Source: Raillietiella orientalis (lineage: Eukaryota). Taken from it: DNA of 64,000 nucleotides. The stretch spans positions 620,001 through 684,000 of the forward strand of contig JAYWIR010000007.1 of NCBI GenBank assembly GCA_036172245.1, in the 5' to 3' direction. The notes beneath the pieces were generated by a model. The model was not told the origin of the DNA and did not search any database. It saw nothing but the letters and a program-made list of their open reading frames with translations. Numbering within the stretch: the stretch's first letter is position 1; every line of letters starts with the position of its first letter. Below are positions 1 to 64,000 of the stretch, piece by piece. Both the position numbers and the translations under genes were made by a program.

Positions 1-3000
1 AATCCTCCATTGATTTCCTGTTCCAGAAGTTTCTCTGCCAACAATCGGGGTCCACTGCGGGACTAGCAGTGGAGCGACGCGAAACCGGGGGTTCTCGGAA
101 GACTCTTCTGTACGATTTGGCGCGAGACGCAGCGGGCGCGGATTCGCTCGAGCGATTTCGGCTGCGACGGGCAGCAGCCGGCCTTTTCCTTCTGCTTTTT
201 CTCATTCGGCTGTCTCGCACCTGTTGGAAGCTCGGGATTCCGGCGGCGGCGCTGAGTCATCGGAGTCTCGCGTGAGCTACCTCGTTACAATCCCAGGAAA
301 CAGAGGAAGCAAGAAGAAAACGCCGCGTGCGAACTTATGCCAGCTCCTTTCGCGCCTCTTTCCTTCCCTTTTCTCCTCCCCCCCCCCCCTCCTCTTCTGC
401 TCCTACTCCTCGGGGAGGGGGGGTAGGAAGAAGGAACGGACTATTCCCCTGCCCCTCGGGACGACGTGCCAAGCCTCTTTCATTTATGCCGTCGCACGCT
501 GCCTTTAATCACGCAGCCCCGCGGGGAGGAGGCGTTCCCGGAAAAGTCTGCTACCTGAGATCGCAAGGAAAACCCACTGCCGATCCCGGCGGCTTCTCGG
601 ATGTGCGCGGGCGCGGCGAGGGGGTGGAGGGGAAAGGAGGGGAAGGGCCATACTTGCCGCTCCCCCCTTTCATCCCCTCATCGCAATTCTTGCCGCCCCC
701 GGCGAAGCGCGCAAGCATTTCCCCCTCTCCTCTCAGGGGATGTGGTGGCGGCGATCCTCTCGTGCTCGTCTCCGCGACGGGACGCTGCGATCGCGCGGCT
801 CACTCTGCTCGATCGCCTCTGTCGGCGCGTGCGCTCCCGAGCCGGTGGGCATGAAAACGGGCGCGCGCGCGCGAATCGCCGCCCCCGGCCGGACCCAGCC
901 ACCACGCCCTTTTTACTGCCGGAAACATCTCTTTCCGTCCGAGGTCACCTGCTTTCCTGGTAGCCCTCTGGTCGCGGGGAGCGCCCGACTCCTGCTGTCC
1001 CTTGCGTGCGCACGCGCGGTCGTTCCCACGCTTGCTCTGGACGCAGGAGGAGGCATGGAAAGGGGTTCAAGGCTCACTCGCGTGTTCCATCCATCCATCC
1101 ACGAACAGTGGGAAGGAAGAGGGTTCTACTCCGGGCTACCTCCCGCTTCCTTTTATCTTCCCTTTTCTTCCCCTCGGGGCTTCCCGAAGAAAAGCTGAAG
1201 CAAGGAGCGAGTGGGACCTCAGGGGGGAAGGGGGGAGGAAAAAGGATGGGAAAGAGGGAGGTTCCCGCACGCTGCTGTCGCAGAACGAGAATAGGAAAGG
1301 GAGGAGGGGGCTCCGGTAGCCCCTTGGGACAGGTCTGCAGGATGAACGGAAGAGGAGAGGCCGCTGCTGGTGGGAGGGGCAGGCACTGGCAACCCTCCCT
1401 TCCCCTGCAAGCAAGGGCTGGCCGTGAGAACGAATGGCCGGCGCAACGGGGAGTGGGGAGGTGGCGGGAGAGGGGGTAAGGGGGATCTGGGGGAGACTTT
1501 GCAAACCGAATGAAGGGGGACTCCTGGGAGCAGATCCCCGATTCTCGACTTCTTCCTCCTCGCCCATCCTTGGAAGGGGTTCGATGCAGGCGAATCTTTC
1601 CTCCCCCTCCCCTCCCCTTTCTTCGTAAGAGAGAGAAAGATTAACTCTCCGGACGCTCTTCACCAGCTCTCTTTCTCCGGGCAACGGCTAGGAACGTCCA
1701 GAGAGTCCCTTCGGCCACACCCTGGAGCGGGGGCTCCGGGGAATTCCCCGGAGCCAACAAGGGCCCTCACGCTGACCGCTCTCACGGTCAGAATGCGGAC
1801 ATCCGGGGGGTGCCCCTACGAGCGCACGGAATCGAGGTCGCGCTGCTGCGTGCGGTGCACACCTCCGGTAGGAAAGGAAAGGGTCAGAGGGTGCGCGTGA
1901 CAATTCCCTTGGGCGGCGCGCTCGCGCGTGCCGGCCGCGAGAGTGAGATGTTTCCACCTCGAGTCGCCCCGTCGCTGGAGGTGGTGGAGCAGAGAAGCCG
2001 TCGTCTCCGGGGCTGCCACCTCACAAGGAGTGACCCATGCTCGTGCATGGACGCAGCCCCGATGTCCACTCCGGCTGACCTTGCGAGGTAGCTCTCTTCG
2101 GGCGCGGACACGCGTCCGAGGAGAGGAGTCTCTAGGAGAGAAGATCGGATTTCTCCACGGAAACCACTTCGGCATCCGCTGCGCGCGTGGAGGCATCCTG
2201 AGAGTCACACCGCAGCAGCATCCAGACAGTGATTTGTCTCTGTCGTTCGCAGAGAAGAGGAAGAGAAGGAGAGCAAAAAGAGTACGAGAGTCTTTGGGAT
2301 GGGTCGAGCTCTCCTAGCCCGGTGTTTCCCAGTGGTTTACATTGCCCCGGGGTTTTTTTTTTCGGATAAAGGAACAGCTCTTTAAGCGGCGCGCATCATC
2401 CGCTCCTCGGAGTCGGGCAAAACGGAAGAGCGAGCAAGCGAGCGAGTAACGGGAATTTGCCCATGGGGCGAGCTTGGACGGATCGCGGACATGCGAAGAG
2501 GTGCCGCGGTTGGGAGGTCGCTTGGAGTGAGGAGCGGCACGGCACGGATGCGCTTTTAGGCGCCGAGCAAAGCTGCTCGACCGCAGAAACTGCGGAGTGA
2601 CAGGGGAATTTCTGGGTTCCCTTGCGTGCGCAGATTCTGAGCTCCTCTGAGCGCAGCATCGTTGTCCTTGCATCCGTTCGGAAACGAGGACGGCCGGATG
2701 TCCAAATGCTCTTCTGAAAAACACGATTCTTCTGTGGAGAGTGGCAGGAAAAAAAAATAGCCAACGAGGAGGAGCAGCGCAATTTTGTTAGGGACGCAGT
2801 GAATCATCCGCAGTGGAGGGGAGGAGCAGTCGATACTGTTGATATCCGCGGTCCGATTGATTCTACTTGTGAGTCCCGGAAGAGGGTACCCCCAGATGAG
2901 GTCTGCGGAATACCTGCTTGCTCTTCGGGCTGCTGAGAGAAGCCAGAAGAACGAAAGCATCAAACAGCGATGGCAGTGTGCACCCCGTGACTGGAGGTCT

Positions 3001-6000
3001 ATAAATAGCTGGACATGCCGCGGCTGTTTATAAACCGATAAGTATCAACAATGGACGGCGGCGAGCAGCTCACGAGAAACTTGCTACCTTGCCGACCATT
3101 GTTGGCGTGCTCCTAGAAACGCTACTAACAACCTGGTAGAGTCCTACCCTCTCAACGGATTGCATCCTCACGCGCGGTGGCCACTCGAATGAAAACCTGC
3201 TGCTCCCCCTCCTCTCCCTACTTACGGCCGAGAGAGAGATGTGTGCTCCTGAGCACAGGAGAGCCGGCGAAATCAGAGGGGGAGGGCAGGGCATCCTGGA
3301 AGTTTCTCGCCTACTCTCAGGAATTGGAGACTTTCTTTCGACGCCGCGAAAGGACGCGGAAGACACCACTAGGGACGGGGAGGGGAATGGACGGAAAGGC
3401 GGGGAGAAGGAGAGAATGTCTGTCTCCTGGCATGGAGGGAAGAGAAGGACGGGAGAGCAAGCTGAGAACATCACAACGGCCGAACCCCCTCGCTCCTATC
3501 CTCCCATCGCCTTGCCTCGTAAAAATCCACAGGGGAGGGGGGGTTCTCCAGGGATCCTGCTCCTCTTATCCCCCTTTCTCTGCCGCTGCCATCACTCTAT
3601 CTGCGATAGGTTCCAGGAACGCACGAAGACAAGGTTCCTGGGAACCCCTCTGGAGGCACGAGAAGAGGAAGAACTTGGGGAGGAAATTCGAACCCTATCC
3701 TCTCCCCTTTCCCGGTGGAATGGTAGGGCGACGAGGTGGCAACCTCCCCCGAGTCGTCCGGCCTTCTTCTTCGAGGCCACAGGCCCCCAATGGGAATCGG
3801 AAGCCGACAAATACCGGAAAGCCGCGAAACCGTTGTCCATGGGAGTGCCTTCCCCTTCCCTTCCCTCCGACCCATCTCCCCCTTTCCTCCCCGGAAGTTT
3901 CCCGCTTACTGCCAGTCCGAGAGGTGTGCCCAGAGAGAATTCCCCGAAATACCTGTGTCTTCCGGGCGCTTGGCTGCCGCCTCCTGAGGTCCTAAGGCTT
4001 CCCGAGGGGGGAAGGCCGCGCGTTCCCTGACGGCTGCAGTCCCCCCCGCACCGGGAGCGAGGGCATCAGGGCCATGGAGGTCCTTCCTTGGGATCCGCAG
4101 CGACGCGCCTCCTTCGCGCGCCCGCTCCGCCATGGAGTGCGGGCGCGGCGGAGCGCCGGCCGCGGCGGCGCAGAGCCCATGCGCCGCCGGTGGCGCGTCC
4201 CGTGAGGGAAAGCGCTGCCTCCGCCAGGAAGATGAGGAGACTCCCCCTTCCCCTCCCCCACCCTTGCTTCGACGTCCCCTCCGTTACCGCTGAGGTGCCT
4301 CCAGGAGAACATGCGCCTCCTCCTCCTCCTTCACACCTCCGTTCGCCTCGCGCGCGCTGGCGACTTCTGGATTCTCCGGAAGCTCTCCTACGCAGTGCCT
4401 CCTGGGGATCCCCGAACCGAAGCTGTTCTTCCTTCGTGAGAGCGGGAGAGAGAAGAGGGGGAGGGATCGAAACAGAAACCCGAGACTCACACTGAGGTCA
4501 TTCCTTCTCTTCTCCCAAGGCAATCCTCCCAGAAGAGGGCCGCAGGGCTGCGGCAAACCTTTCTCCGTGAAGCGACGGTCAAAAGAGGCGCGCAAAGGAA
4601 AGGGGAGGCTCAAGAGGAAAGGAAGGTCAGGGTTCAAGGGGAGCTCGCAAGGGAAGGTGTGTGTTCCAGGAAGCCTCCCGGCGAGGCCTCCTCCTCTTTC
4701 AGGACCCCTGACTTCCCGGGAGTGTGTGTCTTCTGGGCTTGCTTCGCCTCTACAAGGAAACCTCCGCCGTAGGTGTCCCAGAACAGGAGCGCGAAGAGGG
4801 TCTCCCGATGCGAACCCGAGGGGGAGAGGGCGCGCCTGTATTGGGCAGCGGTGCCATTCTGAGGAACTCCGCCAATCTTCGACACGCGGCGAGGGTTCGC
4901 CACTGGCTTCCCCTTTGCCCTTGTTCCGCCCCCTCCGAGACGCTGCCACCTCAGTCCTCTTCCCCCTTCCTCTCTTTCCGGATCCGGCAGGACGTGGCAG
5001 ACGCCATCTCCTCCGCACTCCAGTTCGGCGTCGCCTTCTCCGTGCACCTTCCAAGAAGGACGGGAGCTCTCGTGAGGGAGGCGCCACCTCCCGGCGGTGA
5101 ATGAATTCCGGAAAGTCCCTCCCCGGTGCGGAGGCTCTGCGCCCTGAAGAAAGGGAGCGAGAGTACCCAGGGAGTCAGGAAACACATGGATGAATCCTTC
5201 CTGGGACTGCACTCCTTGCTCGTCCTTGGACGACGCCCCCATGCGGCCGGCGTTTTCTTGGAGACCTTGAGGGACCATTATCTTTCCCCCTTCGGACCTT
5301 CGGGCCCTCGTGTCGCTCAGGGAGGAAGGGAGGGGTCCATACGACTGGCCTGTCCTTCGCAGCTGCTCTCCCAGTTGTGCACATCCGCATGTGAATTTCC
5401 CCCGAGTCACGGCCCGGTCATGAGCCTTCCCTCTGGGGTAACACTCGCAGCGCCTCGGGTCCTGGTCACCTCTCATTCTTTCTCTGCCAGCACGCTGGAT
5501 TTAGTGGAGCCAGGAATATCCCGAACAATGCCGTATCGATTCCCTCTAAAAATCGCTTCTTCCCGGATCCCCTTCTCCTCGTGTTGCTCGGGGTTCCCTG
5601 AAAAGCTTTCCTCTCCTTCCTAGGTATTCCCAGAGGAAAACTTTCAGATAGGCACCGAATTTTCCTGCAAGCGGACCTCGTCCTGAAGTGGCGAGAATTT
5701 GCACGATATGGGAGCACGCCTCCCCGAATAGGTAGCAAGGGGAGGGGATCGCTTTTCTCTCTGCCTCTTCCCTTGGGAGGGGCCGCGGGCTCGACCTCCG
5801 GGCTGGAAGGGGCTCCTTTCCCTCCTCACGAGGATCGCCGCATCGGTCCGCCCTGTCCTGTTCCCTGTATCTTCTTCCTGGGCCAAACTCCGCCCTACCT
5901 CCGCCGCTGCTACCCCGTCGAGTTTCCCGAGAGGGCGCTGGTGACCTCCGCTTCTCTCCGGGTTCATCGACAGGTGGGAGCAGGCGCCCGCGGCCCAGGA

Positions 6001-9000
6001 GGCTGCCTCAATCTTTCTTCCGCCTTTCTCAGATGGGGAAGGACCCTCCATTGCCGAGGAGAAGGTAGGAGGGGGGGAGGAAGAGAGGAGGAATCTCTTC
6101 CTTATTCTCTTCCTTAGGTCTCTAGGCTACTGACTAGCACGATATGGCCTTTTCTCGCAGGAGGGTAAGAACTCCCTTCGTCCCGTGGTTGTCGCGCAAA
6201 GAAGCCCTCCACACACCCTTCCGCCACCTCTTTCTCCCAACCTTTCCCTTGAAGTGGCGTTAGACGGGCGTAAAGACGCTTTCTCAGGAAGACTCCTCAG
6301 GGATTCCGGCTGGGAATCCGCCTTCGAAACGATGGCCGCGGGTCGGTTCTTAGGGCTCTGCCATCTTCAACGACTCGCATCCCCTCTGGGTCGTAGGAGC
6401 ACCCTCCTGTCGTCCAGGATTTGGGATAGAATGAGTGGTGTGGGACCTCTTGCACGTGCTGGTCGGATACCACAAGCGGAAGGAGCAGTCGAAGAGTTCC
6501 CGCAGTGCGTGCTTTCCTGGATGCGCCGGGGTGTTTATTTCGTATAGAAAAGAATAAACAATCGTAGTCTCTATGGCTGGACCACCGGTCCAACCACGTG
6601 CAACTTGACGGGAGCCTGCCGGATTTCTGGTACGCTGACTGGTGAGGTCCGCCACGGCAGCAGAGGGGATGGGGGGGCAAACCCAACAAACAAACAAAAA
6701 AAATTGAGGTCGGGAAGGGATCACGGGGGACAGTCTTCTGCATTCTTTCGAGGATGCCGGCAGGCTTTTGCTGCATGTTGTTTTCCAGGTGGGTTCATCT
6801 CGTTGCCATCCTCGTGAAGTGGACGGCGAAGTGGATGTGGCGCCCCTGTCGCTGTGCGCTCTTGCATCGCTCCAGACAGCAGACGGCTGCTAGCAAGGCT
6901 GCGGTCCGAAGGGCGTCGTGAACGAAGAGGGGTTTCAGAGCGTCCCTCGAGTTGCCTCCGGAGGTTCCTGGGGTGGCGGCAAAGCGTTCCCAGAGGGGCA
7001 GGAGGGCAACACAACCCACAAGGTGATGGAGGGATTCGCGCTCCCCGTACCCGGCCCAGTTGGGATCCACATACCCCTTCCGTGTCCAATGATGAAGGCA
7101 AGCGTTGCACGGAAGGCGCGCGTCCTTTCGAGGGGACGACCCTGCAACCTTCTCCTCACCCCTTTGTTCGCTTTCCAAACTCCCTGCTCCCCACCCCAAA
7201 TCCCTCAACTTCGCTCTCTTCAGCACCGACTCCAGTCTGCACTCGGCGGGCAGCTGGTGGGAAAGCACTCTCCTTGCCGTTTGAGAATGGTTCCTCAACC
7301 CGACCTGTGGACGGGCCCATCACAGCTCGGAGCTTTTTTCCGCCCTCTGCCCACGGAGTGCTCCAGAGATAGCCCCGCTGTTGAGGCAGCACCCAAATGG
7401 ATCCTCATCCTGTTCCGTTTCCGCCGGCCGTTTTTCCTCTTCCCCTCCGTCCATCAGAAACAACTTTCCCTTTCCGCAGTTGCACTCTCCCAGGGAAATT
7501 CACGGCTCTCCCTCTCGAACGGAACAAACGCCATCTATAAGGGAGTCTAACGAGTCTCGTCCGCTTTTATTTGGGGATCAGAAATTAAAGGACACAGGAA
7601 AAAAGGACAAAGTGGAACAAAGTTGGCGACCCGCTCATTAGCAAGGGAAACCCTAAGCGGCTTCAGAGTCATCGCGACGGATCCTGCAGCACTCAATCTG
7701 TAAGAAACCGCTTCTCCAGGACTGTTCCGTGGATTTCGAAGTGCTGGCGGGATTCGGTCGCTGACGTCAGCTCGTAGAAAACATTAGCGCTGCCTCAGGG
7801 GAACAACAGAATCCTGGCAGTCGCCGGGTGAAAAACGTGTAACTACCAGGTTCCCTGACGGGAATACATGAGCGAGGAGGAGGAGGAGGACGGTCTCGCG
7901 CAAACGTCTGCGTGACAGCCGAGGGAAGCGTGGGGAACGGTGGCGGACGGGCGTTCGTCTACCCGGCCGGTGGCTGTCTCGAAAGCAAGATGTCCGCGTT
8001 TCGCCCTGGCGTTGTTGCGGGCCCTGGAAACCACTCTTCTCACTTCCCGGACGCTGGAGTTCCCGAGATCCGGGAGAACGAGGAGCCATGAGAGCGGGTA
8101 TGGGAGCCAGCGGCGCTCGCAAGAGTGTGGCTGGGTTCTGGTAGCCGCCGCTCCGACCGGGACGGCGAAGTTTGCTGTTCCCCAGTTTCGAAGTTGTGCA
8201 TCTGGAAAAGGAGATGTTTCTGTCCTGTTGGCACGCGGGGGCCAAGTCGAGTAAGGAAAAAATCCAAAACAAAACCAAAGGGAGGAGGACCTCGTAGAGT
8301 GGCACCCGCGTGCTCCAAGAGAGCACGCTTGCGCTTCCGGCGGACAAATCGAGAGTCCTTCTTAGAATCAAGAGTCCTTACCTTGTCGTGTCTTCGCAAG
8401 TCCGAAGACACGACAAGGCCGCTGCCGGGAGTCGTTTAATGACTCAGGACATCCGGAAACGCTTGATGCTCTCCTGTTTCAGGGGATCACCGGGATGGGG
8501 TGGGACGCATCCTGAAACGAGCAGCCTCACGCTCCCTCCGTTCGACGGTGCAGCTTTCCTGGTCCGCTCACAGGCGTGCGAAGGAGTAGCAGGCAGCGAG
8601 AGGCATCAGGGGGCGGAACGGGTTCCAGCTCTTTGGCCCCTCTCGCAACCTCACCGCCATCCCGCGGAATTCGCCTCTGTCGCTGCTGCGACCTCGCACC
8701 TCTTTTTGCTGCTGTTGATGCTGTTTCCGGTTTCAGCCTGAGGGAAGGGCAGGAAACTCTGGCGGGAATCTCTCCTTCGGCGATCGTCCTAAGGATCGGG
8801 CAAGTTTGTGTGTTGCGTTCCAAGGTTCCTCGCGGCTGAAGGGATGCTGGCCTTTCTCCCAACAACGGCCTTTCGACCGCTGTTCCAACTTCGTGGATGC
8901 GTGGGTCCACAGCCTCCCTCGGAGACGAGCCATTGGGAACACACCCTCGAACTGTCAGGAGTGAGCCCCAGGCAGTAGCCTTTTTCACCGTCCACGTGCA

Positions 9001-9084
9001 CGGAAAGGGTGCTTCCTGCTTGGGATGGAGGGGGCTTTTCGACAACAAACCGTCCCGCGTCCAGGTCGAGGACATCTCCATTGT

Positions 9085-9300
9085 GGTCGACTCCCATTTG
9101 TCCCGGCCCTCATTGGAGGGCATCGGGTTTCAACCGCTACCAGTGCCGCACCCGGATGAATGTAGGCCAACCAGCGTCTTCTTGCGGGGTGAACTCGGAA
9201 CCCACGACGCACTTTGTCGATTCCTTCGGAGTATTCGAACCCACAACGCATGGTGCCACGAGCAGAGACCACCGTAACCACATGGCCTTCGACGCGGGCC
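9085..9300 (-). mobile_element. Head-only (3'-truncated) copy of the tRNA-derived SINE, subfamily B
   Basis: The minus strand reads GGCCCGCGTCGAAGGCCATGTGGTTACGGTGG...GGGTTCGAATACTCCGAAGGAATCG...GGGACAAATGGGAGTCGACC. This is colinear with 43221-43463 (A-box-like GTGGTTA, B-box GGTTCGAATAC). Similarity stops at ~9085. Confidence 0.85.
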
Positions 9301-9446
9301 GTGGAGAGATACCCAAACCAGGCCTTTTCGACCACTTTCCTGCAGCATTTTTCCCTCCAAACCGTCCGACAGGCCGTGGGGAGATACCCAAACCAGGCCT
9401 TTTCGACCACTTTCCTGCAGCGTCCTTCCCTCCAAACCGTCCGACA
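9297..9446. repeat. Direct tandem duplication, 2 x 75 bp
   Basis: GGCCGTGG(A/G)GAGATACCCAAACCAGGCCTTTTCGACCACTTTCCTGCAGC...CCCTCCAAACCGTCCGACA occurs at 9297 and again at 9372. Confidence 0.95.
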
Positions 9447-11537
9447 GATGATCTTCATTCAGATGAGGACACCAATCTTCCGTTCAGCTTGCAGAGACGC
9501 ATCCACAAGGCCACCAGCGACAGGACGTGTCGAACTCGAGGGGTGACGTCATCACGATTCGGGATGGAGTCAGAGGAAGGCTCGAGCTCTACTGTGGGAC
9601 TTTTTCGTTTCCCGTGGAACACAGGAACCTCCTGCGGTCCATTTTTTCGAGACGTCGCGCAGCTGCTGGAAGAGGTTGGGAGGGTTTGGAGATATTTCTG
9701 GACGCGAGTCTTTCGGATTCCATCCACAAGCTCCAGGGAATGCTTTCGGAAGTTTCTTGGACCTGGCTTTTGGAAGTTACCCTTCGGGGCACTTGCGACT
9801 GAACAGTTTGCTTTGAGACTCCAGCGGGACTCTCTGTTTCATTTGAGTTCTCGAGGTTACGTCACTCGATCCTACCCAAGAATTCAAGGTTATTTAATCC
9901 AAGTTTCAAGTTTTCTGATAGCCGAAGAGAGAGAGCGTGGAATGCAGCAGCTTTCTTTCCTCGAGCTGCTCCAATTAAAACTTGCACACACCGCCAGAAC
10001 ATTCCTTTCCTAGCTGCAGCAAGACTTATTTCGATCGGAAATTTAACACAATATAACGCAATAACTTCGAGCCTAGGGCGAGATTCCATGGAAGAAACAA
10101 AAAACTTTCTTCTCACGTCGGTAAAGCTGGTCCAACAGAATTAGGGGGTGACCGGGAATATGCATCTCCGCAGCTGTGGATTTTTTTTTTTTTGTTTTTG
10201 CGTTCGCATGGCGCGCCCTTTCTCGGCCGAGGCGCCTCCATTTTGAACGCACGCTTCCATTGTTGGCCTCCAACGTAACGGAAGAAGAATCCATTTTGTT
10301 TTTGCTGCCTTTTTTTTTGTTGTTGTTGCTGCTGCTGCTTCCGTTTCCGTCGTTCACAACATGAGGGAGTGCGTCTGCTTCGAATGAGGAACGGCGGGGG
10401 TCGAGGAACATTTTTTATCTGTGATGTTTGCTCGGAAGTGGACCTCCAGAAGCGATTCTTCCTCCTCCAGAAGAAATGTGCGTTCACCTGGAGAAATCCA
10501 CGGGTGCTGCTTCCATAGCGGGCAAAACGAAACGGCTCTTCGAGCAGATCTCAAACTGCGTAAGGCATATTAATTCTTGCATGCGATGTAACTCCCTTCG
10601 TTATCTTTACTGTGTATCCCTACTCCGACAAAGTGTATCGCGCATTTCAAGAGCATCCAACGTACTTTCACGAGATTGCTCCGAGTTCATCTGGTTTCGT
10701 CTCGTGTTTATTTTGATAGCTAATATGCTCACCTTTTTTTCCCGCTTCTCTTTTGAGCACTGCAGAGACTCAATATTGCTCCGTTCCGAGTTTAAACGCA
10801 ACGATTCATCGATTTCACAGTCCTTGCGAGTTTATTATGATTTGTCTTCAAAAAAAAAAAAACACACACAGCAGCAGCAGCAGCAGCAGCAACCGAATGC
10901 CATTGCTCGGCTATATTTAAGAATAAGATTTTTGCTTTCTGTCGAATCCTCGGACCTGCAGAGACGGAAATGAATGGGAAGGAAAGGAGAATGCTATGCC
11001 TCCTTGTGGCTGAAGAGCGTAGGTGGTTGCGGTCAATCCGCCGCCAAAGTGGCACCAGGCGGAGCTTGGCGAGTGGCTCGAGGTGTTAAACGCGATTCAT
11101 CCTCACTGACCGTCCCTGCCGTTCCAAAAATTCCACCCGGAGCACGGCTCTAAAATTCGATTTTCCATCAAACCTGATTGATTGGAGGAAACTTGAGAGT
11201 TCTCCTGTAGGCCGGGAAAGGCGATGCAGGAGGGTATGTGCAACGCGCCAGAATAAATATCAATCAGGAAGCCTTGATAAGGCAAGAAACTGATACATGG
11301 AAATTTCACGGATGCCGAGATCGAGCGAGGACACTGCCAAATACGCCTGAACACGGGAGTTGAAAATTTAGGACAGGCAGTCCATCGTCACACGCCTATC
11401 TCAACACGTTGACTGCAGGGTGTCCAAGCCAACGTGGCAGTGAGGTCACGGGGTGGCGCCGATCTCGTCTCCGCCGCCTCCTGCATGCTCCCTGGTGGAA
11501 CCTGGCTGCGGTGCCGCCGGCCGGGGAAAAAAAAGGG

Positions 11538-11542
<5 letters not shown>

Positions 11543-11571
<29 letters not shown>
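11543..11571. repeat. (CA)n microsatellite
   Basis: Visible uninterrupted CA run. Confidence 0.95.
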
Positions 11572-11573
<2 letters not shown>

Positions 11574-14012
11574 CAGCGGACGCACCACGATCAGCCCAAT
11601 CGAATATTGGTCTGGGGAAAAGCTTGGAGCTTGCGAGGCAAGACTTGCAGGCTTGCTGCCTGCATCCGCTGAAACGCTCCCAGCACCCAGCAGCCTTTCG
11701 CACGCGACCGGGGAAGACCTTCCCGACGTTCGTTTATTCATTTTTCGGCCCTGATCGCTTCACTCAAACCAACTCGGGGGGAAACTGCAAAATGTGGGGA
11801 ATCGAATCCGGAAATTATTTCCCGTATAAATCTCAATGTACTGGAAGGAGAGAGCCAAGACAAAAGGAACAGGGTATATTGTCTTGCGGACCATTAATCT
11901 GGCAAAAAATTCATACGGCTGTCTGCCGTCTTCCTCGGACGCCAAGTGAGCAGATTCCACGCTGAGCTGCGACGACGCCGAAACGGCTTTGCAAATGGGC
12001 GCCCGCGTGCACGACGTGCGTGCCAATTCGCGGATGAATTCCCTTCCGCGTTCCTCCCGATTCTGGGATGCCGAGACGCCCTGCGACTCTCTGCCGTGGT
12101 CGCGTATACTCGCAGTCAAACGGAGGGCAGGCAAAAAGGAGGGAGTGCAGAGGGAGCGACAGGAAAAGGATGTTTGCTTTCATCGGGCCAAGTGATAACT
12201 GGGGGACAGGGAACCCGGGGAGACTTTATGAACGGGTGCGTCCTCAGGAAGCTGCATCGACATGCAACTTGCAGTCTACAGGAGAGGGGGGGTTCCGGTT
12301 TGGCCCTCCTTTTACGGAGCTTCTCGAATCATCGAATTCTTCTTCCTCCTCCTCCTCCTCCTATTCTCCCCCTCCCCTCCCTCCCCTTTCTTCTCTTCCA
12401 GGGCTTGTAGAAACGACTTGGGCAAACCTTGGATTCGAAATTTCGCTCCGACGAGTATTTCACTGTCAGGAACGAAACTGGAGTTCACGGATACGCGCTA
12501 ATGGTACCGGTGAAGATACCTCAACCTTCAGTGGACAGCCACATTCTTTAAAAGGAAAAAGAACAACGTGGAAAAGCGAGAGAGGCTTGCAGGGGCAAAC
12601 AAATTCATTGCCATACTCCGTAGACTCTTGAGCAAAGAAATGTATCGGAGCGCAGCTGCATTTGCGCCCCCTGTTTTTCCGCTGAAGCGTTCGAGGAACT
12701 CAACGGTTGTTTTCATCGGGGCGGAGGGGGGGGGGGGAGAGAGAGAGAGAGAGAGAGAAAAAAGAAAAATTCTGATCTTCCAGCTGAAGTTGATGCATTC
12801 CCCTGGAACCATCGAAGAGCCTCATCGAAGTCAGGGTTAGCGAATCTGACCAGTCACTGCTCCCGAAGTAACACAGCTTGTGTACTTTTCAAGCATGATG
12901 ATCGATAGCCGATGATTTTCTCCTGAGCGTCTTCTGCAGCCAGGACCAGGGGAGCTCCAAAGCACGGTGGATCGACGACAGATCCACGAGGATCCGCCGC
13001 GCGCGCGCCCAGTCGGCCGCGTCCGCCTGCCGAACCCTGACAGAAGCCGCTTCGTCATCGTCGAAGAAGCGCGCTCTTTGGTGATGGGATCACGTCGTCA
13101 GATCCTCTTCCTGCTACGGACCCCATGATTTATGGATGTTCACAACGGTTAAATGATCCCCCGTTTCCAAAGGCCTCCGGAACCGAGCGGGACAGGTGGC
13201 GCGCGCACCCAAAGCGACCGCGAGCGCTCTCCGTGACGGTACCGCGCAACCTCCCGAGAGAACGTGAAATCACACGGCTGCCCGCCAAACCGAGATGGGA
13301 GTAAAGGTCGTGGGCGCCAGAGGAAAAGAAGGCGAGTGAGCGTTTGTAAGCGGGCAGCGTGGGTACGAAACCCACGCGGAGTGGAGGGCGAAGCCGCGCT
13401 GAGGTGGCGCTCGTGGACTCGCGGAGAGCCCAAAGGTTCAACGGCTCCGTTCTCGAGAGACGGCACGCGACCTTTCAGGGGGGGAGCCCGGTCCTCTAAG
13501 GTGCGGAAAGCTCCCCCGCGTTGCTTCTTCGCCTTGGGCGTCGTCTTTTTTTCTCTTTCCTTTCCTGCTGTGCGTTTCTTATTTGGAGACGATTGACCAC
13601 GCGGTGAAGCCGGAGTGTTCTCTTTTTCTTCTTCCGTCGTCCTTTCTTGGCCTATGACGTCAGCATTCCATCCCTGGCCGGCAGCTCCAGGCTGAACCTT
13701 CCTGCGCGGAACGCAACTCGCTTCGCGTCCACCGTCAGGCCGCGCTCAACCACTCGGTTCTGCCTCCGTGTTACGGCAGCTACCTCGGAACCTCTGCCCC
13801 AGAGACGACTGTTTCTTCAGGTCCGTCCAAGAGCTAGGCAATCTCGCTTTGCTTTCAGCTCGAAGCTCACCTCATTCTCGTGTGCTTTTCACACAAGCCT
13901 GGATTTGGCTACCTCATCCTGTTCCTGAGTTCCTGAGTTTTCAGTTTGCACTTCCGGTTCGGAGTCTCCAGATGGTGCACAAGGGACCATCAAGGAAGGA
14001 ATCCGTAAGAGC

Positions 14013-14162
<150 letters not shown>

Positions 14163-17100
14163 AGTCGCATGCTGGCTGCTGCGAGCACGATTCTTTTTTA
14201 AGCAAAATCAATAACGATACGCGGGGGTCTCCTCCTGCAAAAGGCCGCACGGTGTCGGAAATGCGGATTCTCAAAGCCTGGGCTTCCGGATGGCTCTTTG
14301 GGCTTTGCCTCATCTTCTTCGATGCTGACGATTCCCGATCATGTCAGTGCGACATCAGGGTGTAACGAATCCGTGGGCTAGAGAGAGAGGTCTCAAGCTC
14401 CCCGCGGTCGCTGCCACAACCCCTGCAGCTGAAGGGCAGAGTTCCCCTTCGTCGCGAAAAATCGCCTTTCTCCGCACACACACTCACCTTCCCCAGTGGC
14501 ACGGCCGAGCAGACCCTGATCCACGAGCTGTGGGAGCGACTGGGCAGGGCAAGTCTGCCCTCGTCACTCTGCCGCGTGCTTCCAAGTTTAAGCGCTGCGC
14601 GATCCGGACCTACGCGTCCCGCCCCATGCGACTTCAGCTCGAGAGACTTCCAATATCTCTCGAACGCAGGCAAAAGTTTGGTACGAGAGACTGAGGCCTC
14701 AGGCTTCAGGACTCTCGGAGCTGAGGTTGGCTCTCATGGAGATCCCCCGAGAGAAGGAGGGAGTCCTTCGAAGCATGAGGAGCTGCATGGGGCATGAAGA
14801 TCCTGAGTTTCCTGTCAAAAGAATTCTCCCTGTTCCCCAGCTGGAAAGTAAATTTCGCTCGTGTGCCTTTTGCGGAGCTCGGGCATCTCTTCAATCTCGA
14901 AGAGCTTCTGGATCGCCGTTCCGTGCTGCAGGGAAAATCCAGCGGAAGCCGACGAGGAAAGGTTCTTGTTTGGAAAACGCTCCTGCACCGGTGACTCACT
15001 GTTGCGTTGCGAGGTGCGTAGCATCAGCGGAGCGAGGACTCTCGGTTGCGATGGACCCTGCGCTTCGTCGGATAGCAGCAGCAACCACGAAACATTGCCA
15101 ACGTTGCTCCTTCATTTCTTGGGTGGATTCTACGGAGTGCCGATAGGTCAGGCCTCATGCAGGGGTCGCTGCACTCTCCTGAGGAGCAAGTGGCTGCGGT
15201 TTTTTCTGCTCTCTCACTGAACGTTTCCTCTTGCGGGTCATCATAACTCTTCACGTCGCGGCAGAAGACAACAATCAACTGGAATTCTTACCGCAGTAGT
15301 TCAGCCTTGAGACATCCACACCGGGCGACGCCGAGTCAGCTGAGGCACCAAGGAAGAATTTTTCTCGGATGCTGTTGATTTCTCCCGTCCTCCGGATTCG
15401 ATGCCCCTCTTGCGAAGGGGTACATCTCCGGTCGACACCCTTTGCTGAAATGGCAGCTTTTTGGACCGGCACGGCTGAAGCCAAAAGAGATGGTCCTATA
15501 ACCAACCCTTCGACTGCCACCTACCGACCTTTCTCTTGAACCTGCAACTGCCTAGGGCTTGGTCTCAGGTGGTTGCAGTTTCTGCAGGAGCGGTGTCACC
15601 AGCGGTGTCACCGGGGGGACTCCCCTCGGCCTCGTCCACTCCTGGCTTTTTTTTCCTGGAAAATAGAAGTTTCACTGCGTCGTCCATCGGTCAGCAGCAG
15701 GTTTGCGTTTCCTCGCCCGGGAGGAGGAGAAAATGGTCTCGACTGCGCGGAACGCCTGCGGGGCGCTCAGAGTTGTTTCGACTGCTCGTGGTCCGCTGCG
15801 CCGAGGGACTGGTTTCCCTCTGCCACATGCTGGAACAAGGAGATCGTTCCCGGATTCTCCCGATGGTTCCAGGGCGTTCGTCGTAAACCGAAACCGTTTA
15901 CGGTTGGACGGGTTGCGCATACAGGGACGGGAGATGTGCAAACGCGGGGAGGGGAAGAGGAGGGATGTCCGCTCCATGGTGGCGTTTCGGGGAGGTCCGG
16001 TGTTGGCAGGGAGGCAGGCGGGGTCATGGGTGGCCGGTTTCAGCACTGCCTGGAGTTCTCCTTGTCTGTGGATCGAGAGGGGGGCAGTTCCGCTACTCCA
16101 TGCAATGTGGAGGAGGTCTCCAGGAAGTCCTCCTCCTTCCTCCATGCGTTGATCCTCCTCAGTAGGTGCCTAGGCTTGCACTGCACCGCGAGGGAAACAA
16201 GAATGCTGTGATCGACCACGAGGCAAGGAGGGAAAGGGGGGCGGAGGGGGCATGGCATGGAAGAATCACATCGAGAGATTCGTTTGGGTCGTTCATTGGA
16301 ACAGAGGTTCGCATCCGCCGCCAGTCTCCACCCTGGTCATAGGGCCGCGCATTCCAACAGGAGCTGGGGCGCAGACCGGGTGCAGGGTTGTGTTCTCCTT
16401 CACGAAATGAAGAGCGCAGTGCAACCGTTCCCTCTCAGACAGGCTCTGGACCGGAAGAATCCATGCGTGAGAACCTGGACTGCCGATTCTGGAAAACCGG
16501 AAGGAGGAAGAAAAGCTGACGCTCGCGTCGAACGCAACTTTGGTCGCTCCTGCTGCAGCTGTTCACTGTGAAGAACCAAAGGGTGGGGGGAGGGAGGAGG
16601 ACGAGGGAGATTTGCGATTGCGGAGGCGGGTCGGAGAGAAATTGCTTCGTCGCCGCTGTCTTCGCTTCCCTCGTTTCCACATCACCCCTCGCGCCGTGCT
16701 GCCGCTGGAAACGGGGTGCAACAGTTTCCTGGAAACGGCCCCTTTGTTCTGGAGGCGCGGGGGGGGCGCATTAATTTTGTAGAAGGAAGATGGAAGGAAT
16801 GGTCTGGTAGCTCTGGTTAGGCACTCGACTTCGCATGTGTCTGACGTAACACCTCCTTTTGTTTTCGAGATTCTCTCCCGCCGCTCCTGCAGGTGAAATA
16901 TGTGCCGGTCCGCGGTTGTCGGCAGGGTCGGCTGGCTCGAGTCGAAGCGTCGCCTGTCGATCCGAAGTTTCCTCGGAGATGTCGCTGTCGCGCGCCCTCT
17001 CTCCTTACATAGCCGGAAGGGGGCCCGGAAGGAAGCGCACCTTCCGAAAGCGTTCTGGAGGGCGTGCGCTTCGGCTGCTGCGGACCGGAGCAAGTCCGGT

Positions 17101-17902
17101 CTTCCGGTGCGCTGCTCGGCACTTCCCCGCTGGGGCAAAGTCCTTCGCATCCCCAGCGGCGGTGTGGTCTCCTCGCCCCTTTCTCTTGTCTCCCTGTATT
17201 TGCGCGTGCTCGCCGCCGCCGCTCCTCCCGTCCGAGAAGAGTCCTGCCTGCGAAGGGCACGCACGGACAGGACGGACGGAAGCCGCGCAGCTTCTCTTTG
17301 TCCGTTTGTTTGCTCTCGCATCTGTCTCCTGATTGGTCGGTTCGTGTCCCGCGAAGCTACGCCTCAGAGGGGGGGGGGAACCTTCTGGACTGTCGCGTGC
17401 GATTTACGTGCAAGGCTGCGCGGAGAGGGCGGTTGACGACGCCACGGACTTCGCACGTATAGGTGGGATTCCACTGACAGCCTGGCGTCCCACGACGGGC
17501 CGATCGCGCGGTCCCGGGCTAGAATGGGAAGCGAGAACCAGGAAGATTTATGAGAAACCGGGAGCTGCTCCTGACGTTGGTCCTCAAGGAAAAAGGATAA
17601 ACAGAAGAAAAAAACACGCATCGAACATCCCGAGTGCAAAGTTTGAGCGCTTGTGAAGGATTCCTCTTTCTTTCCCTCTTTTTTTTTTGAGGAATGGGGA
17701 GGGGAAGAGGGAAGAGTTTTAAGTTTGGCTGAACTTCAGGATGCACACGAAGGGTGTTTGAACGCTCTGGAGCTTTGCGGAGGGAGACACGCAAAACCCA
17801 CATTGCACTGAGGGAGCGGTGCTTCCGGACTTACAATGCACCCTTTCGATTGCCATCAGCCAAAGTTGGCGGCGTGACGAGCGCCAGAGAGACCCGGGTG
17901 GG

Positions 17903-20900
17903 ATGGAGGGGAAGGGAGGGGGGCGGACCCCTGCTGGAAGGCTCCTTCGCGAAGAACGGCTGCCGCCGACCGAGCTGCGCGTGAGTGACCGCTCCACCTT
18001 TGCCCTGGAGCAGGAAACTTTTTTCGTCCCTCTGATCGCTCCTGTCGTCGATCCCCGTGAACCCTTCTTCCCTGCCGCTCCAGACCCGGGACTTTTGGAC
18101 CCTCCTTCTGCCCATCTCCTCGGGGAAGGCTCTACTTGGGGTTGCGTCGTGATCTCCTCCACCTCTTTGGTCCGATCGGATACTGGGAAAGGAGGGGTGC
18201 ATGGGGAAGACAGGGTAGGGTATGGGAAGGCACGGGATCGCGCGCATCGGCGGAGGAGCACCCACTTAACCTGACTTCCAGCGTCTTCCAGCACGGGACG
18301 CTGGAAAAGGACGAGTCGGAGGAGAAGGCATCCTAGCGTCGGTTTCCCTGGCTGTCCACGAGGTAAACGCGCCGTCGCCCTTCGTCGCCGTCCGCGCAAG
18401 CGCCGCCGCCGGTAACCACAGAAACGGCTCCGCTTCGACGCGCGCTCCCGTGTGGGCCTTCGTACGCGGATCCCCCATCGTGCTTCCTTCCCTTTTTGAG
18501 TCGAAGAGTGGTGGCAGCTCCCTCTCAGGAAGACGTGCAAGGCAGAAGAACATCCGGAAGCCATCTCCAGCTATCCCCGGGGGGAACAGGGTAGGGTTCT
18601 CCCGACTCAGCGGCAGCGTCTTCCCTTCCGACGCAGGACCTGTCCTGCCCTCCTTTCTGTCCCCCTCCCGGCCGTCCGCTCGCGTTCCCTTGAGGCCGCT
18701 TCGGTCCTGCGCGCTTCCTCCCTGCTGCCGTTTTGCGCCGGCGGCGGTTTGCGCGTGCAATCCTTCAAGGAGGAGGAGGAGTAGCAGCTTCGTCTCAGGG
18801 AGCGGCCAGTAGAGAGGCGAATTTCCTACGGGCTCCCTTTTCTTTTCCCCTTCCCTCGTGCCGGAAGGTGGGGACATTCCGGGAAGTTTCCCGTTCGCCC
18901 TCGGATCCGGGACGATGGCGAGTTGGTGCGAGCCTCCTCCTCTCCTGGGAGATTGAGAGGAGGATGGAGGCGCCCCGATCGGGAACGTGCTTCCCTTCTC
19001 CACCCTCCTTCCTGAACTGATCCTGGAGTTGTTTCGTCCCATCCTCGATCCCCCTGAGTGCCGCCGCGGAAGTTGTGCGGCGAGGCAGGAGGAGGAGGAG
19101 GAGGAAGAGGAGATGAGGCACCCATGCTCCGTCTCAGTTCTATTCCTCTCCAGCCCGCTCTGCCAGGAGGACTGGCGAGTCTTCGACCGCGCCTCACCTC
19201 CTTCTCCCCCATCCCCTTCCTTAGGAACGGAGTCGGCTCTCGCGGGAACTTCGAGCCCGTCCAATGACCGCCACGCCTGGGCGCAAAGCTGCCGCTGGCA
19301 TTTTGCCCTCTTTCCTCCTTTGCACATCGCGGCGGGGTCCTGGGGGAAGAGAGGAGGCAGGGAACGAGGGATACGTTGACACGGGAATTGGCCGAAAAAA
19401 AGCCTACTTAGCTCTGCCTGGGCCGTAGGTCCGGTGTTCGGGGTTCCTCTGCTGCTACGGGGATGGAGAGATGACGCTCTACGTGGAGCTTCTAGGGTGC
19501 AGCTTTCAGACTCTCCCTGTTCCCCCGCGGTTCCCGCTGCTCTTCAACGAGACGTTCAGGGTCACGAAGGTAAGTCTCTGCATCCTTCAGCGGAGAGAGG
19601 GAAAGGAAGGCGAGATCCGACGAGCACGGTATGAGCGTGCCCTGAGGAGAGGAAGGGCGGACTCCTTTTCTTCCTCCCTCTTTCACCTCGTCCCTCCCAA
19701 CCACTCCTTGAGAGGCGAAAGTGCCCCTGAGCCTCCGAGGAGTGAGAGCTTATCTCCCCTCTCCCTGCCCCACAGAGGAGGAGGGAGGAGGATTTCGTCT
19801 CTTCCTCCCCTTTCGTCCTTTTCCTGGCCGTCCCTTAGGGGCCTGGGCGCTCACCGGTGCCCCTCGCAGTCCCTTTGCCCTCCTCCCTCGCTCCTGGCTG
19901 GAAGGGGCTTCGGACCATAGTTTCCCTCTGGTGTCTCCCAGGTGGTGAGGGCGGGCGGCTCCTCCGGCGCCGTAAGCGCGCTGCTCTCCTGCCCTTGCAA
20001 GCTGGAGCTCCGGCACCACCGCCGCAGCGGCAGGACGGTGGTCCTGGCCCGCCACCAGACGACGGGAGCGAGGCTCTTGAAACTCCGCGGGATGAGGGAA
20101 ACCAGGACCGACGACAAGGTCGCGCTGCACCAGATCACCTTCTTCTACCAGGTACGTGAATTGTCGGAAGACCACGGATCACGCCTCTTCCCCCCCTCCC
20201 TCAAGGGTCTCTCCACGCCTTGGGTCTACTACTCAGCCGCCACGAAGTTGCTCAGGGTCAGAGGAAGGCGCAGGACCTTTACAGGAGCGGAGGACTCTCT
20301 TGTGCAACTGCAGGTTGGATCTTCCCCTTCTGATTGTCCGAGGGGGGTGAGGGGTGCGCGCCTCCCTCCGTACCTATCTTCGCCGCTCATCCTTGCACCT
20401 TCCCTCACTCCCCCTCGTTCTTGCGGATTCCCGTGACGCGCCAGCTGGCTCTCCAAGAGCGAGGGTGGCGGTGGCTGCCGCCTCTTTCCTCTCCCTTTCC
20501 TTCTCCAGCGCACTTTGAGCTCCGCTTTCCCCCCTGCCTGTCTCCTCCCGTCGTCCCCACGAGCCACGGGAGCTGCTACGCGACTAACTCCCTTTGCAAG
20601 CGGCGCTCCGGCCCTGGTCGATCTCCCGCCACCTCGATCGTCTTCCTTGGAGACTGGTCCTGCCGTTCTTTCGCCTTGAGACGCAGGGAAAGGGTGGGAT
20701 CCGGGTGGGCTCCCCCGGATGACTCCTTCTCCTTCCAGAAAGCGGAAGCGACGGCGCCCGATTCCGGGAACGACATCTCTCCTGACCAAATTGCCTCCAC
20801 CCTTGGGTCGAGCAGGTCAGTGCGCCCCGCGCCAGGGCGGGTCGGACGACCCCTCCGGGGGGTCGATCCATGGCCCCTTTTCGTCCTCTCCGGAAGGATT

Positions 20901-21539
20901 GGTGGACAGAAGAGGTGCGGCTGCCTGCTGGCGACCTCCCTTTCTGGCTCCCTCGTCCCCTCCGGCCTCTCCTCCACCGGAGAGATGGCGCCTTTCTCGG
21001 TCCATCCCGACAGAACTTTCCCAGGACGGAAACGCCTCATCCGGCGCACCCCATTCTTCCGGAGGCTGTCTCACCCCCGCCCTCCGGAATAGTGCTAAGA
21101 AATCCGTGCTTATGGATCTCCTATCCCGGAACGAAGCTTGGAGGCAGCAGAGAAACCGCGGCGAGGTCAGTCGCATCCGCGCTCGCGCTCGGCCCTCCTC
21201 CCCCTGGGCTGCATCTCCTCAGGTGGCGGTCTCCGGGGGCCGCCGCGCTGCGTCCCTCGACCGGAGGGGGGAGCTCGGGAGAACGGGGAGCAAAGAAAGG
21301 AAAGAGATGGGTTCCCCCACGCCCCACGTGTCCCTTTCCTTTGCAGGTCGCCCACGCGGGAGGAACTTGGACTGCGTGGTGGCGGCGGTCCCGAGTCCTC
21401 GGCGGACGCGCGCTTCCAGGAGTGGTACGCGTACTTCAAGGCGCAGCTGGAGCAGCGGCTGCTGGCGTCCCTGGAGGAGCTCTCCCTCGTTCGAAGGGTG
21501 GCCTCCTCGCAGCAGGGGAGCCCCCGGGAGGCGCAATAA
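17903..21539 (+). CDS. SPATA6-domain protein (spliced; exons ~17903-17980, 18282-18362, 19429-19569, 19942-20151, 20739-20815, 21347-21539)
   Basis: GT-AG exons are phase-compatible and join to ...ILASVSLAVHE|VRCSGFLCCYGDGEMTLYVELLGCSFQTLPVPPRFPLLFNETFRVTK|VVRAGGSSGAVSALLSCPCKLELRHH...VLARHQTTGARLL. This resembles the SPATA6 N-terminal domain (V.CPG...L.+.+ G....T..VP..FPL+FN....F.K). The first exon and any exon between 20151 and 20739 are uncertain. Confidence 0.6.
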
Positions 21540-24500
21540 AAGGTGTCCTCTTTGCCTTCTCCGCGCCCTCTCTGCTCTCCCGGGTGCCTGGGGAACCTGC
21601 ACGGGGGGGCAACAGGGAGGCAGGGAGCGAGAGCCGCCGTCTTGCGGCCTCTTCGGAAGGGGAGCAAGTCGAGGAGTAGGAGGGAACCCTTGCCGTCGCC
21701 CCTTGTCCTTTCCCGAGGGACCGCCGCTCGCCTTCTCTCACTCTCGCTCTTCACACCGTCCCCGTCCGAGGGCAAGAGAGATTGGATCCCCTCCCCCTCT
21801 TCCCCCGCTGCCTGCCGGTGGATTTTCTTCTTCTTCCTTGAAGAGTCCTGTCTCCGCAGCAGAAGCCTCCCCTAAGGGCGGCGGATTCGCTTTCGAATTG
21901 TCGAGGCGGGAAAAGCGAAAGTAGAGGCACGACGCCCCGTTCTGTTCCGACGCCCGAGCCTGCGGTCCTCTACAGCGTCAGTTTCTTCTCCGGGTCATGC
22001 GCCCCTTTCACACCCTCCCCGCTCTGCCCTCTCGAGGTGGAGAGAGCACGTGAGGATCTCGGGGGAAGAGGAGAAGCGGGGTGACCTTCCTCTTCGAAAG
22101 ACGCTCCTCCTCGTGGGAGAGGGAACCAGGTTTTCAGGGGGACCTCGACCGAGGTAACCAGCCCGTCTCAAATTCCATACACCATCTCCATTTTCTCTGG
22201 CCGCCCTCCCTCAGCTGCTTCCTCCATTCGCTCTCAGAGACCCCGCTGCCCCATCCTGGAGGAGCTGTGCGGGCAGCTCGTGACTCCATAAAAGAAAGAC
22301 CGGACTTTCTCCGACCACCTGCCTATTTCCCGCCGTTGCCTCGGCGGCCGGAGCCATCTCCGGCCGCGCACCTCCCTGCCTCTCTAAAAGGCTTAAGGAG
22401 TGAGCGCAAGAAGGAAGGAAGCGGAGCGCGGGGAGCAGAGAAGAGCAAGAGGGTGAAAGCCCTCCCATTCGGCGCCCTCTCCACTTCTCCCTTTTAGGGT
22501 CATTCGTTTGAGGGGGAAGGGGAAAGGGAAGGAAGGGGAGCAGGAGGAGACATCCCAGACGGACTTTAGCAAAGGGATTCCCTTCGAGCCTTTGCTGCAG
22601 AGGTGGGCAGGGGTGAGCGAAGCAGCATGCTTGTCGCCGCAGTCCCCTTTCTCCCCGTCCGCTCCTTCGAAGAACTCTTGGTGGGAAGTCCGTTTGTGTG
22701 GAGCGATCGCGCGCACCGAACTCCCGGTGGAGGCACCTCGGCATCCTTTTCCCCGTCCCCACACAACAGGTCGAACACGGCTCCTCCATGACTTTTTCGG
22801 TCCTCCTTCGAAACAGGGGACGGTTTGGTCCCTAGAGGACGGGACTGGCCCTTTGAGACGGCGGCCTCACAGCAGGGCCATGCAACCGGACGGAATCAAC
22901 GTGTCATCGCTCCCCTTCCCGGGATCCTGGAAGTTTCTCAAGGAGGCTCTCGGATCAACGAAAAGGAAGGAGGCGTTCCGGTCTTCCGTTCATTCATTCT
23001 TCTTCTGATCTTCACCTCTCAGGCTGGGTCAGCATGCTCTAGCGATGGAAATGTGCTGATGCGCTGACGTTGGCAAGGAGTTGCTTTCTTGTGGCCCTAC
23101 TCGATCTGAGGTGCTTCCCTGTACAAAAGAACTCGTCTTCTCTTTCCTTCTCCCTTTTCTCCCTCGACCCTCATAATCGTTTTTTTGGAGTTTCCGGGAG
23201 CTTCTTCCACGGTTGGAATTCTCGGGGAAGGGAAGGAGGGCATCGGTGTATTTGGGATTATATGATAGCTTTGCGCCTATCAAGAGTGCCGGAGTAGGCG
23301 CGGATGGGAAGAGGAAGGGGTGAGAAGAGGTAGTGGCGGTCATCTCTTCGTCCTCGTCTTAAGAAACGGAGGAATGGAGGAAAAAGACGGGCAAGAGCAG
23401 CAATAACGAAGCCTCTGAGGGGAAGGAAGGGAGAGTGAATGAAAAATTACAGCAACATCAAGTCGGCAAACTTACTTTCCCAGACTCCACTCCACCTAAC
23501 AGACAGTTTCAGAGAGCCTGGCATCCTTCCATCACCATCACAAAAGGCTGCAGCAGTTGCGAAGCTCAGCCGAAGGAATCGGTCGAAGGTGCTTCCTTCC
23601 TATGCAGCCAAAGGATTATATCGATACGGCAGTTGTGTTCCGATAAGAGGAAGGGATGAGATGAGCCGAGAAAGCCGCGATGAAACTTCCTAGATAAGGC
23701 GCGTTTACATTTCTGGAAGAATAGCAACCGTGATCTTGCATATTGAGGTTCCTCTCTCATTCGTTCGTGGTTGATCTATACTCATCTAAAGGAAGCAATT
23801 TTCACACACAGAAGATGGAATCTAGAAGTCATAATACTTGTTCTCTAACGGTTTTCTTACAAGTGACTATAAAAAAAAAAGGGATTGTGCTATATGACTT
23901 TCTCTAAGATTAGCAATTTCGGCTTTGGAACAATATTGGAGCAATCCTGTTCTGCAAAAGTTCAGAACGATATATAAATAGCTCGAATCGAAGCAATGTT
24001 ATCCTAGTACTATGACTGCGGAATTTCTGGAGTCTGTGTAAACTGATTAAGAATGTGATGTTTTTGACTCTTTTACTCTGATCTTATTGCAGATGAAGAA
24101 ATCAAACAAGTTTGTGAAACGGATTGTTTGAACAGCTCCGCAGTAGTTCTGATTTGTTCCGTTAGCATTATAAGTAAAAAGTAGTAACCAGAAGTAACAA
24201 GTCGTGGCTGAAAAACAAGTTCTTCCTCGCAAATACTCAACCGCAAATTCATAATAATTTTTCCTCAATTGTCATAACAAGAGGAGGTTCCTTTTTTTGG
24301 AAAATAAATACAATAAAGATCTTTATGCTTGCCTCTAAAAATCCATGAAAATTCGGTCTTTTTTTTTTTTTACCTGCTGAGGCAAGGCGATGTTTTCCTT
24401 TTTGCACATAGGCTTCATTACAAAACCTCCTGGTACAGATCCATGCCACACATATACATAATGGAGATACGCAATTGTAGGGTCCTTATTCCACTAATAG

Positions 24501-25455
24501 ATTTTCATGTAGCTTGAAAACATTGATTGGATTCCGTTTGGGACAAACCGCCGAATAGAGTCGAGACGAACCTGCCATTCATTGGCTCATATTTAGAAGC
24601 CTCACGACTATTAAATTCCCTAATATCAACTGCTTTTTACTGTTGAAATACGTACAAACTTCATTCTTTGAAAATAATGAAAAACCTAGAAACTTTATTT
24701 ATGGCTACACTTAAAAACAAGGAGAGCAAAAACTTCTGTGAATGCCAAAGATTCGCTCGAGATTCATATTCGTCAGAGTAGAATTATCGGGTGATCTTGG
24801 AGAATTACAGGTTTCATCCTAAAACAGAGACCATCGAAATGAATTTAATACATTCTTCAATTAACTACGGGTTTGCTTCAGTAGCACAGAATGCATCGTG
24901 AATTTTGTGTAACACTTAAGGAAAAGGCTGCAAAAATAATTTCTAATTGAAGAATGGCTTTCGAGAAACTTTTGAAAGCCATGGATATGGAGATCCATGG
25001 TTGCTAAAAAAGACTTCAGGGGGAGGGGAGAGGTTCCGAGATGCAGCGGTCGAGAAATACGGTTATGCTACTGCACAAATAATTGAAGAATACTATAAAT
25101 CAAGAACTACAAATTGATAAGGAAAGTTTTCACTCTCGGAACGTTAACCTTGAAAGACTTCCGCGAATATTTTTCCTTTTGCTAATTTTGTTCACACAAA
25201 ATATTTTCGGTATGGCTGCACTGTATGGTAAAGAATTCTTCCCGTAGATCATCACGATTGGTGCAGGAACTGCGGATTTTAGCAACATGCTTTCCGCTCA
25301 CATGTTAATTCTTGTGCAACGTGCTTCTTGTGCTATTCCGAAGATTTGTGTAAACCTTCAACGGCTTCATTATCACGGTTATTATTGAACTTGTCTAGCA
25401 CTTGAAAGAAAGGAAGGCATTTGACATTTTTTGATTACGTGCAACACACACAAGA

Positions 25456-27846
25456 ATGAAAGTTACAAAGACACGTAAGGATAATTCAGACTCGAAGACT
25501 CCGGTCAAAAACAACACTATGAAGAATTTGAAAACGGGTACATCATCTGAATATCAAGTGGACTCTTCTGATGAAGAGGTTTGTGAAAGCAGAGTTTTTT
25601 TTTTTCGAGCTTACCAATTCTATGTGTTAGGATGCCAGGGATCCCGTCGGGAACATTCCCTTGGAGTGGTATAAGGATTACAAGCATGTTGGTTACAATT
25701 TAGATGGAAAAAGGATTCTCAAAGTCAGTAAAGGGGATCGGTTGGATTATTTCTTAAAAAAAATGGAAGATCCTCGTTTCTGGTAAAGTTGATGTTTATT
25801 TACCTGGAAAGGGGGGCATTCAAACTTCAACAGGAGGACTGTTGAAGATAGATTGACGGGACAAGATGTTATTCTTACTGATGAGGATTTGGGCATCATC
25901 AGAAACTTGCAGAAGAACTATGTGCCAGATTTGAGGTACAATCCATATGAGGTATGAATTTAACTTAATTTGAATGTTACTGCGCAAGTATGTGTGGTGT
26001 AGTGCCTTGCTTTTTATGCTTTGTAGCCATGGGTAGATTTTTTTACACATGAAGTCATGCAAATGCCTGTGACTGCACGCCCACCAGTGAAGGCTGAGTT
26101 TGTACCCAGTATTTGGGAGAGACGCAAAATAGGCCGAATGGTGCATTCCATTCAAATGGGACGCATGAAACCTACCCAACCTAAGAAAACTGAGGATCCC
26201 AAGTAAGAAATGATTTCATGGTCAATGGCACTTTCTAAGCAAAGCTAGGTTTTATTTACTTTGGGATGATGATAAACCACTTCGACAGATTCAGGATTAT
26301 CTCCCTGCTCCTAAAATGGCTTTGCCAGGGAATGCTGAATCTTACAACCCTCCTGAAGAATACCTTTTCACACCTAATGAGGTAAATAACTTAATGTACT
26401 CTGCCAGAATCTTTCCTAAATTTGTATAGCTGGATAAGTGGAACTCCTTGAAACAGGAACCTTGGAAACGAAAACTGCCATTTATACCACAGAAATATTC
26501 GAGCCTTTTGCAAGTGCCTTATTATGACAAATTCACCAATGAGCGCTTTCAACGCTGCATGGATCTGTACTTGTGTCCACGTTCTCAGAAGATGAGGGTG
26601 AATACTGTTGTAGTAAAGTCAGCCAAATCAATCAAATACTTTCCAGCTAACTATACAACCTGAAGATCTTGTTCCCCACCTTCCAAAGCCTAGTGAACTG
26701 CAGCCCTTTCCCACATTTGAGGCTTTACAGTACCTTGGTCACACTGATATTGTGCGCACAATCTCAGTGGAGCCACTAGGACAGTTTTTAGCTTCAGGGT
26801 CTGATGATGGCACAGTTAGAATATGGGAACTAAGCACTGCTCGTTGCCTCTCTACTGTACATATAGGAGAGACAATCCACTGTGTGGCCTGGTGCCCTAA
26901 TAAAGCCATCAGTTTGGTGGCCATAGCATCTGGTGAAATGTGTTTGCTAATTAATCCTAGTGCAGGAGATACAGCAGTGATAAATTCCACTGATATGGTG
27001 CTTCAGCAGTTATGGAACAGTAAAGCTGCATCTAAATTGTCTGGTGAGATGGGCATGGTGGAATGGCAGCAACCTTCCCCTGCTAACTGGAAACATGGGT
27101 GGCGTGTCATTTTGAAACATTCCAAACCTGTTCGCAAAGTGTCCTGGCATGTTAAAGGCGACTATCTGACTACAGTTATGCCTGATGGGCAAAGTCGAGC
27201 AGTTGCAATTCATCAACTTTCAAAACAATGCTCTCAAACTCCATTTAGCCACTGCAAGGGTCAAATTCAGCTTGGAACATTTCATCCTAGTCGTCCTCTT
27301 TTCTTTGTTGCTGTAAGTATTAATTCTTGAGGAGATTTTACTGTTTTATAGACTCAGCGTTTTGTGAAAGTCTATAACTTGGTGAAGCAACAACTGGTCA
27401 AAAAGCTTAATGTGGGCACTAACTGGATCTCCAGTTTAGCAGTCCATCCAGGAGGAGACAATGTGATTGTAGGTACATATGACAAAAAACTGATATGGTT
27501 TGATATGGACTTGGCTACTCGTCCATATCAAACTCTGCGACATCACAAGCAAGCTATACGACAAGTTGCCTTTCATCGGCACTATCCTTTATTTGCTTCA
27601 GCTTCCGATGATGGTACTGTGATTGTGGGTCATGGGATGGTATACAGGTAATCCAAATAGCTAACCAGAATGCTTCTCACATGTAAACTTAGTGACTTGC
27701 TCCAGAATCCACTCATTGTACCAGTGAAAGTTTTACGCACACATCAAACTAGGAATGGTTTGGGTGTATTTGACTGTTGTTTCCATCCCTCACAGCCATG
27801 GTTGCTATCATGTGGAGCTGATAACTCCATTCGTCTGTACACTTGA
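25456..27846 (+). CDS. BOP1: Ribosome biogenesis protein BOP1/Erb1 (exons 25456-25578, 25631-25782, 25834-25951, 26027-26202, 26249-26381, 26430-26597, 26647-27312, 27352-27647, 27693-27846)
   Basis: The spliced translation gives [79 protein letters not shown]40 repeats ([22 protein letters not shown]) and the C-terminal [14 protein letters not shown]...[21 protein letters not shown]. All introns are GT-AG and in phase. Confidence 0.97.
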
Positions 27847-27857
27847 GTCTCCAAGTT

Positions 27858-29388
27858 TTACTTGAGCATCAGCTTCAGTGATATGTCCTCATGCTTTCCA
27901 TTGTATAGATGGTAGCAACGACGAGTGTATGCAAACAGTAAATCAGTGGCCAGGAAAATGATCCCAACATTAAATGCCAGCGTAACTCCAAAGTAAAAGT
28001 TAGCATTGGCTGATCCACTGTATAACCAGAGGTGCCAGAAAGCAGGTGCTACAACACTGCTGGCAAGTAACAGGCAGCCAACAAGCAATGTTTGCCTTAA
28101 AACTGGTTTGCAATAAAAAATATTTGCAATAAAGAAATGTTATACATACATCTGACCAGGTGACGCCATGCTGGCAACAGACTTAATGCTAGGCCTACAT
28201 AAGCTATGCAGGGGTATGGTTGGAAGATGGCAATTAAAAATAAAAGTATATGTGACACAAAGAAAGGGTCTTGAGAGAAACGCACAGTTAGAGGAATGAT
28301 ATACAAAAAGGTATTCAGCTGAAAAACACAGATGAAGAAAAACCTGAAGTGCTGAAACACTTCTGCAAAGAAGTACCAGAATAACCCAATATTGGGTTTC
28401 AAATCAGGAACCAAAAACCTGTAAGCCACCAATACATCGAACAAACATCTAGGGACAATTACTTACATAAAACCATAAGTGGCATCTAGGAAATCCCAAT
28501 TGCCTTCTAATTTATATGAAATTAGAAACAAAGCTGCAAGGCAGAGCACAAAAACAGTACAGTATCCAAACATGTGCAACCACAGTGTTTTCCAATCATC
28601 TTTTTTAGTACTGGTTCTCTGTGCTAACTTGAGAGCTATAGGTATGAGAAGTAGCCCTGGATATGCTGTCTTGTATGTTGCCAATGCCAGGATGGCACAT
28701 GCTATATTACCCTTCCCTACACACAATCATAGACAAATACGTGTAAAAATATTTCTTACCCGAAACTACATTCCAAAATAGAAGAGAAATCAGGAAATTA
28801 TCGAAAACTGCTGTAGTCTTTCCCAGAGATGACATAATGATATAAGGATTCAGAAAATATGCCACCAACACATTTTGCCTCGCTATCTCAGCATCGCTTT
28901 TGTTGATCTTAAGAACTTCTGATTCTTTGGCATAATAACGGGATTCTTCCTCTTGCTCCTCAAACTGAACCCAAATGGTTTATACGAAAAAAAAACCGTG
29001 TCAGCCTGTTTCCCTACCATGAAGTTGACGTGATTACGAGCAATACATGATAAAAGATATCCTGTTAAAATATCAACCAGCATAAACAGATATGGAACTA
29101 TGAAATCTCTTCTTAATATGAATTTGTAAAAATACAAAAAAATGGGTGGCTCATGAAACAAGTCACCGGAATACGGTGATATTCCTTCCGATGATAAATG
29201 TGTGCCCTCGATTGCTGGGTATTAAATCAATACAGTCATTGCCTGGGAAACACGTGCCTACCTCTTGTCCATGAGTTTATTGGAGTCGAAATTTCAACTC
29301 GATTCTCGAAAATGGATTGCAATCCTAACTGTATGATCGCAAAGCGAAATGAAATCGCAATTGAGATTAACAAAAAAATTTTACCCAT
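27858..29388 (-). CDS. PIGU: GPI transamidase subunit PIG-U/GAB1 (exons ~29388-29262, 29214-29018, 28964-28760, 28716-28467, 28418-28150, 28102-27858)
   Basis: Motifs RVEISTPINSWTR, EGISPYSGDLFHEPP, DLKPNIGLFWYFFAEVFQHF and WHLWLYSGSANANFYF, with multiple hydrophobic segments and GT-AG introns of ~43-53 nt. An alternative ATG lies at 29397. Confidence 0.95.
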
Positions 29389-30859
29389 ATGCAACATCAA
29401 AAAAGATAGGCTACTGTCCGGCACTAAGAAATACCAAGTCTTTTTCCTGTTTTTTCCACTTCTCAAGCTGACTTCCCAACGAGATCAGTTTTGGTATATG
29501 AATGAGAGAGAATTCGACTTAATCTCATTCAGCTACTCCTACTTTAACTACTTCTTTATCGTTTATCATCTAGAAAATCTTAGTTGACATCCTTCAAGTG
29601 TTTTGTTGTTTGGAGTGCCTACTTACTGAACCATCTGTATCTTTCCTTATTAGAATAAGGATTTCGTGGCAGCAAACCTAATGCAGATTATCACCCTAAA
29701 AGTTAATGAGGACTCTGAAAATTGCGAAAATAGTTGGCATAGACAACATTGTGGTTGGGACTCACATGAGACAGTTTCTCGACACAAATGCTCGCTTCAT
29801 ATAGATAGCAACTTAAAAGCATAAGAACGTTTAAGTAAACGTTTTTCAAAGAAGAACGTTCCCTATTTAAGTAAATAATCTACTTTGCCCCGTGGTTCAT
29901 TCACATATTGAGTATTAATATCAAGTACAAAATGAATAAAAAGTTGTTTAATTAATTGTTATAGTTTATTAATTGATTGTCATAGTATATGTTTTCAGAG
30001 AATTCAATGTTCTTTCTTTTTCGTACTTAATTGACATGGAACAAGTACTTCTGTTTACTGTCAAATGTCATTCTTACTGTGACTTGCTTTATCTCTTCCT
30101 TAATCATGATTTGCAATTCCCAGAGTGCCTCTACTGTTGTATCAAGCCGATAATGATTGACAAACAGAAATGATTTCAGCAGACAAATTCAGAGTGCATT
30201 TTCAATTTTCAATTGTTGCATCTTTTAATTAGTACGGATTCTTCTGATGTAATTATTCTATCGCGACCTTAGATTTGGTTGTAGACAATTCTTCTATGTG
30301 CAATAAGACTGGAAGGGAAGATTCCTAACTTCTTTGGCCATTGTGAGTCACCATTAATGTGTTTTCTCTCAATGATTTCTTGGTACTTGCATATCAACAA
30401 GAAAAAGAACTGCCATGGATTTTCCACAGTGAAATAGAAATATGTATTTCTTTAGAAACAAAAGCAATATCTTTATTTCAGATTTCGTACAGCTGTGGAG
30501 ATAATTCCAAGCATATCGATCGCTTCTGCTTTCGATGCACTAAAGAAAACTAAACAGTTTTCAAATCAGGATTTTTCGTTTTACTACCTCAAATCAACTA
30601 AATTTTTAAATTCTTGCCTTAATTTACGAAAGACAAGAATCTAAAAATTCTTATATAGATACAGATCTTATCGAGAGTATGAAAAATGAATATATACGTT
30701 TTTATGTACAAATTTCTATGGACATGCATATTCACTAATGCTTTTAACCATGCGCATTATCAGTAGTGATATCATTTCAACGCATCTATGCAAATACATT
30801 GATACACATCTATGCTATTATTAATATGATTCAAAACAATGTTTATCTTACATATATTT

Positions 30860-31052
30860 ACGAAATAAACGCACACACTTACACTCACTCACACATACGT
30901 CAATCTTTATATCTATATGTGTATGTATGCTTATATGTGCATATTTATATCTATGTGCATATCTCTACGTATATCTAGATCTACATCTATATCCATCTAT
31001 CTACAACTAGATCTGCTTATCTACATCTATATCTATCTATCTGCATCTATCT
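30860..31052. repeat. Low-complexity TA/CA/TATC-like microsatellite region
   Basis: Degenerate ATAT, GTAT and ATCT repeats. Confidence 0.7.
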
Positions 31053-31514
31053 GGATCGGCCGTTTCCTGTAATATTGGATTTGTGGTGCTCGTGGATAAG
31101 TAAGAAGCCATGGATACGATTGGACGTCTGCATCGTTCAACCTGCAAAGGATGCGTAGGTAGGGGAAGGCTTCTTCCACGGATTCGCTCCTCTGCTCCTG
31201 GGGATTTGCGCGACTCCCCAGCACTTGCTTGTGATGATGGATGCTGCAGCAGGCGTGCCAACGTGGGAAAACGCAATGAGAGCGTTTGAGTTCTTCCACG
31301 TTCCACGCGTGCACTTGGGCAACACTGCGACTGCTTAGAGTTGGAGTGCCGCTATCGCATCCTTGGTCCTTATGATGAATGCGTTTCGATTGTGACTTGC
31401 CATGAACACTGGATCTCGGCATTCGTCTATTGGATTGGAATCTTCCGTACAGACTAGGCCGCAGGTTTCACATGTAGGTGTGCAAGGATGTCTCGAACGC
31501 TACCATCCAGCATT

Positions 31515-31527
31515 ATCACTAGTGTGT
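31515..31527. repeat. Left copy of the 13-bp target-site duplication ATCACTAGTGTGT
   Basis: Identical to 32569-32581. The pair brackets the whole U6+SINE unit. Confidence 0.9.
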
Positions 31528-31534
31528 GTGTGTG

Positions 31535-32508
31535 TTTTTAAGAGTTTTCTTTTTTTTGGTTCGCTAAGTACCTCAGAGCCGGTCGCGTGCCTCGCGGCGC
31601 GCGTGGCTCTTTTTAAACATTAACACACTGTTTTGTGTCCACGCCTGTCCGCGGCAACCCGCAGGGGGGGGCGTGTAATTCTTCAGTGTAATATTCTTCA
31701 GGATAGGGGGCACCCCGGGATGGGGTCCGCCCTATTGAATCCAGGAAGGACTCGGAGTCCGTTCCTCTCACGCGAGGGATCCCCCCCGCACGGGGGGGAG
31801 CGCACCTCCCACCCTGGTTGTCTCCGAAGGAGAACCCCGAAGGGAATCTCTCCTTCCTCATTCTCTCCGGAGGGACACCCCCCGCAATGGGGGGTGGTCC
31901 TCTCCATTTCAACTTCTCCGAAGGGAACCCGGAAAGGATCCGCTTGTAGGAATTTCTTCTCCGGAGGGAACTCGCAAGGGAACCGCTCCTTTATTCACTC
32001 CTCTGAAGACAACCCCCACAGGGGTGCTTCCGAAACTCAGAAGGGGCGCTGCAGCTTCCCTCAGGGAATCGCTCTCGCTTGCTTCTTTCCTTTGTACACA
32101 CTCTGTGAAGAGGCGACGACTCGGAGGGACCCCCCGCAACGGGGAGGGTCCGCTCCTTTGAACAACTAGAGAGGTGCCCGTGAGGGCTCCTGCTCCATCT
32201 TGTAACCGGAGGCGGTCCCCCGGTGACGGGGGGTCCACTCTCCTTTGCACACAGGAGGGGGAGCTCCCCACTCCTTTTATTCCTGGGAGGACCCGAAGGT
32301 CGACTCCCATTGTTCCGGCCTTCATCGGGAGGCCGCCGGCTTTATCCACCGCCGGGGCCAAGCCCGAATGTCTCGGCCAACCAGCGCCGTTGCAGGAGAA
32401 ACTCGGAACCCAAACGACGCAATGGCGTCAGAGTTTCTGCCGGAGTATTCGAACCCGCGACGCATGGTGCCAGGCGGAAGCCTTAACCACAAAGCCTCCG
32501 ACGAGGGC
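31535..32508 (-). mobile_element. Full-length tRNA-headed SINE-like element, subfamily A (copy 1), with hairpin-array body and A-rich tail
   Basis: The minus strand has A-box-like GTGGTTAAGG and B-box GGGTTCGAATAC, no TTTT run over ~950 nt, a 3' stem-loop AGAGCC...GCC-GCGA-GGC...GGCTCT, then AAAAAAAAGAAAACTCTTAAAAA. A near-identical second copy lies at 40946-41929. Confidence 0.9.
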
Positions 32509-32512
32509 TTAT

Positions 32513-32571
32513 AAAAATGTGGAACGCTTCACGATTTTGCGTGTCATCCTTGCGCAGGGGCCATGCTAATC
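32513..32571 (-). ncRNA. U6: 5'-truncated U6 snRNA retrocopy (3' 59 nt), fused to the SINE 5' end
   Basis: The minus strand reads GATTAGCATGGCCCCTGCGCAAGGATGACACGCAAAATCGTGAAGCGTTCCACATTTTT. This is the U6 internal stem-loop and 3' end including the oligo-U. The 5' stem-loop and ACAGAGA box are absent, so it is not a functional gene. Confidence 0.97.
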
Positions 32572-32581
32572 ACTAGTGTGT
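32569..32581. repeat. Right copy of the 13-bp target-site duplication ATCACTAGTGTGT
   Basis: Identical to 31515-31527. Its first 3 nt (ATC) are shared with the U6 truncation point (microhomology). Confidence 0.9.
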
Positions 32582-35500
32582 TCGGGAATCCTATGGCGCC
32601 CGTGCGGTGAGCACCGGTAGTCACACCCGCATTCTCGTGCGCGTGTATCCTAAGCAGGAGTGAGTCGTCATCGGTTCTGCTCATTTCTCCATCTCGTGCA
32701 AAAAGGAGAATGCAGAGGCTGTTCCAGGATGTTGAGACTGCCTTCGCTCCGGGTCGAGCTGGCTCGCTTGATCTCGGTTTTCTGCAGGTTTCCGAGCCAC
32801 GTTCTTTCATGTACACGCTCAGTGTTGTTCGTCCTTCAGCGACAAAGTGATGGCCGTTATACGAATGCGGTCCTGTGCATCCGACAGCTATCGGGTCAGG
32901 CAGCATCTTGATCCACACATCACGGGTACGATCACTTGAGTGAAAACCTCGCAGCGGAGACAGAAGGTGCTAGAAGAAAAGCAGCACTTTTAGCAGTCTA
33001 CGGTCAAGACAAAGCATCAGAAAAAGTTTCTGCAACGGAAAACTGTTCTCCTGCGCATTTTTGCGCCTGGTACCATTAGAAAGGCCGTGTTTCATTTTCA
33101 CCTCGTGCCCGGGATTCTAGAAAGACATGTGACCATTGGACAATATCGTAAAGCAACGTTTCTTGGAGCTTCCAGCCTGGATGTCTGCACTAGCCAAAGC
33201 ACCTGAGGACAGCTTCTTTCGATGTTTGCTGTTCGTGTGGCGCGTGAGAGCTAAAGGAGGAGCACCGGTGAGCCAAGCTGACCACTTCCGAACTTCCGAA
33301 TACCTTACTCTGGCTTCTGTCCAGGTGGCGCACCGTTGCGCACGGGTGGTGTTCTGAAGGTCTCGAATCCATACGCAAAGCGGCACAAGAAATTTCTGGG
33401 TTGCGTTCTTGGGGATGTCATGGATCGAGGTAGGGAGAAAAACAGAGGGAACCGTCGGGACATACCGTGTCAACGACTTGGAAGCACGAGACCAATTCTT
33501 ACCCTAAGTTTCAAGGGATGCTGGCCTGAGGTGAGTCGAACGGTTGTCAGCGGTCTACACGTACGCCCCTGAATGCAATAAGACGGGGAGCGGTTTTCTT
33601 CCGAAGCACGCTTCTTGACGAGTGCAGCACCTCCAGCAAGGCCACGTCCGCTCATAGGAATGGGGGGCGTCTTGCAGTTACAAAGTGTGGAAACCTTCAG
33701 GAGAAGCTGTCCTTCCAGGCTATTCGTCTACAGAGAGGAAAAGTGGCTTTCCTTACTCCCCGACCTCCTTGCGAGGTTTTCATGGTTTCCCTGAAAGAAA
33801 AAAAAAAAGAAACCTTTGTCTTTCAGGCTACGTCCTCTCGATTTCTTGTGGATAGACTGAGCGGCGATAAGCAAGGATGAACGTTTCATCCGATCTTTCC
33901 TCCTATCATGGTTTCAGCGAGAGCTCACCAGGTGCGATGTCCGCTTCGCACGGGACGACTCCGGAGGCAGCGGAGTCGTTCGCCAATGGGTTCCCTGGCA
34001 AGCGAGGCTTCTGGGAAAAGTAACAGCGGCTGGAAGTACGACTTCCCGAGCCCTGGGCTACGTTTCCCACCTCGGAGGCTTCTTCGTGCGTGTGGCGGCG
34101 ACGAGAAACCCAGCTCGTCAGCAAAGGAGGTAAGCCCGAAAGCGATCGCGGATTGGTGGGCGCAGGTGGAAGTGGAAGTGACGGCGTCTTCAGAAAGGTG
34201 GCAGCCGGAAGAACTGGTGCCGCCCTTAGATGCGTGGCCGCCTCAGGGAGTGGCAATTCCTCTGGATGCTTGGCGTTCGCATGAGATGCGTGAGCCTCCA
34301 GAAGCGTGACGGCTGCAGGAAGTGGAGGCGGACCAGAATCCCTGAACCGTGTGCTCTACTCCAGTTTGAGCCGTTCTGCCATTCCTGGATCCCTGTTGCC
34401 GTCACTGTGGGCATCTGTGTCTGGACCCCAAGTGGGTGTGGACACAGGAGACGGCATGTGTCCCTGAGCCGAATCGGAGCCTGGTGCGCGACCTTGGCCG
34501 TCTGGACGACGTTCCACTGGCGGCGGGCGCACCGCTGCAAGATCTTTTGCCTACCGAACAGGACCTGTGCGGCGGCGGCGGAGACCGCAGCCCTTCGGCT
34601 GCAGGACGGCGGCCCACAGCAACTACGGCTCGTCCGTCAGCCTGGACGACTGCAGCAGCGATGGCGGCGGCTCTGTTGGTCCTTACAGAACGCTTCCCCC
34701 CCGAATGACCGTCGCCAAGAGGACGCTCGGAAGCTTCCTCCGGAGGCTGGTGCTATGCTGCCTCGCTCCTCGGCCTCGCGGACAGGACGCTGTTGCCAAG
34801 GAACAAAGGGCCCGCCTCTCGGTTTGCGCAGTGAAGTTTGGGCTGGGAAGTAAACACAGGTTTTGGATTTAGGTTCATCTTTTGTGTACTTCTGCGCATT
34901 TTCATATAGGTTTGTTTGCCAGTCATGGATCTTCGTTGAGTGGACCAAGTGTTTGTATTAAGTGGGCAGTCATTAAACATCTTTGGGTGCCTGGAATAAT
35001 ATTAGGTGTTCCGTGTTAGGTAGTATGTTAAGTCTTTCAGGAAAAAATTTGCTGAATTTTGAGTATTTCCATTGCCAACTCTTCCCATTTGGTTTCATAA
35101 CTCCTTTGATCCTAGTTCTTACTGTTTAATTGAAATCTTCAGTCTTAGTGAAATATATGTATGCTGACTCACATTGCACTTGGGAAAAACTGCTTGAATA
35201 TCTTGAATTAGGGTCGACGCTTTGTTGCAGACAAAAAATAGGGTATCGGGGTGTTTGTATCAAGTTGGACCGTGTATTTCAATGCTGGAAAAAAATTGGA
35301 ACGTACCGTTCACTTTTCTTAGTTTGCCCAGGTGAAGTCAGTCCAGTGTAGCATGCAGATGTGGAATCAGGTACTTATGTAATTTAGCGAAGAGGGCGGC
35401 TGGGTAATTTCCCCTTTCTCTTCGTCAGTAATGTAGATGATTACTTGAAACTATTTTCATACTGGTTCCAGACGGCTAAAATGGTCAATCACAATCACAT

Positions 35501-35679
35501 CAGTTTCATCTGATTTTATTCAGTTGGTCTATTTCAATACCATTCAATTTTCGTGTTCCGTGTTTCTGAAAGCATTGGTTTATGCAGCGAGTTGCACATT
35601 TGGGCATGTTTTTTCACTGTTCACAATGGAAGGTTTATCAGATTATGAGTTTCCCCGAGTCCCACAAGGGGTGGAATAA

Positions 35680-38600
35680 ATTTATTCTCATTCGCACTAC
35701 AGTTCATTCATTCTATCCACTTCTCACTGTCACTTATGTTCTCTTTGAAGTGCACTAACTAGGAGTCACAAACACTGGGGTTCTTCATTAGGGTGGGCTG
35801 GGCGTTAATGGAGCTTGGGCATTATCTTCGATCCTTTTCAGGATGTACCAATAAGTCCAGGACGGCACTCTGCCACAGTTCCTGCCGATCTCTTTCTGAA
35901 TAACCCCTTTCAGGATTTCCAGGGGAGATGCGGCCGTTCTGGCGTTCCTCATCTTCCACCACCTTATGAGGATGGCGAGGATGAAAAGGGCAACGGTCAT
36001 ACGGTCATCCTAACCATTGGGTTATAACAGGGGACGTTTCCACTTCTTTGGAACATTATGGCTAGGACTTCCGTTGGCGAGTAATTCTGCAGCCCTATGA
36101 CCCTTTTCAGAGTCTGCCAGTCTTGATGGATTGTGGGGCAGGTCAAGACGTGAAGTTTGGTGCCCACATCCCCGCATGTTTTGCGGTCCTCATCTTGTCT
36201 TGCTCCTGTAAAATACTTCATTCTAGACCCGCTCAGAATTCTTCCATGATAAAAAATCAAGAGGTTTTCCTGGGTGTCCGACGGTAGGTCACTCCTCCAG
36301 ATCGTGGTTCCGATCGCCAGCAGGTTGACGGTGTCAGCCCCATGGAGACGGGCAGCTTCCTGGAGGGCACTGGTGTTCTTGTCTTATGATGCAGCATAGA
36401 GTTTTCTCGGTTGCCCTGGACTACGCGTAGTTGTTGTGGTTCTTCCGCACTTCGCGGGTCATGTGGGTGAACCTTCCCGTCATCATGTCGATGTATCTCA
36501 GTATCCGGGAGTGGTGGTGGAATCCACTCCGCTTCCACTGTTATATTCTCTGTAGAGTGACTCTATGCTGTTGGTAGATACAGCTCCAAGTGTCCCTAGG
36601 GACCGGGAGCATCCAGATCACCAAGGTGGTTTCTTCCTCCCAGAATTCCTTGTTTCAAGGCACGATCTTGATTTGGTGCTTTTGCACCAGTGCCTGCTTC
36701 CTCTTCCAGGTCGGGTCGATGGATAACCATTTCCCAGCTCGGCCTAGCAACGCAGTCATCAGGCCTCTCGAGTTCAGTAACAACGAGTAGGCCCTATGGG
36801 CGGCGTACGGTCAGTCATTCTAATCGGTCGTGGTGTCCAGGAGCTGTCGCGTGTCCATGGTGCCGACGGCGTGTCCTAGCGACTGCATCCCGATGCCTCC
36901 TTCTTCCTTGGGACAGCACAGGGGTTTCAGTCGGATCCTTATATGTACTCTAAAGAGTTTTCCGTTGCAGCTTTTCCACTTCTCGTCGGGTGTTCTTGTC
37001 CATTCTGCAGAAGGCCGCTCCAAAGAGAATCTTTCAAAGTAGGACACCATTTCAAGGATCGGCCTTCCTCTTCATGTTGAAGTCCACCCGAGTGTACTTC
37101 GCTGCTTCTTCAGCTGTTTTCCCCAGTATTTCCGTCCACAGCAGCTTCGACTCAGAGTCTTCGCCGATGTGGACTCCTAGGTATTTCGGCACGTCCCCCG
37201 TTTGGAATCCCTTCCCCGTGAGTGCGGAGGGATCCAGGATTCCAACGGTCAATAGTTGGCTTTTCTGGGCATTGTTGCCCTAATCCTTCTTCCATGTGCT
37301 CCGCCACATCTAGAAATGCTCGCTGATCCCTTTCCCCCTCGAGGAAGAAGAGTAGGTCGTCGGCACCAGATGGGTGAGACGCTGGTCGTCGATGTTAATC
37401 CCTCGCAGTTTTCCGCTTCGTTCAATGAACGAGGGAAGCGCCTCCATATAAATGACAAACAGCATCGGACTGAGAGCATCTCCCTGTCGGACTCCTCGCT
37501 TCATCCGTATGACTGCTGTATCCTCTCCGTTGATCTTGATCTTGAAGTGCTGTCGCTGGAGTACCATGCTCACGAAGTTGCTGAAGTATTCCGAGAGACC
37601 CAGTCTTCCTAGTATCTTCAGCAGCATCCCGTGATCGACTGTGTCGAAAGCCTTCTCCTCCATGTCTGTGAAGCCCAGTACCAAGTCGTCGCCGACGAGG
37701 CGGCAAAGTCCTATGGTAGCCTGGGCACACTTGACATTGTCTTGGCACCGCACACGTCTGGACCGGAGAGATCAGCTTCGGCATGGCCGCGCCTAAGCGG
37801 TTGGCCCAGATGTTCGCCAACCACTTGGCATCAGAGTTGAGGATTGAGTTTGGCCTCCATTGGGTGACCTTGGTTAGATCGTCTCCTTTCGGCAGCAATC
37901 TCATCCTGCACTCGTAGAAGGATGCGGGTAATCTTCCTTCTTCACGGATGTGGAGCGTCAGCTGGTGGAACAGGCGCAGGTAGGCATGCAGGTACCGCTG
38001 GTATTGCGTGACGGGCACGTTATCAGGGCTGCTGCCACGTCCTTGCGGAGTTCCAGGAAAGCAGCTTTCACTTCTACGGAGACGTCTTTTTCAAGCTTCC
38101 GTTTTTGGTAGCCAGTTATCCTTCTTTCCATGAACCGTAGGAACATTTCTTTTTTTGCCGGGCACGCTTGTCGCCGTCGGAAGTATTTCTTGTATTGCCG
38201 TTAGAATGCTTCCACGATTTCCTCCGACGTGTGCCGGCTGTGGCCGTCGTACTCGATGTAGAAGATGTCCGTCTCCAGATTCCTCTTCTCTAGCACGTTG
38301 ACTCCCCTTTGACGTTTCGGAAGACGTACCGACTCTCGTACTGATCCCAGTACTCTGAGAGGGAGCGATCTTGGATGTTCTGCTCACGGTACGCTTCCTG
38401 CCTCAGTCTCTTGTCCCATACAGCATGTTGCAGAACAGATGGACTCGGTGTTTCAAGCTATCCCAGTCGGCAACTCTGCGGATGGTGGTGGTCTGCAGAA
38501 TCGCCTCGATGACTTCTTGATGACAGGAAGCGTCTTGAATTAGGCGGGCATGCAAATGAGTGCCGCCCTGTTGTCCTTCTTCCGCCGAGGATTTTCGGTC

Positions 38601-38990
38601 TTCAAGGAAAAACGCACCAGTGGGTGATCGGACAGCAGGGTCTGCATGTTGCGAAACTCGTGGATGCAGTTCCCTATGTCGGAGCTGTAGTGGACTTGGT
38701 CAATCGGCTTGTGGCGAGCTGTCAGTCGCAGCAGCCCGAACTCGTCGGACAGCCGCCGATACGCCGTCCTTCCTCTGGAGTCCTGGAAGCGAGTGGTTTC
38801 GTTCATGATGTTCAGGTCGCCCATCACGATTACGATGTCTTTTAGTTTCACTTTCTGGAGCAGTGTTCCGTGTGGCGCCTCGGCACACCCATGCTTCAGT
38901 TGGTGAGTACACGTTCACCAGGAACAGGTGAACGTTGGCGGACCAGGACAATCGTATTCCGACGATCCTGCCAGGCATGGGACAGAAGGT
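35680..38990 (-). mobile_element. Decayed non-LTR retrotransposon ORF2 (APE endonuclease + RT), L1/Tx1-like, 5'-truncated
   Basis: APE motifs: GRIVGIRL..LFLVNVYSP, IVMGDLN, IDQVHY, LSDH.LV. RT motifs: LLPKGDDLTKVTQWRPNSILNSDAKW, ISPVQTCAVP, D.EKAFDTVDH, RGVRQGDALSPMLF, frameshifted xADDLL, KYLGV, EGGIG. A C-terminal Cys/His remnant (TCG...HVLTCP) and AATAAA near 35685 follow. There are many frameshifts and stops. Confidence 0.92.
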
Positions 38991-40216
38991 TTCCAGTATG
39001 GCGGAAGCGAGTTTTGCAGATTATGAAGTTGACATGCAGTAATTCAGAATCTCAAATAAACGATGTCATCCATTTATCATGGAAGTTTTTTGGAATTTTT
39101 ATTGTAACCATGACAAAATAAAAAAAATAATTTTTTTTATTTTGCATATGCAAAATAAAAAAATTCTTTTGGTTTCGTCAGCAAGGATGTGAATTGTTTC
39201 TGATGGGAATCTTAGTGTTTTCATTTTCTGAAAAATCGAATATGTCTCCGCGTGCAGTGGTTGTTTTCCTTTCATCTGTACGTGATATTACAAGAAAGTT
39301 ATCACTGATGCTTTTGCAGCTTCATAGGGGAAAGAAGAAAAAAAAAAACGGAGCGACTGATTTGTGGAAAAGTTCATGTAGTTTTGCTTTTTTTTTTTGC
39401 ATCCATGAAATCATAGGAAGGTTTTTTACATCTGAGAGAGCTGTTTCTTCCGATGGATATATCATTTCCAGACTGGAAAGCACAGATTGACATTATTAGC
39501 AGCAGCACGGAAAGGTTTTCTCAGTGTTTCACATGGAAAGGTTTCGTGCTTTCCCTTATTGTACACTCTGTCATTTGAGGTCTTTGCACATTGAGAGAAA
39601 TTCGTGAAAATGGCTTGCTTGACGTTTTGTCAAACGTGTGTCACATTATCGAAAGTTGCGTGCAGTCTTGATCCTTATGAGCTTTTTCTGCCGATGACTT
39701 CTGATGTTTTCACCTGACCACGAAATTATGGCCTCCATCCGGATTCCGTGAAATGGTCCATGGAGATCCCTGATGAGAAACAGCCTCTTTACTGCAACAG
39801 CTTGCTTGATACGAGCTCGCTTTTTCCCGAGTGACATAATTTGAGGATCCTAAAGACGGACCGAGATGTGAGTGCAGCTCTCATGATATGGCTAAATTGG
39901 ACGAGGAAAGCCTTCTAGGAAATGACTGCCCCAAGCATCACCGGTCTTAGCATAGCTGCCGTAAGGATGGCCCGTTTTCAGAATACTCAAATGGTGTCAC
40001 TCCTTTGGAGTCCCACTTTCTTGTTAATTTAGCCTTACTTCCTGGTGATGGAATGTGACATTCTTTAGGGCACCCATTTGGCTTCTGTGGAGCAAAACTC
40101 TCACTAAATTTCATATTGGTTTATTGCATTGAATCTGTTTTTTCCATGCATTCATTATTATGTTGAAAAAATTGTTGATTGCATTTATGAAGAAATTAAG
40201 CGATCTTGTGTTTCAG

Positions 40217-42161
40217 ACAATGGATGATCTTCCCGAAAAAAATTTGCAGCATATCTTTTCCCATCTCCCACACCGTGAAATATGCAAGTTAGCACGGGCT
40301 TGCCTCAAGTAGCGTACTGTAGCTTACGATCCTCACTTATGGAAAGTTGTACGCTCGAGGCCAGGTCACTCTGGACTGCATGTATCGTCCACAGAATGCC
40401 TCTCCAGCATCCTTGGGTAAGAAAGATGCCTGATAATTTTTGCTCATTTGTGTGTAAGTTGAACGCACATAGAATCCTGTTGATTCCTATGTGTGCTGGA
40501 TTTGGTTTGGCTGTGAAAGATGACACAGTTTTATATCTAGCACCGTTTCATGATGCTAACGACCTCGTGTGTTTTCTTCCTGATGATGAAACGTAAATCT
40601 TCGGTTCCGTGGGGAGCGAAGCCTGGACATGTGCAAATAGCACAGAATGAACTAAAATGCTTTTTCTCACTCATAATGTAGATGTATAAATGTCATTCTT
40701 ACTGCTTGTATAAGGTTCTTTCGAATTCTGTATGCTTTGCACATCTATCCTCGTCGATATGAAACGCAAAAATCACATGTGGTTCCATGAATGTGTTTCA
40801 GCATCCGATTTGGTTCATGCTTACACCGTATTGAACTACCAACTGACCTGACTGCTCACACAGTGCTGCATGAGTTAGCCACCAAGTGACGATAGTAATC
40901 CTTGGGTTCTTCTTTTTCTTCTGTCTTCGCTGTTTTCCTTCCAGCTTTTTTTTTTTTGAGAGTTTTTTTTTTTTTTTTTGGTTCGCTAAGTACCTCAGAG
41001 CCGGTCGCGTGCCTCGCGGGGCGCGTGGCTCTTTTTAAACATTAACACACTGTTTTGTGTCCACGCCTGTCCGCGGCAACCCGCAGGGGGGGGCGTGTAA
41101 TTCTTCAGTGTAATATTCTTCAGGATAGGGGGCACCTCGGGATGGGGTCCGCCCTATTGAATCCAGGAAGGACTCGGAGTCCGTTCCTCTCACGCGAGGG
41201 ATCCCCCCCGCACGGGGGGGAGCGCACCTCCCACCCTGGTTGTCTCCGAAGGAGAACCCCGAAGGGAATCTCTCCTTCCTCATTCTCTCCGGAGGGACAC
41301 CCCCCGCAATGGGGGGTGGTCCTCTCCATTTCAACTTCTCCGAAGGGAACCCGGAAAGGATCCGCTTGTAGGAATTTCTTCTCCGGAGGGAACTCGCAAG
41401 GGAACCGCTCCTTTATTCACTCCTCTGAAGACAACCCCCACAGGGGTGCTTCCGAAACTCAGAAGGGGCGCTGCAGCTTCCCTCAGGGAATCGCTCTCGC
41501 TTGCTTCTTTCCTTTGTACACACTCTGTGAAGAGGCGACGACTCGGAGGGACCCCCCGCAACGGGGAGGGTCCGCTCCTTTGAACAACTAGAGAGGTGCC
41601 CGTGAGGGCTCCTGCTCCATCTTGAAACCGGAGGCGTCCCCCGATGACGGGGGTCCACTCTCCTTTGCACACAGGAGGGGGAACTCCCCACTCCTTTTAT
41701 TCCTGGGAGGACCCGAAGGTCGACTCCCATTATTCCGGCCTTCATCGGGAGGCCGCCGGCTTTATCCACCGCCGGGGCCACGCCCGAATGACTCGGCCAA
41801 CCAGCGCCGTTGCAGGAGAAACTCGGAACCCAAACGACGCAATGGCGTCAAGTTATCTGCCGAAGTATTCGGATCCGCGACGCATGGTACCACACGTGGA
41901 AGCCTTAACCACAAAGCCTCCGATGCGGGATCCGAGTGATCTGTTACTCGATTTTTCCAATGCTATGCAGTTGCATGACTTCGATGAATTCCAGGTAGTC
42001 AGTGATGCACTGCAATGCAAATGCTGTGTGTGTTGTAATTCAGGCATTCTCTACAAAACTACATGCGCTGTGTATTTGTCTTCCCGGAGTTCTTTTCGTG
42101 GAAGGTTTCATGGGGAAAATTTACAATTCTCTCCGTGGACTAGAAGTCCTTCACTTGATTG
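40217..42161 (+). pseudogene. F-box/LRR-repeat protein pseudogene fragment (exons 40217-40416, 40802-40888 / 41930-41994 split by a SINE, 42044-42161)
   Basis: F-box MDDLPEKNLQHIFSHLPHREICKLARACLK*RTVAYDPHLWK has TAG at 40310 in place of the conserved Trp. It continues IRFGSCLHRIELPTDLTAHTVLHELATK // SDLLLDFSNAMQLHDFDEFQ|AFSTKLHALCICLPGVLFVEGFMGKIYNSLRGLEVLHLI. This matches my recollection of an invertebrate FBXL family (Drosophila CG32085-like), which needs BLAST confirmation. Confidence 0.85.
40946..41929 (-). mobile_element. tRNA-headed SINE-like element, subfamily A (copy 2)
   Basis: Colinear with 31535-32508 (offset ~9422 bp) and has an A-rich tail. Its B-box is altered to GGATCCGAATAC, and no U6 is attached. 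Confidence 0.9.
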
Positions 42162-43220
42162 GTAGGAAAATTAGTTGGAAATAGCTTTTTCTATTGTTCT
42201 CGTGTCATTTTTGTTACAGTTGATTCAGCTGAGCATGCATGAGAGGTCACGTATCTCTCCCGGATGCTGAGACGGTGGAGTCCGGAAGTGAAGACACGGA
42301 AAGCTTTCTCAAAGGGTAGGGGTGTGGTCCCAATTGTCCAGATGTCGCACATCTCCTTCCCCCCCGCCCAAATAACGAAAGGCGCTCTGACGGCTAACGT
42401 AAGCAGAGCACGCGAAAGGTCTCGTGGTCGTCTGGAGGGGCTGTTGGTGGAAAGGTCGAGAAAGGGAAAAGGAAGGGGAAAGGGAAGAGAAGATGGGAAG
42501 CCTTCGGACCGCGAACCGGCTGGAAGCAACTGCACTCTGGACGCCGTGGTGCAGGGGATCACCGAGTGAAGACAAAGTGGCCGCGGCCAGCCGAGCTCCA
42601 CTTCGAGGGAGGAGGGAACGCAGGAAAACGCTGCTCGCTCCTGAGGCGACACTGAAGTAAGGGAGACGACCAACTGCGCGCTGCTGGCTGGCAGAAATCC
42701 GAGCTGCGCTTCTGAGTTCTTTTCGAAAGGTTTCTTGCAGCGAAGATGCAAAAGTGAACAGGTGCTTCCGCGTGGCAACGGGTTTGCTGCTGCTAGAGCC
42801 AGCACGGTTGTTTCCTCGAACTGACGAGCGGTCTTAGATGCACCTTCAGCAGCGGACACCGTCCTCATCTTCCGGGCAGCTGCGCAGGCGACGGCCTTCC
42901 GGAGGCGAGGGCCATGTGTCCGCTCTCGAGCTTCTTCGGTGGTTCTCGCCGCTCCCACGCCTGCTTGTGTTGCAGCGAGCGGAGTGCCCGGGGGGCAAGT
43001 TTACCCGAGGTACGGGCGCGGTTGCGCACCTTCCGCCGTTTTAGGGGCCGCTCAATCGAAAGTAGAAGTAGAAGAACGGGGAGTCTGAAGGCATGCAGAA
43101 GTCGGTAAGCCCGTAGCCAAGGAAATGGAGCCGACAATCGTTCCAAGCAATACATCCCGGAAGCTCAGCACACAGACAGTTGCGAACTATTCCTTGTGTG
43201 GTATGATGTATTTCTTGTGC

Positions 43221-44045
43221 GGCCCCCGCATCGGAGGTCGTGTGGTTACGGTGGTCTCCGCGCGTGGCACCATGCGTCGTGGGTTCGAATACTCCGAAGG
43301 AATCGGCACAGTGCGTCGTGGGTTCGAATACTCCGAAGGAATCGGCACAGTGCGTCGTGGGTTCCGAGTTCACCCCACAAGATGACGCTGAATCCGGGTG
43401 CGGCACTGGTAGCGGTTGAAACCGGCTGCCCCCGATGAGGGCCGGGACAAATGGGAATCGACCTCCGGGTCCTTCCAGGAGTTACGGAGTGGGAGCTCCC
43501 TTTCGGTTGTGAACGAGCGGACCCCTCATTAGGAGAGGAACCCCTCCGCGTCGTACTGATGGAGAAGGTGTGTCGCCACTACCTCTCCAGAGAGCCGATC
43601 CCTTCGGGGAAACTGCGCCCTTCTGAATTTCGGAAGCGTTTCTTCTGGGTTCTCTTCAGAGGAGTAAATACAGGAGGGGATCCCTTGCGGGGGATCCCTC
43701 CGGAGAAGAAATTCCAGGATCCAATCCTTTCCGGGTTCTCTTCAGAGATGAAGGAATGGAGCGGACCCCCCGAGGGGTCCTCCAGAGAGAATAAGGAAGG
43801 AGGATTCCCTTCTGGATTCCCCTTCGGAGACAACCAAGGTGGAGGTGATCTCCATTTCCGGGAATCCCGCCCCAGGCATGAGAGGAACGGACTCCGAGTC
43901 CTTCCTGGATTTACAGGGAGGACCCCTCCCGAGGTACCTACCCCCTATCTTGGAGAATGAGACGCAGCCTCGAGTTGCGTGGAACCGTGTCGAAGAACTG
44001 GTAAGAAGCATGATCTTGTGTGAAGGAAATATTTGAATACATACA
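43221..44045 (+). mobile_element. tRNA-headed SINE-like element, subfamily B (shared head and hairpin body, different 3' tail)
   Basis: GGCCCCCGCATCGGAGG...GTGGTTACGG...GGGTTCGAATACTCCG. The body is colinear with subfamily A to ~43948, including the identical block GAGAGGAACGGACTCCGAGTCCTTCCTGGATT. No TTTT occurs until ~44132. The 3' boundary is approximate. Confidence 0.82.
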
Positions 44046-44599
44046 TTGAGATGCTTATTGTTCGAGACTGTTCTAAGGCTGATCTGAAATTGGTCCCATC
44101 GGTAAATAACATGATAAAATAAGCATGGAACTTTTGCACTCTTGAACTCTTGCATTTCGTAAATCAACCTTTTTTTTGATAGTGTATGACAAAACATTAT
44201 GTATCTCGCAAGCAATTAAATGGAGTTGTCTGTTGATAAACGCAAAACAAAGGTAGCAGACATAATTTCGTACAGTGAAGAGATGCCTGAATATACAAAT
44301 CTTCTGTAGAACAGAAGAATCAATTTGAATGATCAAGCAAGTTATGTACAATATAAAGTGCTTGATCATTCAAATACGTAAGGATCTGAAATCGCATTTG
44401 ATTTTATTGAAATGCAGCTTTAGCTTTTCAAAAGTGAGAGTACAAAGTAGTAGTTATGCATTTTGCGACATTGCTTCCTGCATAAACACATCTAAAGTTA
44501 CTGGAAGAGTTCTCGAAGCTATTGCTCTCATGTCGCAGAAATGGAAGTCCGGAATATTTCCCTCAAGGTTCAAGAAATTTACATATTTGTTCGAATCAC

Positions 44600-47400
44600 G
44601 GCATCTCTTAATTCTGCCTAAGGATGTGGATGAGGAACAGGTTGGGTGGGTCTTTGGATCCTATAAAGCATACTGTTTTTTTTCGTCTTTTCTTTCTTCA
44701 GAATTTCCCTATAGGTCCCGAGGGAAAAATTCTCAAAGTCCTTGTCGCTTTTGGACGTCTTCAAGTGCACAGATTTTTTTGAATGATAAATGTCATCTTG
44801 CTTTCCAAACAAACAAGTATTTCACATCGTCTCTGACCTTGGAACAGCAACGTCAGGAAAATCAGTCTTCTAGTTATCTGACACCGCTCAAAGAGAGGAA
44901 TGAGGGAAGTAAATTTGTCTCAACTTCCGGAGGGAACATCCGTGCTCCGTGATCGTAAGGGTCTTCGTTCGCCACTCGAAGCGCTGAGGATCCAGAGAGC
45001 ACGCGGGCTCGACTTGCAGTGAGCACACAGAAGTTGAAGGCAGAGCTTGAATGAAAGGGAATAACTGAGAAAGAGAAGACCCCTATGATTGTGAAGCGAT
45101 CCTCTCAGGGTATTTGAGAATCATACTCCTGCTGAGGAGGCTGAGTGTGATTTTTTGAGTTCCGCGATTACACAGCACTTTTTGTGTAAGAAGCTCCACT
45201 GCCACATGGAATACCAACTTCCTGAAGTTCCCAAAATGCTATCATCAGGAAAATTCCTAAGGAAGTCACGGCAAAGAGGAGAGACTGTGGAGTTGCTGCC
45301 ACGACAGCAATCGAGTCAAAATGCTTTGAAGTTAGCTTAGTGCAAGCTCTGATAGATCTGGAAGGGCGACCACTACCGCTCCCCCCGACATCCGACTGGG
45401 GCGCAGTACATAGAGAGCGCACCACATAAGAATTCCGTTCGTTTCCACATAAGAATTCTTTCCATCTTATTACGTTTAGAGCCGTATCTGAGCTTCAAAA
45501 CGAAGAGGCGATGTTCTGATTCACTGGGAGACAAAGTGTTACAGATTGTTTCGAGTGCATTTTCTGGGCAGTGTGAAGGTTCAAGAGGAGATTATTGACT
45601 GAATCTCCGGAATTTATAAGAGCCTAATGTGAAACAGTTTACAGTAATCTGATAGAGAAAGTTGTGGGAAGGTGAGCTTTCCTTCTCTTCTGCAGCTCCT
45701 TGGCAGAAAAACAAAGAAAATCCTTACAGGATCTGCCTGGAAACGTACGAGTTTATGCTATCTGAAAATTATGAATGTACGAAACTAGGATGTCAGAGAG
45801 AGGATGTTGGACCTAAGTATCCAGATATTTAAAGCAGTAGCTGTAAGAATGGTTCCTGCTAAAGAGCAACTCATAGCTTCTCAAGTGAACATCAGTAGAT
45901 CAAAGGAAAGTCATATAAGAGAAGCTCAGCACCTGACTTCATGCGAAAGCCATTGGTGAAAAGTCTTCTAAAGAGAACCTCATAGAACTGACTCTATGGG
46001 CTACTGTACTCTTAGTTCTGGAACTTGGTGTGATGTGTGCTGCAATATCTTCTAGAGTTCTTTCAGTGAGATCTTCTAAAGGGGCCGACTTTCACCAAAG
46101 TCCAATCCAAAGTCATCACTTGTCCAAATGCTATCAGTAAGTGGCGACACTGGTTGTAGCCGAGAGGTTAGATCCGTTTATCGCAGCTATCAATGCTCTT
46201 TGCATCCAAAAAACTCTCCTCGTTGGAAAGGAGGTTCTGAAACAGCACTAAACTCCAGAAGCATCCTGGGACAGCAGCTCATGTATCCAAGAACACAAAT
46301 TTCCTTTTTTTTCCAACGCAAGCTGGTTTCGCAAAAGCGTAGGAATCATAACTCCATCAAGTGAGCTGCCCGCTTGCCACACCCTGTGGCAAGCGGTTGG
46401 TTGCGAGGGACTAGCGTCCTTGCTTCCTCGCAACCGCAAATGAGTGAAGTTCATGGGTTTCCCCTCAAGCAGCTAGCTTCCCTGCAGGAGACTGCCGAGT
46501 GGATCGCCTGTTGTCCTTTGAACTTTCATTCTTGGCGGCAGGCATCCATGGATACCTGAGCGCGGTTGAGCAGCACCAGTCCGGAAGATCTCGTGTCGTC
46601 TGCTTGCGGAAGGATGTCCCTACAAAGAATCGTCGAGGAACCGATCAATTGGATTCGCACATATGCCACACTTTTGCCTTCAGCATTGTATTCCCTATGG
46701 GAAAGCAACGGCAGTTGGCCTACCTGCGAGTTCTGCATGATCAGAGGGGTGGAGAAACACCTAAACGGATGAATCATGGAAGTGGTGACCGACACGGCGG
46801 CGCCCTGCTTCCAAGGGAAGAGACTCCGCCAGTGGGCTGAAACTTCGAGTGTGCCCCCGAAAGAATTCCCCGTCACTTCGTTGTGTCTGGATGGTTCCAT
46901 TCTTCCCTTCAGGTTGCAAAACGACGCGCTGTTCCTCCCGCACTGGGGGTCGTCCTTGCAAGGAGCACACGCATCATGTGATGAGGAAGAGCATCTCTAT
47001 CGAGTACATCAGGGATGAACTGCAGCATCCATCATTGGGGTGTGGAAGCGCCTGGCCTCAACTCTCCTGCATCCGGAGGATTCGCCAGCTGAATTGCTGC
47101 GTCGATTCTTCTCGCGAGAGGATCTCTCGCCTGCATCAGTGATTGAGACTTTGTGCTGTATCCGCGACATCATCAAGGTCCGCTACTCGCTCAAGATGCA
47201 GCAACATCAGCGGGAAGTCACCTGCATTTCTGTCTCCTTGAGGGAGAAGGCCTGTGGGTAGCTCCATCTGAAGACAGAAGACAGCAAGGATCTCGTCATT
47301 ATCTTGAAGCAGTTTTGAAAGAGGAGTAGGAATCCCGGTGACCCTACCCACGGCTCCTCCATAATTTATGTATTTGTAAGTCCTCACGTCCCTAGCAATA
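44600..47400 (-). mobile_element. Possible heavily decayed LTR-retrotransposon (Ty3/Gypsy-like) pol relic
   Basis: Only weak remnants: aspartic-protease-like xxGAAVSV...GLVLLNRAQVSMD (46530-46810) and a GPY/F-like LGTYREILKK...YRI (44650-44720). No LTRs or intact catalytic motifs were seen. Confidence 0.25.
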
Positions 47401-49360
47401 GTCGGCACAATTTCCTAAGATGACCTGCGAGTCGGCGAACCCTCTTAACTTTTTTCTTTTTTTGCGTCACAAGAAGCTACGTTCCTTGTTTGATGAAGTT
47501 TTATTTTTTATTAAGATAAATGGCCCGGAGAAACCGGGTGAATAATCAAGTGAGCTTCTGAGATGAAATTCCCTATTTGACTTTGCAGACGGCTTCACTA
47601 ATGTATATCTTCTAGAAACGAGTAAGGACTTACTGCGATCCGAAAGCAGCTAATGGGACCGTCAACTGACGCGGGAGGACATCAAATCATAGCTTCATCT
47701 CTTCGGCTTGTGTCTCATCCCTAATGACATTCATGAGTGTAATGAGTCTGAGCAAGAGAAGCGATATCAAGCCACGCCATTTTCAACGGATGAATTGATG
47801 ACCTTCAGGGTACCCTTCTGACCTATATCAATTATGAACGTGGAAAAACTCGCACACAATCATCAGATGGAGTCGAGTTTTCATTTAAATATGAACATCG
47901 AATTCGAACTTGGAAGAAACCTTGAATATCTTAGAGATCACGAATGTAGGAAACATTATCTTGAACCAATTGTGATTCAGGAAAGAAGAGAAGAGTGTGT
48001 AGTAATAGGAGAATGATCAATTGATCTTCATCATCTCACCCAATCGCAAGGAGCATCGGACAGAAACGTTTTCCTTCTCAGGTGAAGTGATCGATGATGA
48101 AACCGTAGCTGTACCTTATCTTATTTACAAACTCATAAAGAAAGCACAATTTATTGAGGACATTCTCTGATTCGACGAGTTTCCTTGAATTTCTTGAGGA
48201 AAGTTCTCAACAGCTAGATTTGTTGGAGCAATCCTGAAACCTAACCAGTTGCTCTGAGACTAAAGTGCCCCATCTAACAACCTAGTTAAAAAGAGTCGGT
48301 CCTCAGACGTTCTTCTTCAGAGACACCTCTCTAATCTTCTATTAGAAGTTTCTATTCGGACTTTGGTAAGCACTTAAGCCTGATTATGATTCTGAAAGGT
48401 TTGTTACGGAAGCATTAGTACAAACGGAATCGAACGTACCTTCCCTTTTCCCATCGTACTCAATACATTCCATGCTTGAAAATTTCAGAGGACCTAGTGA
48501 TCAAATGTGAGTTGCTTTCAGATAAGGTCCAGTGTGATTGAAACCCATACCAGAGATTATCGGGGTGTGCTACATGGAATTGGCACGGTGGAATCGCCAT
48601 CCTTTTTGTTCGAAACTGCTAGCAGATATCAAAGAAGAATCCTTGACGGCTGGAAATTTGCTCTTGGGCTGATCCTCGGCAACGACGAGGTGTTAATACA
48701 ATGATCCACATCCACAACTTACCACTGCTGAAGTGCAAGTATGGCAGCGAGGGGGAAAGCTGAAGTTTCCCTTCAAATCTGTGTTCGCGTCATGGAGAGG
48801 TTTGTGACCAGTTTTTGACCTGGCTTAGTGAATACTCGAAAAATTAATCAGAACAGAATAGAGAGCTAATGCCATGGGACGGGAACGAACACGCGAAATG
48901 CATTTTCTTGAAAATGAAGATTAATTGGTGGAGCAGGGTTGCACGAATAGTCCTGAAAACCCAAAATGATTCCATCACGAATAACTAATAAAGGAAAATG
49001 TCTGCTGGTGTGCTGTGATTAAGATGGGTTCCTCAAGAATTAAGCACGATATCCGAATTTTCTTCTACAGAACATTTTAACGGCATGAAATTCCATGTTG
49101 TGATATTATCATAAAAGATGAATTCGAAAATCTTTCCAGTAAATGATCCGTACATACCCAGATTATGGCAATGTAACGTATCAGAGAAATGGAAGGAACC
49201 CATTTATCAGTAAAATTAAATTATTTTTCATACATTCTGACTACACTTTCAGTCAGTAAGCTGAGTCCACTGCATTTCGTTGCGCATATGACCTACGGTC
49301 AATGTTGTTTGATCGATGCGTTCGCTCCCCACCAGCTCATTGCTCATCACATAACGCACA

Positions 49361-51354
49361 ATGATTTTCACAAGCGGTGATATGATAGAACGCAAAAAGG
49401 ATTGTGTAGAAAGTGAATCGGAAGAAAGAAACAATATTCACGATCACTGCCTTAACTGCTTCACCGAAAAAACATGTGCTTTAAAGTATGCCTCTGGAAG
49501 CAGCCTTTCCTGTGATTTTGTCTCTTGTATTCTGAAGTGTGGAGCAGTGTATCATAAATGTAAAAACTTAGAGCACAGAAAGCTCTGTCCCAATGAATTA
49601 GTGACATGCATTAACTATAATTATGGTTGTCCTGCCAAAATGCAACGACGAAATCGTGGAATTCACCTTAAATATTGCCCTGCCAGCGTTATTGTTTGTT
49701 ACATGGCATGGAATAGAAAGAAGATGAATGATGAAAAAAATTGGATTATTCTAGAAAGTGGCCAGAAAATAGATTGTGTTTTAGGTTGTGGAATTAGTTT
49801 GAGGGAATTAAATAGCCAAAAATTAATTCAAATCTAAGAAAAACTTTAAATCTTTATGTTTAATGGTACAACATACATATATATTTTTTGTATTTAGATG
49901 TCGCCCTTGCCTTAAGAGATGAAAAGACATTTCTTGAAAAAGAAAGTAGCTGTTACTCTCCCCCAGAATCTGAAGACAATCATGATTGCTGGAATAAAGA
50001 AATTGCACTACAGGACTCTAGTATTAATCCAGCATCAGATGCATTCGGCTTTTCTGAAACGGAACGAAATGCGGCCACAAATACATATGATGGTGAATTC
50101 AGTATTTTGTTAATTATTACAATTAGTATCCAATTCAACATATTCAGCAGAATGAAACACAATGTCAGAATTTTCTTCAAACTTCATTATGAGATTGTGT
50201 TATGCATTGATTATAAGAAAATGTTATTTTGTGTGATTAAAAAAGATTATTCTAAAGAGTTAAAATTAAATATATTTTAACTTTACTTTTTGTTATGTTT
50301 AGGTTCTCAGGAAGATAATCTAAACAAACAGAGAAGGAAATCAAATGATATCCATGATTTAAGTTTTGGAAATGAAAAAATGGGTTCTTTATGGTGTGAT
50401 CAATCTCAGTTTTGCCCAGCTTGCTCAAATCGATCACCAATGAAGTGCTTAAATTCTCTAAATGCAAAATCGTATATGTGCTATCATTTGCAGTACAGTC
50501 TGCAAATGCAGCATCAGAATGCATGTCCATTGCATATGGATACTTTCCACTGTGGAATGAGTATGAAGCGCAGTGAATATTCACATCACTGCAAAAATAT
50601 TCATGCAGAAATTCAAGCTGGCCTGGATGGATGGCTCATAGACAGGTGCCCTTTGGCATGCTATGGCTGCCCATTTTATACAGTTCGATTTTCTTGTGGA
50701 GAGTCTAGTGATGAAGCTGTGTACTTCTGCAAACAGAAAATGTCATTCCAAATAAAATCTAGTTTGAGAGACCCTTTCTTGCATTTTGTTCCTGGAAATA
50801 CAAAGGAGCAGAATCAACCACAATTTACTTTGATTGACTTGCCTGTAGAGTTGCTACAAAAAATATTTCTTTTGCTTGATTCATCAAGGTAATTTGGAGT
50901 AAATTTGGATGTAGGGGAGTCAATTAAGATTCATATTATCACATATAAATTTTAAATAAAAGATGGTGGTAATAAAAAAAATCTCATGATATATGTCAAA
51001 AAGTGATAAATCTTGAAAAGTATAAAACTTAAGCACAAATCTAAAAGAGAATAAGATACTTCAATCAATAGCTATTTTATGTGATTAATCTTCGATGTTT
51101 TGATAGTTCTATTTAGAATGATAGTTTCATATTATTTGGAATTTTCGTCGGAAATGCATTGAAATTTCATCGATACAGTTAGATTGTAATATTCATGTAA
51201 TTTTTTCAGTTTATGGAATGTGTCAGTGACTTCCAAGTTCTTGAGATCCGTTTGCCAAAGTGTTCTGGATAGAAAGGGCATGGTCTTTGTGAGGTGGAAT
51301 CAAGTTCACAAGACTGATTCAGAAATGAGAGTCTCTTGGAGAGATGACAAAAAG
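49361..51354 (+). CDS. F-box only protein 30/40-like (exons 49361-49784, 49898-50092, 50303-50888, 51210-51354; terminal exon not located)
   Basis: TRAF-type zinc finger HDHCLNC...CGAVYHKCKNLEHRKLCPNELVTCINYNYGCP...HLKYCPASVIVCYMAWNR, then LDVALALRD, RSEYSHHCKNIHAEIQAGLDGWLIDRCPLACYGCPF and F-box LIDLPVELLQKIFLLLDSSSLWNVSVTSKFLRSVC...GMV. Splice phases are consistent. Confidence 0.9.
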
Positions 51355-54300
51355 GTGAGTTGAGCGAACTAAGTGATGAAAACAATCTCAACAGAGATTT
51401 TGAAGTTTACATACATTAAAAATAAGCATACTGTACTCCTTTGTGCTTGCAGACTGATTGTATATGATCAACAGATTAATTACTATTCTATCTGCAGCAT
51501 CCCTTATCATTTTATGCTGTTAATTTGATTCCAAAGTAATTAGTCTGCTACCATTAATCCGGATGTGTCCAGTTGATTCATCCCTAATTCGTTTCAGGCT
51601 TATGTTTTTATTGGATTTTGTTTTAAAAGAGGTAGAACGTATTCATATAATCAAGAGTAAGTTCTTTTTCCCAAGAGCTTCATTAATGTAGCTTTATCAG
51701 TTGATCTCTATCTGTTTGAAAAACATGGGATCCTTGATGTATGTTAATTAATTGTGGATCGAAAAGAGAATATTTTTCATGAGCTTTGTAAATTTTTGGA
51801 ATATGGTTTTCTCAGTTTATATTAGGTTGTATTTAGTGTATGTTATTTAAGTTTATTCACATATTTGTTTTTTTCAAGTTTGCTTAAAACGACCTGAGAA
51901 ATATGATATTTTTACATCTCATTTCTGTTTCAATATTTTTGTTTATAAAGATATCAAAAGTATACAGCTTTAAATCACATGAAGAAAATTTTGTGTTGGA
52001 GTTTGCCCTTAAATTTTCAGAGTTTATTCCATGCATTCGCTCATCATTAAATAAAATAAAAAGATGGGTTTGGAGGGATTTCATTTTAGTTTAGACTGCA
52101 TTGTCTTATGTTAGCTGTATTATCTGTTTCAGGTTTGTAAACAGAAACACACTTTGTTGTATCCATAGCCAATTAGTCAACAGCTGATTATAATAAACCA
52201 TGCTGATCTTATTTTATATTAGGAGAATGCAGTCTTAACATGTGTGAAAAAAATAATATTTATACTTTTGTTATATTTGCAATACTGCTGATTAGATGTC
52301 TTTATTCCTCTTATTTATTTGAATTAATTTTTGGCAATTTTTGTAAATTGCCGGAATCTTTTGTTTTCATCATTATAGGATAGAGTCGGAACGAGTTTTC
52401 ATTTGTTCATGTCGTCATCGGAATCCTTAAGGCAATTGTCTTAAAATTAATTCAGAAACCTTGCTTGCCATCATAAGTAGCACCAAGCTTGACCAGTAGT
52501 GATGAATGCATGATTAATGCAAAAATCCGTTCGAAAACTTCTTTTGCTTGTGTTTAATTTTGGAGTGAAATACGAATTTTTCGAATTTCATTCGCCCAGG
52601 AATTGGCATTTGAGTCGGAATTTTCGTCCTGTTGCTTGATGCAACATTCAGTGCTTTGAATAATGAGAACTAAAAAGTATAGAGAAGAAGTTATATTTGA
52701 GTATGTGTTTATTATCCATTTTAGTTTTAACTTGTATTTTTAAACCTAGTCTTTTCTCACTGTTTGATTTTATAATTGAGTTTAAATAGTATATGTGAGT
52801 GCATCACATTGGAGGGATTTTCTGCACTGAATATGAAAATGAATAATGCATAATATGCATAATAAGTTACTAGATAGTTCTAACTGTATCCACCACATGA
52901 ATGTTTGTGAATTCATTCTGTCTTGCAAGTTTCGGGATTTATTTTTCTTCTATTAAAAGCATCCCACAGACATTCTTCAAAATTGCTTGGAATTTTTTGT
53001 TCCTTTAAGGAAGTGTGGTGAATTCTTCATTTATATTTTTCATGGAATGCTTTTTTTTTATTCAGTAGATTTGCAGTATTTTTTTCGTATTTCGTATATC
53101 TGCTGAAGCAAATATCTGCTTCTTAATTTACTCAGAGTATTTTGGCCATATTTACATCAAAATAATCATTCTGTGAACACTATGTTTCCTGAAAATCATG
53201 TGCGTTGCTTTCAAGAGAGAGACGTACTTTTCTATACCAGTTTTGTTTCCAGCCTCCCTCATCCTATCCTTCTGTCTTATAGAATTGAATCTTTGTTTCG
53301 AAGAAGTCGTGTTTTTTTTTTTTTTTTTTAAAAAAAAGAAAAAGCAAGACTAAGCATCATGTATCAGGGTGTTTATAAGTTATTATTTATTATCGATTAT
53401 TCATGTCAAAAATTTGTCATGCTGTTCACATAGTCTCTTAGCACCCACGATCCTGATGTTTTAAACATTTTGAAACGCTGCTGCTGAGTGTGGCTTATCC
53501 GAATGTCTTATGCATTCCAAGACAAGTGCGTTCCTCCTCGGATGGCTCCGTGAATCGCCCTGTGTTGCAGCAGTGCCGCCGTTTTAGAATAAAATGGGAG
53601 GCAGTTGGAGCGTTCGAAATGACAAGGGAGCAAGGAATTTTTTTTGTGTATTGTAAACCAAATGCAACACCAAGAAGATCACTTTGAAGGAGTGGGGCGT
53701 TTTGCAAGAAAGATCTAGAAGGAAGACATCAGAAAATGCAGCGTTCATCCAGTTCGAACGTGTGACAGTGGTTTCGTATAAAAGGGATTCGTTTTTTGTT
53801 TTTTCCTTTTTTTTTTTTTTTTTTTTGTTTTATTGATGATCGGATATTCAGTGGAAGGTGTTGAGAGTCAAATGAATGTATTGTTTCTGCGATCAGAAAA
53901 GAAGTCTTGCATTACTGATATTCGGAAGAGCTACGAAAAGATCAGGATAAACCGCTGAGAAAAACCATTTGAAACGTGCGGAAACCCTTACACAAAGTTC
54001 TGATCAGTTTGTGGATCGGTTTCCGCTTCCTATTTTTCATTTCTCCCATTTCACATTTTTGGTATTTCTCAGGTGTTTCAGGTATCTGCTGAATTGGACC
54101 TACTGTAAGTTGTCCATGGGTTTGTTACCGGTATGCTTTCATCGAGGTCCCGCGAGTTGGCGTGTTATTGTGCGGATACAATCCTCGATGGGTACCCATT
54201 TGTACCCATCGAGGGTAGGTCGCATCACGTTTCTCATTTTTCATCTTGTTAAAGGAAATGTTCCAGCCCGGATTGCTTTCGGGATTCCTATCTTAAAAAA

Positions 54301-55049
54301 TCTCGTTTTCTCTTTTCGATGAGGAAATAGACAAGCAGAAATCAGCAGAATAGAATGTAAACAGAACGCAATGTTCATTTATCAACTATCATACATTTCC
54401 TAACTTTAGTATCATTTTGGATCAAGTACAGTGTACTGCAATCATGATTCGTGTTACTTGCACCGCGGATGTGTTTTTATCACGATTATATTATATTGTC
54501 GTAGTTTTCTAATGGCACCCTAAAGAAGATGCTTTGAAGATGCAGAGAGTTATTTTTCTTCTCTCGTTTTGAGATGCTTGCAGGATATCGCATTGTTTCG
54601 GATTATTGCAGAGAAAATCCCAATTCGCAGTTGCATGTCTTTTTGTTATTGTATTTCTTTTCTGTGGTAGTCATTTAGAAAAAAGATGAGTCACCATTCC
54701 GTGTAAGGTGTGCACCTAATTTTGTACATCAATATTGTATACTCTTGGGATAAATTCCATACCTGAAATGAAAACATTCATATCGATGAGGGTGTTTAAA
54801 AGAAAGTCATCATGTTTACTGCAAGTTTTCGAAATTATAATCAAGCGAATGTCATCTCAAGAAAATGTGGAGGGTTATGTCTTATCGGTTAATGATGGAT
54901 CTATGTAATGATTAATGAGATTTTGTGGCACTGTGTTGTCAAAAGCGCAGGCTTTAGCAGTGCATGAACATATATTATGGATGGCAAAAAAATCATCTGT
55001 TGATCCCTGACAAGGGATTTCAGTAGCATTTTTTTTTTAACTCAGAAAG

Positions 55050-58000
55050 TGTCTTTTGTAAATACGAAGTAATGCTCGAGAAATAGATATTTGAGAAGAG
55101 ATGTAATCAATTTTCTTGCTTCAAGTTTCAAGACACAGACATCCAGAACAAGAAGAAAAGTAAAAATGTCCAGAACTTCCTGTTCGATCAGGATGGTGAT
55201 CCTGTAATTAGGATTAGATGCTGAACACAAATTCAATAAAGAAATATGAATAATATAAACGATCTGCTTCAGTGTTTCATTCGTAGCAAAATTTCATATC
55301 TTAAACGGAATCGAATGCTTTATTAAAAATTCAATCACGGAAGGGCAGCGGAAGGCGATGGGCCAAATGAAAAAAAAAAAAATACCGTTTTCTTCAACCA
55401 CTGAAATATTTAATTAGCTCCTGTACTAGAGGCTCATTTTGTTCTACAGTACTTGTTGAACATGGATAATTGGAATGTGCTGCTGTCACATATGCTGTTG
55501 TACAGCTCTTTAATTAGTTTTTAAAATGAATGGAGTAGTAATTGAGTGATGTTACGCTTGTGTACGATTTTTCAATCACCTTTGTGTAAAGCTGTGAGAT
55601 TTCTATTGGGTGTTCTTCTCGGAACCAGTTCTTTAAACGTTCTTACTGTCAAGTGCCGAAAGGATGTCGTGTGGATTGATTTCATTCGCTTTTCTCACAT
55701 CGCGAATTTTTGTAGCAAACAGCAAAAAGCAGTCGACATCTTGATAGAGTGGCCATGTCCATGTAACGAATTCCCTGGCCGATTTTTTAAGTTTAACGTG
55801 TGTGATGGTGTGTGAACCAAGGTATTCGTAAAGAATTCGATGCCCACGGTCCCATCGTTTGGCTCGGAACCGAAGACTTTCCAGCACTAAACTTTCCAGC
55901 TCATGCAAACCTATAAATTGTAATGCGCGGAGAAGAGCTGCAAGAGCTCATCTCAGCTGCCTTGGTGCAGATGAATGCGATGGTGAACTTCGTGAGAAAT
56001 AGCGTGACCGAGCCACAGGATGCCGGTTGTGTTTTCTCCTTCGTTCAGAAACGGAACACAGATCACAAAGCACGAAATTTTATTTTGAGTATCTTTTCAT
56101 GAAATCCTGCAGAAGCTGCAACTGAGTGTGCTCGTGTTTTTTAGATATGGTGCTTCAGTAAAGTGTTTTCACCGATTGCGTCATGGCGGTTTCGAAAAGA
56201 CGGAAAGTTCGCACATATGCAGGAATGCAAGTTTTTTGATAGGTAAAGTATATCATTTTTTCATGTTTTCATAATATAGCATTTAATCCAACGTATCTTT
56301 ATGAAATTGTAAAAATTTCTCGAATCACTGCGTGACGGTTTCCAAGAGGCTTCTATTCGGGCGAGTGGTAGCAAAACTAGAGAGACTTCTTTTCCGTCCT
56401 ATAGCATGACTCTCTTGTCAAGGCACGGTATATTTATTGCACCTTCGATCCCAAATGCTCGTTTTCCCCATCGTCTTTGAGTACGTCCCATTTATGTATG
56501 TTCAGATTTTTGTTGTTAATAGGTCGTTTGATGCCTCGTATATCTAAATATCAATTAGTTTGGATTACCAGTGATCCTGGGTTAGGGCTTTCGTGCCATG
56601 GTGGTCGTGACGAGACGTAGGCAGCTGGTGCCTCTGCACGTTTTGATTGGCTCCTGCTGAAGTGTGGAAACTCGTCACTCTTTCAGCAGTTCAGATGGAA
56701 CGAGGCTGTTGAGAGACAAATCGGGGGAGGGGGGGGATCTACCAAAGTTAATGGGCCGGTTTTTAGAGGATCCAGCTGCGAGAATGCATCTCAAAGTGCA
56801 GAACGCAAGCCATCTAGACTGTGAACATCAGACTAGTTGGAAAGTAATCTTTTCGAAATGCTCGGATATTTGGCTCACCTCTCAGTTATTATTCCGTGGC
56901 AGCAGACCATACCGAGCTGTGCGTTCGCTAACGGAATTTTCACATCAGCAAATGTTTTCATCTGGACCCTTCGGCTTGCGTTCTGTCATCTCTTAGCTTG
57001 GGAAGTGGATAGGCAGCGTATCCGTTTGGCATCAGGGAGAATCTGCAGAACCTCTGTCACACGAAACTGGTATTTCGAAAAATCACAGCACCAGAATAGC
57101 TGTTCAGCGAGGGTTCCACAGAAAAAAGGGTTATCCGCGGCTCAGCGACGCAGCAGGTGTTTCTAAAAGTGTTACCATATGCAAGGAACAGAATTGTTCT
57201 CTTCTCTCAAGACGACCCTGGTCTAAATGTGTGAAGATACGAAAAAGTGAGAGTGTTGTATTAGATGAACTGCCACTCACCGTGGGTGTCAGTGTGGTGG
57301 CTGTGGTTTGCCGAAAATGGGGGAAGTGGAAAACGTCTCCATTGCGTGTTCAGGCCAGTTGGTGTTCAACTTTGATGTGGAAAACACAAAGTGACGTATC
57401 GGTTCATGAGGAGAGAGGAACTGTAATGGGCGGGCTTGCAGATTCAGAGGTTTGCAGTTAGAGGGAGCTGCTCTTCAGAACTTCTTGAAGGAGTTTTTGA
57501 AGAAACGGACGTCAGCACATCTGCAACTCGGGCGCAGTGCGCATGTATTTTGACGTTTCATCGAATTTTTCCTTCCAACAAGGAGGACAGGGAAGATAAT
57601 GAAGCACCAAGAGATGGAAGATGTTCGGGATCGTTTTTGTCTGTAATGATCTCCTAAGAAACAACTAGCGTCATCTCCGTGTATCACTTCGGATAAAGGA
57701 CCATTCTTGGGGAAGGCTTTCAAAGGAGCAAGTGTTACTCTTACATGGAAAGCAAAAATAAGCCAGGGGCAAAGCTTCCTTCAAAGCAGCGGATTAACCA
57801 AAAAACGAAGCGATGAGTCACTGCCTTTTTTTTCTTGTGTGGACGTAGCCCGATCATCTTCCGTTTGAGGAACGCAGTGTGACAGGAAAAATCCTTGGTT
57901 CCCAAGGATGCGGGAGGGGGGAGGAGGCGCGTTTTTAGAAGCGGCAGCTTTGTTCTCTGGACCGACAAGTATCTTGCAGTTTCCAGATCGTACCTGAATT

Positions 58001-58700
58001 TCCGAAACGTTTTCAAGGAGGATGGGAGAAGATGAGTGGGAAACAAATGTGAATCCTGCGAGGCAGTTCAAAGAATGATTTTTCAAACAAGCAGCTAGAG
58101 CTGCAAGAATTTAGATAACGGTAGAGTGTAGCTCGCGTTACTTCTGGCCAAGTTTCCGGATATAGGAAATCGGGGGGCAGTTGAGGAGCATTGGATGGCG
58201 CTATCGGGAAAGGGTAAGGACGGAACCGGACGTAGGAGGTTTCGATCGGAATTAGTGGAAGAGAACGCAAGAAGGGCGGTAGAGCACCTTTGCGTTAGCG
58301 CGATACGGGACAGCTTCCTCTGACTCAGCTCCTTCGAATTTCTATTCAGGTACAAAGAAGAAGAAAGGTGACTCTGCTCGCTCTCCCGTGCGAACGGTGG
58401 GGGTCTGCCCCTCCTGCCGGTTTTCTGAGGCTTGGTGACGCGCGAGACCAGGTTTCTTAGTGAACTGCAAGCATTCCGTTTCGCTTCTTTCATCGAAAAG
58501 CCCTATTCCATCGATCGGGTGCCTTGACAACGGCTTGCCCACGGCTTCAGCTTTCCCCTTCAGTGAACTGACCATGTGATGCGAAGTTGAGCAACTTCTT
58601 TTCGTCTTTAAGACTGTGCGGTCCCGTGCCAAAGCCAAGCCTTCCAGCCAGGAAGTTTGTGGCGACATCTGCCAGGTTCGGTAATCCGCAGTGTCTCGGC
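55050..58700 (-). mobile_element. Possible heavily decayed CR1/L2/Jockey-type LINE relic
   Basis: An ORF1-C-terminus-like FLYPETWPEV (~58150) is followed in the expected order by FGIEG...LDKRV (~56430) and YEYLGSH (~55820). All matches are weak. Confidence 0.3.
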
Positions 58701-61700
58701 GAAGGCCATTTCTTGTCGTGAGCGTCTCTCCTGTCCGCGGAATGAGACGTGCTTTGATGTTCTTGCAGATGGGGTCATCGCACCGTCATTGCACCATTCC
58801 TCATCCTACGTCCTCCGGCGCATCACCTAATGTGCAGGTGCTTTCCGTGACACGTAACGGTGTTCGCTCGTAATGAAGCATCAAAAAGTTTCTGTGTTGC
58901 CTTTAGTCGATGGACAGAAACAGAAAGTACGGTGAAGGTGGAGGTGCGGGAGCAGCAATCCAATTACAGGGCACCTGCGATTCTGCTTGATTATCTCCGA
59001 TTCAAGTTCGAGCGTGCAGTGGTTTTCCTTCGTCTTTTTGAGGGATCCTGGGGATGGCCGCGATTTTTTACTACCTCCTTAGGGTCACCTCCTTGCCCTT
59101 CTTTCATCCGTTTTTTTTTTTCTTTTCAAGCAGAAAACATCAACTTCCAGAAAGTGCTCTTCGCTCACGCAGCCTCTGTGCTCCTTAAGTTGCGGCTGAA
59201 CGGTCACCCATGTCTGTTTCCGTATCGGTTGCGGTTGCCTCTGAAGTTCTGGTCTTCAGCAGAGAGTAATTTTTATCATGCATTCCGCAAATATTTTCAT
59301 CTGAAATTCTGCATGTTTATTTCCCTCGAACGCCGCGGTGTTTCCTGAGCGTCCGTTGTTTTCTTGCCTGATATTTTAGTGCGCGGAGCGTCGGGCTCTT
59401 TTCCGACTTCCAAACTTTAACTTGCATCAGTTTATTAGATAACAGGTCACTTCCACAGGATTAAGCCTGCTTTATGGCGTCTTCTTTGCCCGTATTATGG
59501 AACCAATGTTTCCTTTTCTTCTTTCTTTCCAGGGAAGAGAGGCAACAAGAGCCACATGAGGTTGCGTTGAATACCGGCACCATTTCTTCACGCCTTCCGT
59601 TCACGACTTTTCAGTTCACGCGCCTCGTACCACTGAAGTTTGCGAATTTTGGAACTCAGGGCCGTTTTTCTTGCCTAGTCTACTGCGTTTTTCTTCCTGT
59701 TCTTAGCTTTGTTAGTGGGCACCTAAGATATCCCAAGGAATTTTTTGTGTTTTCGTCCTATGCCCTGCATTCGTGAAGACCGTCACGAATGCAGTCGTTT
59801 TTCTTTGTTCTGGTCGGGTTCTTGGACGTGCAGCATCGCCTTTGGAACGCCTTCTTTGAGGCACCTGCTTGCAGCTCACTGGAAACGTGGGCGCAGGGCT
59901 GCTCCTTGCGCCGTTGCGTTTTTTTGTTCACGTTGATCTTCCTTTGGCTGAGTCAAAAGGGTCGGGCGCCTTCGCCGTTTCGGATCCGGGCTTGCGTCGC
60001 CACATCTCTTGTGTTCACGGAGGTCTTTCCGAGATCGGGGGGTGTCCTCTGAGATCGAACAAGCTTCGAAGCGATGCCCTTGGCATTTCAGGGATGCTGG
60101 CTTTCCATCGGCGAGATCGGGATCTACGGGATTTGATTCGCGAGCTTTAAGCAGCATTTGCACAGCATTGGTTCCATTCTAAAGGTTCGCTGAAAAGTTC
60201 GATGTTTTTATTTTTCGGTGGGAAAAGAAAAACGTAATCGTCGTTTAGAATGCTGCATCGACGAGCGAAACACCCACTCACGTGTGCTGCGAAGAAGGGG
60301 GGAGGGCAGCTTTGTCCGCCTTCGGGTCTTCGTCAAACGTTCGATTGAGAATGAAAACGCTGCCGCCATCGAGCATTCGGCGGATCTTTTCCGGGACTCT
60401 CGCGATTCTTAGCGACTGAGCACATGTTTCTGGCTGGCTGTCGCGTTGCAGTCCCTGCCGCAGTGCAGTTGCCATTCGGCAGCTGCTGCCTTTCCAGTTA
60501 GACAGCGACCTTGCCCCTTCGTTGAGCGTTCTGCTCCAACGAAGAATCCGAAAAACGGGGGGGGGGCTCCAATCACCGTTTCGCGGTAATGGCGTTTGCA
60601 TTTTTCCTTAATGATGAAGCGAAGTCTGTCGATATGAAGGGGAGAGGAAGGACGAGGGTAAGTTTGGAAAGTCAGGGCTGTGATTTCGTGATGTGTTTCC
60701 GAGCATGCTCCCGTTCCACGGTCAGTTCAGAAATAAAACGCTTTATTATTATTACCGTGGTTATTCGGCGATGATGACTCGTCGGACCTTTGCCGTTCGT
60801 TCATTGAATTTTCATGAGAAAGCGCGTCTCCTGGGTACCAGTGCGTTGGCGACTTGCACTGCAAATTATGAAGTCAGATGGCTTGGGGAGCCAAAGCGGA
60901 CACGATAGACGGGAAGCAGGAACCCAGAAGGAGCAGTCCCGAGTGGGGTGGAAGGAAGCAGGAGAGGGCTGCTGCACCTCCTTTGTTTGGATATTACCCT
61001 TGAATCCGAGGCAGCACCGTGCTTTGTAGCTGGCTCTAAGAGAAGAACTGAAATGGAGGAATAATCCTTCTAATGAAAGCAGGCGACTCCCAGCCTAAAG
61101 CAGGTGTCCTGATCATTTGTCTTTTGGACTAATAATGCATGATAGAATTAAGAAACAATTTATAGCATCATTCAGAATGCTTCGATGTGTTTAAGTTCTT
61201 TGAGGGGTGGATCTTTCTGAGAACTCGATGTGAATAGAAAGGTGTTGGCATTCACAGTGAACGTCTTTGGTTTAATTCTGTTCTCAAGACCGTCAATCCC
61301 AAATCAGATTGGTGTGTTCGGACGAAGGAAGAGACAGGACCGCGCGTGTTTCTTCGTTTTAAAAACTAAAATGAACTCTTTTCTTTTTTGCATTTCTGAG
61401 AAGTAGGCCCCAACCATCTTGAGCTTCCACGGGTTCCACCTGGAAGCTTCCAGACAAGTCACAGGCCTTAAGCCGTTGGAATATTCAAGTTGGCGGGCGG
61501 TGTTTCAGAGCCTCTGGCTGCTTCTCCGTTCGCTTCACGTGCATCAGATTTTTAGATTCCACAGAGCTGTTTTCACAGAGCAGAAGCTTTGACCGAGCTT
61601 GTCGGTAATCAAGACCAGCGTTCGCGGAGAAGACTCTAAACCAAGACCAGATTTGCTGCTCCACGGTGACGGGAAAGGAAGAATATTGGACGCCTCCTGT

Positions 61701-64000
61701 CCCTAAGGACCTTCTATTGATGGATTAGAGAAGGCAGATTAAAGGAAGAAGAGCGCACATAGAGGCTTGGCTTTCCGTTTTGCCCGCAAAGGAGTACCAG
61801 CGTTCATCAGAGCGATTTTCGGGAAGACGGCGAGTTCATCAGGGAACTGAAGACCCTTGAGCGGTGCATGGAAAGTATAAGGAAGACATGCTCCAACGCA
61901 CGCAGCTCCGGGGTAATCTACCGGAAGCACAAGTTGGGCCACCAGCCGAGAAGACGGCTGGACCGTGTGGATGGTGCTTAATTCCTGCGTCATTCGTTGT
62001 GTACCCCCAGCGCATCGTTTGCGAACACACAAATAAGAAGACAACCACAGCCACATGAGGTCGCGTTGAATACCGACGCCATCCCTTCAAACTCTAGGTA
62101 TTGTCGATGCACTCAGTCCGATTCCTACTCCACAGACCCCTCATACTCTACTGGCTTCCCTGCTCCCTGACACGAGTTTCCGACATTGTCAAGAATTTCA
62201 GGATGCCGTGGTCTCACCGGTCGTCCTTTTTCACGCACCCCGTCTTGTAGCCGAATCCCCGAATCAGTGGGGAGGAAGAAGTCGGCAGTCTAAATCGCGA
62301 GTCTCAAATGCGCCATCGGTAAAGTGCCGCAACTCGCCGATCGGTAGGGTGTCTCGCAGGCTCAGATAGGCTTTTAGGCTCACAGGGTGCTTAGGGGGAG
62401 GGGAGGAGGCTTTACGAAGTGGCACGAGAAGCCCCACTGTGTTCCAGCTGCGTTTTGGAGTGGTCATTATTCTTCCACGGCAGCACAAGAGTTTGAGTTT
62501 AAAAGTTCGAGTTCGAGTTTCAAAGAGTTTCCATGTTTGGAATGTGTGCGCTACGCAAATGTCCAGCAACAGGGAGGTGTTCCGAGAGTACATTTTATCT
62601 TATCCTTTCATCGTTTTTTGTCCTCGGGTGCTACCGCTCTGGTGAGATCGAATTTTCTGAAACTTCCGCAACAACCAACGAGTTGTTCCCAGCTATATCC
62701 AGTGGGTCAGGAGTGGGAAAGGAGAATGGGACTCCAGAGCACCCATTTCTCTCTGTTGAGGTTCATCCTGTATTCATCCGGACATGTTTTCCACGCAGTT
62801 CTGCGTCATTCATGCGGTGAGCCTCTGGAAGCGTCCCTGTCCAGTCATTGCTTTCAATCGATGAAGGTGATTTCTGGCCTCTTCATTTTTTTCTTCAACG
62901 CCATTCTTCTTCTTAACACGTCCCGATCACCGATGGCCCGTCTCCAGATCGTCTTCCCCGTCTGTAACTCCCAGATTATTTCTGCAAATCTTCATGCAGC
63001 TCAAATGATCCTTAGCCCTCTCTGAAGAAACACCACACCTATCGTCGCCTTTGCTTTGAGCTTTTTCCTGCTTCCCCAAGACAGGTCTTTCCTGCGTGAG
63101 GTTTTGTCGTGGAGATTAACAGTGTGACGTGTTGAGCACGTCGTTTTCCTGTGATCACTGATGCCGCAGCTGCTCTTGCGATTCACCTCGCTCCGTCGTC
63201 CTTCCTCAGAAGCAAAGCATCCAATCCTGCCCTCGGACGCAATCCTTGCTCAACCTCCTCCCCAGAGACGCAAATATGTCAGCTGTTGAGGGCTTCGTGC
63301 TTTTCTCAGAGTTTTCTGATGCGATCTCTACGAGCGTGCGCCCATCTGAGTCGCAGCAGCGGGAGCCTCACGCCTGTTGTGAGGCAACCGCTGGCTGTCG
63401 GAATTTCCGGTGCGCGCCGCGCCCAAACCGGCGCTTCGATGCCGCTTCGGGTCGCGTGGAGGCGAGTCGTGGGGTAGACCCCAATTCCGCTTTTTCTTTC
63501 TTTATTGTCTCTCTTCCTCGAATTTCTCAACCGCCCACGTTGGGACACGGCTGTCGTCCGCACCGGGAAACGGGGAAGCTGGGGCCGAAGGCGTGATGTT
63601 CCTGTGATGAGAATTCGCCATTCTTGCGCGTCATTCCAGTGCGGTTGCGCCCTGTTTCAATTTTTCTTAAATTAATTACTTCATTTTTATGGGATGTTAA
63701 AAAGCTTCATTTCAGAAACGTTCCACGGAAGGCCTTCAGTTATCTTTACGACGAAAGTGGTGCCTGAATTTCTTGAGCAACGCGCCGGGAACTGTGCAGG
63801 CGCTATAGTCAAGCATCATGGCAGCAATTACGTAGGTCATCGGACGACTGGTATAGGTTTCACGTATTCATCTTAATAAAATGGAGGTACTTGGTAAACG
63901 AGTTTTCGCACACATGCACACACGAACTATTTTGAGCGTTGGTTTCCCCACAAGATGAACGATGTGTACAGTGGATCGAAATGAAAGTGGTTCAAACGAT

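Follow-up and report, generated by a model that had tools for sequence, protein, structure and literature searches.

SINEs are short retroposons that RNA polymerase III (Pol III) transcribes, and SINEBase described 175 families of them in 2012, ranging from 75 to 662 nt without the tail and defined by a head that shares 60% or more identity with a tRNA, 5S or 7SL RNA over 60 nt (PMC3531059). The length limit for a SINE is given in that paper as less than 1 kb, and elsewhere in it as less than 700 bp (PMC3531059). Among the elements described there, CHRS is a quasi-oligomer SINE, in which a motif of ~20 nt is repeated more than 10 times (PMC3531059). Stem-loops with compensatory changes have been documented as common to SINEs and their partner LINEs of the CR1/L2 type (PMC4824008). 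SINEs are also found in chimeras with a 5'-truncated U6 snRNA, which have been attributed to template switching by the LINE enzyme in platypus, lizard, and opossum (PMC4476161), and a route through RNA ligation by RtcB has been proposed for U6 chimeras as well (PMC6789731).

The retroposon described here lies in a window of 64 kb (the whole stretch of DNA analysed), is under 1 kb and over 700 bp in length, and is longer than each of the 175 SINEBase families as described in 2012. Its copy A1 runs on the minus strand from 32508 to 31528, comprising 981 nt with the tail and ~950 nt without it, and is composed of a head, a hairpin array (31697–32309), a unique 3' domain, and an A-rich tail (the last two together 31528–31696). 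The ends of this copy have been fixed by alignment: its minus-strand sequence opens with GCCC, and all four copies in the window begin at the identical base. On the 5' side, A1 is bounded by a U6 fragment plus 4 nt, and on the 3' side by a target duplication. The 3' domain bears two more GC-rich hairpins, followed by a tail of the form AACC(A)n-ACTCTY-(A)n, and the A-rich tail is common to both copies of subfamily A.

The four copies occupy dispersed loci. The second member of subfamily A (A2, 40967–41929, minus strand) is 97.6% identical to A1, from which 14 substitutions and 6 gap columns separate it over 940 aligned columns. A diverged subfamily is represented by B1 (43225 to ~43990, plus strand, with an approximate 3' end), which shares 83% identity with A in an alignment of 506 columns (85 substitutions), lacks two to three of the units, and holds one extra repetition of the box-B segment. 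The remaining copy, B2 (9085–9299, minus strand), is truncated and retains only the head and the first unit. Outside these four copies, nothing in the window resembles the element. Related sequence is present in two public runs, referred to here as X1 and X2. In X1, one contig of 955 nt, at a depth of 15.4, spans the element alone (31550–32493) and is 90–95% alike, while 73 contig pieces in X2 match the element at 80–100% likeness, some of them skipping 79, 110, 77, or 84 nt of it. Judged by these sequences, the element is a multi-copy, diversified family. Metagenome scans, one with a 22-nt motif of the body and one with a 25-nt motif of the head, returned no loci, and neither did a viral scan for the element. 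Four element motifs had no occurrence in the literature text searched, and a search for tRNA-derived SINEs with tandem hairpins in arthropods gave nothing pertinent among the matches listed. The family may already be catalogued in Dfam, Repbase, or SINEBase.

A coding function has been ruled out for the element. Its longest frames reach 172–173 residues in the sense and 181 residues in the antisense direction; none of them gives a Pfam match, and the reading frame is not conserved between subfamilies A and B. For these two reasons the element is considered non-coding.

The 5' boundary of A1 is occupied by a 5'-truncated copy of U6 snRNA (32513–32572, minus strand; Rfam RF00026, 60.6 bits, E = 8.5e-13), which corresponds to model positions about 47–105 plus the T run, that is, to the 3' 60 nt of the molecule. 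Four nucleotides, ATAA (32512–32509), link this fragment to the first base of the element. A 13-nt target-site duplication, ACACACTAGTGAT, is found on the minus strand just before the U6 part (32569–32581) and again just after the A tail (31515–31527); this 13-mer has exactly two matches in the 64-kb window, where none would be expected. Since one duplication encloses the 3' part of U6, ATAA, and the element, the truncated U6 and A1 entered as a single cDNA, and a chimera organised in this way is a signature of LINE-mediated insertion. In the Group IV U6 retrocopies the 3' end of a 5'-truncated U6 likewise abuts the 5' end of a retroposon, and a single pair of duplications flanks the two, although the chimeras of that group are described from mammals, platypus, and lizard (PMC4476161), whereas A1 lies in an arthropod-like genome. 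The AT-rich parts of the window contain host genes coding for BOP1, PIG-U, and a TRAF-type zinc finger protein; the best named relatives of BOP1 are arthropod proteins (~50–53% identity), and the genome looks arthropod-like for this reason, though no close relative of it is on record. The chimera shows that the capture of U6 by a LINE enzyme also operates in such a genome.

The dependence of the element on a LINE is suggested by the lack of a protein domain, the A-rich tail, the 13-nt duplication, and the U6 chimera, and on these hallmarks the element would agree with SINEs in being non-autonomous and reverse-transcribed by a partner LINE. The only reverse transcriptase (RT) fragment considered as that partner (37313–37771) was rejected, because neither the fragment, which has no similarity to the element, nor the DNA just 3' of it, which ends in GAATGAATGAA, shares anything with the element.

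The head carries, between 32491 and 32445 on the minus strand, a box A-like motif (TGTGGTTAAGG, 32491–32481) and a box B-like motif (GGTTCGAATAC, 32455–32445), which are conserved, together with their ~36-nt spacing, in four of four copies at the motif level. SINEBase treats boxes A and B as an indication of a SINE head and not as proof (PMC3531059). ARAGORN reported no tRNA gene in the element, and Rfam gave no match to tRNA, 5S, or 7SL at E values up to 1 for A1 and up to 5 for B1 and B2; neither program recognises in the head any of the RNAs to which, by the definition of SINEBase, a SINE head is at least 60% identical over at least 60 nt. The position of the U6 junction argues for a full-length template RNA with a defined 5' end, which would lie at most 4 nt from the first base because the junction sits there. 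An internal Pol III promoter would produce such a 5' end, and transcription by Pol III is plausible. The lack of TTTT on the sense strand, to which the sequence-only reading had drawn attention, does hold for A1, A2, and B1, but between 32% and 38% of mononucleotide shuffles lack it as well, so that it is not remarkable, and avoidance of TTTT was rejected as evidence for Pol III. On the same strand, A1 has 10 AAAA start positions, of which one falls in the hairpin array and the others in the 3' domain and tail. With these features, the SINE-like nature proposed from the letters alone has held up, in the form of a dispersed, non-coding, A-tailed retroposon of the LINE-dependent type with a Pol III-style head motif.

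The array of A1 comprises ~11 canonical units and four to five other small hairpins, all of them described here on the minus strand. The canonical unit reads AAA-GGAG-N-GGACC...GGUCC-CUCC-GGAGA, and several sense-strand stems are capped by UUCG or UCCG tetraloops. Energies were obtained from a span-limited minimum free energy (MFE) fold and from each unit folded alone, and are given in kcal/mol. From the head inwards, the units are u1 (32285–32308, −12.5), with a C(UUCG)G loop; u2 (32253–32275, −14.7); u3 (32208–32243, −23.2) and u4 (32166–32197, −16.8), both absent from the earlier list; and u5 (32123–32156, −23.8). These are followed by u7 (31963–31989), which is decayed in A1 (−6.6), reaches −13.5 in the X1 version, and is perfect in B1; u8 (31869–31905, −28.0); and u9 (31826–31856, −15.4), with a UUCG loop. 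The u10 region (31767–31814) can form two alternative hairpins in A1, amounting to −29.4 together, and the hairpin at 31774–31811 (−22.7) is again an addition to the earlier list. The array ends with u11 (31744–31765, −9.0), whose outer stem is GGAA/UUCC and which is identical in B1, and with u12 (31704–31736, −19.1). In B1, hairpins are found on the plus strand at 43673–43701 (−19.8) and 43758–43783 (−15.6). The eight hairpins of A1 and the two of B1 that the sequence-only reading had listed were all recovered, with their coordinates, arms, bulges, and loops, by the span-limited and the single-unit folds, and the A-rich linkers that it described are real, since most units follow an AAAGGAG or a near match to it.

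When the body (31696–32312) was folded with a pair span of at most 50 nt, its energy was −270.0 kcal/mol, compared with −209.7 ± 10.8 for 200 dinucleotide shuffles (z = −5.6, 0/200). Its hairpins at or below −12 kcal/mol numbered 12, while the shuffles had 7.2 on average and never more than 11. The sequence thus folds better than shuffled controls, as had been anticipated. The opposite strand of the A1 body folds equally well (z = −5.4), and the folds of the whole region agree in showing no strand difference; in B1 the folding is weaker (z = −2.8 sense, −2.4 antisense). Because the antisense strand scores as well as the sense strand, folding energy cannot identify the strand. G·U pairs number 7 versus 2 between the strands in the A1 units and 5 versus 3 in B1. 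An assignment of the strand from folding was rejected in view of the lack of an energy difference and of the reversal of that difference between A1 and B1. In the 64-kb window, canonical units that reach −21 kcal/mol are confined to the element copies, and the other GGAG...CUCC hairpins are weaker than this value, with the exception of one of −24.4 kcal/mol at 18959–19001.

The units are related to one another. Internal direct repeats are 61–84% identical at spacings of 43–96 nt, and 18 units taken from A1 and B1, once aligned, yield a consensus made of an A-rich linker, GGAG, one bulged base, GGACC...TCC-CTCC, and GGAGA, with a mean column identity of 46%. Tandem Repeats Finder reported no arrays at a score of 30, since the units are too diverged. 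The number of units varies, as B1 lacks two to three of them and X2 contigs skip 77–110 nt. Judged by this alignment, the ~11 canonical units are homologous, and the proposal that homologous, 5'-bulged hairpins are arrayed along the body finds support in the direct repeats, in the 18-unit alignment, and in the covariation of the basal pairs described below. The body thus has the make-up of a quasi-oligomer, with a degenerate motif in about ten or more tandem repeats and variants in their number.

In its quasi-oligomeric body, the element resembles the SINEs of the CHRS type (PMC3531059). However, the ~20-nt motif of CHRS is not described as a hairpin in the SINEBase account, whereas the units of the element are palindromes of ~31–50 nt with matched arms specific to each unit. 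The stem-loops of CR1/L2 SINEs are small as well, and there they are kept by compensatory change for the retroposition of the SINE itself (PMC4824008); as described, they are one or two 3'-terminal hairpins that the LINE has as well, while the element holds an array of 12 units in its body and has an A-rich 3' end. The 3' stem-loop typical of the partners of stringent LINEs is therefore not found here, with the units located in the body and no LINE counterpart in the 64-kb window.

Among longer retroposons, the SVA composites are non-autonomous and LINE-dependent, as this element appears to be, and they hold a central GC-rich array of 35–50 nt units. This VNTR also varies in copy number, like the array described here. 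SVA, however, is a Pol II transcript, is not known to have a tRNA-like head, and holds a VNTR that is not known to form discrete hairpins.

Whether the hairpins are maintained was addressed at the level of units and of lineages. Joining the 5' half of one unit to the 3' half of another (arm swap) weakened the summed energy of 11 units from a native −191.8 to −137.2 ± 10.5 kcal/mol (0/20000 permutations), and because of this loss the hairpins amount to more than a common GGAG/CUCC consensus. Across the 18-unit alignment, the eight basal pairs are formed in 82.8% of the cells, compared with 77.2% after shuffling (0/500), and seven of the eight have changed on both sides (shuffled mean 3.8, 6/500). 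Double-changed cells number 13 against 5.1 in the shuffles (0/500), with every slid control lower, although the independent events are fewer than 13 because orthologous units of A and B are both counted. Covariation, which had been suggested as a check on the array, is therefore observed among units at the basal pairs; between A and B it is at chance, and RNAalifold predicted no pairs on a MAFFT alignment of the units that contained register shifts and a misaligned row (Au2).

At the level of lineages, the 85 substitutions between A and B were placed at random on A with the base classes kept, and the resulting pseudo-B sequences folded at −173.3 ± 9.1 kcal/mol, compared with −198.3 for B1 (2/300; 1/300 when the CpG context was kept). 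Similarly, the changes of the X1 contig, introduced into A1 as a partial reconstruction (all 28 substitutions and 19 of the 23 gap letters), left the fold at −389.8 kcal/mol, close to the −390.9 of A1, while random placement gave −367.1 ± 9.4 (1/300); in this version u7 and u10 fold better and u9 and u11 worse than in A1. The private changes of A2, on the contrary, act as random ones (−373.3 versus −375.1 ± 6.0, 114/200), and in the control run in the reverse direction it is A1 that holds the better-folding state (2/200). In this small set, made up of the four window copies and one partly reconstructed contig, propagating lineages seem to preserve the folding and individual dead copies to decay, in agreement with the structural conservation across lineages that had been proposed.

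The earlier claim that subfamily B keeps the same folds with a different sequence is overstated in its details, although the hairpin potential is kept. Twenty-five of 142 comparable pairs are broken between A and B, and column-wise compensation is at chance, with two double-changed kept pairs against 1.6 expected. The excess consists mainly of unchanged pairs (107 versus 98.5 expected, 16/1000), and changed pairs end as A·C (11) at least as often as G·U (8). Some units are intact in one lineage only, like u7, decayed in A1 and perfect in B1, and several units of B1 are weak. With both strands folding equally and unit stems that are ~95% Watson–Crick without a consistent strand bias, the constraint cannot be assigned to the RNA strand in particular.

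Taken with the features described above, these results point, with somewhat better than even confidence, to a SINE-type, non-autonomous, LINE-dependent retroposon with a quasi-oligomeric hairpin body that is kept in the propagating lineage. Its RNA would start at, or a few bases before, the head bearing boxes A and B, and a LINE enzyme would reverse-transcribe and insert it at the A-rich tail. The central 600 nt is a quasi-oligomer in which one GC-rich palindromic unit recurs in about a dozen degenerate versions, spaced about 31–50 nt, each expected to fold into a hairpin with a conserved outer GGAG/CUCC stem, a 5' bulge of 1–3 nt, and an inner stem of GGAC(C)n/(G)nGUCC. The array probably arose by internal tandem duplication, and its number of units still varies. 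The hairpins most likely serve the propagation of the element itself, since they are kept in copying lineages and decayed in dead copies; they could do so, for example, by compacting or stabilising an unusually long RNA or, alternatively, by offering the retrotransposition machinery many binding sites at once. A further elaboration, which is rather doubtful, regards the element as a Pol III-type RNA of ~0.95 kb, the longest SINE RNA known, whose dozen selected hairpins would form a multivalent protein platform recruiting many copies of one protein, either the RNA-binding protein of the partner LINE or a host factor.

Selection on the folding is precisely what would be missing if the array were a neutral by-product, a reading that is on balance unlikely yet is the main rival. 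According to it, a palindromic unit would have been amplified inside the element by slippage or unequal recombination, as in quasi-oligomeric SINEs, so that the hairpins would simply be young, and its arms would have been kept perfect at the DNA level by template switching between imperfect arms during replication or reverse transcription (quasi-palindrome correction). Template switching, according to one report, both generates hairpins and preserves them, and it can yield compensatory-looking changes in one event (PMC8794818). Because template switching would act on DNA or cDNA, it would account for the missing strand asymmetry of stems that are almost purely Watson–Crick; the chance level of column-wise covariation between A and B, the varying number of units, and the decay of units in single lineages (u7 in A1, several in B1) are in line with it as well. 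However, each unit has its own matched arms despite a mean column identity of 46%, and the differences between lineages spare the folding while the mutations of the dead copy A2 do not, a decay that fits this explanation poorly because dead copies ought to be subject to DNA-level correction as well. A different role has been considered for the palindromes, namely that the units are a multimerised stem-loop recognised by the RT of a stringent partner LINE, with the array as a multivalent recruitment site. The stem-loops with compensatory changes documented for SINEs and CR1/L2 LINEs (PMC4824008) offer a precedent, and the U6 chimera and the target duplication suggest that the element does depend on a LINE. 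Nevertheless, the hairpins lie in the body and not at the 3' end, the A-rich 3' tail suggests a relaxed, poly(A)-using partner, and the rest of the window holds neither a sequence resembling the element nor a canonical unit reaching −21 kcal/mol (the other GGAG...CUCC hairpin of −24.4 at 18959–19001 apart); with the single RT fragment at 37313–37771 also dissimilar, and GAATGAATGAA at the end of its 3' DNA, this reading is highly improbable.

The identity of the promoter is the subject of another alternative, under which the element would be an SVA-type composite retroposon transcribed by Pol II, or part of a longer element, with a likeness to boxes A and B due to chance. ARAGORN and Rfam detected no tRNA, 5S, or 7SL homology, the length goes beyond that of the SINEs known to SINEBase in 2012, and the two boxes are treated there as an indication and not as proof (PMC3531059), all of which would suit such an origin. 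Nonetheless, it is considered improbable, given that all copies start at the same base, that an RNA 5' end, marked by the U6 junction, lies 4 nt upstream of it, and that the box-like motifs and their ~36-nt spacing are kept in all four copies; the lack of TTTT in the sense direction of three copies also counts against it, albeit weakly. Finally, the earlier suggestions of a captured cellular structured RNA, or of an array acting as a protein-binding scaffold or decoy for the cell, would have the repeated, maintained module itself as their only support. Across the window only U6 reaches the Rfam threshold, the other, low-scoring matches on the copies having E values of at least 0.75, and thus no copy has a credible match to an Rfam family; individual copies decay, and A1 is indistinguishable from the other copies of a mobile family. 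Nothing was found in support of a scaffold or decoy role, so that a function for the host, less likely than a role in the element's own propagation, is to be regarded as very remote.

For the host genome, the element represents an ordinary repeat family. Its interest lies in the biology of retroposons, as it is ~1.5 times as long as the longest family described in SINEBase. If the array is selected, it would be a rare case in which the body of a SINE, rather than its tRNA head or its LINE-like 3' end, is under structural constraint, and it would bear on the length limits of Pol III retroposon RNAs and on their access to LINE proteins. Were the multivalent platform to prove true, a non-autonomous retroposon would be seen to compete for the retrotransposition machinery by a novel means.

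At its 5' end, SINE copy A1 (31528-32508, minus strand) is joined through 4 nt to a 5'-truncated copy of the U6 snRNA, and a single 13-nt target-site duplication encloses both sequences together. The U6 copy and the upstream duplication span 32513-32581, while the downstream copy of the duplication lies at 31515-31527, all on the minus strand. The U6-A1 fusion is thus a chimera produced either by LINE template switching or by ligation.

Between the two A copies, in a block of ~52-54% GC, there is a reverse-transcriptase fragment at 37313-37771 on the minus strand (Pfam RVT_1, E 1.6e-08). The DNA ~1.6 kb 3' of this fragment terminates in GAATGAATGAA (35720-35745), an end resembling the tail of CR1/L2-type LINEs. 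No similarity was found between the SINE and either the fragment or the DNA 3' of it.

The head of the element, too, is prone to internal duplication, as shown by its box-B-like repeats and by one contig of the public sequencing run X2, which skips 84 nt at the repeat region. In B1, a copy of the diverged subfamily B, the box-B-like segment GCGTCGTGGGTTCGAATACTCCG... is present twice, together with a third, diverged copy (43262-43360, plus strand), whereas the other heads hold it once, together with one diverged copy (9200-9260 in B2 and 32400-32460 in A1, both minus strand). As a separate observation, two tandem 75-nt units, 95% identical (9297-9446), adjoin the truncated copy B2 (9085-9299) immediately on its 5' side.

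The first 23 kb of the window (1-23000) form a block of 54-66% GC, except for a single 1-kb bin at 45%, and both strands of it carry numerous open frames of 150-425 aa; no Pfam match was obtained for the 28 frames tested. Unlike this block, the DNA bearing the host genes BOP1 (26617-27327, plus), PIG-U (28100-29221, minus) and a TRAF-type zinc finger (49355-49834, plus) has 31-43% GC. A protein-collection search with the BOP1 exon found no close relative of the host, the best named relatives being arthropod proteins (ostracods, insects) with only ~50-53% identity. Judged by these relatives, the genome in which the U6-A1 chimera resides appears to be arthropod-like.
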